This document shows, one piece after another, positions 1 to 41,102 of a stretch of 41,102 nucleotides of DNA (positions are counted from its first letter, which is position 1; the number at the start of each line of letters is the position of its first letter). The position numbers were made by a program, and so were the translations under genes. Source of the stretch: Octopus bimaculoides (lineage: Eukaryota); the NCBI RefSeq assembly GCF_001194135.2, contig NC_068982.1, forward strand, positions 78,290,323 to 78,331,424. The letters are read 5' to 3'. The notes beneath the pieces were generated by a model. That model ran no database searches, was not told the origin of the DNA, and was given only the letters and a program-made list of their open reading frames with translations.

Positions 1-49
<49 letters not shown>

Positions 50-80
50 ATGTATTTGTATATATATGTATGTATATATG
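1..80. repeat. (TA)n/(TATG)n microsatellite
   Basis: Directly visible. Confidence 0.97.
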
Positions 81-339
81 TATTTACTGCTCACAAAAGT
101 CGGAATGCATGGTGTTCAGTTATTCCATAAATAAAAAAAATGCATTAAATACTACAAAACATACATGTAGGACAGTATGTATATGTATATATACACATAT
201 ATGAATACATATATTCAGGAGAGAATCCCCATTACACAAAGGGATTACAAAGCAAATAAGATTGCTTTAGCTGCAAAGTATAGCTGATAAATTGTTAAGA
301 CGTAGATAGTATTTAGTAATATAAGTGTGTGTGAGTGTA

Positions 340-486
340 TCACTATCATCTATGACATCCGCTTTTCCATGTTGGTATGGGTTAGACAGGATTTGTTGAA
401 GCAGATTTTTTACAGCTGGATGCCCTTCCTGTTCCTGACCCTCACCTGGTACCAAGTGAGGTAACATTTTTCACAGCCAGACATGA
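340..486 (-). mobile_element. SINE/LINE 3' end with RTE-type tail
   Basis: Minus strand reads aggaagggcatccagctgtaaaa...aacccataccaacatggaaaagcggatgtc followed by a (GAT)-like tail. The same motifs occur at 636-780 and 2190-2215. Confidence 0.7.
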
Positions 487-498
487 ATTTCCTTGAAA

Positions 499-843
499 GG
501 TTCCAGGTTCAGTGCCACTGTGTGGCACCTTTGGCCAGTGTCTTTCCTTATAGCCTCAGGCCGACCCAAGCTGCCTAGTGACCTCTCTAGTGCTGGTGTC
601 ATGAAAATAGCAACCAGTACATGTTGTAAAGAAGTTGGCATTAGGAAGATCTTCCATCCATAACAATCATGCCAGAGATGACATCAGAGCTCAACCTATC
701 TTTGCGCATGGTGCCCAATGCAGTATTTGGGGCTATTGAATTCTGTCAAACCATTCAACCGATGCCAACATGGACGCTGAATGGTGGTGGTGGTGGTGGT
801 GGTGGTGGTGGTGGTGATGATGATGATGATAGTGGTGGTGGAG
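499..843 (+). mobile_element. 5'-truncated tRNA-headed SINE with RTE-type 3' end and (GGT)n(GAT)n tail
   Basis: B-box ggttcagt, ggcacctttggccagtgtc (CORE-like), gttggcattaggaag motif, aaccgatgccaacatgg 3' end, then trinucleotide tail 781-843. Confidence 0.7.
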
Positions 844-951
844 GGCTTCGCTCAATGTACAAATGAATATATTATATTGCAGACCTATTCAAGCCATGCA
901 GATATGTAAATTGACAAGGAAATTAGTTATATATACACAAGTGTATGCATA

Positions 952-987
<36 letters not shown>

Positions 988-1001
988 AATATATATATCA
1001 G

Positions 1002-1206
1002 CAATGAAACAGAGTTGAAGAGTGACTTGAATGTTTTGTTGGAACCTCATCCACCAGTCGAGACTGCAGAGCCCACTGATTCTCTCGACCTTACTCTTAA
1101 TTCTGACCAGGAATCTATATCCACTCTTACAAGACAGGACCACTCAACAACCATGAGGGATATAACAAATATACCTGCAGCTCAAAAGGGCAAAGAGAGT
1201 AAATAA
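1002..1206 (+). CDS. Candidate isolated coding exon (acidic, Ser/Thr/Pro-rich peptide), gene unknown
   Basis: Non-repetitive island reading NETELKSDLNVLLEPHPPVETAEPTDSLDLTLNSDQESISTLTRQ...KGKESK*. AG at 1000-1001, possible donor GTAAAT at 1199 or stop at 1204-1206. Acceptor lacks a pyrimidine tract. Confidence 0.3.
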
Positions 1207-1227
1207 TTTTCTTTCCAAATTCCAACT

Positions 1228-1535
1228 GTTAGACCTTTAGCATTTAAATTGGTCATATTTAGCCCAAATAATGTATTTAATAACAATTTGACTTAGCTGC
1301 GCATTACTTAAAGTTTCATGTGTGTTTAGACATTTCTACATAGTGTTTTATGTTCAAACTGGCCAGATCCTACCTCTTTAAATTTCCCTACAATATCATT
1401 TTGAAAATAAACAATCATATTGAAATCTCGATTCTCTGAGATAATGCATGATTATTTCAAAATAATGTGAATAAACCAGGTATATTCAGCCTAAATCTAC
1501 CTGTTTTATATTCAAACTGACCAGATCCTGCCTCT
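1228..1535 (-). mobile_element. Rearranged relic of the TTAA-type MITE seen at 17108-17333
   Basis: cctttagcatttaaattggtcatatttagcccaaata and tgttcaaactggccagatcctacctct are reverse complements of segments of the 17.1-kb element; the latter block is locally duplicated (1350-1380 and 1505-1535). Confidence 0.55.
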
Positions 1536-1555
1536 CTCTGCTTTCTATGGCATAT

Positions 1556-1870
1556 GGAGTCACATTGCTCAGTGGTTAGGGTGTTGGGCTTATGATCCTG
1601 TGATTGTGGTTGGGGTTAGGGTTAGGGTGATGTTGTTGTGTTCTTGAGCAAAAGCTCTTCATTTCGTATTGCTCCATTCCGCTCAACCGCCGAAAATAAG
1701 TTTTGCCCACAACAGACCAGTGTCCTGTCCAGGGAGCAATATATGTGCCTCAGAAACCAGGGAACTGGTCCTATGAGTCTATATGACCCCGGGAAGCATT
1801 TATTGCATGTAAGTAGCCAAGATCACAACATTACTCTTGAACAGGACACCCATCCATCCCAGAGAATGAT
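1556..1870 (+). mobile_element. tRNA-headed SINE with CORE-like central domain
   Basis: A-box-like ttgctcagtggttaggg, degenerate B-box region, gtgttcttgagcaaaagctcttcatt (CORE-like). Confidence 0.55.
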
Positions 1871-2034
1871 TTTTCCCTCCAAATGAAATAATTTTAAACA
1901 AATAAACAGAATAATCTGAAACATTAGCTTTTTAGGATTTCGTGATAATTGAATTTATCGATATTCTTACATGTTGGACCACTGAACTCTACACATTTTT
2001 TTCATTCTCTCTCTGTTTATTTTCTCATATTCCT

Positions 2035-2264
2035 TTGACTGGCCTTGTAGGGTTTTCGAGCGAGATCGTTGCCAGTGCCCCTGGACTAGCTCTTGTGCGG
2101 GTGGCACATAAAAGACACCATTTCGAGCGTGGCCGTTTTCGTGCGGGTGACACGTAAAAGCACCCACTACACTCTCTGAGTGGTTGGCGTTAGGAAGGGC
2201 ATCCAGCTGTAGAAACACTGCCAAATTAGATTGGAGCCTGATGTTGCCATCCGGTTTCACCAGT
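2035..2264 (+). mobile_element. Young SINE body with internal tandem sub-repeat, truncated by assembly gap
   Basis: gtgcgggtggcacataaaag / gtgcgggtgacacgtaaaag internal duplication; gttggcgttaggaagggcatccagctgtagaaac motif; CpGs retained. Confidence 0.7.
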
Positions 2265-2875
2265 NNNNNNNNNNNNNNNNNNNNNNNNNNNNNNNNNNNN
2301 NNNNNNNNNNNNNNNNNNNNNNNNNNNNNNNNNNNNNNNNNNNNNNNNNNNNNNNNNNNNNNNNNNNNNNNNNNNNNNNNNNNNNNNNNNNNNNNNNNNN
2401 NNNNNNNNNNNNNNNNNNNNNNNNNNNNNNNNNNNNNNNNNNNNNNNNNNNNNNNNNNNNNNNNNNNNNNNNNNNNNNNNNNNNNNNNNNNNNNNNNNNN
2501 NNNNNNNNNNNNNNNNNNNNNNNNNNNNNNNNNNNNNNNNNNNNNNNNNNNNNNNNNNNNNNNNNNNNNNNNNNNNNNNNNNNNNNNNNNNNNNNNNNNN
2601 NNNNNNNNNNNNNNNNNNNNNNNNNNNNNNNNNNNNNNNNNNNNNNNNNNNNNNNNNNNNNNNNNNNNNNNNNNNNNNNNNNNNNNNNNNNNNNNNNNNN
2701 NNNNNNNNNNNNNNNNNNNNNNNNNNNNNNNNNNNNNNNNNNNNNNNNNNNNNNNNNNNNNNNNNNNNNNNNNNNNNNNNNNNNNNNNNNNNNNNNNNNN
2801 NNNNNNNNNNNNNNNNNNNNNNNNNNNNNNNNNNNNNNNNNNNNNNNNNNNNNNNNNNNNNNNNNNNNNNNNNNN

Positions 2876-2920
<45 letters not shown>

Positions 2921-3209
2921 GTGTGCGTGTGTGTGCGTGTGACTTTCTAAAAGTTGATTTGACGTAAAATATGTGATAGTCAATAACAACCACTATAACA
3001 TCATTATTACTGTTACTGCTAGCGCCACTATTAACACCAACATAACCATCATCACCACCACCACCACCACCACCACAGCTGCTGCCACCACTACACCGCC
3101 ATCATCTCTATCACTACTACCTCATCACCACCACCCCAACACCCATACCTCAAGCTCAACGTTCCCAGTTAAGTTTGTTGTTTACCTGAAGCAAATATGT
3201 GGGTGAAGG

Positions 3210-3249
<40 letters not shown>

Positions 3250-3405
3250 CTAGATATATCATCATCATCATTGTCATTGTCATCATCGCCATCATTTAAT
3301 ATGTTTTCCATACTGGTATTGGTTTGATGGTTTGACAAGATCAACAGGGCCACATCTCTCTCTCTCTCTCTCGTTCTCTCGCTCTCCCTCTCTCTGTGTG
3401 CGCAC

Positions 3406-3469
<64 letters not shown>

Positions 3470-3470
3470 G
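2876..3470. repeat. Cluster of (TG)n, (ACC)n, (CA)n, (CAT)n, (TC)n and (TA)n microsatellites
   Basis: Directly visible. Confidence 0.9.
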
Positions 3471-3769
3471 CGAGTAAAAATAAATACAAAAAAGGTGGGG
3501 TTTTTTTGTATGATTGTGTATAGAGGAATATATTATTTTGCTTAAAAGAGTTCCAACACTGTCTGTTTTTTATGTTTTATTTATATTCCTGCAGAACNNN
3601 NNNNNNNNNNNNNNNNNNNNNNNNNNNNNNNNNNNNNNNNNNNNNNNNNNNNNNNNNNNNNNNNNNNNNNNNNNNNNNNNNNNNNNNNNNNNNNNNNNNN
3701 NNNNNNNNNNNNNNNNNNNNNNNNNNNNNNNNNNNNNNNNNNNNNNNNNNNNNNNNNNNNNNNNNNNNN

Positions 3770-4140
3770 ATATGTGTATATATATATATGTGTATATATA
3801 TATATGTGTATATATATATGTATATATATATATGTATATATATATATGTATATATATGTGTATATATATGTATATATATATATATGTGTATATATATATA
3901 TACATATATATATATATGTATATATGTATATATATATATGTATATATATGTATATATATGTATGTATATATATGTATATGTATATATGTATATATATATA
4001 TATATACATATACATACACACGCACGTACACATACATATATATACATTCCTGCATACACATACACACATATATAGGTATATAGATATATATGTGTATGCA
4101 TTTACATATATGTATTTACATATCCGACTGTATATGTATG
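3770..4140. repeat. Interrupted (TA)n/(TG)/(CA) array
   Basis: Directly visible; adjoins gap. Confidence 0.95.
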
Positions 4141-4684
4141 TATTATATTGTTTGTAACTGAAAAAGTAACAGTGTGTTATGTAAGAGAATGTTATATTAA
4201 TTCGTATTTATTGCAAAGACACTTTTGGAAAGAATTTAGTTCTGTTACTAACCGAAATCTATATTGTCAGTAGCCAAGAGGCCTGCTGCATTCTCTGTTA
4301 TTGGTCTTCTGTAGCTTTATTAAACTTGTGTGTTCTACAGATTTAAGTGTAAATAAGTGCCAAATGTCTGTTATAGAAGTAGCAATTTTTGGCTACAAAA
4401 CATCATATGTAGTCATGAGTGAGACTGCATTCTATAGAAACATTACACATGTTGACTAGCATTGTGAAGCTTGCAGGAGTACTCAGAGCAAAAAGATTTA
4501 TGTCTTAGTATTCTATATGGTATAATACTCATAAGATTTGCCCCAACAAGAAATGCAAACGCTAACTCTCAGATATTCAAGAATTATTGTCTTACTTTGC
4601 TTCTTGCCAAAATATTTTATGATGCTAAAAGTACAACTGCAATATTACTCTACCATTCTTGTATTTCATAGGTGCAAATATGGT

Positions 4685-4800
4685 TGTATGGTTGTGTGGT
4701 TAAGAAGTTTGCTTCTCAGCCACATGACTTCAGGTTCAATCCTACAGTGGGTAAATGCCTCCTTGGGCAAATGCCTGCTACAATAGATTTGGGCTGAGCA
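4685..4800 (+). mobile_element. SINE family A (tRNA head + CORE-like), partial
   Basis: Aligns by eye to 12908-13070 and 18292-18420. Confidence 0.65.
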
Positions 4801-5260
4801 ATATCTGCCCATGTATATATAGATATATATCTATATATATATCAAAAATGTAACTACATGTGGACTGTTGGCGATTTTTTCCCCCTCCTTCTTCCATTTC
4901 TTCCATTGGACTTCCCCATGTTTCCAGTTTCCAAAGAAGAGCTATGCTTGAAACATAAAACAACCACACTTTTCTTTCTCTGAGCATCTTATTAATACTT
5001 CACATGTGCTACAACCTCATGTTGCTGTTTCCTCATGTTGTCATTTTCTCCATTTTTTAAAATTAACTATATNNNNNNNNNNNNNNNNNNNNNNNNNNNN
5101 NNNNNNNNNNNNNNNNNNNNNNNNNNNNNNNNNNNNNNNNNNNNNNNNNNNNNNNNNNNNNNNNNNNNNNNNNNNNNNNNNNNNNNNNNNNNNNNNNNNN
5201 NNNNNNNNNNNNNNNNNNNNNNNNNNNNNNNNNNNNNNNNNNNNNNNNNNNNNNNNNNNN

Positions 5261-5291
<31 letters not shown>

Positions 5292-5744
5292 GAATAGAAA
5301 TGGTTTTTTTGATAAATTTTCCCCCTTTAATAATTAGATGTTCGAAACACTTAATAACTTATGAACATCTAATTTTTAAAGTGGAAAAATTATCAGAAAA
5401 GCCATTTCTATTCATTTTTTACAAACATATAATAATACTGTACCAAGGACTTTCTATTTTTTATTCTACTATGTATATATATATACCTGTGTGCTTGTAT
5501 GTACGAGTGCGTGCTTGTCACTTTAATAATGATGATGATGATGATGCTGACCCCAATGTCTTTTACTTGCCACATGAGGAGAACATTACAAAGGCAGTCT
5601 TCTAGATAAAGAAGAGTCTTTGACTAGAGCCAATTTAGGAATTCCACAGAATCGGGATTATGCCAACCACCAATAGCATACTAATTAAATCTTATAATGG
5701 TTTCTGATTTAGGCAGAAGAGAGGGGCAGGGTTTAATGAATACC

Positions 5745-5915
5745 ATTAACCCTGGTACTTGATGAGTGCTTTATTTTATGGACACCAGAAGGATGAAAGG
5801 CGAAGTTGACCTTAGCAGGATTTGAACTCAAAATGTTTACATTCAGATTATTTGGAGTCTGAACCAACGCTGTAAGGCATTTTTCCTGATGATGTAACAA
5901 TTCTGCCACTCCCCT
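5745..5915 (-). mobile_element. SINE family B (Meta-like central domain)
   Basis: Reverse complement contains gagttcaaatcc B box and gcctttcatccttctgg...ataaaataaagcac. Confidence 0.7.
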
Positions 5916-6229
5916 CATCCTAATCATGATATTAAAAATGCTGATATAATCATATAATACTAATTAACCTAAAAAAATATTTTTAATGTGTGTCTGATTT
6001 AATAATAGTTGAACTGAGGGTGTGGATGAGGACCTACTACTAATGATAATTAATATTAACTAAGGTTGGGTAATTACCAGACATTAGTTGTGCCTTTTTA
6101 TTAACACATGGGTTTGGTCAGTTTTGAATGTTTAAGGTTTAAAGTATAAGTTTTAATGTGAAAGAATAAGATACTTCAGTTTTTAATTTTAGTCATAAAT
6201 TAACAACTGATGAACAATGTGGAGGAAGT

Positions 6230-6283
6230 AGGGTGTGGGTGTGGGGGAGAGTAGGGATGTGTGTTTGTGTATGTTTGTGTTTG

Positions 6284-6318
<35 letters not shown>

Positions 6319-6450
6319 GTGCACATATGGGGTAGTGTGGGTGTGTATGGATGTGGGTGCACATGTGTGGATCTGGGTATGTGTGGATCTGGGTATGTGT
6401 GGAGGTGGGTGTGTATGGATGTAGGTGTGTATAGATGGGTGTGTATGTGT
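6230..6450 (+). repeat. TG-rich array with nascent 16-bp unit atgtgtggatctgggt
   Basis: Two exact tandem copies near 6363-6398, then degenerate copies. Confidence 0.8.
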
Positions 6451-7388
6451 TAATAGCTGGTTGAGCTTTGTACTGTCTCTTGTTCAAGCAGTTATGGGCA
6501 ATTACATGGAAAAGTACATGACATTTGAGGAGCAACAGAATGAAGCATCAACTAATTCATAATTCATATATATATATATATACTCTACACTATGTATTGA
6601 GTATTTTTTACTTTATTTGCTAAAATATATGTGTAATGTGTGTGTGTGAATGTATGTGCAAATGTATATGTTTGTGTGTGTGTATACATACATCAGTGCA
6701 CATATATACATACATATACAAACATATGCATATTTATACACACACACACACACATATATATGCATACATGCATGTATGTTAAAACATTTAATAAAACATG
6801 TGTAGAAAAATTTTAATAAGACATGTGTAGAATAATATATAGAATTGTTATAATAAACACATTTTAATATGTATGCAAACACAAGTGCACAGCTGCATGC
6901 ATACTCGTGAGCATATGTGTGTATGCCTGTATGTATATGTATAGCTAAGTAGAGAGGTTGCAAAATAGAAATCACAGTGTCCTTGACTCATTTACCACTA
7001 AAATATCTTGTAAACAACTTGTATGTATAAGTTGTTGAGTTACCTGAAAGTAAAATAAACAACTACATATACAAGCGTATAAATATAAATATAAATTTTT
7101 ATTTCTGTTTCTGTTGCACCATGTTTCTTGTAATATTTTAGATGAATGTGATCCTACAAATATTTTGTTGGGTGTAGTAACTTGATCTCCTGTGGTAAAA
7201 GTTTAACCAATCTATTTTCTATAGAATGCTTTAGAACTATAAACTTTTAATCTTAGTTTTTCTACTTGTGTATGTGTGTGTTTGTTTGTGTGGTTTTAAT
7301 TGCACTATAATAGTGTGCAGTAGTGTTGTTGCGTGTCTGTGATGTAAACTCTTCATGTTTCTCATAAACAAAATATTCATTAATTTGC

Positions 7389-7397
7389 CAGGTAAGC
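7389..7397 (+). promoter_or_regulatory. Candidate 5' splice donor of an upstream non-coding GPCR exon
   Basis: CAG|GTAAGC consensus donor in non-repetitive sequence. Would give a 1943-nt 5'UTR intron (7392-9334). Pairing with the acceptor is inference only. Confidence 0.35.
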
Positions 7398-7495
7398 ATT
7401 ACCGCATCTCTGGTTTCTCTGCTTATGTAATAATCATCAAGATTTTTCTAGGAACAAAATTAAAAGATAAAAGTGTATAACTATCTCCAAACACA

Positions 7496-7662
7496 GGTGG
7501 CAAATTTGCACAATGGTTAGCATGGGATAAAAACAGTGATGTTCATTTAATATTTCTTCTAATTCTCTGCACTTGAGTTCAAATCCTGCCATGGTCAGCT
7601 TTGCTTTTTATCCTTTTGGATTTAATAAAAACACATAACATGCTGGAGCAGTTGATTGCACC
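7496..7662 (+). mobile_element. SINE family B, degenerate
   Basis: gagttcaaatcctgccatggtcagctttgctttttatccttttggatttaataaaa matches 26694-26906. Confidence 0.6.
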
Positions 7663-8336
7663 ATCTGAACCAGCTCTGCGTATTTTAGGATGCCTTGCAC
7701 AAACTCTGTGAACCTTGGGTTCAAATCTCAACCTTTCACTGCAAAACTGTAACACTTCTTGCTGGAATAAAAGCTGCAAAGCTCATTTTTCCATACCCTA
7801 ATGATTCTGTCAGCTTATTATAACCAAATAACAATTTTCATTTAGATTTGGTGGGGATATATATTGTAGAGTCTGTATGTCCCTTGAATAAAAGAATCTT
7901 CAGTCGGGGAGTAAGAAGGTCATTGTGTGAAGATTCCAGAAAGTTCCAGCATTGACAGAGGTTTGCTGCTACATTAAGCATTTAGAGCAATTGTATATGA
8001 ACTTCTTCTTTGGATCAAATCTCACACCTTTACAACATTGGTTCTGAAATCAGGCTTTATTACTGCCCCACAAATATACACATACACAAGCTGCCTTACT
8101 TTGAAAATTAGAGTCATATAATTTGTTATGAATGAAATCTTTTAGTGGCCACAAGGTTTGCTGTTGTTCTTTGCATTTTTGTTATTGCTGTGAGTTGGCA
8201 ATCCGACAATCATGATGGTTTGTGCTACTCTCTGAAAACCATGCCCCTCTCCATTCCACTGAAATGCATAAATATAATAAACAAAACTTAACTTAAATGA
8301 CGTTTCTAGGTCACTAAGTTTGAAAATAATATAATA

Positions 8337-8560
8337 TTAAACAGATTTTGGTACCAACCTGCCTGAGACTACCTCTGGTTTATGATATAAACTTATTTTA
8401 AGGTGATTTAAATTAAAACCTTTCATAAAAATTTCATGTTAATTTATATTCTAAACACCAGCTTAATTATGACATAAGTTATTTTACTAAATAATTCATT
8501 ATTTTCAAAATTAATTGAAATAAAGATAGTGTCTCAACAGAAATATGATAAAAACGGTTG
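8337..8560. mobile_element. Probable AT-rich MITE relic
   Basis: Resembles a short TTAA-flanked octopus repeat (ggtaccaacctgcctgagac...agttattttactaaa...); termini decayed. Recognition only. Confidence 0.35.
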
Positions 8561-9019
8561 GGAAGATTAAGATAAGGCATGAACTATACTGGTAAAGTTA
8601 AAAAGAAGAACAAACTGAGCTTCCTTTATCTACCAAGTTGGGCATTTTCTGTAACATTTAAAATGTTTTTCACCAAAGAAGTTCATTCTAACTGAGAAAA
8701 ACTTTGCTCAAAAAATTTATTTTCATGATTAGAGTACAGAATACTAAATTGTAACTGAATTTCACTCTGTACTTTGTAGTGTGTTGAACCTGAAGCAATT
8801 AGTGTGTGTGTGTGTCTGTTTATGGAAACAAATTTTCTGCAGTTGGATATCCTTTCTGTTTCCAACTTTCATGTATTTCCAAGCAAGGCAATACTTCCAT
8901 ATGGCCAGTTGTGCTTTCACAGAATATTGAAAATGAATGACACTGCTTGTATGACAGTGATATTAATTTCAACTATCATCCAATGTCAAGGCAAAGAGCA
9001 CATACACACTCACACATGT

Positions 9020-9170
9020 ATACGACAGATTTCATCCTTCTACCAAATTCAGTCACAAGATATTAGACCTGGGGTTATAATAGAAGATGTTTGCCCAAGG
9101 TACCACATAATAAAACTGAACCTGAACTACTTGGTTGCAAATCAAACTTCTTAAACGCATAGCCATGCAT
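9020..9170 (-). mobile_element. SINE family A in the inferred GPCR intron
   Basis: Reverse complement reads catggctatgcgtttaagaagtttg...ggttcagt...ggtaccttgggcaaacatcttctattataacc...gaatttggtagaagg. Confidence 0.65.
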
Positions 9171-9304
9171 GTTGTTTGTTTTGTTGTTGTTGTTGCTTCT
9201 GTAGAAATTATTGATTTTAATGTTGTTGCTGGCCTTGATCCAAATATTGTTACTGCTGTTGTTGCTGTTATTGTTATTTACCCAGAATTACATTATCATT
9301 TCAA

Positions 9305-9334
9305 CTGACATTCTCTCTTTCTTCTTTATTCCAG
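9305..9334 (+). promoter_or_regulatory. 3' splice acceptor (branch point + polypyrimidine tract + CAG) opening the GPCR exon
   Basis: CTGAC at 9305-9309, then ttctctctttcttctttattc and CAG ending at 9334, 78 nt upstream of the GPCR ATG. Confidence 0.7.
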
Positions 9335-9335
9335 A

Positions 9336-9362
9336 ATGCTGCACGTTTTGTCTCTCTGCTGA
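9336..9362 (+). other. Short upstream ORF (MLHVLSLC*) in the GPCR 5'UTR
   Basis: ATG at 9336, directly after the acceptor; TGA at 9360-9362. Confidence 0.5.
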
Positions 9363-9412
9363 CATTCCATTCTTGAAGTAAAACTTGATTTAACCTGCAG
9401 ACATCTGTAAAC

Positions 9413-10372
9413 ATGCTTGACCCTCGTGACAAGTTAATCCTCAACAGTCTGATCTCTTTGATCGGACTGGTGGGATTTATTGGCAACTTTCTCATCTTAC
9501 GGAGTCTCATAGTCTACAAAAACATGAGGATTGCACATCATGTTGTGATCGGAGGTTTAGCTCTTGCCAGCATCCTTTACATCCTCTTTGAGATTCCTCA
9601 GACAATTGTGAACTTCACAAGCACTCGTTGGAACATCACAGATATTTGGTGCAACATAACTAACTACATGGCACACTGCAGCCTCATTGTGGTTGCGTTT
9701 CATCTTGTTGTACTGTCTATTTTAAATGCCCTCATCCTCACTAACCGTCCTAATATGATTATTTCAGGCAAACATGCCTTGATAATTGTCGTCATTTTGT
9801 TTGTGGTCATTTTTACTGCTGGAGTACCGTTTGCATTTGCCTACCATGTGAATAAAGATTTGGAGCGATGTACTTTTAAACCAGACTTAAATGATGAATT
9901 CCTGCTACTCATCATCATAACTGTTTGTTATTTCTTACCCTTTGGTCTAGTTCTTATCACCCATATCATCCTCCATTACATAACACAGCGTTTCTTTGTC
10001 GATAGTATACCCGAAGACAAGCGCAAACTCTCCCAGTTAGTTTTAGGTCTTGTCATTGCTTATTTTTTCTGTCAGTTACCCTACCATGTTGTAAATATTC
10101 ACTTGCTTTATATGTTAAAAGATCCAAACATCCAGGCTGAGCAATTTATAATGTGGAATCGAATTTCTTCCTACTTGTTGTGTCTTGCTCAACTTAGTTT
10201 TTCCATTAGTCCCATCGTCTGTGCAAAACTTTCCAAAGATTTTGGCGATAGCTTCGACGAGATCATCAACTGCACAGCATGTGTCTCATCAGGGAACCAA
10301 AGACAAGGAACTCTCAATGCGTCCACTCCATTAACCTGCTCAACTTTAATTGGTTCTGAGAATAATGTATGA
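9413..10372 (+). CDS. Single-coding-exon class A (rhodopsin-like) 7TM GPCR, peptide-receptor-like (galanin/allatostatin-type scaffold), atypical motifs
   Basis: Intact 319-aa ORF in otherwise non-coding DNA. Seven hydrophobic segments; GN in TM1, P in TM2, WxxxxxWC ECL1/TM3 Cys, ECL2 Cys, YFLP in TM5, CxLP in TM6, P in TM7, helix-8-like SKDFGDSF, C-terminal Cys pair. In-frame TGA 27 nt upstream of the ATG. Confidence 0.93.
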   Translation: MLDPRDKLILNSLISLIGLVGFIGNFLILRSLIVYKNMRIAHHVVIGGLALASILYILFEIPQTIVNFTSTRWNITDIWCNITNYMAHCSLIVVAFHLVVLSILNALILTNRPNMIISGKHALIIVVILFVVIFTAGVPFAFAYHVNKDLERCTFKPDLNDEFLLLIIITVCYFLPFGLVLITHIILHYITQRFFVDSIPEDKRKLSQLVLGLVIAYFFCQLPYHVVNIHLLYMLKDPNIQAEQFIMWNRISSYLLCLAQLSFSISPIVCAKLSKDFGDSFDEIINCTACVSSGNQRQGTLNASTPLTCSTLIGSENNV

Positions 10373-10720
10373 GATGAGAAGAGCTCAATGTAAATAATTA
10401 ATATGAACTGTGTTGTGTATTTTGCTCAGAGAGCGAGAGAGAGACTGAGACTTATGGAATGGCACAAATGGCTTGGAACAGTGGAAGCTATTCAGAAAAA
10501 AAAAACAGTTTCTTCTTACTTAATGTTAGGAATGGAAAACAAAGGAGAAATATATTTTGATTTGGAAGAATTTATGATGAAGTTCCTGACAAAAATAGTC
10601 AAGATTTTTTTTTTACTTTTTATAAGAAAACAAAACTATCAGGGAGGGCAGGATACAATTTGAAAAAAATTGTATTTTAATAATCCATACAAAGTATACA
10701 CACACACATGCTTGCACATA

Positions 10721-10913
10721 TACAAGGTGTGGCTAAAAAAATTCCCAATTTCACCATTCTTCATAAAAGTTTCAACAGCAAACACAAAGTGTGCACCGGT
10801 CCAAATGATGAATGGTGACTAACAAATAAATGGTAAACCATTAGGTACATGAAGAAACCATTATCATCTACCTAACTTTAATAGTACCACAACAATAGTC
10901 GCCACACCCTGTA
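10721..10913. mobile_element. Tc1/mariner-type MITE, ~190 bp
   Basis: TA-caaggtgtggc at the left, gccacaccctg-TA at the right (TIR 10/11 match) with TA flanks. Confidence 0.6.
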
Positions 10914-11439
10914 CAATGTCAATTGAATTTTGAGTTTCAATATGTGTGAATACATGAATGTCAAGATGTGAATAATGTGTAAATATGTTGGAATATGTAC
11001 GTATGTATTTATGAAAAATGTATGTGTGAACTATATTATTGATACCTGTGAATGTATAAAAAAAAATAAAACATATATTTTTTTGAAGATGCCTGCTAAA
11101 ATGTGACTCTGTGTGTGTGTGTATGTGTGTGTGTGTGTGTGTGTGTGTAATAAAAGTTGTTGTCTTGGTTTTAATATTTATGACAGCCGCAGATTACATA
11201 AACATCCATGTACAACAAAGAGGAAGTTCAATGTTCCATTAGCGCCAAACATAATCCTAAAGTCCACATTATTTGGAATTGGACCTGAATTCTGTGTCAC
11301 TCAATACGGTAACAACAACAATAACAACAACAGAAATTACATGAGCTTAACCTTAAATTTGTTTCTGTAAAACAAACAAATATAGTTAAATATTTTTTTT
11401 TTTCAATTGAGTAATTGCAATCTTTGTGTGTCTTTGCAA

Positions 11440-11490
11440 ACATATATATGTATACATGTGAAAATATATACATGGACACATGTGTATATG

Positions 11491-11552
<62 letters not shown>

Positions 11553-11558
11553 GACATA

Positions 11559-11599
<41 letters not shown>

Positions 11600-11710
11600 C
11601 ATATATATATAAATACACACACACATTTCTGAATGTGTGTGTGTACACACATACATATATATACATTCACACACACACACACAAACATATATGTATATAT
11701 CATCATCATC
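11440..11710. repeat. (TA)n/(CA)n compound array
   Basis: Directly visible. Confidence 0.95.
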
Positions 11711-12145
11711 CATCATCCTTTTATGTCTGCTTTCCATGCCAGCATGAGTTAGAGTGGTCATCACCGTCCAAGTAATTTCTTAGTGAAATTGGTTCAGACT
11801 GGAACAAGCTGTCTAACCCATACTGGTATGGAAAGTGGACATTATATATATGTATATATACACATACACATGCATATACATATACCTATATACACATACA
11901 TATCTTTATATATCTTTACGTTTACCTCTCTCTATCTATCTATACATACTAATACACATCTACCATTTAATCCAAGTTCTGCTTCTTTTTGCAATGATTA
12001 GTGTGCATCACTGCATTCTGTGGTAAATGCAACACGCACACTTACACACACACATACACACAAATACTCTCCAAGTGTTTGTATATTCACTTGATTCACA
12101 TAAATTCCACAACAAATACATCATCATCATTGTCATTTTAACATT

Positions 12146-12202
<57 letters not shown>

Positions 12203-12447
12203 GTGTGTACTAATTGTTCTGAAATACAGACAGCATTTAAGCCTTAATGTCAAATACCACTTTGTGTAAAACCATAGCATATGTGTATATATATATGTNN
12301 NNNNNNNNNNNNNNNNNNNNNNNNNNNNNNNNNNNNNNNNNNNNNNNNNNNNNNNNNNNNNNNNNNNNNNNNNNNNNNNNNNNNNNNNNNNNNNNNNNNN
12401 NNNNNNNNNNNNNNNNNNNNNNNNNNNNNNNNNNNNNNNNNNNNNNN

Positions 12448-12487
<40 letters not shown>

Positions 12488-12814
12488 TTCATTTCTAGGT
12501 TAGGAATTCAAAACCACTTAATGCTGACGTTTATATAAAATGGATATCAGACCTTCTAGTAGCTATTTCCTGCAAGAGAGAAATATATCTTATTCAGTGA
12601 GAGAACACAGCTAACTCCCATTCTTTCTTATTGCTCCTAAATCTGCAGCACTTTTTACTTACTTTGTTATAATTTTTTTTTCATTTATTATATGCATGAA
12701 TATGTGTATAACTATGTGCATATGAATATATATATACATGTCTACCTGTAACGTGGGTTTTCTGTTGCCCCTGTTTTAATAACCATATTTTGTTTGTCTG
12801 TGTATATATGTGTG

Positions 12815-12863
<49 letters not shown>

Positions 12864-12907
12864 TATATTATATATAATATATATATATTACATATTACAT
12901 ATATACG

Positions 12908-13145
12908 CCATGGCTGTGTGGTAAGAAGCTTGCTTCCCAACTACATGGTTCCGGGTTCAGTCCCACTGTGTATCATCTTGTACAAATGTCTTCCGCTATA
13001 GCCTCAGGTCAACCAAAACCTTGTGAATGGATTTGGTAGATGGAAACTGAAAGAAGCTTGTTATATATATATATATCTTTTTGTTTGTCTGTCTCCACCC
13101 ACCATTGCTTGACAACCAATACTGGTGTATTTACGTCCCTGTAAC
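12908..13145 (+). mobile_element. SINE family A, near full head with internal (TA) tract and 3' segment
   Basis: A box tggctgtgtgg, B box ggttcagtcc, CORE-like segment, ggatttggtagatggaaactgaaagaag, then cttgacaacc...tttacgtccctgtaact. Confidence 0.8.
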
Positions 13146-13189
13146 TAATATTATATATATTTATAGATATATACATATAAATTTATCTA

Positions 13190-13233
<44 letters not shown>

Positions 13234-13398
13234 NNNNNNNNNNNNNNNNNNNNNNNNNNNNNNNNNNNNNNNNNNNNNNNNNNNNNNNNNNNNNNNNNNN
13301 NNNNNNNNNNNNNNNNNNNNNNNNNNNNNNNNNNNNNNNNNNNNNNNNNNNNNNNNNNNNNNNNNNNNNNNNNNNNNNNNNNNNNNNNNNNNNNNNNN

Positions 13399-13558
13399 GC
13401 TGAAATGCTTAAGCAGTATTTCGTTTGTCTTTATATTCTGAGTTCAAATTCTGCCGGGGTCAATTTTGCCTTTCATCCTTTCGGGGTCAATAAATTAAGT
13501 ATCAGTTGCATACTACCCCTCCCCAAAAATTTCGGGCCTTGTGCTTAGATTAGAAAAG
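13399..13558 (+). mobile_element. SINE family B
   Basis: gagttcaaattctgccggggtcaattttgcctttcatcctttcggggtcaataaattaagta. Confidence 0.8.
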
Positions 13559-13621
13559 AATATATATATATATTATATATATATGCACACATATATATAC
13601 CTACAAAAACATGTACGCATG

Positions 13622-13662
<41 letters not shown>

Positions 13663-14624
13663 GTGTGTGTATGTGTGCATGTTTGTAATGGGATGGCACT
13701 TTAAAAACCATTCGAAAACTGCCAGAGAGGGAAACTGTAAGAAAATGAAAAGGAAATAAGAATACAAGTGGGCTGCTTTAAATAGCAACCAACTGGTTTT
13801 AAATAGTATAAACACCTCCGCAATATTGCTAGTGTGCTATATTTATGCATGAAGGAGGATGGGGAGGGAGAAAAGGAGGGCAAGTTAGGAACTGTAATGC
13901 TTTTGAAATAGTCTTAAGGTACCATACAGCAACTTGCTTGTACATGAAGCTTGAAATATTATATTTGGCTTGTATATATGGAGCCAGTGTGATATATATA
14001 AATATATAAATATATATAGGGCAAAGGAGAGAGTGAAGTGTTGTGGCATTCATTCCTTTCTCCTGTAACATTAAATCTAAAAATATGTGTGTGTGTATGT
14101 ATGTATATGTATGCTTGTATATATTATATGTCTATTATGTGTGTGTGTGTGTGTGTGTATATATGCCTTAAGTGTGTGTATGCATGTATGTATATGTATT
14201 CATGTGTATATTATATATGTATGTGTATGTATATATGCCTTATGTGTGTGTACGCTTATATAGTTCTTTGCATAGCCATGACATTTTGAATTTATTGTAG
14301 ATGCAAATGAAAGAGTGAGATACTGTGGCTTTTATCCTTTCCTCTAAATGACTCTAAAATGCTATCTTTATGACAGTTTATCTGACAGCAGTTGTGCAAT
14401 TATTTTACTCTGTTCCATGGTGTTGGCCACCAGTGGATTGTTACAGCTAACATTTCTTCAGTGCAGAGTGTTGGCTAATCTTGCTGATCTCTTACATCTT
14501 AAACTCTAGTCCTAACCCACAGCTAATTATAGGGCACCATCTCACAAACGTGTCTTGATGTTAAGAATGTCATCAAGTTTTTGTTGATGGAGATGATAAA
14601 CAGGTGACAAACAGGTGAAGGTTT

Positions 14625-14805
14625 AATGATAGAGGTGAGGTGTGTGAGTATTTTTTCTTTTTTGTTATAAAAAGGGCAATCGTACGTTGCTAGAGGTGGG
14701 ATGTGTGCATCTTTGATATAAGGGGCAAAAATATTGATAGAGGTGAGGGGGGGGGTGATTTTTATCTGATTATAAGGGCAAAACAAATGTTCATCACCAT
14801 AACAT
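14625..14805 (+). repeat. Three degenerate ~55-60 bp tandem units
   Basis: Recurring tgatagaggtg(a/g)gg ... ttataa(a)gggcaa blocks starting near 14627, 14686 and 14735. Confidence 0.5.
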
Positions 14806-15754
14806 AGGACAATTTTATATTTCATCCCCACTCCCACCAAAAATTATATTTTCTAAAAATTTAAATATAAAATGAAAGTATTTCTTTTTTTCCTTCCTAC
14901 ATACTGTGTCTGTTCCCATTGATCCATTCTTAAATACAGTGACTCCACAAACACACATACCTTGTTTATTAAACTCTTGCCTACTTTCTGGAAGGGAGCA
15001 GATCTGTTAGTCAATAGATTTACCCCACATCGTTATATCACTATCTAAACCTCTGCCCCAGTACCATATGCCAAGAACCCAAATAATGGGGTATTAAATC
15101 TGCCCTGGTACAGTAAAATATCTAAATATATCCTAGTCAAACTCATTAGTTTCTTCCAACAATTCCACTACATTCAGTGGTATCTTAACTAATTTTTTTT
15201 CTCTTTTGCCTATATTTTAAAGGGCTGTGCAGTGGCTTTGCAGAACAAGTGTCATTGACCCTAATATTACTGATGTTCTTTTTTTATGATTTCTTTTCCT
15301 TTCTTGGATTCAGATATGAGGCCCATCAAGCTCAATTCCATGAGGTATATAGTCAATCCCTTTGCTTCCCCACTCTCTCCTCAAATCCATCAATGCCATC
15401 CTTGGAATATTATTACCACAAACCAATGGCATGGAGATTAACTGGTTCTGACTCTTTGGAATAAACCTGGTTGGTCAGTTTAGATTGAATTCAGTATGTG
15501 ACTGTGGACAAGGATGTTGTGATATTTTTCCCTTTTGCTAGGTACCCAATGCAACACCGGTGACAAGATACAAACTTACCTTTGACCCTCACACTCTTAG
15601 GCCAGTTCCTTTATTCACTGTTCAAGAACTTATATAAAAACAAATTTTTCAATGATTCTGTTGTGACTCATTTTACTACAACAAAACTGACATCCTTGTC
15701 TTACAACTGAATGCAATACAACTATAATGTAGAAAAAGGAAAAAAAATTCTCAA

Positions 15755-15822
15755 AGTTCAGATTTGAACCAGTGATCTCATATGTCAGTAATCCAATGAC
15801 CTTAACCACTAAGCCACCTTGC
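15755..15822 (-). pseudogene. tRNA-like sequence (tRNA pseudogene or isolated SINE head)
   Basis: Minus strand: ggtggcttagtggttaaggtcattggattactgacatatgagatcactggttcaaatc, with A box, B box and tRNA-like spacing; acceptor stem not intact. Confidence 0.55.
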
Positions 15823-16069
15823 AGCCTTAATTTCTATTGTTTTTTGTGTTGTTTTTCTAAATATTTTTACTAATTACATTCTATGTCTAATTGTTGACAA
15901 TCAAAGTTATGGATATCTGATACAGTTAATTAATCATTTCAGTCAATCAGTTAATCAATAATTCAAACACATTTCATTAAATAATGATTAATGTATATAT
16001 CCCAATACATCTGTTATTGGATTAAAATTCCAACTTGGCAATTTTAAAAGAATTGTCTGAGTTCTTACA

Positions 16070-16073
16070 ACAA

Positions 16074-16112
<39 letters not shown>

Positions 16113-16166
16113 TAGTAGTAGTAGCAGTAGTAGTAGTAGTAGTAGTAGAAGTAGTGTAGTAATAGT

Positions 16167-16232
<66 letters not shown>
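16070..16232 (+). repeat. Compound trinucleotide microsatellite (CAA)(CAG)n(TAG)n
   Basis: Directly visible. Confidence 0.97.
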
Positions 16233-16751
16233 AGTGGGTTTGTGGAAAAAGTTGTCAAAGCAACAGTGATATAGTCATTATTGTGATATCAAGTGGTAAT
16301 AACTGTGATGATAGTAATTGTAGTGATAGTGTTTGTGTAAGTTGTAGTAAAAGAGGCAGCACTTGTTTGTTTGGGCAAGACTTCCAACATAAAGGACTGC
16401 TGAGTTAACTGTTTAGGGGCTACAATTAAGGCCCGCCATTATAAGAAATTCAGCATTTCAGTATATTGGTTTGGTTTGGAACCCTTCAAAGAATATTTTA
16501 TTATGGTTTATAGAACTGTAGTTCTTAAACAGTGCAGAGTGACTCATACATGAGTCACAAGCAGCATATATATTTATATGCAGTTAAGTATATGTCTGGT
16601 CATAGAGTGACCATTGGTTTCACATCCATAAAGAGCACACCTTTAAGGACGGCTCATCAGACTCTAATGGTGAAGGCCATATATATATATATATATATAG
16701 GTAGATAAATAGATATAGATAGATATATGGATAGATATATAGATAGATATA

Positions 16752-16915
16752 AAATGGGCTTCCACGCAGCTTCTGTCTTCAAATTCGCTTCCAAGACATT
16801 GGTCTGCTCAAGGCTGCAGTACTAAACACTTGGCCGAGGTGCCATGGCAGATGGACTGAACTTAAAACCATGTGGCTGGGAACCAAACTTCCTAATCAGA
16901 TAGGCAGACTTCCGC
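16752..16915 (-). mobile_element. SINE family A
   Basis: Reverse complement has ggttcccagccacatggttttaagttcagtcc...ggcacctcggccaagtg...gaatttgaagacagaagctgcgtggaagccc. Confidence 0.7.
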
Positions 16916-17107
16916 ACAGCAGATATCTATCTATCTATCTATACATAAATACACATGTATGTGTTTGTGTGTGTGTATACACATATACATTCATCTATGT
17001 ATCAAGATGATACATCTCCATGTGGACAAGTGGATAGGGTGCTAGTCTATAACGGGTAACTATCCTATACACACCCTTGTACTTATTTGGTCTCGACTTC
17101 TTGCTTT

Positions 17108-17333
17108 TTAACCCTTAAACATTCAAATTACTGTCAAATGTAATGCTTATTCATTCACAATGTTTTGAATTAATCATGCATTATTTTATAGCTTTAAGAT
17201 TATGATAATGTGGTTGTTTATTTTTAAGATGACATTGTAGGGTAGGTGTGAGAGGTTGAATCTAGCCAGTTTGAATATAAAACCAGTAGACTATTTGTGC
17301 TGGATATGGCTGGTTTAAATACAACATGGTTAA
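17108..17333. mobile_element. piggyBac-type MITE (~226 bp incl. TTAA flanks)
   Basis: TTAA-CCCTT at the left, GG-TTAA at the right; TTAA flanks with CCC/GGG termini are the piggyBac signature. Confidence 0.65.
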
Positions 17334-17861
17334 AGTGAATCTAAGCGTCTTGTCTACATTCACAATGAAATCTCCATAGCTGTTAAGGCAGGGATATGCT
17401 ATAACTGTTTCCAAAAGTAATCACCCATAATTAATGGTTTTTTACTTATTTAAAAAAAAATTTAACTTAAGTTCTAAGCCAGCCATGGGTTAGTTTTGTA
17501 AATTTGGTAAGTTTTTTTTAAAGAACTTCTTAAACTCTGGCACAAATACTGCATAATAATGTAATTCTTTCCCTCTCTAATCGAAAAATAAAATCCCCAG
17601 ACATCTTTTTACTGTAGAAAATAGATTTAAAAATTCATTGAAACTTTAAAAAAAAAATAATCAAAAAACGGGTAAAATTAATTTTTTTTGTATACTTCCT
17701 AGATCTTTCACATTTTTTAATATTGATAAAACAAAAATATTAAATTGTATTAGTGACAAATACAATCATAGTCTTACATATAGTATTATAGTAATACATT
17801 TAGAATGTAATACTATTCCACTCATCACCATGACATCATCATCAACATTATTATTATTGAC

Positions 17862-17948
17862 AGAATTGTTAGCATGCCAGATAAAATGCTTAACATCCTT
17901 TTCACCCATCTTCATGCTCTGAGTTCAAATTCCACTGAAGTCGACTTT
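17862..17948 (+). mobile_element. SINE family B head, 3'-truncated, between ATT tracts
   Basis: gacagaattgttagcatgccagataaaatgctt...gagttcaaattccactgaagtcgacttt. Confidence 0.65.
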
Positions 17949-18291
17949 TATTATTATTATTTGGTAATATTCTTATCGTATATACTCACACACAGATAGC
18001 TCACAAGACTTACTCGCTGAAATCTGTTCATAAATGGAAACTTTGTTTTTCTTTTTTTCCTCAAATGATGGTATGGGCTCCAACTGTAGATTGAAACTGG
18101 AATGCAAGCATACAATACCCAGAAGGTTTAAATATTTTCCATAAATTTTAACAAATCAATAACATTAATGGGTTGAGAGGTTTTATTATTTTTATATTTT
18201 TAGCAAAGGTATGACTTCACAAAAGCTTAGTTTTCTTTTCTTTTTAATTCATTGCAGTATGGTGAGAGTGAGAAATTGTAATATAAAGAAT

Positions 18292-18575
18292 TGGCATGAC
18301 TGTGTGGTAAGAAGTTTGCTTCCCAACCACATGGCACCTTGGGCAAGTGTCATCTACTATAGCTTCAGGCCAACCAAAGCCTTGTGAGTGGATTTGGAAG
18401 ACAGAAACTGAAAGAAGCCTGTCATATATGTGTGTGTGTTTGTGTCTGTTTCTCCCACCTGCCATCACTTGACAACCAATGCTGGCATGTCCTGGGGTCG
18501 ATTTCTTTGACTAAAACCTTTTAAGGAGGTACTCCAACAAGGTCACAGTCAAATGACTTAAACAAGTATAAAAAT
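18292..18575 (+). mobile_element. SINE family A with B-box deletion
   Basis: aaccacatgg joined directly to caccttgggcaag; the ttccgggttcagtcccactg segment seen at 12947-12968 is missing. Confidence 0.8.
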
Positions 18576-19712
18576 AAAAAAGAAAAAAAGAAAAAATTAT
18601 AAATACAAAATAAATAAAAATAAAAATATTAAAGCAATTGAAGGATTTCCATTCAAATTTATATACTCAATTATTCAATTTGGAATTTAAAATTTAATAG
18701 ACTTGAATTCTTTTTCTTTTTTACAAACTTGAAATCAAAAGTTCATCCGAAAAAATTATTTTATCAATTAGAATTTCATTTCTGTTTAATTTAGATTCCT
18801 TCTCCTTCCTCTCTCTTTCTTTACTATCTCAACTACAATGACTTCTGACCCAGTGATTTCTGATGCATGTTGTCCTCTCTTTCTTTCATTCTTTCCCTTC
18901 TGTCTCTCTCTCAAATTTGACTTTATCTCAGTTAAATATTTGTGAAACTTCAATGTGAAAGAATGGCAACCAAAGCTGTGGTCTCTGATTAGAAGTGGTG
19001 GAATCGTGCTAAAGTAATTTTGAAAATTATTTTCTCTCAAATCCTGATACTTATGTTTCTCCAATTGACCATGTTTTGCTTTATCTTTTTGTTGGCATTT
19101 TTTTTTGTGAGTGGCTGTAAATAATGCATCATCCTCCCCTCCTCCTCATCATCATCGTCATTTTGTGTTTGATTATCTGGTTCCAATGCACACTGATTTG
19201 AGCATTTACAGACCTGGATTACCCAACGCATGCAAATAGCCACATGAAATTAATTTCATAATTTCCAACTGCAATATCAAAAACTGTCAAACGCACAAAT
19301 ATTATTGAACACACTCATATCATTACTTAAGCCTTAATTTATGAATGATCGATCGATTGAATTTTTGTTAACAACCCCCTTTGCCTTTAGAAAGATATTG
19401 TTTACACTACAAACAAGAACTGATGACACACATTCATGTCCCCATTGAACACATACACACACATATGCACGGACAAACTTAGAAACACAGAAAGACACAC
19501 ACATACATGCACATGCACACATATTTCTTCCAAAATACAGATTGTTTCAATTATGAAAAGCACTCTAAAGATATAATAGTCAAAGTAAACTGAATTTTGG
19601 AAAGAAATTAAGAATAAATTCAGTATTATCTCCCAGAAAATTGCATTAAATTTTAGAGAATTGTTGATTTTGCAGTTTAAGGATTAGCTTTTCTAAATCA
19701 TATGTGTGTGAG

Positions 19713-19746
<34 letters not shown>

Positions 19747-19889
19747 GCATAAAAAGTCAGGTTATGAGAGATGAATATATTCGCTTAACCACTTGATGTA
19801 ACCACACAATTCTCTGAATGCATATCTTGTACTAGAATATACAATATATATATATATGTATATACATACATACACACATGTGTATGTAT

Positions 19890-19898
19890 ATATGTATT

Positions 19899-19935
<37 letters not shown>

Positions 19936-20020
19936 GCATGCATACATACATACATGCATGCATACATACATGCATGCATACATACATGCATGCATACATA
20001 CATACATACATACATACATA
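19890..20020. repeat. (TA)n followed by higher-order (CATG/CATA) repeat
   Basis: catgcatgcatacata units repeated. Confidence 0.9.
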
Positions 20021-20710
20021 ATGTGGTATTGAATTTAATTACAGAAACATTTTTTCACTCTACATGGATGAATATGATCTGCTTCTTTTTATTTATTTCT
20101 GCGGAAATGCATGCGCACCCACATGCAAGCACACATACACATACACACACATATTTACACACCAAAGCAATCATATATACATTGGAAAAAGACACGACTT
20201 TGACGGATGACATATATATATATATACAGATATATATATANNNNNNNNNNNNNNNNNNNNNNNNNNNNNNNNNNNNNNNNNNNNNNNNNNNNNNNNNNNN
20301 NNNNNNNNNNNNNNNNNNNNNNNNNNNNNNNNNNNNNNNNNNNNNNNNNNNNNNNNNNNNNNNNNNNNNNNNNNNNNNNNNNNNNNNNNNNNNNNNNNNN
20401 NNNNNNNNNNNNNNNNNNNNNNNNNNNNNNNNNNNNNNNNNNNNNNNNNNNNNNNNNNNNNNNNNNNNNNNNNNNNNNNNNNNNNNNNNNNNNNNNNNNN
20501 NNNNNNNNNNNNNNNNNNNNNNNNNNNNNNNNNNNNNNNNNNNNNNNNNNNNNNNNNNNNNNNNNNNNNNNNNNNNNNNNNNNNNNNNNNNNNNNNNNNN
20601 NNNNNNNNNNNNNNNNNNNNNNNNNNNNNNNNNNNNNNNNNNTATATATATATATATATATATTTATACATATATATATTTATACATATATATATTTATA
20701 CATATTTGTG

Positions 20711-20752
<42 letters not shown>

Positions 20753-21312
20753 AAGTGTATAAAGAAATTACAAATTTTATCTGATGTGTGTATATTTGTG
20801 CATGCTTATATATACATATGTATGTATGTGCGCATGAGCATGCCTACGCACAATAAAACAACAGCTTCAACACCACATAGACCATATGTGAAGCAGTGAG
20901 TGAAACAGAAAAATGTCCGGTAAAAATGTTCAGCTATTTTCTCTGGTGTTGTGTGTCAATGACAAAAGTTACATTAACAACAACAACACTATTACAGAAA
21001 AAAAAAACCCTGTGAAACTAAATGCTTTGGCTGTGTCTTGCCAAATAACCTATTCAAATACAAAGTATTTTAATTGCCAGTATTAGTTTGGAAATGAAAA
21101 AAATCTTCAGATTCCCATGTATTATTATTATTAAATATTTTACCATTTTTTTTTAAAAAAGATTTTTTTCTTGAGAAAAAATTACAAAAAAATAAAAAAT
21201 AAATTCAAAAAGGAAAATAAAGAAATTCTTAAATTTTAAATGGGTTTGTCTCTCTCTCTCTCTTTTTTGAATTTTTAAATTTAATTTTGTATACATGTTT
21301 ATTATTATTATT

Positions 21313-22035
21313 GTTTTATTTCTCAGAGTGCTCGGTCTTGTTTGCTCTTGTTGATTCTGTAAGCGCGGACAGCAACCTGTTGTCAGAGGTCTCACATGGT
21401 CTCTTTCTGCGCATTATAATGTTTGATAATTGCTTGTTAATTATTGGTGAAAACATTCAACACCCAAGTACTAGTCTCAAAATCCTAGCTGTCCCCAACA
21501 GTGCAGTTTTTTGGGCTTGCTCTGTTCTCATATCAATTCTAATTTCTCTGACATGTTTCTCAAACTTGGTTGTTAGTCTCCGAGTGCCCCAACAACTACT
21601 GGGAAACAGACACTCTCCTCATAGCCCACATTCTTGCAATTTCATCTTTTAGTAGTCTATACTTTTCCATCTTTTCTAGTTCTTTGTCACCTATGAATGC
21701 ATCCCCAGATATTGCAATATCTATAACCTTGGTTTCCTTTTTTACCTTTATCTACCACAATGATGTCTGGTCTCTGAGCATAGATTAGGGAGTCACATTG
21801 AATTGTAAAATCCTACAGTATCTTATATTCATTGTTTTTGGTGACTCCTTCTGGTTCATGTTTGTACCATTTCCATGCTCTGTCCAGGACATACTTTTCA
21901 CATAGTCTCCAGTGCACAAACTTAGCCACATTATCATGTCTCCTTTTGTGGTGCTTTTGGGCCAACTTGCTACACTTGCTCACAATATGTGAGATTGTTA
22001 TGTTTTTGTTGCCACACATCCTACAAAGAGGCGAT
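21313..22035 (-). mobile_element. R4/Dong-like RLE LINE, 5'-truncated (copy 1)
   Basis: Minus strand encodes CRMCG..TISHIVSKCSKLAQ..KRRHDNVAKFVHW..KIL*DF..RPDIIV..IDIAI..KELEKMEKY (CCHC knuckle plus PD-D/ExK endonuclease). (AAT)n on the sense strand at both ends. Confidence 0.9.
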
Positions 22036-22048
22036 ATTATTATTATCA

Positions 22049-22081
<33 letters not shown>

Positions 22082-23058
22082 TTTAAATAGGATTGACGTA
22101 ACTCTTCACGAAGAGGATTGACGTAACTCTTCACAAGACGAAGAGCGCGATTCGATTGTATAGATATTTTATTAGTCTGTCTTTCTCAAGTTCAAAATAA
22201 GAGGTGATTAAAAATTCAAAACTACAGAAATTTAAATGTAAAGTATGAACGAGAGCAACCAGCGTCCACACGTTGATGGAATGACATCATCAGTTTTTAA
22301 GTTTTATAACAGGCGGAAGGAAAGAAAAAAAGAAAAAAATAGAAAAAGGAAGACGACAGAAAAAAAAGGAAAGAAGAAGAGAGAAATAAGAATATTCAAT
22401 CAAACAGTTTTGTATAAATTTGATGATATTCTCCTGTCATCTTATTCATTCTTCCAGGGCGTGATGGTAATAACCCGCAAACATATTTCTCCTCATACAT
22501 TCTAAGAAGTGAAAGTGGAGTACATTCAGAATATTTTATGAGAATATGCTCTTTCAAGTATTCTTCAAAATTGCAGCCGTTTGAANNNNNNNNNNNNNNN
22601 NNNNNNNNNNNNNNNNNNNNNNNNNNNNNNNNNNNNNNNNNNNNNNNNNNNNNNNNNNNNNNNNNNNNNNNNNNNNNNNNNNNNNNNNNNNNNNNNNNNN
22701 NNNNNNNNNNNNNNNNNNNNNNNNNNNNNNNNNNNNNNNNNNNNNNNNNNNNNNNNNNNNNNNNNNNNNNNNNNNNNNNNNNNNNNNNNNNNNNNNNNNN
22801 NNNNNNNNNNNNNNNNNNNNNNNNNNNNNNNNNNNNNNNNNNNNNNNNNNNNNNNNNNNNNNNNNNNNNNNNNNNNNNNNNNNNNNNNNNNNNNNNNNNN
22901 NNNNNNNNNNNNNNNNNNNNNNNNNNNNNNNNNNNNNNNNNNNNNNNNNNNNNNNNNNNNNNNNNNNTGGCGTTTGTTAATTAAAGCCCCATTTTGGGGG
23001 TGATGCAAACCTTTTTGTTTTCAAATTTCTTCGAAAATTTGCTTCGAAGTAAACATTG

Positions 23059-23067
23059 AAGATGGCG
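23059..23067 (+). promoter_or_regulatory. YY1-like motif AAGATGGCG near the LINE 5' end
   Basis: Exact core match in a CpG-containing segment. Also reads ATGGCG... with a GTGAGT donor-like site about 19 nt later. Confidence 0.35.
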
Positions 23068-23162
23068 ACGAAAAGCAGGAGTGAGTAAGGAAGGTGGTGC
23101 AGCAATTTACACGAGGACTTCTCCATCATCCCCACCATGATTGGCAGTAGACAACAGGAAAC

Positions 23163-23175
23163 AAGGAAGAAGAAG

Positions 23176-23207
<32 letters not shown>

Positions 23208-23223
23208 GTAGCAGTAGTAGTAA

Positions 23224-23269
<46 letters not shown>

Positions 23270-23300
23270 CGTCATCGTGGTGGTGGTGGTGGTGGTGGTG
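23163..23300 (+). repeat. (GAA)n(GTA)n(GTG)n compound array inside the LINE 5' region
   Basis: Directly visible. Confidence 0.95.
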
Positions 23301-24675
23301 AATAGTCAAGAAAGAAGGCGAGAAGAAGGAAGGCGTAAAGTCTTCCTCACTACATGGAAATTGGAGTAGCACGAAGAACAACATTGAAAGCAACTGTTGC
23401 TACGAAGAGTCTAACAAAAAGGGAGTTAGCGGTGGGAAAGAGACTTTTGCAAATATCACTGCAGCTGAGGAATTGGTTAACATGTCATTGGAGAGCAAAA
23501 TAGAAAAACTAAACAAGACAGCAAAATATATGAAAATGAATGGAAGGGGGTCAGAATTGACGCCTCCAAGCGACGTGCTTGAAGCAACAGCGAAGCGGAC
23601 AGTTGTTTACAGGTGCGTGAAAACAAAGACAAGGAATCTTGAAAACGTTAAATACGATCAGATGGAAAGAGCTTTGAAAGACATATGGCAGGATATCCAC
23701 CACATTGCGAGAGCGATGCAGTACGGCGGAGTAGATGTCCTTTTAAGACCGAGGGGCAGGCGATACAGAGCTCAGTGACCACGCGTCGCACCGAAGAAAT
23801 CGCCTTCTTCCCATCGTACATGGGAAGAAGGCCAGTACGGATTGCAGTACCAGCTGTTTCACCAGACCTGGATTTATGGTGGATTCTCGTCTGTATTCGT
23901 ACGGACGGAGGAGAGAATCTCCTGAATATTAAAAGATCGAAATGGGAGAATTGAGATGGGACTATCTTGGAGGTTCTTCTCTACGTGAAACCAAAGCAGT
24001 TAGAGAAAGTCCCAGACTTGATTTCTCACTCGAACGTGATGAACGTGGAGATCAGAAGGCCGAGGTGCCACGATTGTGGTTCAAAGAGCCACTTTCGCTT
24101 TTTCTACCCACAGAACCAGAAGAGAAGCGCAAAAAGAAATGTCCAAACGAAAGTACCACAACCCATGAGTCGACAAAATCAAGAAGAAGAAGAACAACAA
24201 CAACAACAGAGAGGCAGGGGAATAGAAACAGAAATTGAACCCAAGGAGACAAAACAGGCAGTGGAGACAAAAAGGTGGCAGTGGAAGTAGCACAAGCAGT
24301 AATGGCGGAAGCTACAGTAGCAGGAGCAACAACAACAACAACTACAAGAGAACCAGAACAAATAACACCAGAAGAAAACATACAAGACACGGACTCCTCC
24401 ACGCATCAAAGTGATGATGAAGGGGAAGCCCAAAAGGCAAAAAGAAAAAAAAAACATGAAAGAGACACAGAAAAAGGGAGAAGTCCAAGAAACGGCAAAC
24501 ACAGATACATTAATGACAACACCAACACTACAAGCATCACGCTCACCAACACCATCACAAACACCCACAACAGAATGAAAAACACAATAAACTTTAAAAA
24601 GAAAAATGTTACTACAACAACAACAACAACAACAACCATCGGCGCAGCAGCGGGATTTCGTGCTAGTGAGACAAG

Positions 24676-26317
24676 GTGGATCATCACTATCTGGTGTCTG
24701 TCCTAAAAGCTGTCGGTTTCGGTCCCGTCTTCAGAGGCTGGATCACTACAATATATAGTGACATCTGCTCGGTTGTCAAATTAAATGGTCACCCCTCGGA
24801 ACTTTTCAGTATTGAAGATTCGGTACTCCAAGGATACTCCCTGTTTTTATATATTTTAACTTTAGAACCCTTGCTGCGAAGGATGGAGAATTGGAGGGGT
24901 ATCCCGTTGGAACTAAGTCACAGGAGAGCTGTGTCTGCATACGCGGACGGCGTCACTGTCATGGTGTCGGACTCTTCGCACATAGAAAAGATTGACACCA
25001 TACTGGAAGAATATCAGGAATGCACAGGAGCACTCATAAACCAAGACAAGTCAGTAGATCTAAAACTAGGCTCTTGGAGAGGCAAGTCGACTAGCAGCGA
25101 TTTCTGTCGCTGGACGGAGGATCCGGTGAAAGTGTTAGGAGTCTGGTTCGGACCAGATCTCCTGGCAGATAAGAACTGGGAAGAGGTTATGACTAGGGTG
25201 GCCAAGCTCACCCAGAAATGGGCAGAAAGGAAGCTGTCTCTGAAAGGACGGATGGAAGTAGTGAATGCATATATCGCCTTAGTAGTGCACTACTGCCTAG
25301 CCGTCGTGCCTTATCCTAAGAAAACTCTGACCAGATTGGAATGCTTGTTTTTCGTATAGAAGGGTCAGGTTCCGCTGATCAGAAAATCCATCTGCAGTTA
25401 ACACCCACACCGTGGTGGTCTTGGGATGCCTTCCTTAATGATGTGGCGCCACGCTATGAGGCTGTCGCACCTACAGAATTATTTAAATCACTGCGATGAT
25501 GTGGACGACGACGACGACGAAAATAAGAGTGAACTGGTGTGGGCGTCTTTCATGCGACACGTCTTTTCGCAGCTCATCTCATTGACAGAACTGCAGTCAT
25601 GTGTCAAACGTAGACCCAGGTTGGGTGTTTGGCATCTAGAATGTTGTCAGATGCTCACTGTATTGTACCAACTGCACAAAACCGATAGTGGGAAAACAAC
25701 TCGAGATTTCTATAGGGGATTAGTTGAGGATATGAGTGATGATGGTCTAGCATTGAATCTAGGCATCGACAAGAAGTTTGAGCAGTCTCTTCCAGAGGAC
25801 CTTCGGTTCAAAGATCATGGACAATTTCCAAAAGTCTTTGGCTCGGCGGTGTTACAGAAGGGCATTGTCCATCTGAGACAAGCTCTTCAAGCATGGAAGT
25901 GCCAACAGCCGAACCTGCTCGAGATACTTGCAGAGGGACGAAACTATCTTGCATACAATGATTCCATGTCCGTGCATTAGAGAGTTGTGAGATTGTGTGG
26001 AGCAGCTGTTGTCGCGTGTAAGATGAATTCAGCTGTCTGCTGAGTACATTGTGAAGATCGACGCACCACCTTCCATTAGCAGAGAAAGAAGGCAGGTCTT
26101 TTTCTGCTTAGTGGCTGTGGCAAAAGAGGCTGGGTGGTGGACCCGTCTGAAAGGTTTGAAGACAGGCACATTCCTATCTGGTCAAGCCCTCATCAATTTC
26201 TTCAAGTATCATTTGAAGAGGAAGGTGAGGATAGAGAGAGAGGTGTCGCCTTCTAGTGTGTTTATCAAAGGTAGTCGACAGTGGCAAGACTGGCGAGACT
26301 GTATGGATCTATTCTGA
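24676..26317 (+). pseudogene. L1/Tx1 ORF2 remnant (RT domains 3-7 and C-terminus), frameshifted
   Basis: ORFs 24676-25359, 25426-25980 and 26051-26317 in changing frames. Confidence 0.85.
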
Positions 26318-26623
26318 ATATGTTTTTCTAAGCAGGAGGAAAGAAACTAGAAGAGGGCACTTTCTCATGCGTTGAACATGGAAGAGTAAGCCAAGTTTTT
26401 TGTGAAGGGTTTACCCCAGATTACCCTAAATGGACTGCCCCGCTATTAGGGATTCTATTATTTATTTATTTCTCTACCTTCTATTACATATCTTCTGTTA
26501 TAGCTTTTAATTTGGTAGTATCTCCCCTTAATTGATGTTAACTCTACATGCTTTTGTGCTGTAACTCATCCTTCGATATTGTCCTCCATGTTTTGGGCCC
26601 CTGTGGCCAATAAAAGAAATCAG

Positions 26624-26692
<69 letters not shown>

Positions 26693-26693
26693 C

Positions 26694-26906
26694 AAGATGG
26701 TGAGCTGGCAGAATCATTAGCATGCCAGGCAAAATGCTTAGTGGCATTTCATCCCTCATTACGTTTTGAGTTCAAATTCTGCCGAGGTCAACTTTGCCTT
26801 TCATCCTTCGGGGTCAATAAAATGAGTACTAGACAAATACTGGGGTCGTTGTGATCGACTTTACCCCTTCCCCCAAATTTCAGGACTTGTGCCTTTAGTA
26901 GAAAGG
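26694..26906 (+). mobile_element. SINE family B, full length, in (ATT)n
   Basis: gatggtgagctggcagaatc A box, gagttcaaattc B box, gcctttcatccttcggggtcaataaaatgagtac domain, ATT tail. Confidence 0.9.
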
Positions 26907-26952
26907 ATTATTATTATTATTATTATTATTACTACTACTACTATTATTATTA

Positions 26953-27010
<58 letters not shown>

Positions 27011-27018
27011 AAGCACTT

Positions 27019-27232
27019 AAGATGGTGAGCTGGCAGAATCGTTAGATCGCCGGGCAAAATGCTTAGCGGTATTTCATGTCTTTACTTCTGAGTTCAAATT
27101 CCGCCGAGGTCGACTTTGTCATTCATCTTTTCGGGGTCGATAAATTAAGTACCAGTGAAACACTGGGTTCACGTAATCGACTAGCTCCGTCTCCCCGCCC
27201 CAAATTTCAGGCCATGTGCTTTAGTAAAAAGG
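27019..27232 (+). mobile_element. SINE family B, full length, tandem to the previous copy
   Basis: Same structure with independent substitutions; separated from the first copy by ~110 nt of (ATT)n. Confidence 0.9.
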
Positions 27233-27253
27233 ATCATTATTACTACTGTTAAT

Positions 27254-27806
27254 GAGTGAGAGAGCAGTGCATGCCATCAAAGTGACACTAGGTTAAAATA
27301 TACGAAGCCCAGTATACCCATCATGACTACCCATCTGATACGGGTACACCAGGCACATACATCACAACCATATGTGCGCGGCATGATGATCTCGTATCAA
27401 TATAATCAACGCATGACCTTGCAGATGGGGCCCAGTTAGAATTTTCTTCAGGTTGAGTAGCCCATCCCGCTCAAAAGGCCCATGAATAAGGTTTGTTTAA
27501 GGATGTTGAACAAAACACCCATGTTTCCAAAGGTGAATTATTCAAACCCTAAAGAATTCCTCTCAACACATGACTATGATGCTTCTCCACTACTTCTGCT
27601 TGTGATCAGGAATGCCCATATTGTCAGCCACCAAGGGACCTGCTCAACTAGCTATGGTCAAACAACTGACAAGCAAATCTGTGGTATTGAGCAGAATGTT
27701 TGCTGTAGCCCATCTTTTATACCAAGACAAAACAATGTACATGATAACATTTGCAATCAGTAAAGATCAAAATCCATGAGAGCCACTATCTGGTACTACA
27801 TCAGAG

Positions 27807-27808
<2 letters not shown>
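27254..27808 (-). mobile_element. ~555-bp non-coding element (family C), copy 1
   Basis: End-to-end match to 30748-31302, 32728-33281 and 37551-38121; ATT tracts on both sides. Confidence 0.9.
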
Positions 27809-27840
<32 letters not shown>

Positions 27841-27852
27841 GATTATTATTAT

Positions 27853-28667
27853 GTTTTTTTTCTTTTCTTCTTTCTTCAAATTTTCTTCCATTTCTCGCCG
27901 AGTGTTTTCTGTACACCTAGGGCAGAGAAACTCGTTGTATGCATTCCCAGTTTACACACGCAAATTCACAGGTAAAATATGTATTAAGAAAAAAAAAAAA
28001 ATTCATGAATGGATGTTGTTTTCACAGCGATAATGCTCTTCTCAGTACATGAGTCGTTCCACTTAGCACGAATTTTTGCACTTCCTGTAGGGATGGTAAG
28101 CCTGGTATCATTTTCAAATAGGTTTCAGTACCTTTTTTTTATCATTCCTAGAGATCCTACAATCACTGGTACGGTAGTCGCCTTGAGGTGCCACATTTTT
28201 TCAATTTCTATTAGCAAGTCTTTATATTTACTGATCTTGTCAAATCCTTTCGCCGCTATATNNNNNNNNNNNNNNNNNNNNNNNNNNNNNNNNNNNNNNN
28301 NNNNNNNNNNNNNNNNNNNNNNNNNNNNNNNNNNNNNNNNNNNNNNNNNNNNNNNNNNNNNNNNNNNNNNNNNNNNNNNNNNNNNNNNNNNNNNNNNNNN
28401 NNNNNNNNNNNNNNNNNNNNNNNNNNNNNNNNNNNNNNNNNNNNNNNNNNNNNNNNNNNNNNNNNNNNNNNNNNNNNNNNNNNNNNNNNNNNNNNNNNNN
28501 NNNNNNNNNNNNNNNNNNNNNNNNNNNNNNNNNNNNNNNNNNNNNNNNNNNNNNNNNNNNNNNNNNNNNGCTTCAGGATGGTGTTTATACCATTTGTCAG
28601 CGGTTTTGATTTTATAATGCTGACATATTGTCCAGTGTAAATACTGGCCAACTCTGTCATGTCTTGC

Positions 28668-28670
<3 letters not shown>
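27853..28670 (-). mobile_element. R4/Dong-like LINE 3' fragment (copy 2), interrupted by gap
   Basis: KARHDRVGQYLHWTICQHYKIKTADKWYKHHPE, gap, then DKISKYKDLLIEIEKMWHLKATTVPVIVGSLG..GTTHVLRR. (AAT)n at both ends. Confidence 0.9.
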
Positions 28671-28723
<53 letters not shown>

Positions 28724-28724
<1 letters not shown>

Positions 28725-29640
28725 GACGTCGCATAGTATACAATATCGTGAGGTTGTTGATTGAAGATATTTTGTCTACCGGGGGTTTGTACTGTTTGTC
28801 AAGTCACAACAAGGACCTTAGGCAGACAGTACTTTACGCAATATGCATGCAGTTCCAAGTAATACCGATTTTTGCAATGCATCTAGATTGTAGAGTATCT
28901 CTAAAGTTTTCAAATGTTTTTTCAGATTGGGTGGTATTGAACCCAATGTTGCGATGACAATAGGGATAAACTTTATGTTTAACTCTCGTAGCTTCCACAT
29001 CTTAGCGATCTCAATTCTTAGGTCTCCATGTTTATCAACCTTTTCTTTCTTTCATGATGATATGTTGATCTCCTGGCGCTGCCACATCAATTATTAGATA
29101 CACTTGTTTGTCCCTCCTGAAGGTTGCTATACCTAGCCTTCGGTGCTCTAATACCTTGTCTGTCTGGAAATCAAAGTCCCAGAGGATTTTTGCCTTCCCC
29201 TTTTCGTCCGTAACCTCATATCCATACTTACGCCATAGTAGCCAGTGGAAGTTTTGGGCTACCTCGTAGTGTCTACGCTTGTACTATTTCTGCGCAAGAC
29301 TTTCACATGCACTAACAATGTGAGTCACGCTTTCGACCCTCTTCCCACACATCCTGCAGAGGTCCGTTGCACTTGTGTGGTATATATTTGTAACGGTTGG
29401 TGCAAAACCGTTGTTCCACCACGGGAAAAGATCTGACGCAGTGTTAATTCAAATTTGGGTATAGTGGATCGAATCCACTTCACGCCTGCAAGATTCCTAT
29501 ATATTCTTTGTTACTGAGCTGATATTCAATGCTTGGTTCTGGGCAGCGATGATTAGGCTTTCAGTATTCTTTTTTAGGTCACCCTTGTTAAGCCATCGCC
29601 ATGATGCATCCTGGTCTTTTAATTTGTTGGTTTCAGCAAT
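28724..29640 (-). mobile_element. R4/Dong-like LINE 3' fragment (copy 3)
   Basis: SWRWLNKGDLKKNTESLIIAAQ..CRMCGKRVESVTHIVSAC..KAKILWDFDFQTD..QKSVLLGTACILRKVLSA*, 3'UTR and (AAT)n tail. Confidence 0.92.
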
Positions 29641-29740
29641 TTTATTGATCTCCGAAGGATGAAAGGCAAAATTGACCTCGGCAGAATTTGAACTCAGAAC
29701 GTAATGAGGGATGAAATACCACTAAGCATTTTGTCTGACA
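29639..29740 (-). mobile_element. SINE family B internal fragment fused to the 5' end of R4 copy 3
   Basis: Minus strand aaatgcttagtggtatttc..gagttcaaattctgccgaggtcaattttgcctttcatccttcggagatcaataaaat runs straight into LINE coding sequence. Confidence 0.8.
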
Positions 29741-29741
29741 T

Positions 29742-29990
29742 TGTTAACACGCTGATCAAAATGCTTAGCAGCATTTTGTTCATCCTCACATCCTGAGTTA
29801 AAATTCTACCGAGGGTGACTTTGCCTTTCATCTTTTTGTGGTCGATAAAGTAAGTACCAGTTGAGTACTGGCGTTGATTTGATCGACTCACTCTCTCCTC
29901 TGAAATTGCTAGCCCTGGGGCCTTGTACTCAAATATGAAACCATTATTATTGTAAAGGTGGCGAGCTGGCACACCATTAGTGCATTAGCT
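29742..29990 (+). mobile_element. SINE family B (5'-truncated) followed by the head of another copy
   Basis: Full domain and ATT tail to ~29950, then ggtggcgagctggcacaccattag. Confidence 0.8.
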
Positions 29991-30635
29991 CAATTCTGCT
30001 ATCTGTATAGNNNNNNNNNNNNNNNNNNNNNNNNNNNNNNNNNNNNNNNNNNNNNNNNNNNNNNNNNNNNNNNNNNNNNNNNNNNNNNNNNNNNNNNNNN
30101 NNNNNNNNNNNNNNNNNNNNNNNNNNNNNNNNNNNNNNNNNNNNNNNNNNNNNNNNNNNNNNNNNNNNNNNNNNNNNNNNNNNNNNNNNNNNNNNNNNNN
30201 NNNNNNNNNNNNNNNNNNNNNNNNNNNNNNNNNNNNNNNNNNNNNNNNNNNNNNNNNNNNNNNNNNNNNNNNNNNNNNNNNNNNNNNNNNNNNNNNNNNN
30301 NNNNNNNNNNNNNNNNNNNNNNNNNNNNNNNNNNNNNNNNNNNNNNNNNNNNNNNNNNNNNNNNNNNNNNNNNNNNNNNNNNNNNNNNNNNNNNNNNNNN
30401 NNNNNNNNNNNTTCACAAATTTAGACATTTGTTTGTTATTCCAGCCACTGTTTTTACAGCTGGATTTTCCTTCTGTTACAAACCACTCAATCATAAAAAT
30501 GGCAAGGGTGTGTGATGGAGGGAGGAGTTGGGGTTGAACCTGTTATCAAGTGAGGCAAATTCATTTGAGTAGGGAACTAAAGCTTTTCATAAAATTCAAT
30601 AATAATAATAACAACAACAACAACAACAACAATAC

Positions 30636-30683
<48 letters not shown>

Positions 30684-30700
30684 TAATAATAATAATAATG

Positions 30701-30744
<44 letters not shown>

Positions 30745-30747
30745 CAA

Positions 30748-31302
30748 TACCCTGATACAGTACCAGGTAGTGACTGTCGTGGTTTCTGATCTTAATTGAT
30801 TGGAAGTGTTATCATGTACATTGTTTTGTTTTGGTATAAAAGATGAGCTACAGAAAATATTCTGCTCATTACCACGGATTTGCTCGTCAGTTGTTTGATC
30901 TTAACCAGTTGAGTATGTCCCTTGGTGGCTGACGACATGTGCATCTCTGAACATGAGCAGAAGTAGTGGTGGAGCATCATAGCCATGTGTTGAGAGGAAT
31001 TCTTTGGGGTTTGGATAATTCACCTTTGGAAACATGGCTGTTTCATTCAACATCCTTAAACAACCCTTATTCAGGAACCTTTTGAGTTGGTTGGGCTACT
31101 CAACCTGAATAAAATTCTAGCTGAGCCCTACCTGCTACGTTATGCGCTGTTTATCTTGATATGAGATCACCATATAATGCACATATGGTTATGATGAATG
31201 TGCCTGGTGTACCCTTATCAGACGGGTAGTCATGATGGGTATACTGGGCTTCGTATATTTTACTCCAGTGTCACTTTGATGGCATGCACTGCTCTTTCAT
31301 TC
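30748..31302 (+). mobile_element. ~555-bp family C element, copy 2
   Basis: Between long (AAT)n arrays 30598-30744 and 31303-31365. Confidence 0.92.
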
Positions 31303-31365
<63 letters not shown>

Positions 31366-31366
<1 letters not shown>

Positions 31367-32318
31367 GACGTACAAGCACAGAAAATGCTAAGCGTATGAA
31401 AACCCGTACTAAAAATGGCAAATACCCAAGGAGAGCTAATAATGCCGATATTGACAAAGCCTTTACCAATCAATAGTTAGTGTCTTCTGGCTTAAAATCA
31501 GAAACAGAAGGGTTTATCATAGCAGCCTAAGATCAATGCCTACCTACAAGGAGCTACCAGGCCAACATATTAAAGAACGACAGTAGCCCAACATGTCGTG
31601 TATGTAAACAACAAAGTGAAACCATGTCTCCATGTGCAGTCTTCTTGTGCTTATAGAGTATCTCAACATGCATGATAGAGTAGCACAGTGTATTGACTGG
31701 GTAATTTACAAACAACCTGAACCTGCCCCATGATAAAAGCTGGTAGGAACACAAACCACCGCCAGTTCTTGAAAATGATCACATCTCACTCCTCTGGAAA
31801 GATCGATGCGAATAGGTCAGACATTATATTGAAGGACTTCAGACAAAAATCATACCTCCTCATTGATATGACTGTCCCAATCAATATAAAATGTATCTGT
31901 CAAGACCTACCAAAAACTGAGCCAGTATAAAGATCTTGAAATAGAAATTGGCAAAATGTGGAACCTCAAAACTAAAACAATACCTGTTGCCATAGATGCC
32001 CTAGGAATGATAGCAAAAGGAGCTGATTCCTACATAGCTCAGATACCAGGAATCCCCAAAATGGCAGAAATTCAAGAGATAGTGCTCATGGGAACTCTCC
32101 ATATCCTACGTAAAATGCTGTCTATGTAATTTCAAATTTTAAAACAAACTTATAATTTTCTTATGTTTTCTTAAACTTCTCTAGAACAATACTATGTGCA
32201 AAACCAAATATATGGCAGTCTAGGTATGACACCTACTTGAACTTTTAACTTGTCTCTTGAGGTCTCTGGGTGAGACTTGGAGTCAACTTGTACAACTACA
32301 AAGCAAAAGTCAAACATA
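31366..32318 (+). mobile_element. R4/Dong-like LINE 3' fragment (copy 4)
   Basis: SGLKSETEGFIIAA*DQCLPTRSYQANI..CRVCK..RSDIILKD..IDMTVP..YKDLEIEIGKMW..MGTLHILRKMLSM*, 3'UTR, AAT tail. Confidence 0.9.
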
Positions 32319-32333
32319 TAATAATAATAATAG

Positions 32334-32648
32334 TCAAAGTCCCAGAGGACTTTTGCCTTCCAGCGCTAAGATGTGGCAGCTACGAGAGTCGAACATAAAG
32401 GTTATCCCTATTGTCATCGGAGTATTGGGTTCAATACTACCCAATCTGAAAAAAACATCTGAAAACCTTAGAAATGCCCTACAATCTAGATGAATTGCAA
32501 AAGTTGGCATTGCTTGGAACTGCACGCATATTGCGTAAAGTACTGTCTGCCTGAGATCCTTGCTGTGACTCGACAAACAGTACAAACCCCCAGTAGATAT
32601 AATATCTTCAATCAACAACCTCACGATATTGTATACTGGGCGACGTCT
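32334..32648 (+). mobile_element. R4/Dong-like LINE 3' end (copy 5, same subfamily as copy 3) with 28-bp 5' inversion
   Basis: AKMWQLRESNIKVIPIVIGVLG..LLGTARILRKVLSA* and a 3'UTR matching copy 3; 32334-32361 is antisense LINE sequence. Confidence 0.9.
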
Positions 32649-32664
32649 ATACTACTACTACTAC

Positions 32665-32727
<63 letters not shown>

Positions 32728-32729
<2 letters not shown>

Positions 32730-33281
32730 GCCTTGATGCACTACCAGGCAGTGGCTCTCATGGCTTCTGATCTTAATTGATTGGAAGTGTTGTCATGTAC
32801 ATATTTTGTTTTGGTATAAAAGATGGGCTACAGAAAATATTCTGCTCAATACCACAGATTTGCTTGTCACTTGTTTGACCTTAACCAGTTGAGCATGTCC
32901 CTTGGTGGCTGACGATATGTGCATCTCTGATCACGAGCATAAGTAGTAGGGGAGCATCATAGTCATGTGTTGAGAGGAATTCTTTGGGGTTTGAATAATT
33001 CACCTTTGGAAACATGGGTGTTTCGCTCACATCCTTAAACAAACCTTATTCAGGAACCTTTTGAGCGGGATGGGCTACTCGACCTGAAGAAAATTCTAGC
33101 TGGGCCCCACCTGCGAGGTCATGCGCTTTTTATTTTGATATGAGATCACCATGTTGCGCACATATTGTTGTGATGCTTGTGCCTGGTGTACCCTTATCAG
33201 ACGGGTAGTCATGATGGGTATAATGGGCTTCGTATATTTTACCCCAGTGTCACTTTGGTGGTATGCACCGCTCTCTCACTC
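32728..33281 (+). mobile_element. ~555-bp family C element, copy 3
   Basis: (AAT)n on both sides. Confidence 0.92.
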
Positions 33282-34385
<1,104 letters not shown>

Positions 34386-34410
34386 ATAATAATAATAATA
34401 ATAATAATAA

Positions 34411-34467
<57 letters not shown>

Positions 34468-34475
34468 CAGCAGTA

Positions 34476-34695
34476 GATGGAACAAATAGGGGCTGCGATA
34501 AAGAGTACATAGAACAAATAGGGGCTGCAATAAGGGTGGAGCACTTGCAGAAAGCAGCACTGCTTGGAACCGCTCGAATACTCCGGAAGGTGCTCGAAAA
34601 ATAAGGGGTGTTGCCTTAGTTCTCTGGTAGTGAACGGCTGACACTGTCGTACATCTCCAGTGTTAGAAGCTGTGCGAAGACAATAAAATGATAAT
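34476..34695 (+). mobile_element. R4/Dong-like LINE extreme 3' end (copy 7) with 5' duplication
   Basis: EQIGAAIRVEHLQKAALLGTARILRKVLEK*; gaacaaataggggctgc repeated at 34480 and 34512. Confidence 0.85.
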
Positions 34696-34702
34696 TATTA
34701 TT

Positions 34703-35456
34703 ATTTCTTTATTAACCACAAAGGTTTATAGTAAGAAAAACATTATGGACAGTACAGGACAAAACAAAGCATGTGCTTGTATATGTGAGTGTGTGTTGTG
34801 AGGGTTTTGCGTGTAAACAAGAATAACAAAATTTTTAAAAATCAACAATGTGTGATCCTCAATCGTGAGGAGACGTTCGGAGGTTGCTCAAGGAAAAAAA
34901 ACATGGGTACCCTGACTTTTGGGGCACAAAAAGCGGAAGAGTATACGCTCCAGCGTAATCAGACGGTGGTCAGGACAAGGCACGACGGTCAAGCGATAGT
35001 AGACGACGGACGCGATATACGCGTTAGCCACCTTTGCCCGGCTCATTTCTGGGTGAGAGTAATTACTCTGCTCGTTATCTCATCCCAGTTCTTGTTCATC
35101 TGGAGGTCCGGACCAAACCAGGCATCGAGCAATTTAACCGATCCGTCCGTCTAGCGCCCAACGACGCAGTTGAACGGCATGGACTTACTTCTCCAAGTGC
35201 CGAGCCGCAAGCCCACTGATTTTTCCTGGTTAATTGTCACCTCTGAAACCGCCTCGTAGTCCCTAAGAGCGGTGCCGATCATTTCTATGTGTTTATGATC
35301 CGACATCACTAAAGGTGACACCGTCGGCATATGCCAACACGCATCTCCCACATCCTAGGTCACGTAGGATGCCTCTCAACGCCTCCACTTTGTGTATTAG
35401 TGGATCGAGAGTCAGTACGTACAAGAGAGACGAGAGGAGGCAACCATGCCGGATCG
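34703..35456 (-). mobile_element. L1/Tx1-clade LINE, 5'-truncated and internally deleted (copy B)
   Basis: LYVLTLDP..AYADGVT..INQEKSVGLRLGTW..WFGPDL..VANAYI..TLERILF, then 3'UTR ending gtggttAATAAAagaaat like copy A. Confidence 0.85.
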
Positions 35457-35466
35457 TAATAATAAT

Positions 35467-35683
35467 AGTTTCAAATTCTGGAATAAAGCCAACAATTTTT
35501 TGGGAAGAGATAATATGATTACATAGAGTCCAGTACTTGATTGGTACCTTATTTTATCAACCCATAAACTCTGAAAAGATGAAAAGTTAAACTGAGAGGT
35601 TTGAACTCAGAATGCAAAGGGTCAAAAGAAATAGGCTAAGCATTTTCTTTGCTGTGCTGGTAACTCTGTCAGTTCACTGCCTT
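35467..35683 (-). mobile_element. SINE family B
   Basis: Minus strand: aaggcagtgaactgacagag..aaatgcttagcc..gagttcaaacc..gataaaataaggtacc; sense-strand ATT flanks. Confidence 0.75.
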
Positions 35684-35703
35684 AATAATAATAATAATAA
35701 TAA

Positions 35704-36618
35704 TGGCAAGAAAAGCCCCTACATGGTAAATACTGGGCTAAACTAAATGCGAAAGAAATAGACAGAGAAAAATCCCAGCAATGGCTGAGAAGCTCAGGAC
35801 TCAAAGCAGAGACTGAAGGATTTTTAATTGCTGCACAAGACCAAAGCCTCCCCACCAGAAATTACCAAAAACACATAATGAAAAGAAATATAACAAGTAA
35901 CTGTAGAATATGTGGAGATCGACAAGAAACAATAAATCATATTATCTCTGGCTGCCCAGTCCTGGCTAAGAAGGAATATATCCACAGACACGACAGAGCT
36001 GGGACCTATATACACTGGAAGCTATGCCAACNNNNNNNNNNNNNNNNNNNNNNNNNNNNNNNNNNNNNNNNNNNNNNNNNNNNNNNNNNNNNNNNNNNNN
36101 NNNNNNNNNNNNNNNNNNNNNNNNNNNNNNNNNNNNNNNNNNNNNNNNNNNNNNNNNNNNNNNNNNNNNNNNNNNNNNNNNNNNNNNNNNNNNNNNNNNN
36201 NNNNNNNNNNNNNNNNNNNNNNNNNNNNNNNNNNNNNNNNNNNNNNNNNNNNNNNNNNNNNNNNNNNNNNNNNNNNNNNNNNNNNNNNNNNNNNNNNNNN
36301 NNNNNNNNNNNNNNNNNNNNNNNNNNNNNNNNNNNNNNNNNNNNNNNNNNNNNNNNNNNNNNNNNNNNNNNNCTATCATAGTAGGTGCCTTAGGTATAAT
36401 AAAAAAATATTCAGACAAATACATAACAAAAATAACAGGACTTACAAATATATATAACATACAGAAAATTGCACTACTGGGTACTGCACACATCCTACGC
36501 AAAACACTTTCAATACAGTAAACATAAGAGCACCACAGCAAACCACAGCACATACCCAAGGCGCACAGAGCTGCGCTCGGTAGTGAAGTGAAAGCACGTT
36601 ATAAAAATAAAACTACTG
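35704..36618 (+). mobile_element. R4/Dong-like LINE 3' fragment (copy 8), apparently young
   Basis: Stop-free WQEKPLHGKY..WLRSSGLKAETEGFLIAAQDQSLPTRNY..CRICGDRQETINHIISGC..RHDRAGTYIHWKLCQ, gap, IIVGALG..QKIALLGTAHILRKTLSIQ*. (AAT)n at both ends. Confidence 0.93.
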
Positions 36619-36689
36619 AATAATAATAATAATAATTTTGGGGTTGGAAACTGTGAAAAGTAGGTGTAAGGAGGAGGTAAAATTCGGTG

Positions 36690-37165
36690 CGACCACAATC
36701 TATGGAGAGTGACTGAATTGGAGACTTGCAAATTCCTGTGGGATTTCCCAATTCAAACAGACCAGATGCTTCAGCACAACAAAGACAAAGTAAACCACAT
36801 GTGCTTATAATTGATGTTGCATGCCCATTTGACCCATGGACAGTTAAGAAGGAAGATGAGAAAGTAGACCTACACAATCCTCTGAAATAGTCCAACTATG
36901 GAAGATGAGAAAGGTGAAGATACTGCCAATCATTGCTAGGGCCTTGGGGACAGTATCAAAAGATAATGGGAGGAACATAAAGAAAATAAGAGTAGGGTTT
37001 CCAGTAGAACTGTTACAAAACTGTGCCTCCTTGGCACAGCCTGAATCAACCGGAAAGCATTAGATAGTTGAAGAGAACAAATAGCATAGTACCATTGGTA
37101 GCACTCAAGTCATGCAAGATTGTAGGAGTTTCTGCAAAACCTGAGTTAAAAAATAAATAAATATC
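36690..37165 (+). mobile_element. R4/Dong-like LINE 3' fragment (copy 9), old
   Basis: KFLWDFPIQTD..IIDVACPFD..KKEDEK..LWKMRKVKILPIIARALG..CLLGTA*INRKAL with indels. Confidence 0.8.
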
Positions 37166-37191
37166 ATCATCATCATCACCACCACCACCAC

Positions 37192-37249
<58 letters not shown>

Positions 37250-37423
37250 GACTGAGAGAGCAGTGCATGCCATCAAAGTGAGACTGAGGTACAACTATAC
37301 GAAGCCTAGTATATCCATTACGACTACCTGTCAGATAAGGATACATTTTCTCCCTCAGTCACAGCTTCAGGATGGTGTTTATACCATTTGTCAGCGGTTT
37401 TGATTTTATAATGCCGACATATT
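37250..37423 (-). mobile_element. Chimeric insertion: R4 LINE internal segment + 3' end of family C
   Basis: 37346-37423 encodes ICRHYKIKTADKWYKHHPEAVTEGEN (59/60 nt identical to 28570-28629 over the comparable part); 37250-37345 is the last ~95 nt of family C. Confidence 0.88.
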
Positions 37424-37432
37424 ATTATTATT

Positions 37433-37526
<94 letters not shown>

Positions 37527-37550
37527 GTTGTTGTTGTTGTTGTTATTATT
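37421..37550. repeat. (ATT)n(AAT)n(ATT)n polarity-switching array
   Basis: ATT to 37435, AAT 37436-37470, ATT/GTT to 37550. Confidence 0.95.
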
Positions 37551-38121
37551 GAGTGAGAGAGCAATGCATGCCATCAAAGTGGCACTGAGGTAACATATAC
37601 GAAGCCCAGTATACCTATCATGACTACCCGTCTGATAAGGATACACCAAGCACATGCATCACAACCATATGTGCGCGACATGGTGACCTCATGTCAAGAT
37701 AAACAGCGCATGACCTTGCAGGTGGGGCCCAATTAGAATTTTCTTCAGGTCAAGTAGCCCATCCAGCTCAAAAGGTTCCTGAATAAGGGTTGTTTAAGGA
37801 TGTTGAACGAAACACCCATGTTTCCAAAGGTGAATTATCCAAACCCCAAAGAATTCCTCTCAATACATGGCTATGATGCTCCTCTACTACTTCTGCTCGT
37901 GATCAGAGATGCACATGTCGTTAGCCACCAAGGGACATGCTCAACTGTTTAAGGTGAAACAACTAACGAGCAAATCTGTGGTATTGAGCAGAATATTTGC
38001 TGTAGCCCATCTTTTATACCAAAACAAAACAAAACAAAACAAAACAATGTATACGATAACACTTCCAGTCAGTTAAAATCAAAATCCATGAGAGCCACTG
38101 CCTGGTACTGCATCAGGGCAT
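37551..38121 (-). mobile_element. ~555-bp family C element, copy 4
   Basis: Full-length match, with an internal (AAAAC)n expansion at ~38021-38045. Confidence 0.92.
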
Positions 38122-38239
38122 TCATTTTGTTTATCATATACAAGTATGTGAGTATTCATCGCTATTTTTTTTATTTTATTCAATTTCAGAAAAATTGAAG
38201 CATGTTATTGACAATAATATTATCATTATTTCTCTAAAA

Positions 38240-39225
38240 ATCCTGGTAAGTGAAGATCTCGTGTTAGTTCTTTACTACTGCTGCCAGAGACTTGCAGGAA
38301 TCCATGTCCAGCAGGTGCTGCCAGAAATAGCTATTCCGTGGTTAACTGCTGTGGTCATGTTAAACATCAAGGAAAATGCAAAAATCCTCAAAGTCTACCA
38401 GACAAAAAAAGAGAACTGGTTAAGAATGAACTTCTTCATCCAAACCAGTCAAATGTGGATGCCATCCCAGACATCTGGTAGCCTCCTCATATCTGTTAAG
38501 TGGAAAGAAGGAAGGAAGGAAGGAAGGAAGGAAGGAAGGAAGGTCAAGTGTCACATCTGCCTTTCGACCACCTAAAAGCCTTCTGTCTAAATTGAAGGAG
38601 AAAGAGAAGAAACTCTCTCTTCTCCTTATATCAAGGAATCCATTAACAACAGCCATCAAGGCCCAAAAAGCTACAACAGCACCATCACCAACACGAATTG
38701 CAGCATCAACAGAAACAACAGAAAATCCGACAACAACCACTGCAACACCAATTTCCACCATAGCAATTATGGTAACTCCAGTACATGACATGCCACTTAC
38801 CAATTCCAAACGGTTAGATATGTGGCGAGTCTGATCAGGACGGGAAGTGGAAAACAAAAAACTAAAAGGAGAAAAGACTAAAAGAAAATAAATCAACAAC
38901 AAAGAACAAACTTTGTCCACACAAAAATTGGAAAGAAAAGTAAAAGCCACAAGGCAAAAAGCACTACATTATGACCACTGCTACAAACACTTCGAACACC
39001 ACCACAACCACCAGCTCATCTCCTTGACAGAGTTGAAGTCCTGAGTCAAACAGAGATCAAGAGAAGTACTTGGAAAGTGGAATGTCTGCAAGCGCTGACA
39101 ACTCTCAGCCAGTTGGGCACTGCAATGGGTGGAAAATCCACTTTAACATTGTTGATGCCCAGAAAAGCAATATATTTAAGGTAAGGTGACTGAGAGAGGG
39201 TATTCATCTGCAGCATGACTTTAGA
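38240..39225 (+). mobile_element. L1/Tx1-clade LINE relic (copy C): ORF1 fused to ORF2 C-terminal pieces
   Basis: LAGIHV..VLPEI..KENW and the knuckle CHICLS/HLKAFC parallel copy A ORF1. QLISLTELKS*VKQR at 39015 matches copy A QLISLTELQSCVKRR. RT and APE are absent. Confidence 0.7.
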
Positions 39226-40019
39226 TAGCTTCCAGAATATCGTATTCTGAACAAGAAAGCTAACTAATAATGATTAGCACTAATAGCATGTTTAAAATAT
39301 TTTTAAATGATATATGCTAGCCATGTTTTCATACAAGTGATGAAGGGAGGCATCCTAAAACATTTAGTATTTATGAAATTTCAATTTAAAAAATGTAATT
39401 GATATTTATGAAGTTCGAATTCTGAAAAGAGAAAATTTAAAAAGGAAGTCATTCTTTATTAAGAATTGGAGTATTTTTAGGGTTCTGATTACAAATTGAA
39501 AGTAGAAAGATAAGGCGAAGTAATCAGCAACAAAATTCCGAAAAAAGAATTTTCAGAATCATAAACTTCGTTTTTTTAAACATTTAAAAATACGAAGATT
39601 ATGATAATGATTTTCATTTTTTTTTCTTTTCTAATAGTGAAAAATTTAAAAACAAAATTGTAAAAAATAGTCTTAGAAAATAATATTTGTGGTTTTCAGT
39701 AGAGAAAGGCGAGGTTGGAGCAGCATCCATTGCAATGAGGACCAACTACAACATGTTTGTTTAGTAAGTCTAATAACTTTACTTCCCAATGGAATTGTTG
39801 AAATACAAATGAAGTCGACACACTTTAAATAGCTCAGCGATGGCAAAACAGGGGAATATTTATAAAGACCCCGAGCAAGCTAATACACTTGGGCCTATGA
39901 TATTTATAAACGGTAAGCAACAGCATCTATAGATTATTAACTTCCTAGACCTGTAGGGGGCCCCGAATAACTGCTTCAATAGGTGAATACCTTCAAACGA
40001 TACCGACTATAACACCTTT

Positions 40020-40871
40020 TACGAGGAGGTACCTAAAAGTGACCAGAAACGTTCTCTGTGGGACAAGCCCGTTGTAGTTCAGGCTTCCGCCACTAGAAGC
40101 CACTTGATGCGACCTTCAGTCATCAATCTGCCGACCGACGTCGTCAGGTGAAGTCGTACTGCCACGTGGTGCACTTTTGTTTTGCAGTGCTTCTCCCCTC
40201 TTCGTCGATTTTTGCGATGGCTGAAACGAAGGAACTGTGTGCTTCTATGAAATTCTGTTTTCTGCTGGGGAAAATGGCGGCCGAAACAGTTATACTTCAA
40301 ACAGCTTACAAGGACGCTGCCATAAGCAAAACACAAGTTTGCGAGTGTTTTTCACGCTTGAAGACCAACCTCGTTCAGGGCAACCGTCGACTTCTCGAAC
40401 GAATGAAAACATAATGAAAATTCAGGAACTGATCTTGGAGGACTGTCACTGAACAATTGACGAACTTGTTGATATGATTGGTGTATTCTGGAACTCCTGT
40501 CAACGAATCTTGAGCGAGGAATAGTGAATGAAAAGAGTTGCGGCGAAATTTATGCCTCGCTTCGAAAACGGTCACGACTGAATGTGTGTCGTGAATTGAA
40601 AGAACAATTTGAAGTTGATCACTGGTGATGAAAGCTGGTGCTTCAAAATTTCCAGATGTGAGAGAGGTGAAGAAAAAAAAAATGACAGAGGGATTAAAAG
40701 ACATCACTGCACAAGAGTTCCAGCACTGCTTCGAACAGCGGAAAACGCCTCTGGACCAAAGCGTTGCTTCAAATGGAGAATACTTTGAAGGTGATAAAAG
40801 TATAAACATGTAAAACTAAGTAGATAAAATAACATTGCAAAATTCCGGTTTCTTTTGGGTACCGCTTCGTA
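40020..40871 (+). mobile_element. Mariner DNA transposon, internally deleted, non-autonomous
   Basis: 27-bp TIRs at 40022-40048 and 40843-40869 (21/27 match) with TA flanks. Transposase remnants KFCFLLGK..EDQPRSGQPST..MKRVAAKFMPR..ITGDESWCF joined to FPDV..CFEQ..SNGEYFEGD. Confidence 0.92.
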
Positions 40872-41019
40872 CGTAGTTTATTTTGGGAAAAGTGGGAAAC
40901 AAGGAAGAAAATTTGAAATAGAATGAAGGATATCAGCTTCCAAGGTAAGTAACTCTGTAAGATAATTAGTTACCTCCCTTGATTATCAGTTCCCTGGCGA
41001 CAATTTTTTTTTCATTTCT

Positions 41020-41102
41020 GAATTAGACACAGGGCCAGCAATTTTATAGGGAAGGGCCAAGTCGATTATATCGAGGCCAGTGCTTGATCGGTACTATATT
41101 TT
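41020..41102 (-). mobile_element. SINE family B 3' part, running off the window
   Basis: Minus strand gtaccgatcaagcactgg..tcgatataatcgact..cccttcc..aaattgctggccctgtg. Confidence 0.65.

What the first reader, a model, noticed from the sequence alone, without database searches (positions are those of the whole stretch)
9413..10372. GPCR with all activation microswitches replaced but the fold conserved
Seen: D2.50 becomes S (LALAS), DRY becomes LNA (SILNA), W4.50 becomes F, Y5.58 becomes H, CWxP becomes CQLP, and NPxxY becomes SPIVC. Meanwhile G-N1.50, the TM2/4/5/6/7 prolines, the TM3-ECL2 disulfide Cys pair and helix 8 are kept, with no stop or frameshift. The N-terminus is only about 7 residues and the N-glycosylation sequons lie in ECL1. 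Residue numbering is from manual alignment. Known: these motifs drive G-protein coupling in class A receptors, and atypical chemokine receptors with altered DRY act as scavengers. Inference: a selected, non-canonical receptor (decoy, scavenger, heterodimer partner or unusual signalling) rather than a decaying pseudogene.
Basis: partly seen in the sequence, partly recalled or inferred. Interest (0 to 1): 0.75.

Follow-up and report, generated by a model that had tools for sequence, protein, structure and literature searches.

The report
Conserved cephalopod receptor without activation switches
This is an intact, strongly conserved cephalopod gene for a seven-helix receptor that belongs to an unstudied mollusc-wide receptor family and has replaced every residue normally needed to switch on G proteins, so it probably works by another route.

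Summary
ORF 9413-10372 (+) encodes a 319-aa class A 7TM protein (Pfam 7tm_1 E=8e-19; AlphaFold2 7TM plus helix 8). It carries S2.50, L-N-A for DRY, F4.50, H5.58, CQLP and SPIVC. It has 0 of 8 canonical residues; 117 of the 119 nearest non-family homologues have at least 5.

It is not a pseudogene. Five cephalopod orthologues share the same start and stop. dN/dS is 0.035-0.08. In one relative a spliced cDNA contig joins a 5' exon exactly at the acceptor that is conserved in the window (AG 9333-9334).

New context: it is the cephalopod orthologue of a roughly single-copy orphan family found in chitons, gastropods and bivalves. Databases give members a different name almost every time. That family already lacks D3.49, Y3.51, W6.48 and N7.49 but keeps D2.50, R3.50, Y5.58, F6.44, D7.45, R7.49 and Y7.53. 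Cephalopods changed all seven. They kept the structural residues and the most conserved parts, which are the intracellular loops, helix 8 and a TPLTCST tail.

Best reading (inferred): a functional receptor that no longer activates G proteins and acts through its conserved intracellular face, with arrestin or a scaffold as partner. The ligand and partner are untested.

The parts
9413..10372 (+). Complete single-exon coding sequence (319 codons plus TGA stop) of an atypical class A 7TM receptor
   Evidence: ORF list. Pfam 7tm_1 E=8e-19. Orthologues share the same start and stop. dN/dS 0.035-0.08.
9310..9334 (+). Polypyrimidine tract and AG splice acceptor (AG at 9333-9334). The coding exon starts at 9335, so there is at least one upstream non-coding exon, which was not located.
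   Evidence: Sequence. The CAG|RATG junction is conserved in all cephalopod loci. In a relative, cDNA contig L009 diverges from genomic contigs L006 and L008 exactly at this junction.
9336..9362 (+). Short upstream ORF (MLHVLSLC*) beginning one base after the acceptor, out of frame with the main ATG
   Evidence: A uATG at the same place, followed by a 2-9 codon uORF, is present in all six cephalopod sequences.
9569..9571 (+). S53 at position 2.50, where the family and class A consensus is D
9611..9661 (+). Three N-glycosylation sequons (N67-F-T, N74-I-T, N81-I-T) around ECL1. They are conserved in cephalopod orthologues and absent in other molluscs.
9650..9652 (+). C80 (3.25), one half of the TM3-ECL2 disulfide pair
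   Evidence: Invariant in 22 family members
9722..9730 (+). L104-N105-A106 in place of D-R-Y. R3.50 is N; the family consensus is hydrophobic-R-G/A/C.
9737..9751 (+). ICL2 motif L109-T-N-R112-P, with L109 and R112 invariant across the family
   Evidence: invariant columns. ICL2 is 77% invariant among cephalopods.
9800..9802 (+). F130 at 4.50, where the consensus is W
9869..9871 (+). C153 in the ECL2 hairpin, the disulfide partner of C80
   Evidence: Invariant. Hairpin at 144-155 in the model.
9962..9964 (+). H184 at 5.58. It is Y in the other cephalopods and in 16 of 18 other molluscs, so the change is specific to the argonaut lineage.
9989..10036 (+). Conserved cytoplasmic TM5-ICL3-TM6 motif QRFFVDSIPEDKRKLSQ. 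It includes invariant S198 and S207, the basophilic site R204-K-L-S207, and K203 at 6.30 (E in 15 of 18 other molluscs).
   Evidence: (80% invariant among cephalopods)
10061..10081 (+). Y217 at 6.44 (family F) and C220-Q221-L222-P223 in place of CWxP
10196..10222 (+). TM7 core: S262 (7.45, family D), S266 (7.49, family R, class A N), P267 kept, C270 (7.53, family and class A Y)
10232..10282 (+). Helix 8 with the family signature FG.SFDEIINCT.C (N286 and C287 invariant, C290 nearly so)
   Evidence: Helix 275-289 in the model. Conservation.
10325..10345 (+). C-tail motif T305-P-L-T308-C-S-T311. P306 and L307 are nearly invariant in the family. The spacing fits a PxxPxxP phosphorylation code.
   Evidence: The link to arrestin binding is an inference from general knowledge.

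Best explanation
The ORF is the functional cephalopod orthologue of a roughly single-copy, mollusc-wide orphan family of class A seven-helix receptors.

Shown:
- The gene is intact, under strong purifying selection, and transcribed and spliced in a relative.
- On the cephalopod stem, every conserved polar or aromatic switch residue of the family was replaced: D2.50, R3.50, F6.44, D7.45, R7.49 and Y7.53, plus Y5.58 in the argonaut lineage.
- The structural residues were kept: N1.50, the disulfide pair and five helix prolines.
- The intracellular loops, helix 8 and a Ser/Thr tail motif are the best conserved parts of the protein.

Inferred:
- Without R3.50, Y5.58, Y7.53 and the 2.50/7.45/7.49 polar pocket, the receptor no longer activates heterotrimeric G proteins in the canonical way.
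- It still binds something at the cell surface. The pocket-forming helices, the ECL2 hairpin and the ECL1 glycosylation sites are conserved.
- It acts through its conserved cytoplasmic face: phosphorylation at R-K-L-S207 and T305/T308/T311, then arrestin or another scaffold, giving arrestin-type signalling and/or ligand internalisation.
- The charged cluster D2.50/D7.45/R7.49 of the other molluscs, probably an internal salt bridge filling the sodium pocket, was neutralised as a set to Ser/Ser/Ser(Gly). This points to a coordinated rebuild, not decay.
For: - Homology and fold.
- Zero of 8 canonical residues, against at least 5 in 117 of 119 nearest non-family homologues.
- Orthologues and family: (23 clusters at E<1e-30, then a gap down to generic class A). 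The NJ tree follows mollusc class taxonomy.
- Selection: dN/dS 0.035-0.08; ORF 95.6% identical against flanks at 79-84%.
- Transcription and splicing.
- Of 36 positions at least 85% conserved in 18 non-cephalopod members (excluding Met1), 13 changed in cephalopods, and these include all 7 switch positions; all structural positions were kept. The hypergeometric probability is about 2e-4, calculated by hand from those counts.
- Intracellular regions are the most invariant: ICL1 0.83, ICL2 0.77, ICL3 0.80 and H8 0.82, against ECL1 0.50, ECL2 0.44 and ECL3 0.00.
- Tail phospho-code and basophilic site.
- Precedent that natural 7TM receptors can lack G-protein coupling yet recruit arrestins (ACKR2/D6R, C5aR2): PMC7612807.
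Against: - No functional data of any kind exist. Loss of G-protein coupling is predicted from residue identity only.
- The intracellular face is conserved between cephalopods and molluscs that still have R3.50, Y5.58 and Y7.53. That could mean the same partner, possibly a G protein, is still used.
- The phospho-code and kinase-site matches are short motifs that occur by chance.
- The switch replacements represent a single evolutionary event on one branch, so the 'coordinated' pattern has n=1.
- Expression was shown in a relative, not in the window's own species.
- The AlphaFold2 model is only moderate (pLDDT 70) and its coordinates could not be inspected, so residue contacts were not checked.
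Confidence: 0.5

Rival explanations
1. It is still an ordinary G-protein-coupled (probably peptide) receptor that activates G proteins through a lineage-specific, non-canonical set of core residues.
For: - ICL2, ICL3 and helix 8 motifs are shared with family members that retain R3.50, Y5.58, Y7.53 and E6.30. This suggests an unchanged intracellular partner.
- Its nearest relatives by sequence and fold are G-protein-coupled peptide receptors.
- The ECL2 hairpin is typical of peptide receptors.
Against: - R3.50 is present in 118 of 119 nearest homologues and Y7.53 in 111 of 119.
- By established class A knowledge these residues contact or organise the G-alpha binding cavity, and their mutation usually abolishes coupling.
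- Here seven such positions changed together.
Confidence: 0.25
2. It has a ligand-independent role: a 7TM subunit that serves as chaperone, co-receptor or heterodimer partner for another membrane protein.
For: - The N-terminus is very short.
- The activation core is lost while the fold and cytoplasmic motifs are strictly conserved.
- No canonical close paralogue was found in cephalopods that could share a ligand.
Against: - TM2, TM3 and TM7, which line the orthosteric pocket, are 69-86% invariant.
- The ECL2 hairpin, disulfide pair and ECL1 sequons are conserved in cephalopods, which fits a maintained extracellular binding site.
- No partner is known.
Confidence: 0.15
3. It is a decaying or recently dead pseudogene whose ORF is open by chance.
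For: Loss of all activation motifs is what one might expect of a relaxed gene. No expression data exist for the window's own species.
Against: - dN/dS is 0.035-0.08 over synonymous divergences of 0.15 to more than 1.
- The ORF has identical boundaries in six sequences from at least five taxa.
- The derived residues themselves are fixed across cephalopods.
- A spliced transcript exists in a relative.
Confidence: 0.02
4. It is a member of the lineage-specific, rapidly evolving chemosensory class A GPCR expansions of lophotrochozoans.
For: The CDS is intronless, the N-terminus is short, and there is a faint Pfam Srsx chemoreceptor hit (E=0.0023, below cut-off).
Against: - The gene is about single-copy per species and its tree mirrors taxonomy.
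- There is no tandem paralogue within +-10 kb in two relatives or within the 41 kb window.
- It evolves slowly.
- The described expansions keep DRY and NPxxY and have fast-evolving pockets (PMC11886862).
Confidence: 0.05

Closest known systems
Arrestin-coupled, G-protein-silent class A receptors: ACKR2/D6R and other atypical chemokine receptors, and C5aR2 (PMC7612807)
   Same: - Class A fold with an altered DRY region.
- Predicted lack of G-protein activation.
- Ser/Thr-bearing C-tail.
- Maintained by selection rather than decaying.
   Different: - No specific homology to chemokine or complement receptors.
- Those receptors keep most other switches (D2.50, NPxxY), whereas here all are replaced.
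- They coexist with canonical paralogues that share their ligands; no such paralogue was found in cephalopods.
- Arrestin recruitment here is untested.
Galanin / allatostatin-A type peptide receptors (best solved-structure hit is human GalR1, 7wq3/7xjj)
   Same: - Best sequence match among solved structures: E=3e-12 for the protein and 5e-31 for the family profile.
- The nearest non-family proteins look like AstA/galanin-type receptors.
- P2.59, the ECL2 hairpin and helix 8 are shared.
   Different: - Only about 20% identity.
- There is a clear E-value gap between the family (down to 1e-41) and everything else (1e-29 and weaker).
- NTSR1, ETB, opioid, NPY and apelin receptors score almost as well as GalR1.
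- The DRY, CWxP and NPxxY motifs of those receptors are absent. It is the nearest outgroup, not an orthologue.
The mollusc-wide orphan family it belongs to, e.g. Lottia gigantea XP_009044045.1, Patella vulgata XP_050400354.1, Mizuhopecten yessoensis XP_021360522.1, Crassostrea virginica XP_022333105, Magallana gigas XP_011444989, Liolophura sinensis XP_064608835.1, Mya arenaria 'somatostatin receptor type 5-like'
   Same: - Shared family-specific motifs: invariant L109 and R112 in ICL2, RFFxDS...RxLS in ICL3/TM6, CxLP, helix 8 FDEIINCTxC, and the tail TPLT.
- Short acidic N-terminus.
- About one copy per species.
   Different: - Non-cephalopod members keep D2.50, R3.50, Y5.58, E6.30 (15 of 18), F6.44, D7.45, R7.49 and Y7.53; cephalopods have S, N, Y/H, K, Y, S, S/G and C.
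- Cephalopods also gained three ECL1 sequons and an even shorter N-terminus.
Non-signalling opsin relatives of cephalopods (retinochrome / RGR type). This comparison is recalled from general knowledge.
   Same: A 7TM class A protein in cephalopods that has left canonical G-protein signalling yet is conserved.
   Different: There is no retinal-binding Lys at 7.43 (Q260 here) and no specific similarity to opsins in any search.

Membership tests
Class A (rhodopsin-like) 7TM receptors, Pfam PF00001 | Significant match to the family profile over all seven helices | tested here: met
   7tm_1 E=8.1e-19, 68.5 bits against a cut-off of 30.5, residues 24-268 on profile positions 1-258 of 260
Class A (rhodopsin-like) 7TM receptors, Pfam PF00001 | Seven-helix fold with helix 8 and a TM3-ECL2 disulfide pair | tested here: met
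   AlphaFold2 pTM 0.70 with 7 helices plus H8. Foldseek TM-scores 0.70-0.79 to many class A structures. C80 and C153 are invariant.
Class A (rhodopsin-like) 7TM receptors, Pfam PF00001 | Structural hallmark residues N1.50, P5.50, P6.50 and P7.50 | tested here: met
   N25, P176, P223 and P267
Canonical G-protein-activating class A receptor (a functional class, not a homology family) | Activation microswitches D2.50, E/DRY (R3.50), Y5.58, CWxP (W6.48) and NPxxY (N7.49, Y7.53) | tested here: not met
   The residues are S53, L104-N105-A106, H184, Q221, S266 and C270, giving 0 of 8 canonical residues against at least 5 in 117 of 119 homologues
Canonical G-protein-activating class A receptor (a functional class, not a homology family) | Agonist-dependent G-protein activation | not testable with these tools
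   Needs cell-based assays
Galanin / allatostatin-A receptor family | Orthology: clustering with galanin/AstA receptors to the exclusion of other peptide receptors | tested here: not met
   The family is separated from all other proteins by an E-value gap (1e-41 against 1e-29). In PDB profile hits, GalR1, NTSR1, ETB, CCR6, NPY1R and APJ all fall within a few orders of magnitude. Automatic names differ for almost every member.
Atypical chemokine receptor / C5aR2-type arrestin-coupled 7TMRs | Altered DRY region | tested here: met
   L-N-A at 3.49-3.51
Atypical chemokine receptor / C5aR2-type arrestin-coupled 7TMRs | Homology to chemokine or complement receptors, and a canonical paralogue sharing the ligand | tested here: not met
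   There is no specific affinity to chemokine receptors. No close paralogue was found in cephalopods.
Atypical chemokine receptor / C5aR2-type arrestin-coupled 7TMRs | Arrestin recruitment or ligand scavenging without G-protein activation | not testable with these tools
   Only indirect hints: the conserved TPLTCST tail and RKLS site
Mollusc-wide orphan family defined in this report | Family-specific motifs: L109/R112 in ICL2, RFFxDS..RxLS, CxLP, FDEIINCTxC in helix 8, and the TPL tail | tested here: met
   Invariant or nearly invariant columns in the 22-sequence alignment. Profile E-values run from 1e-168 to 1e-41 for members.
Mollusc-wide orphan family defined in this report | Family core D2.50 / R3.50 / D7.45 / R7.49-P-x-x-Y7.53 | tested here: not met
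   All are replaced in the four cephalopod sequences of the family alignment. Membership rests on orthology; the core is a derived loss.
Opsins / retinochrome | Schiff-base lysine at 7.43 | tested here: not met
   Q260 lies six residues before S266 (7.49), read from the sequence
Lophotrochozoan lineage-specific chemosensory class A expansions (PMC11886862) | Many lineage-specific paralogues, rapid evolution of the pocket, and DRY/NPxxY retained | tested here: not met
   The gene is single-copy with a tree that mirrors taxonomy. dN/dS is at most 0.08. The motifs are absent.

The most novel reading that the evidence does not exclude
A natural, selection-maintained rebuild of a class A receptor core. 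In other molluscs a buried charged cluster (D2.50/D7.45/R7.49, an 'RPxxY' family with an arginine where sodium normally sits) and R3.50/E6.30 are present. In cephalopods both were neutralised as sets. The result is a 7TM protein that has left G-protein signalling altogether and works only through a cytoplasmic partner (arrestin, kinase or scaffold) conserved since the mollusc ancestor. Unlike the ACKRs and C5aR2, it would be the sole orthologue and not a decoy copy of a canonical receptor.
Probability: 0.3. Interest if true: 0.65.

Novelty: new variant of a known kind. Interest (0 to 1): 0.5.

Why it matters
Nearly everything known about class A receptor activation rests on a handful of conserved switch residues. 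Natural receptors that lack some of them (ACKRs, C5aR2) have been key to understanding arrestin-biased signalling.

Here a single-copy gene has replaced all of them and remains under dN/dS of about 0.05. Its orthologues in bivalves, gastropods and chitons still keep most of the residues. This gives a ready-made evolutionary before-and-after pair for asking what a 7TM fold does without its G-protein machinery, and which intracellular motifs are enough for function.

It also flags an unnamed, mollusc-wide orphan family with an unusual R7.49 (RPxxY). Databases currently label its members with about a dozen unrelated receptor names.

Tried and rejected
- **Pseudogene:** rejected by dN/dS, conserved ORF boundaries and a spliced transcript.
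- **Galanin/AstA/GPR151 orthology:** rejected. It is only the nearest outgroup, with an E-value gap and many peptide receptors scoring alike.
- **Opsin-like photoisomerase:** rejected because there is no K7.43.
- **Chemosensory lineage-specific expansion:** rejected. The gene is single-copy and slow-evolving, and the described expansions keep DRY and NPxxY.
- **Locating the upstream 5' exon in the window:** similarity searches with the relatives' first exons gave only chance-level hits.
- **Showing expression in the window's own lineage:** contigs L001-L003 are colinear with the genome through the intron acceptor, so they are DNA or unspliced RNA and uninformative. Apparent poly(A) ends of L011 and L012 are an internal A-run.
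- **Identifying species behind the unnamed orthologues (P0001, P0003-5, P0009):** run-accession searches in the literature found nothing. It therefore stays open whether the ~70% orthologues are octopods or squids, and whether Nautilus has the ancestral or derived core. P0009, which I suspected was Nautilus, groups with pteriomorph bivalves.
- **Literature search by protein accession:** no paper mentions family members in its main text.
- **Second word-index search with the family alignment:** it added only more oyster members.
- **First bootstrap tree script:** it timed out and was replaced. Deep nodes of that NJ tree are poorly supported.
- **R3.50/E6.30 'ionic lock' co-loss:** suggestive only. 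K/R at 6.30 is the common state in the nearest peptide receptors.
Full report
**1. What is in the sequence**

The window is draft eukaryotic DNA. It is AT-rich, full of microsatellites and N gaps, and carries LINE reverse-transcriptase fragments. The only long gene-like ORF is 9413..10372 on the + strand, 319 codons with no interruption.

- It matches Pfam 7tm_1 over all seven helices: E=8.1e-19, 68.5 bits against a cut-off of 30.5.
- AlphaFold2, run with an 8-sequence alignment, gives a seven-helix bundle, an ECL2 beta-hairpin and helix 8 at 275-289. Mean pLDDT is 69.9 and pTM 0.70; the last 40 residues are disordered.
- Foldseek finds class A peptide receptors (ETB, NTSR1, orexin, opioid) at TM-scores of 0.70-0.79.

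**2. The observation**

HMMER alignment to human GalR1 and direct indexing confirm each claim.

- Kept: N25 (1.50), P62 (2.59), C80 (3.25), P139 (4.59), C153 (ECL2), P176 (5.50), P223 (6.50), P267 (7.50) and helix 8.
- Replaced: S53 at 2.50, L104-N105-A106 for DRY, F130 at 4.50, H184 at 5.58, C-Q-L-P for CWxP, and S266-P-I-V-C270 for NPxxY.
- The N-terminus before TM1 is about 3-7 residues.
- Sequons sit at N67, N74 and N81 around ECL1.

As a chance control I aligned the 119 nearest non-family class A homologues from the exhaustive search.

| Residue | Present in (of 119) |
|---|---|
| D2.50 | 116 |
| R3.50 | 118 |
| W4.50 | 116 |
| W6.48 | 103 |
| N7.49 | 116 |
| Y7.53 | 111 |

Of these homologues, 117 of 119 carry at least 5 of 8 canonical residues. 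This protein carries none.

**3. Not a pseudogene**

The word-index search found five cephalopod clusters:
- P0001, 99% identical, from sequencing runs of a close relative.
- P0002, 89%, Argonauta hians, labelled 'neuropeptide CCHamide-2 receptor-like'.
- P0003, P0004 and P0005, 68-70%, from other cephalopods of unknown species.

All share the same start. After correcting a TGA read-through artefact in P0004, all share the same stop after ...SEN(N/I)V.

Nei-Gojobori dN/dS values:

| Comparison | dN/dS | Note |
|---|---|---|
| Window vs closest relative | 0.035 | 30 synonymous, 4 non-synonymous differences; dS 0.155 |
| Window vs A. hians | 0.051 | dS 1.29 |
| Among the other three | 0.056-0.079 | |

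Against the closest relative, nucleotide identity is 95.6% across the ORF and drops to 84% downstream and 79% upstream. Against A. hians, only the ORF and about 58 upstream bases align at all.

**4. Gene structure and expression**

A polypyrimidine tract and an AG at 9333-9334 lie 78 nt upstream of the ATG. The junction CAG|RATG is conserved in all cephalopod loci.

In the species that encodes P0003, two genomic contigs (L006, L008) carry the polypyrimidine-CAG. A third contig (L009) is 100% identical downstream and completely different upstream of exactly that point. L009 is therefore a spliced cDNA. The orthologue is transcribed, and a non-coding 5' exon is spliced onto the coding exon. The L010-L013 contigs of a third species look the same and share a CCGGACAAA element with L009's first exon.

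I could not locate the upstream exon in the window. I have no expression evidence for the window's own species.

**5. What family it belongs to**

An exhaustive profile search of 1.84 billion representatives gave 23 clusters at E<1e-30 (575 to about 157 bits). After a gap came thousands of generic class A receptors from 1e-29 downward.

Every member with a name is a mollusc:
- Chiton: Liolophura.
- Gastropods: Patella, Lottia, Nucella, Plakobranchus.
- Bivalves: Mya, Tegillarca, Mizuhopecten, Ylistrum, Crassostrea, Magallana, Saccostrea, Ostrea.

Their automatic names are all different: galanin receptor 2b, atypical chemokine receptor 4-like, B2 bradykinin, NPBW1-like, CCR6, CXCR2, PAR2-like, P2Y14-like and somatostatin receptor 5-like. 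This is the signature of an orphan with no characterised close relative.

No paper in the searchable library mentions six of the accessions. A neighbour-joining tree recovers gastropods (96.5%), pteriomorph bivalves (100%), the Mya group (100%) and cephalopods (100%) as clades. This fits roughly one orthologue per species. The deep nodes are unresolved.

The family profile hits GalR1 best among solved structures (5e-31). NTSR1, ETB, CCR6, NPY1R and APJ follow closely. Galanin/AstA-type receptors are therefore the nearest outgroup, not orthologues.

**6. Ancestral versus derived states**

This comes from the 22-sequence alignment.

| Feature | Family consensus | Cephalopods |
|---|---|---|
| 1.50 | N | N (kept) |
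| 2.50 | D | S |
| 3.49-3.51 | hydrophobic-R-G/A/C | L-N-A (R3.50 -> N) |
| ICL2 | invariant LTxR | kept |
| 4.50 | W, or F/Y | F |
| 5.58 | Y | Y; H in the argonaut lineage |
| 6.30 | E in 15 of 18, within R-E-R-R-L-S-R | K |
| 6.44 | F | Y |
| 6.47-6.50 | C-x(Q/R/K/H)-L-P | C-Q-L-P |
| 7.45 | D | S |
| 7.49-7.53 | R-P-x-x-Y | S/G-P-x-x-C |
| Helix 8 | FDEIINCTxC | kept |
| Tail | TPLT | kept |

D3.49, Y3.51, W6.48 and N7.49 were therefore already gone in the mollusc ancestor. The family has an unusual arginine at 7.49 next to two aspartates (2.50 and 7.45).

Among 36 positions at least 85% conserved in the 18 non-cephalopod members (excluding Met1), 13 changed in cephalopods. These 13 include all seven polar or aromatic switch positions. 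N1.50, both cysteines and all the prolines were kept. If the 13 changes fell at random among the 36 positions, the hypergeometric probability of hitting all seven is about 2e-4 (hand calculation). The switch list was fixed from general GPCR knowledge. The changes are one event on one branch, so this describes a pattern and does not prove selection for it.

**7. Where constraint lies**

Fraction of invariant positions among six cephalopod sequences:

| Region | Fraction invariant |
|---|---|
| ICL1 | 0.83 |
| ICL2 | 0.77 |
| TM5-ICL3-TM6 cytoplasmic segment | 0.80 |
| Helix 8 | 0.82 |
| TM2 | 0.86 |
| ECL1 | 0.50 |
| ECL2 | 0.44 |
| ECL3 | 0.00 |
| TM5 | 0.25 |

ICL3, helix 8 and ICL2 are also the most conserved regions among the other molluscs. 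The cytoplasmic face carries an invariant serine in a basophilic context (R204-K-L-S207; RRLS in most members). The tail motif T305-P-L-T308-C-S-T311 is invariant in cephalopods and fits the PxxPxxP spacing of arrestin phosphorylation codes. The link to arrestin is general knowledge, not a test done here.

**8. Mechanism**

Shown: an intact, expressed and strongly constrained 7TM receptor gene whose activation core was replaced while its structural skeleton and cytoplasmic motifs were retained.

Inferred:
- R3.50, Y5.58 and Y7.53 organise the G-alpha pocket, and the 2.50/7.45/7.49 cluster transmits activation. Without them, canonical G-protein activation is unlikely.
- The conserved cytoplasmic motifs imply a conserved intracellular partner. 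Arrestin, kinase or scaffold coupling, with signalling and/or ligand internalisation, is the best guess by analogy with ACKR2 and C5aR2. Those receptors recruit arrestins without activating G proteins (PMC7612807).
- I put about 0.5 on this.

Rivals:
- Non-canonical but real G-protein coupling (0.25). The shared intracellular face argues for it.
- A ligand-independent partner or chaperone role (0.15).
- A chemosensory expansion member (0.05). The described lophotrochozoan expansions keep DRY and NPxxY and evolve fast (PMC11886862).
- A pseudogene (0.02).

**9. Comparison and novelty**

By homology it is a class A receptor. By function it most resembles the arrestin-coupled 'atypical' receptors, but it is not related to them. 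It has lost far more of the core than they have. As far as the searches show, it is the sole orthologue in cephalopods and not a decoy copy beside a canonical paralogue.

Canonical cephalopod peptide receptors, such as the Octopus AstC receptors, keep DRY, WLP and NPxxY.

I rate it a new variant of a known kind, with interest about 0.5. The concept of atypical receptors is familiar and there are no functional data here. However, the family is undescribed, the RPxxY/D-D-R core is unusual, and the cephalopod versus other-mollusc pair is a clean natural experiment.

**10. Limits**

- The species of the window and of four orthologues is unknown. The timing of the loss (coleoid stem, or later) and the state in Nautilus remain open.
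- dS is saturated for the deepest cephalopod comparisons.
- The structure model is moderate and its coordinates could not be inspected.
- Everything about ligand and partner is inference.

Noticed in passing
window 9336-9362 (+); the same position in L001, L004, L005, L006 and L010: An upstream ATG lies one base after the splice acceptor and opens a very short uORF (8 codons here, 2-9 in relatives). It is present in all six cephalopod sequences, which suggests conserved translational control of the receptor.
   Followed up: partly
window 9395-9400 (+): A second possible acceptor (aacctgcag|ac) lies 13 nt before the ATG. It would stay in frame with the ORF (TSVN-M...). It is not conserved in Argonauta hians, so it is probably not used.
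   Followed up: partly
L005 10955-11011 (protein P0004): The 336-aa database protein P0004 has an 18-residue C-terminal extension. It exists only because the source's gene caller read TGA as Trp. The real product stops at ...SENIV like the others.
   Followed up: yes
window 24676-25359 (+) and 35878-36030 (+); GC-rich block about 23000-27000: These are fragments of a non-LTR retrotransposon: RVT_1 at E=2.7e-5 (below the Pfam cut-off) and zf-RVT at E=5.6e-5. They coincide with the only GC-rich stretch of the window (0.43-0.46 against about 0.30).
   Followed up: partly
window 33230-33510: A very long trinucleotide repeat reads as poly-N, poly-T, poly-L or poly-V in different frames. Many TG/TA/CA microsatellites (for example 3770-4100, 11110-11760, 19900-20100) and numerous N gaps make most of the window unassemblable noise around the single gene.
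   Followed up: no
Family members in public databases (P0006, P0010-P0013, P0018-P0021, P0025, P0196, P0197): Orthologues of one orphan family carry about ten unrelated automatic names, from galanin receptor 2b through CCR6, CXCR2, ACKR4-like, PAR2-like, P2Y14-like and NPBW1-like to SSTR5-like and CCHamide-2 receptor-like. This is a trap for anyone counting 'chemokine' or 'galanin' receptors in molluscs.
   Followed up: yes
L001-L003 (runs SRR11869385/390/391) against window 9016-11147: Contigs from a close relative or divergent haplotype are 95.6% identical in the ORF but only 79-84% in the flanks, with dS 0.155. The window's species and these runs are therefore not the same population.
   Followed up: partly
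Family alignment A2, C-termini: Most family members, including all cephalopods (-NNV or -NIV), end in a hydrophobic residue (V/I/L/M/F), often preceded by an acidic residue. This could be a PDZ-type ligand, but the pattern is loose.
   Followed up: no

What the first reader, a model, noticed from the sequence alone, without database searches (positions are those of the whole stretch)
37250..37423. Template-switch chimera joining the 555-bp element 3' end to R4 LINE coding sequence
Seen: on the minus strand, (AAT)n is followed by ~78 nt of R4 ORF (ICRHYKIKTADKWYKHHPEAVTEGEN; 37364-37423 is 59/60 identical to R4 copy 2 at 28570-28629), then by the terminal ~95 nt of family C and (AAT)n. Both parts are co-oriented and meet at ...gagaaaa-tgtatc-cttatc, with no microsatellite between them. 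Known: RLE-type RTs such as R2 jump between RNA templates during TPRT. Inference: one RT event began on family C RNA and switched to R4 mRNA. That would link family C to this particular R4 subfamily and is the most direct evidence here for the partnership.
Basis: partly seen in the sequence, partly recalled or inferred. Interest (0 to 1): 0.85.

Follow-up and report, generated by a model that had tools for sequence, protein, structure and literature searches.

The report
Fused LINE–SINE-like retroposon fragment in octopus
In a cluster of jumping-gene copies in the Octopus bimaculoides genome, 78 bases of a Dong/R4 LINE gene are joined directly to the last 96 bases of a 555-bp non-coding repeat. 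The join is real in the assembly, but nothing available here shows whether one reverse-transcription event or a later deletion made it, so it is an ordinary, unresolved curiosity.

Summary
On the minus strand, (AAT)n is followed by 78 nt of Dong/R4 ORF (37423-37346), which is 59/60 identical to copy 2 at 28629-28570. Next come the terminal 96 nt of family C (37345-37250) and (AAT)19, with no microsatellite at the join. The parts meet at TGTA.

The window is O. bimaculoides chromosome CM046602.1, a gapped short-read assembly. It holds a nest of at least 15 elements, all inserted into (TAA)n, as Dong elements do.

The template-switch reading is possible but not favoured:
- The two halves look unequal in age. 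R4 differs at 1/60 positions from copy 2; the C part differs at 12/97 from the C consensus (p=0.018).
- The R4 piece is internal, about 0.5 kb from its 3' end. Acceptors in known chimeras are usually copied from their 3' end.
- The arrangement a deletion would need (R4, then (AAT)n, then C, on one strand) lies 9 kb away.
- Co-orientation is forced by the strand-specific target.

My ranking: separate insertions plus a deletion of about 1 kb 0.38; template switch 0.28; insertion-associated deletion 0.12; gap-closing artefact 0.12.

Shared (TAA)n targeting is better evidence for the C–Dong partnership than this locus.

The parts
37193..37249 (-). (AAT)19 tail and target microsatellite 3' of the composite fragment. 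It reads (ATT)19 on the + strand.
   Evidence: TRF; regex; sequence
37250..37345 (-). The terminal 96 nt of family C, the 555-bp non-autonomous (TAA)n-targeting element. It is 12/97 different from the consensus of the four full-length copies.
37333..37345 (-). Junction zone. TGTA (37345-37342) is shared by family C and the inferred R4 codons AAT GTA. Microhomology could run to about 37333, because relatives read V-S/T-I/L at this point.
   Evidence: The copy-2 subfamily sequence at this point lies in the N gap 28262-28569.
37346..37423 (-). A 78-nt internal ORF fragment of a Dong/R4-type RLE LINE. It encodes ICRHYKIKTADKWYKHHPEAVTEGEN, between the CCHC finger and the PD..D..K nuclease core. 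The first AAT (37423-37421) is shared with the upstream microsatellite.
37424..37551 (-). Compound microsatellite between the full-length C copy and the composite fragment. On the + strand it reads (ATT)5, (TAA)12, (TTA)18, (TTG)6, (TTA)n, so it contains a block of inverted polarity.
37552..38123 (-). Full-length family C copy immediately 5' of the composite fragment on the minus strand. It shares 2-3 variants with the composite's C part.
27853..28668 (-). R4 copy 2, a 5'-truncated element interrupted by the N gap 28262-28569 and lying between (TAA)n 28669-28723 and (AAT)n 27810-27852. Family C 27809-27249 follows it on the same strand. This is the arrangement from which a deletion would produce the composite.

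Best explanation
The fragment is a dead composite left by two separate retrotranspositions into one strand-specific (TAA)n tract. First came an older family C copy. Later a young, 5'-truncated Dong/R4 copy of the copy-2 subfamily, about 600 nt long, inserted into the (AAT)n just upstream of it. A DNA-level deletion of about 1.0 kb followed. It joined the R4 ORF to position ~460 of family C at a short microhomology (TGTA, possibly longer). It removed about 0.5 kb of R4 3' sequence, the intervening (AAT)n and the first ~460 nt of C.

Shown: the composite structure, the (TAA)n targeting of both families, the unequal divergence of the two halves, and an intact example of the precursor arrangement nearby.

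Inferred: the order of events and the deletion itself.
For: - The window holds at least 15 elements, each followed on its own strand by (TAA)n or (AAT)n and arranged in co-oriented arrays. Adjacency and co-orientation therefore come for free.
- The exact precursor (R4 copy 2, (AAT)n, full-length C, all on the minus strand) lies at 28668-27249.
- Age discordance. The R4 part differs from copy 2 at 1/60 positions, and that difference is a CpG change on the copy 2 side. The C part differs from the C consensus at 12/97, against 3-6/96 for the full copies. Fisher p=0.018, or 0.004 if R4 is counted as 0/60. Two inner-stem pairs of the C hairpin are broken in the composite, as expected of an old copy.
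- Copy 2 is nearly open-reading, with no stops and one frameshift in an A8 run. That fits a young subfamily.
- The R4 piece is internal, about 0.5 kb from the element's 3' end by the R4-D ruler. Arbitrary deletion endpoints give this naturally.
- All four other C copies are full length, so a full-length C precursor is the norm.
- Small internal deletions are visible in other R4 copies here.
Against: - It needs three events where a template switch needs one.
- No deletion of 100 bp or more is seen in the other ~8 kb of nested elements, and the deletion would have to be as young as the R4 insertion.
- The age argument rests on only 60 comparable R4 bases and a consensus of four C copies. One of the C part's differences is a compensatory pair (C-G to U-A) and 2-3 are shared with the neighbouring C copy. 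Some of the 12 differences may therefore mark a subfamily rather than decay.
- No undeleted allele or orthologue was seen.
Confidence: 0.38

Rival explanations
1. One target-primed reverse transcription started on a family C RNA at an (AAT)n nick and copied 96 nt. It switched at UGUA to an internal site of a Dong/R4 mRNA and copied 78 nt. It was then joined to the upstream (AAT)n through an AAU/AAT microhomology.
For: - The order is right: LINE piece 5', C 3' end plus tail 3'. The parts are co-oriented and fused directly with no microsatellite.
- Microhomology is at least 3-4 nt (chance 0.05 for 3 or more, 0.016 for 4 or more).
- The 5' end of the R4 piece coincides with an AAT.
- It is the only C copy of five that is not full length, as a premature switch would give.
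- RLE-type RTs such as R2 jump templates efficiently in vitro (own knowledge: Bibillo & Eickbush 2002, 2004).
- LINE-made chimeras are documented for L1 and MGL (PMC13174262, PMC4476161, PMC2104539).
- One compensatory pair in the C hairpin hints that the C template belonged to a functional variant.
Against: - The halves differ in apparent age. That would require a C template already about 10% diverged, for example a passively transcribed old copy, and this would undercut the partnership inference.
- The acceptor was entered internally, about 0.5 kb from its 3' end. Known chimeras (U6/L1, Alu/L1) mostly copy the acceptor from its 3' end and full length (PMC13174262). R2 jumps are end-to-end (own knowledge).
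- The donor exit point is inside, not at the end of, a 20-bp hairpin arm.
- There is only a single example. A TSD test is impossible in a microsatellite target.
- Family C shares no sequence with the copy-2 3' UTR.
Confidence: 0.28
2. Insertion-associated target deletion. A 5'-truncated R4 copy was already resident. A family C retrotransposition primed on that copy's own (AAT)n tail, stopped after 96 nt, and its cDNA end was joined by microhomology to a break about 0.5 kb upstream inside R4. The R4 3' part was deleted in the process.
For: - The tails of resident elements are the preferred targets in this nest.
- Microhomology at a 5'-truncated junction is typical.
- L1 insertion-mediated deletions of kilobase size are well documented (own knowledge: Gilbert 2002; Symer 2002; Han 2005).
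- The product is identical in sequence to that of the template-switch model.
Against: - It requires R4 to be older than the C part, the opposite of the observed divergence.
- The four other C copies are full length, so short truncated C insertions are not the norm here.
Confidence: 0.12
3. Assembly or gap-closing artefact. The true locus holds more sequence, for example the rest of R4, (AAT)n and the C 5' part. Two partial walks were merged at a short spurious overlap, or the 174-bp piece is misplaced between microsatellites.
For: - The assembly is short-read based, with 10 N gaps in 41 kb. The window is identical to GCA_001194135.2.
- The copy-2 contig ends exactly 51 nt after its only difference from the composite. 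This suggests k-mer contigs that break inside this repeat, so the composite's R4 stretch must have been bridged by a later step.
- The possible overlap at the join could be up to ~12 nt.
- The fragment is bounded by 57-bp and 131-bp microsatellites, one with an odd polarity inversion.
Against: - An overlap of 4-12 nt is far below normal k-mer or overlap thresholds.
- Chimeric reads do not normally assemble.
- The whole 174-bp unit would fit within single reads.
- Gap-size estimates would normally veto closing a ~1 kb gap to zero.
Confidence: 0.12
4. Endonuclease-independent capture. A short piece of R4 cDNA or mRNA was patched into a double-strand break at the 5' edge of an old, truncated family C remnant. 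It was primed internally at UGUA.
For: - A LINE fragment truncated at both its 3' and 5' ends, joined by microhomology, is the hallmark of endonuclease-independent L1 insertions (own knowledge: Morrish 2002; Sen 2007).
- It explains an old C part next to a young R4 part.
Against: - This is a rare class even for L1 and has not been described for RLE LINEs.
- Nothing in the window specifically calls for it.
Confidence: 0.05

Closest known systems
Dong (R4 clade) (TAA)n-specific non-LTR retrotransposons: Dong of Bombyx mori, DongAg, and DongBg of the snail Biomphalaria. Dong-R4 families are annotated in Octopus.
   Same: - The LINE fragments here carry the C-terminal CCHC plus RLE nuclease region (profile match to R2 proteins, E 9e-6).
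- Each ends in (TAA)n inside a (TAA)n tract, the Dong target (PMC3812793). Relatives in other organisms also end in (TAA)n.
- Dong-R4 is abundant in Octopus, with recently active families in O. vulgaris (PMC13282606). A full-length Dong consensus exists for O. bimaculoides (PMC9115989).
   Different: - Only 5'-truncated C-terminal pieces are in the window, so no RT-based phylogeny was done.
- At least seven subfamilies with unrelated 3' UTRs coexist here.
L1 chimeric retrocopies (U6/L1, U3/L1, 5S/L1, Alu/L1)
   Same: Two unrelated RNAs are fused head to tail in one orientation, with the tail of the first template at the 3' end. A template switch or RNA ligation is invoked (PMC13174262, PMC4476161).
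   Different: - In those chimeras the LINE is the first template (3' part), and the acceptor is mostly full length and copied from its 3' end.
- They are validated by a single TSD pair, by contemporaneous arrival in multi-species alignments, and by matched subfamily ages (PMC13174262).
- Here the LINE is the second template and was entered internally, a TSD cannot be read, and the ages look mismatched.
MGL-LINE bipartite and tripartite chimeric pseudogenes of Magnaporthe grisea
   Same: Evidence outside mammals that a LINE RT can concatenate different transcripts during one reverse transcription (PMC2104539).
   Different: That rests on many loci with recurrent partners. This is a single locus.
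R2 reverse transcriptase template jumping
   Same: It concerns the same RLE-type enzyme group as Dong/R4. Jumps use 0-few nt of microhomology (own knowledge: Bibillo & Eickbush 2002, 2004; PMC8857657 and PMC8594491 for related RTs).
   Different: The documented jumps run from the 5' end of the donor to the 3' end of the acceptor. Here both breakpoints are internal.
Post-insertion or insertion-mediated deletions between adjacent transposable elements
   Same: Arbitrary internal endpoints, short microhomology, and loss of the intervening spacer (own knowledge: Gilbert 2002; Symer 2002; Han 2005 for L1).
   Different: No undeleted allele has been seen here.

Membership tests
Dong/R4-clade RLE LINE (parent of the 78-nt piece) | C-terminal CCHC zinc knuckle followed by a restriction-like endonuclease core (RHD/N ... 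K/RPD-x12-14-D ... K) | tested here: met
   R4-D reads C-x2-C-x8-H-x4-C, RHD and RPD...D. A profile of 24 relatives matches the C-terminal region of solved R2 proteins, E 9e-6. The 78-nt piece aligns between the CCHC finger and the PD motif.
Dong/R4-clade RLE LINE (parent of the 78-nt piece) | Orientation-specific insertion into (TAA)n microsatellites, as Dong does | tested here: met
   Every LINE fragment in 26.6-38.1 kb is followed by (TAA)n or (AAT)n on its own strand. Relatives L003, L004 and L006 show the same. The Dong target is given in PMC3812793.
Dong/R4-clade RLE LINE (parent of the 78-nt piece) | RT-domain phylogeny placing it in the R4 clade rather than R2, NeSL, CRE or Hero | not tested
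   No RT domain of these copies lies in the window, and all database hits retrieved were C-terminal fragments.
Template-switch chimeric retrocopy | Two unrelated transcripts fused directly and co-oriented, with the 3' part carrying the priming tail | tested here: met
Template-switch chimeric retrocopy | One pair of target-site duplications bounding the whole composite | not testable with these tools
   The target is a microsatellite, so no TSD can be read.
Template-switch chimeric retrocopy | Both parts arrived together (orthologous empty site, or presence and absence always together) | not testable with these tools
   No other Octopus genome or reads could be reached.
Template-switch chimeric retrocopy | The two parts have matching ages or subfamily activity periods | tested here: inconclusive
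   1/60 against 12/97 differences, p=0.018, leans against. The samples are small and the C subfamily structure is unknown. One compensatory pair was seen.
Template-switch chimeric retrocopy | Acceptor RNA copied from its 3' end, usually full length, as in U6/L1 and Alu/L1 | tested here: not met
   The R4 piece is an internal ORF segment about 0.5 kb upstream of the element's 3' end.
Template-switch chimeric retrocopy | Recurrence elsewhere in the genome with independent breakpoints | not testable with these tools
   There is only one such join in the 41-kb window. A search with the junction-spanning ORF found nothing, which is uninformative.
Non-autonomous partner of a Dong-type LINE (family C) | Same target and tail as the LINE | tested here: met
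   All five C 3' ends are followed by (AAT)n on their own strand, and the copies sit in the same arrays as the LINEs.
Non-autonomous partner of a Dong-type LINE (family C) | 3' region shared with the partner LINE's 3' UTR | tested here: not met
   No similarity better than E=0.16 to any of the seven or more R4 3' UTRs in the window, copy 2 included. A partner outside the window is not excluded.
Non-autonomous partner of a Dong-type LINE (family C) | Small-RNA-derived head (tRNA, 5S or 7SL), which would make it a SINE in the strict sense | tested here: not met
   No tRNA was found by ARAGORN. No Rfam family matched at E<=1 apart from two noise hits in microsatellites.

The most novel reading that the evidence does not exclude
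The fragment is a true in vivo RNA-to-RNA template switch by a Dong/R4 restriction-like-endonuclease LINE reverse transcriptase. It would run from a trans-mobilised family C RNA, inside its 3' hairpin, to an internal site of the enzyme's own mRNA. That would be a natural record of internal, microhomology-guided switching by this enzyme class, and of family C being serviced by the young copy-2 Dong subfamily.
Probability: 0.28. Interest if true: 0.4.

Novelty: new member of a known kind. Interest (0 to 1): 0.2.

Why it matters
If a single RT event made it, the locus would be a rare natural footprint of template switching by an R4-clade enzyme. It would also give a physical link between a high-copy octopus non-autonomous element and its LINE partner. 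That bears on how octopus SINE-like families, about 12% of the genome, are amplified.

As it stands the locus is one decayed 174-bp fragment whose origin cannot be told apart from an ordinary deletion, so it carries little weight. The more useful result is the context: a (TAA)n nest showing that family C and many Dong subfamilies share one strand-specific target.

Tried and rejected
- Copy-2 subfamily sequence across the gap. A 40-aa copy-2/chimera peptide found no database protein. A search with R4-D returned 749 proteins, but the best are 71-78% identical and come from metagenomes or shrimps, not the same subfamily. Their DNA (L002-L006) is about 70-77% identical and carries no family C.
- Independent copies of the join. 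The 50-aa junction-spanning ORF found nothing. This is uninformative, because octopus repeat ORFs are evidently poorly represented in that database.
- More of the genome. Look-up of window ORFs returned only the same assembly around the GPCR, 27 kb from the locus. Two metagenome scans, one for the family C 3' core and one for an R4 29-mer, were empty.
- The idea that the composite is a 5'-truncated copy sharing its start with copy 2 was rejected: the truncation points differ by 47 nt.
- The idea that the family C tail is simply an R4 3' UTR, which would make this an internally deleted R4, was rejected: no similarity to any R4 3' UTR here.
- The idea that the locus is a duplicate of the copy 2-C_27249 arrangement was rejected: the C parts are only ~76-80% identical.
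- A tRNA or ribozyme head in family C: none was detected.

Full report
**Source and context.** The window is identical over 20,372 compared bases to Octopus bimaculoides GCA_001194135.2, chromosome CM046602.1, from about 78.29 Mb, in the same orientation. It is a short-read assembly with ten N gaps in 41 kb.

**What is at the locus.** Read on the minus strand, the order is:
- a full-length family C copy (~38123-37552);
- a compound microsatellite (37551-37424);
- 78 nt of LINE ORF (37423-37346);
- 96 nt matching the 3' end of family C (37345-37250);
- (AAT)19 (37249-37193).

The LINE piece is 59/60 identical to copy 2 at 28629-28570. 118 of 120 Dong/R4-type proteins from the database align to it (best E 5e-9). 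The C piece aligns in register with the last 96-97 nt of the four full-length C copies. The two pieces abut at GAGAAAA|TGTA|TCCTTATC with no microsatellite.

**What the elements are.**
- The LINE fragments encode the region from a C-x2-C-x8-H-x4-C knuckle through RHD and RPD...D to a conserved LLGTA.ILRK C-terminus.
- A profile of 24 relatives matches the C-terminal endonuclease region of solved R2 proteins (E 9e-6). These are restriction-like-endonuclease LINEs.
- Between 26.6 and 38.1 kb at least ten such 5'-truncated fragments, of at least seven subfamilies with unrelated 3' UTRs, lie in co-oriented arrays together with five family C 3' ends. Each is followed on its own strand by (TAA)n or (AAT)n.
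- Relatives from other organisms also end in (TAA)n.
- (TAA)n is the published target of Dong elements, including one from a snail (PMC3812793).
- Dong-R4 is a major LINE group in Octopus. PMC13282606 reports 5 families and 1,129 recently active insertions in O. vulgaris. PMC9115989 found a full-length Dong consensus in O. bimaculoides but no evidence of recent activity.
- Family C has no tRNA or other known RNA head and no similarity to any R4 sequence in the window. It does share the target and the tail.

**The join in detail.** Family C homology starts at 37345 (TGTA[T/C]CC). R4 homology ends no earlier than 37343, at the conserved Val codon. Several relatives read V-S/T-I/L at this point, and the composite reads V-S-L. 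The overlap is therefore at least 3-4 nt and could be up to about 12 nt. The copy-2 subfamily sequence that would settle this lies in the N gap 28262-28569. Chance gives 3 nt or more with p=0.05 and 4 nt or more with p=0.016. The join therefore looks homology-guided, which fits both a template switch and microhomology-mediated end joining. On the C side the breakpoint sits inside the 5' arm of a 20-bp hairpin conserved in all C copies. On the R4 side it sits about 0.5 kb from the element's 3' end, using R4-D as a ruler. The 5' end of the R4 piece coincides with an AAT that merges into the microsatellite.

**Tests that bear on mechanism.**
1. Age. The R4 piece differs from copy 2 at one CpG position, and there the composite keeps the state seen in relatives. 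Copy 2 itself has no stops and one frameshift in an A8 run. This is a young subfamily. The C piece differs from the consensus of the four full copies at 12/97 positions, while those copies differ at 3-6/96. Fisher p is 0.018. Two inner hairpin pairs are broken. One event should give halves of equal age. A caveat applies: one change pair is compensatory (C-G to U-A) and 2-3 changes are shared with the adjacent C copy. Part of the excess may therefore be subfamily difference.
2. Co-orientation and adjacency carry no weight as evidence, because the target is strand-specific and the arrays are co-oriented throughout. The arrangement R4, (AAT)n, C on one strand exists intact at 28668-27249.
3. Known LINE chimeras mostly copy the acceptor from its 3' end. 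They are validated by a TSD pair, by co-arrival and by matched subfamily ages (PMC13174262). Here the acceptor is internal, a TSD cannot be read in a microsatellite, and the ages look mismatched.
4. The four other C copies are full length. This fits either a premature switch or deletion of a full-length precursor, but fits a plain short C insertion less well.

**Ranking.**

| Explanation | Probability |
|---|---|
| Sequential insertions plus a ~1.0 kb microhomology-mediated deletion | 0.38 |
| C insertion into the tail of a resident R4, with target deletion | 0.12 |
| Gap-closing or placement artefact | 0.12 |
| Break-repair capture of R4 cDNA | 0.05 |

The remaining probability is unassigned.

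On the artefact possibility: the copy-2 contig stops exactly 51 nt after its only difference from the composite. This suggests k-mer contigs that break inside this repeat, so the composite's R4 stretch was bridged by a later assembly step. An overlap of 4-12 nt is nevertheless well below normal joining thresholds.

**The partnership claim.** Even if the template switch were real, the C template would have to be an already diverged copy, and C shares nothing with the copy-2 3' UTR. The locus therefore does not tie C to that subfamily. The shared, strand-specific (TAA)n target and tail are the better evidence that a Dong-type enzyme moves family C.

**Verdict.** The feature is real in the assembly and correctly described. 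It is of a known kind, and its mechanism is unresolved with the data that could be reached. Interest is low.

Noticed in passing
window 26600-38140: A nest of (TAA)n-targeted insertions: five family C 3' ends and at least ten 5'-truncated Dong/R4 fragments of at least seven subfamilies with unrelated 3' UTRs. They form convergent co-oriented arrays: minus strand at 29.7-27.2 kb, plus strand at 30.6-37.15 kb, minus strand at 38.1-37.2 kb.
   Followed up: partly
window 37420-37551; L006 1282-1326: The microsatellite 5' of the composite changes polarity. On the + strand it reads (ATT)5, (TAA)12, (TTA)18, (TTG)6. A relative from an unrelated metagenome contig also ends in (TAA)11 directly followed by (TTA)4. 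The cause is unknown; it could be a snap-back, an opposite-strand tail-only insertion, or an assembly effect.
   Followed up: no
window 31202-31250 (same region in the copies ending at 27249, 33281, 37552): Family C carries a 20-bp hairpin about 50-100 nt from its 3' end, conserved in all copies. One C-G to U-A compensatory pair occurs in the composite. It is a candidate recognition structure for the mobilising enzyme.
   Followed up: partly
window 28570 (edge of N gap 28262-28569): The contig carrying R4 copy 2 ends exactly 51 nt after its single difference from the composite fragment (28621). This is what a k≈51 de Bruijn contig would do when k-mers stop being unique. It implies that several near-identical copies of this R4 subfamily exist in the genome. 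The gap is written as 308 N, but colinearity with R4-D predicts only ~140 nt missing.
   Followed up: no
window 9413-10372 (+): An intact intronless 319-aa ORF with a rhodopsin-family 7TM domain (Pfam 7tm_1, E 8e-19). It is the only called gene in the 21 kb retrieved from the public record.
   Followed up: partly
window 23470-26320 (+): A G+C-richer stretch (44-47%) with ORFs of a different reverse-transcriptase-bearing LINE (RVT_1, E 2.7e-5, below Pfam's cut-off). It is preceded by (GAA)n and (AGT)n at 23166-23269.
   Followed up: no
window 21463-22034 (-), next to (TAT)15 at 22035-22079: A further Dong/R4-like C-terminal fragment lies outside the main nest and again abuts a TAA-type microsatellite.
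   Followed up: no
window 40148-40452 (+): ORFs resembling the N-terminal DNA-binding part of a mariner-type transposase. This rests on recognition by eye only; no Pfam hit was obtained for the neighbouring ORF 40375-40809.
   Followed up: no
window 5773-5836, 7573-7630, 13403-13514, 26722-26860, 27055-27194, 29641-29741, 29757-29898: Another short repeat family of about 100-140 nt, 75-93% identical between copies. It includes an inverted pair at 29641-29898 and a tandem pair at 26625-27251.
   Followed up: no
L004 (GCA_024449705.1, JAANSU013411523.1) 940-1053 vs window 36522-36636: The 3' UTR of this unidentified organism's Dong-like element visibly resembles that of R4 copy 3 in the window, including the run ...CCCAAGGCGCACAGAGCTGCGCTCGGT.... 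Its protein is 77-79% identical. This subfamily is therefore shared with another, probably related, species.
   Followed up: no
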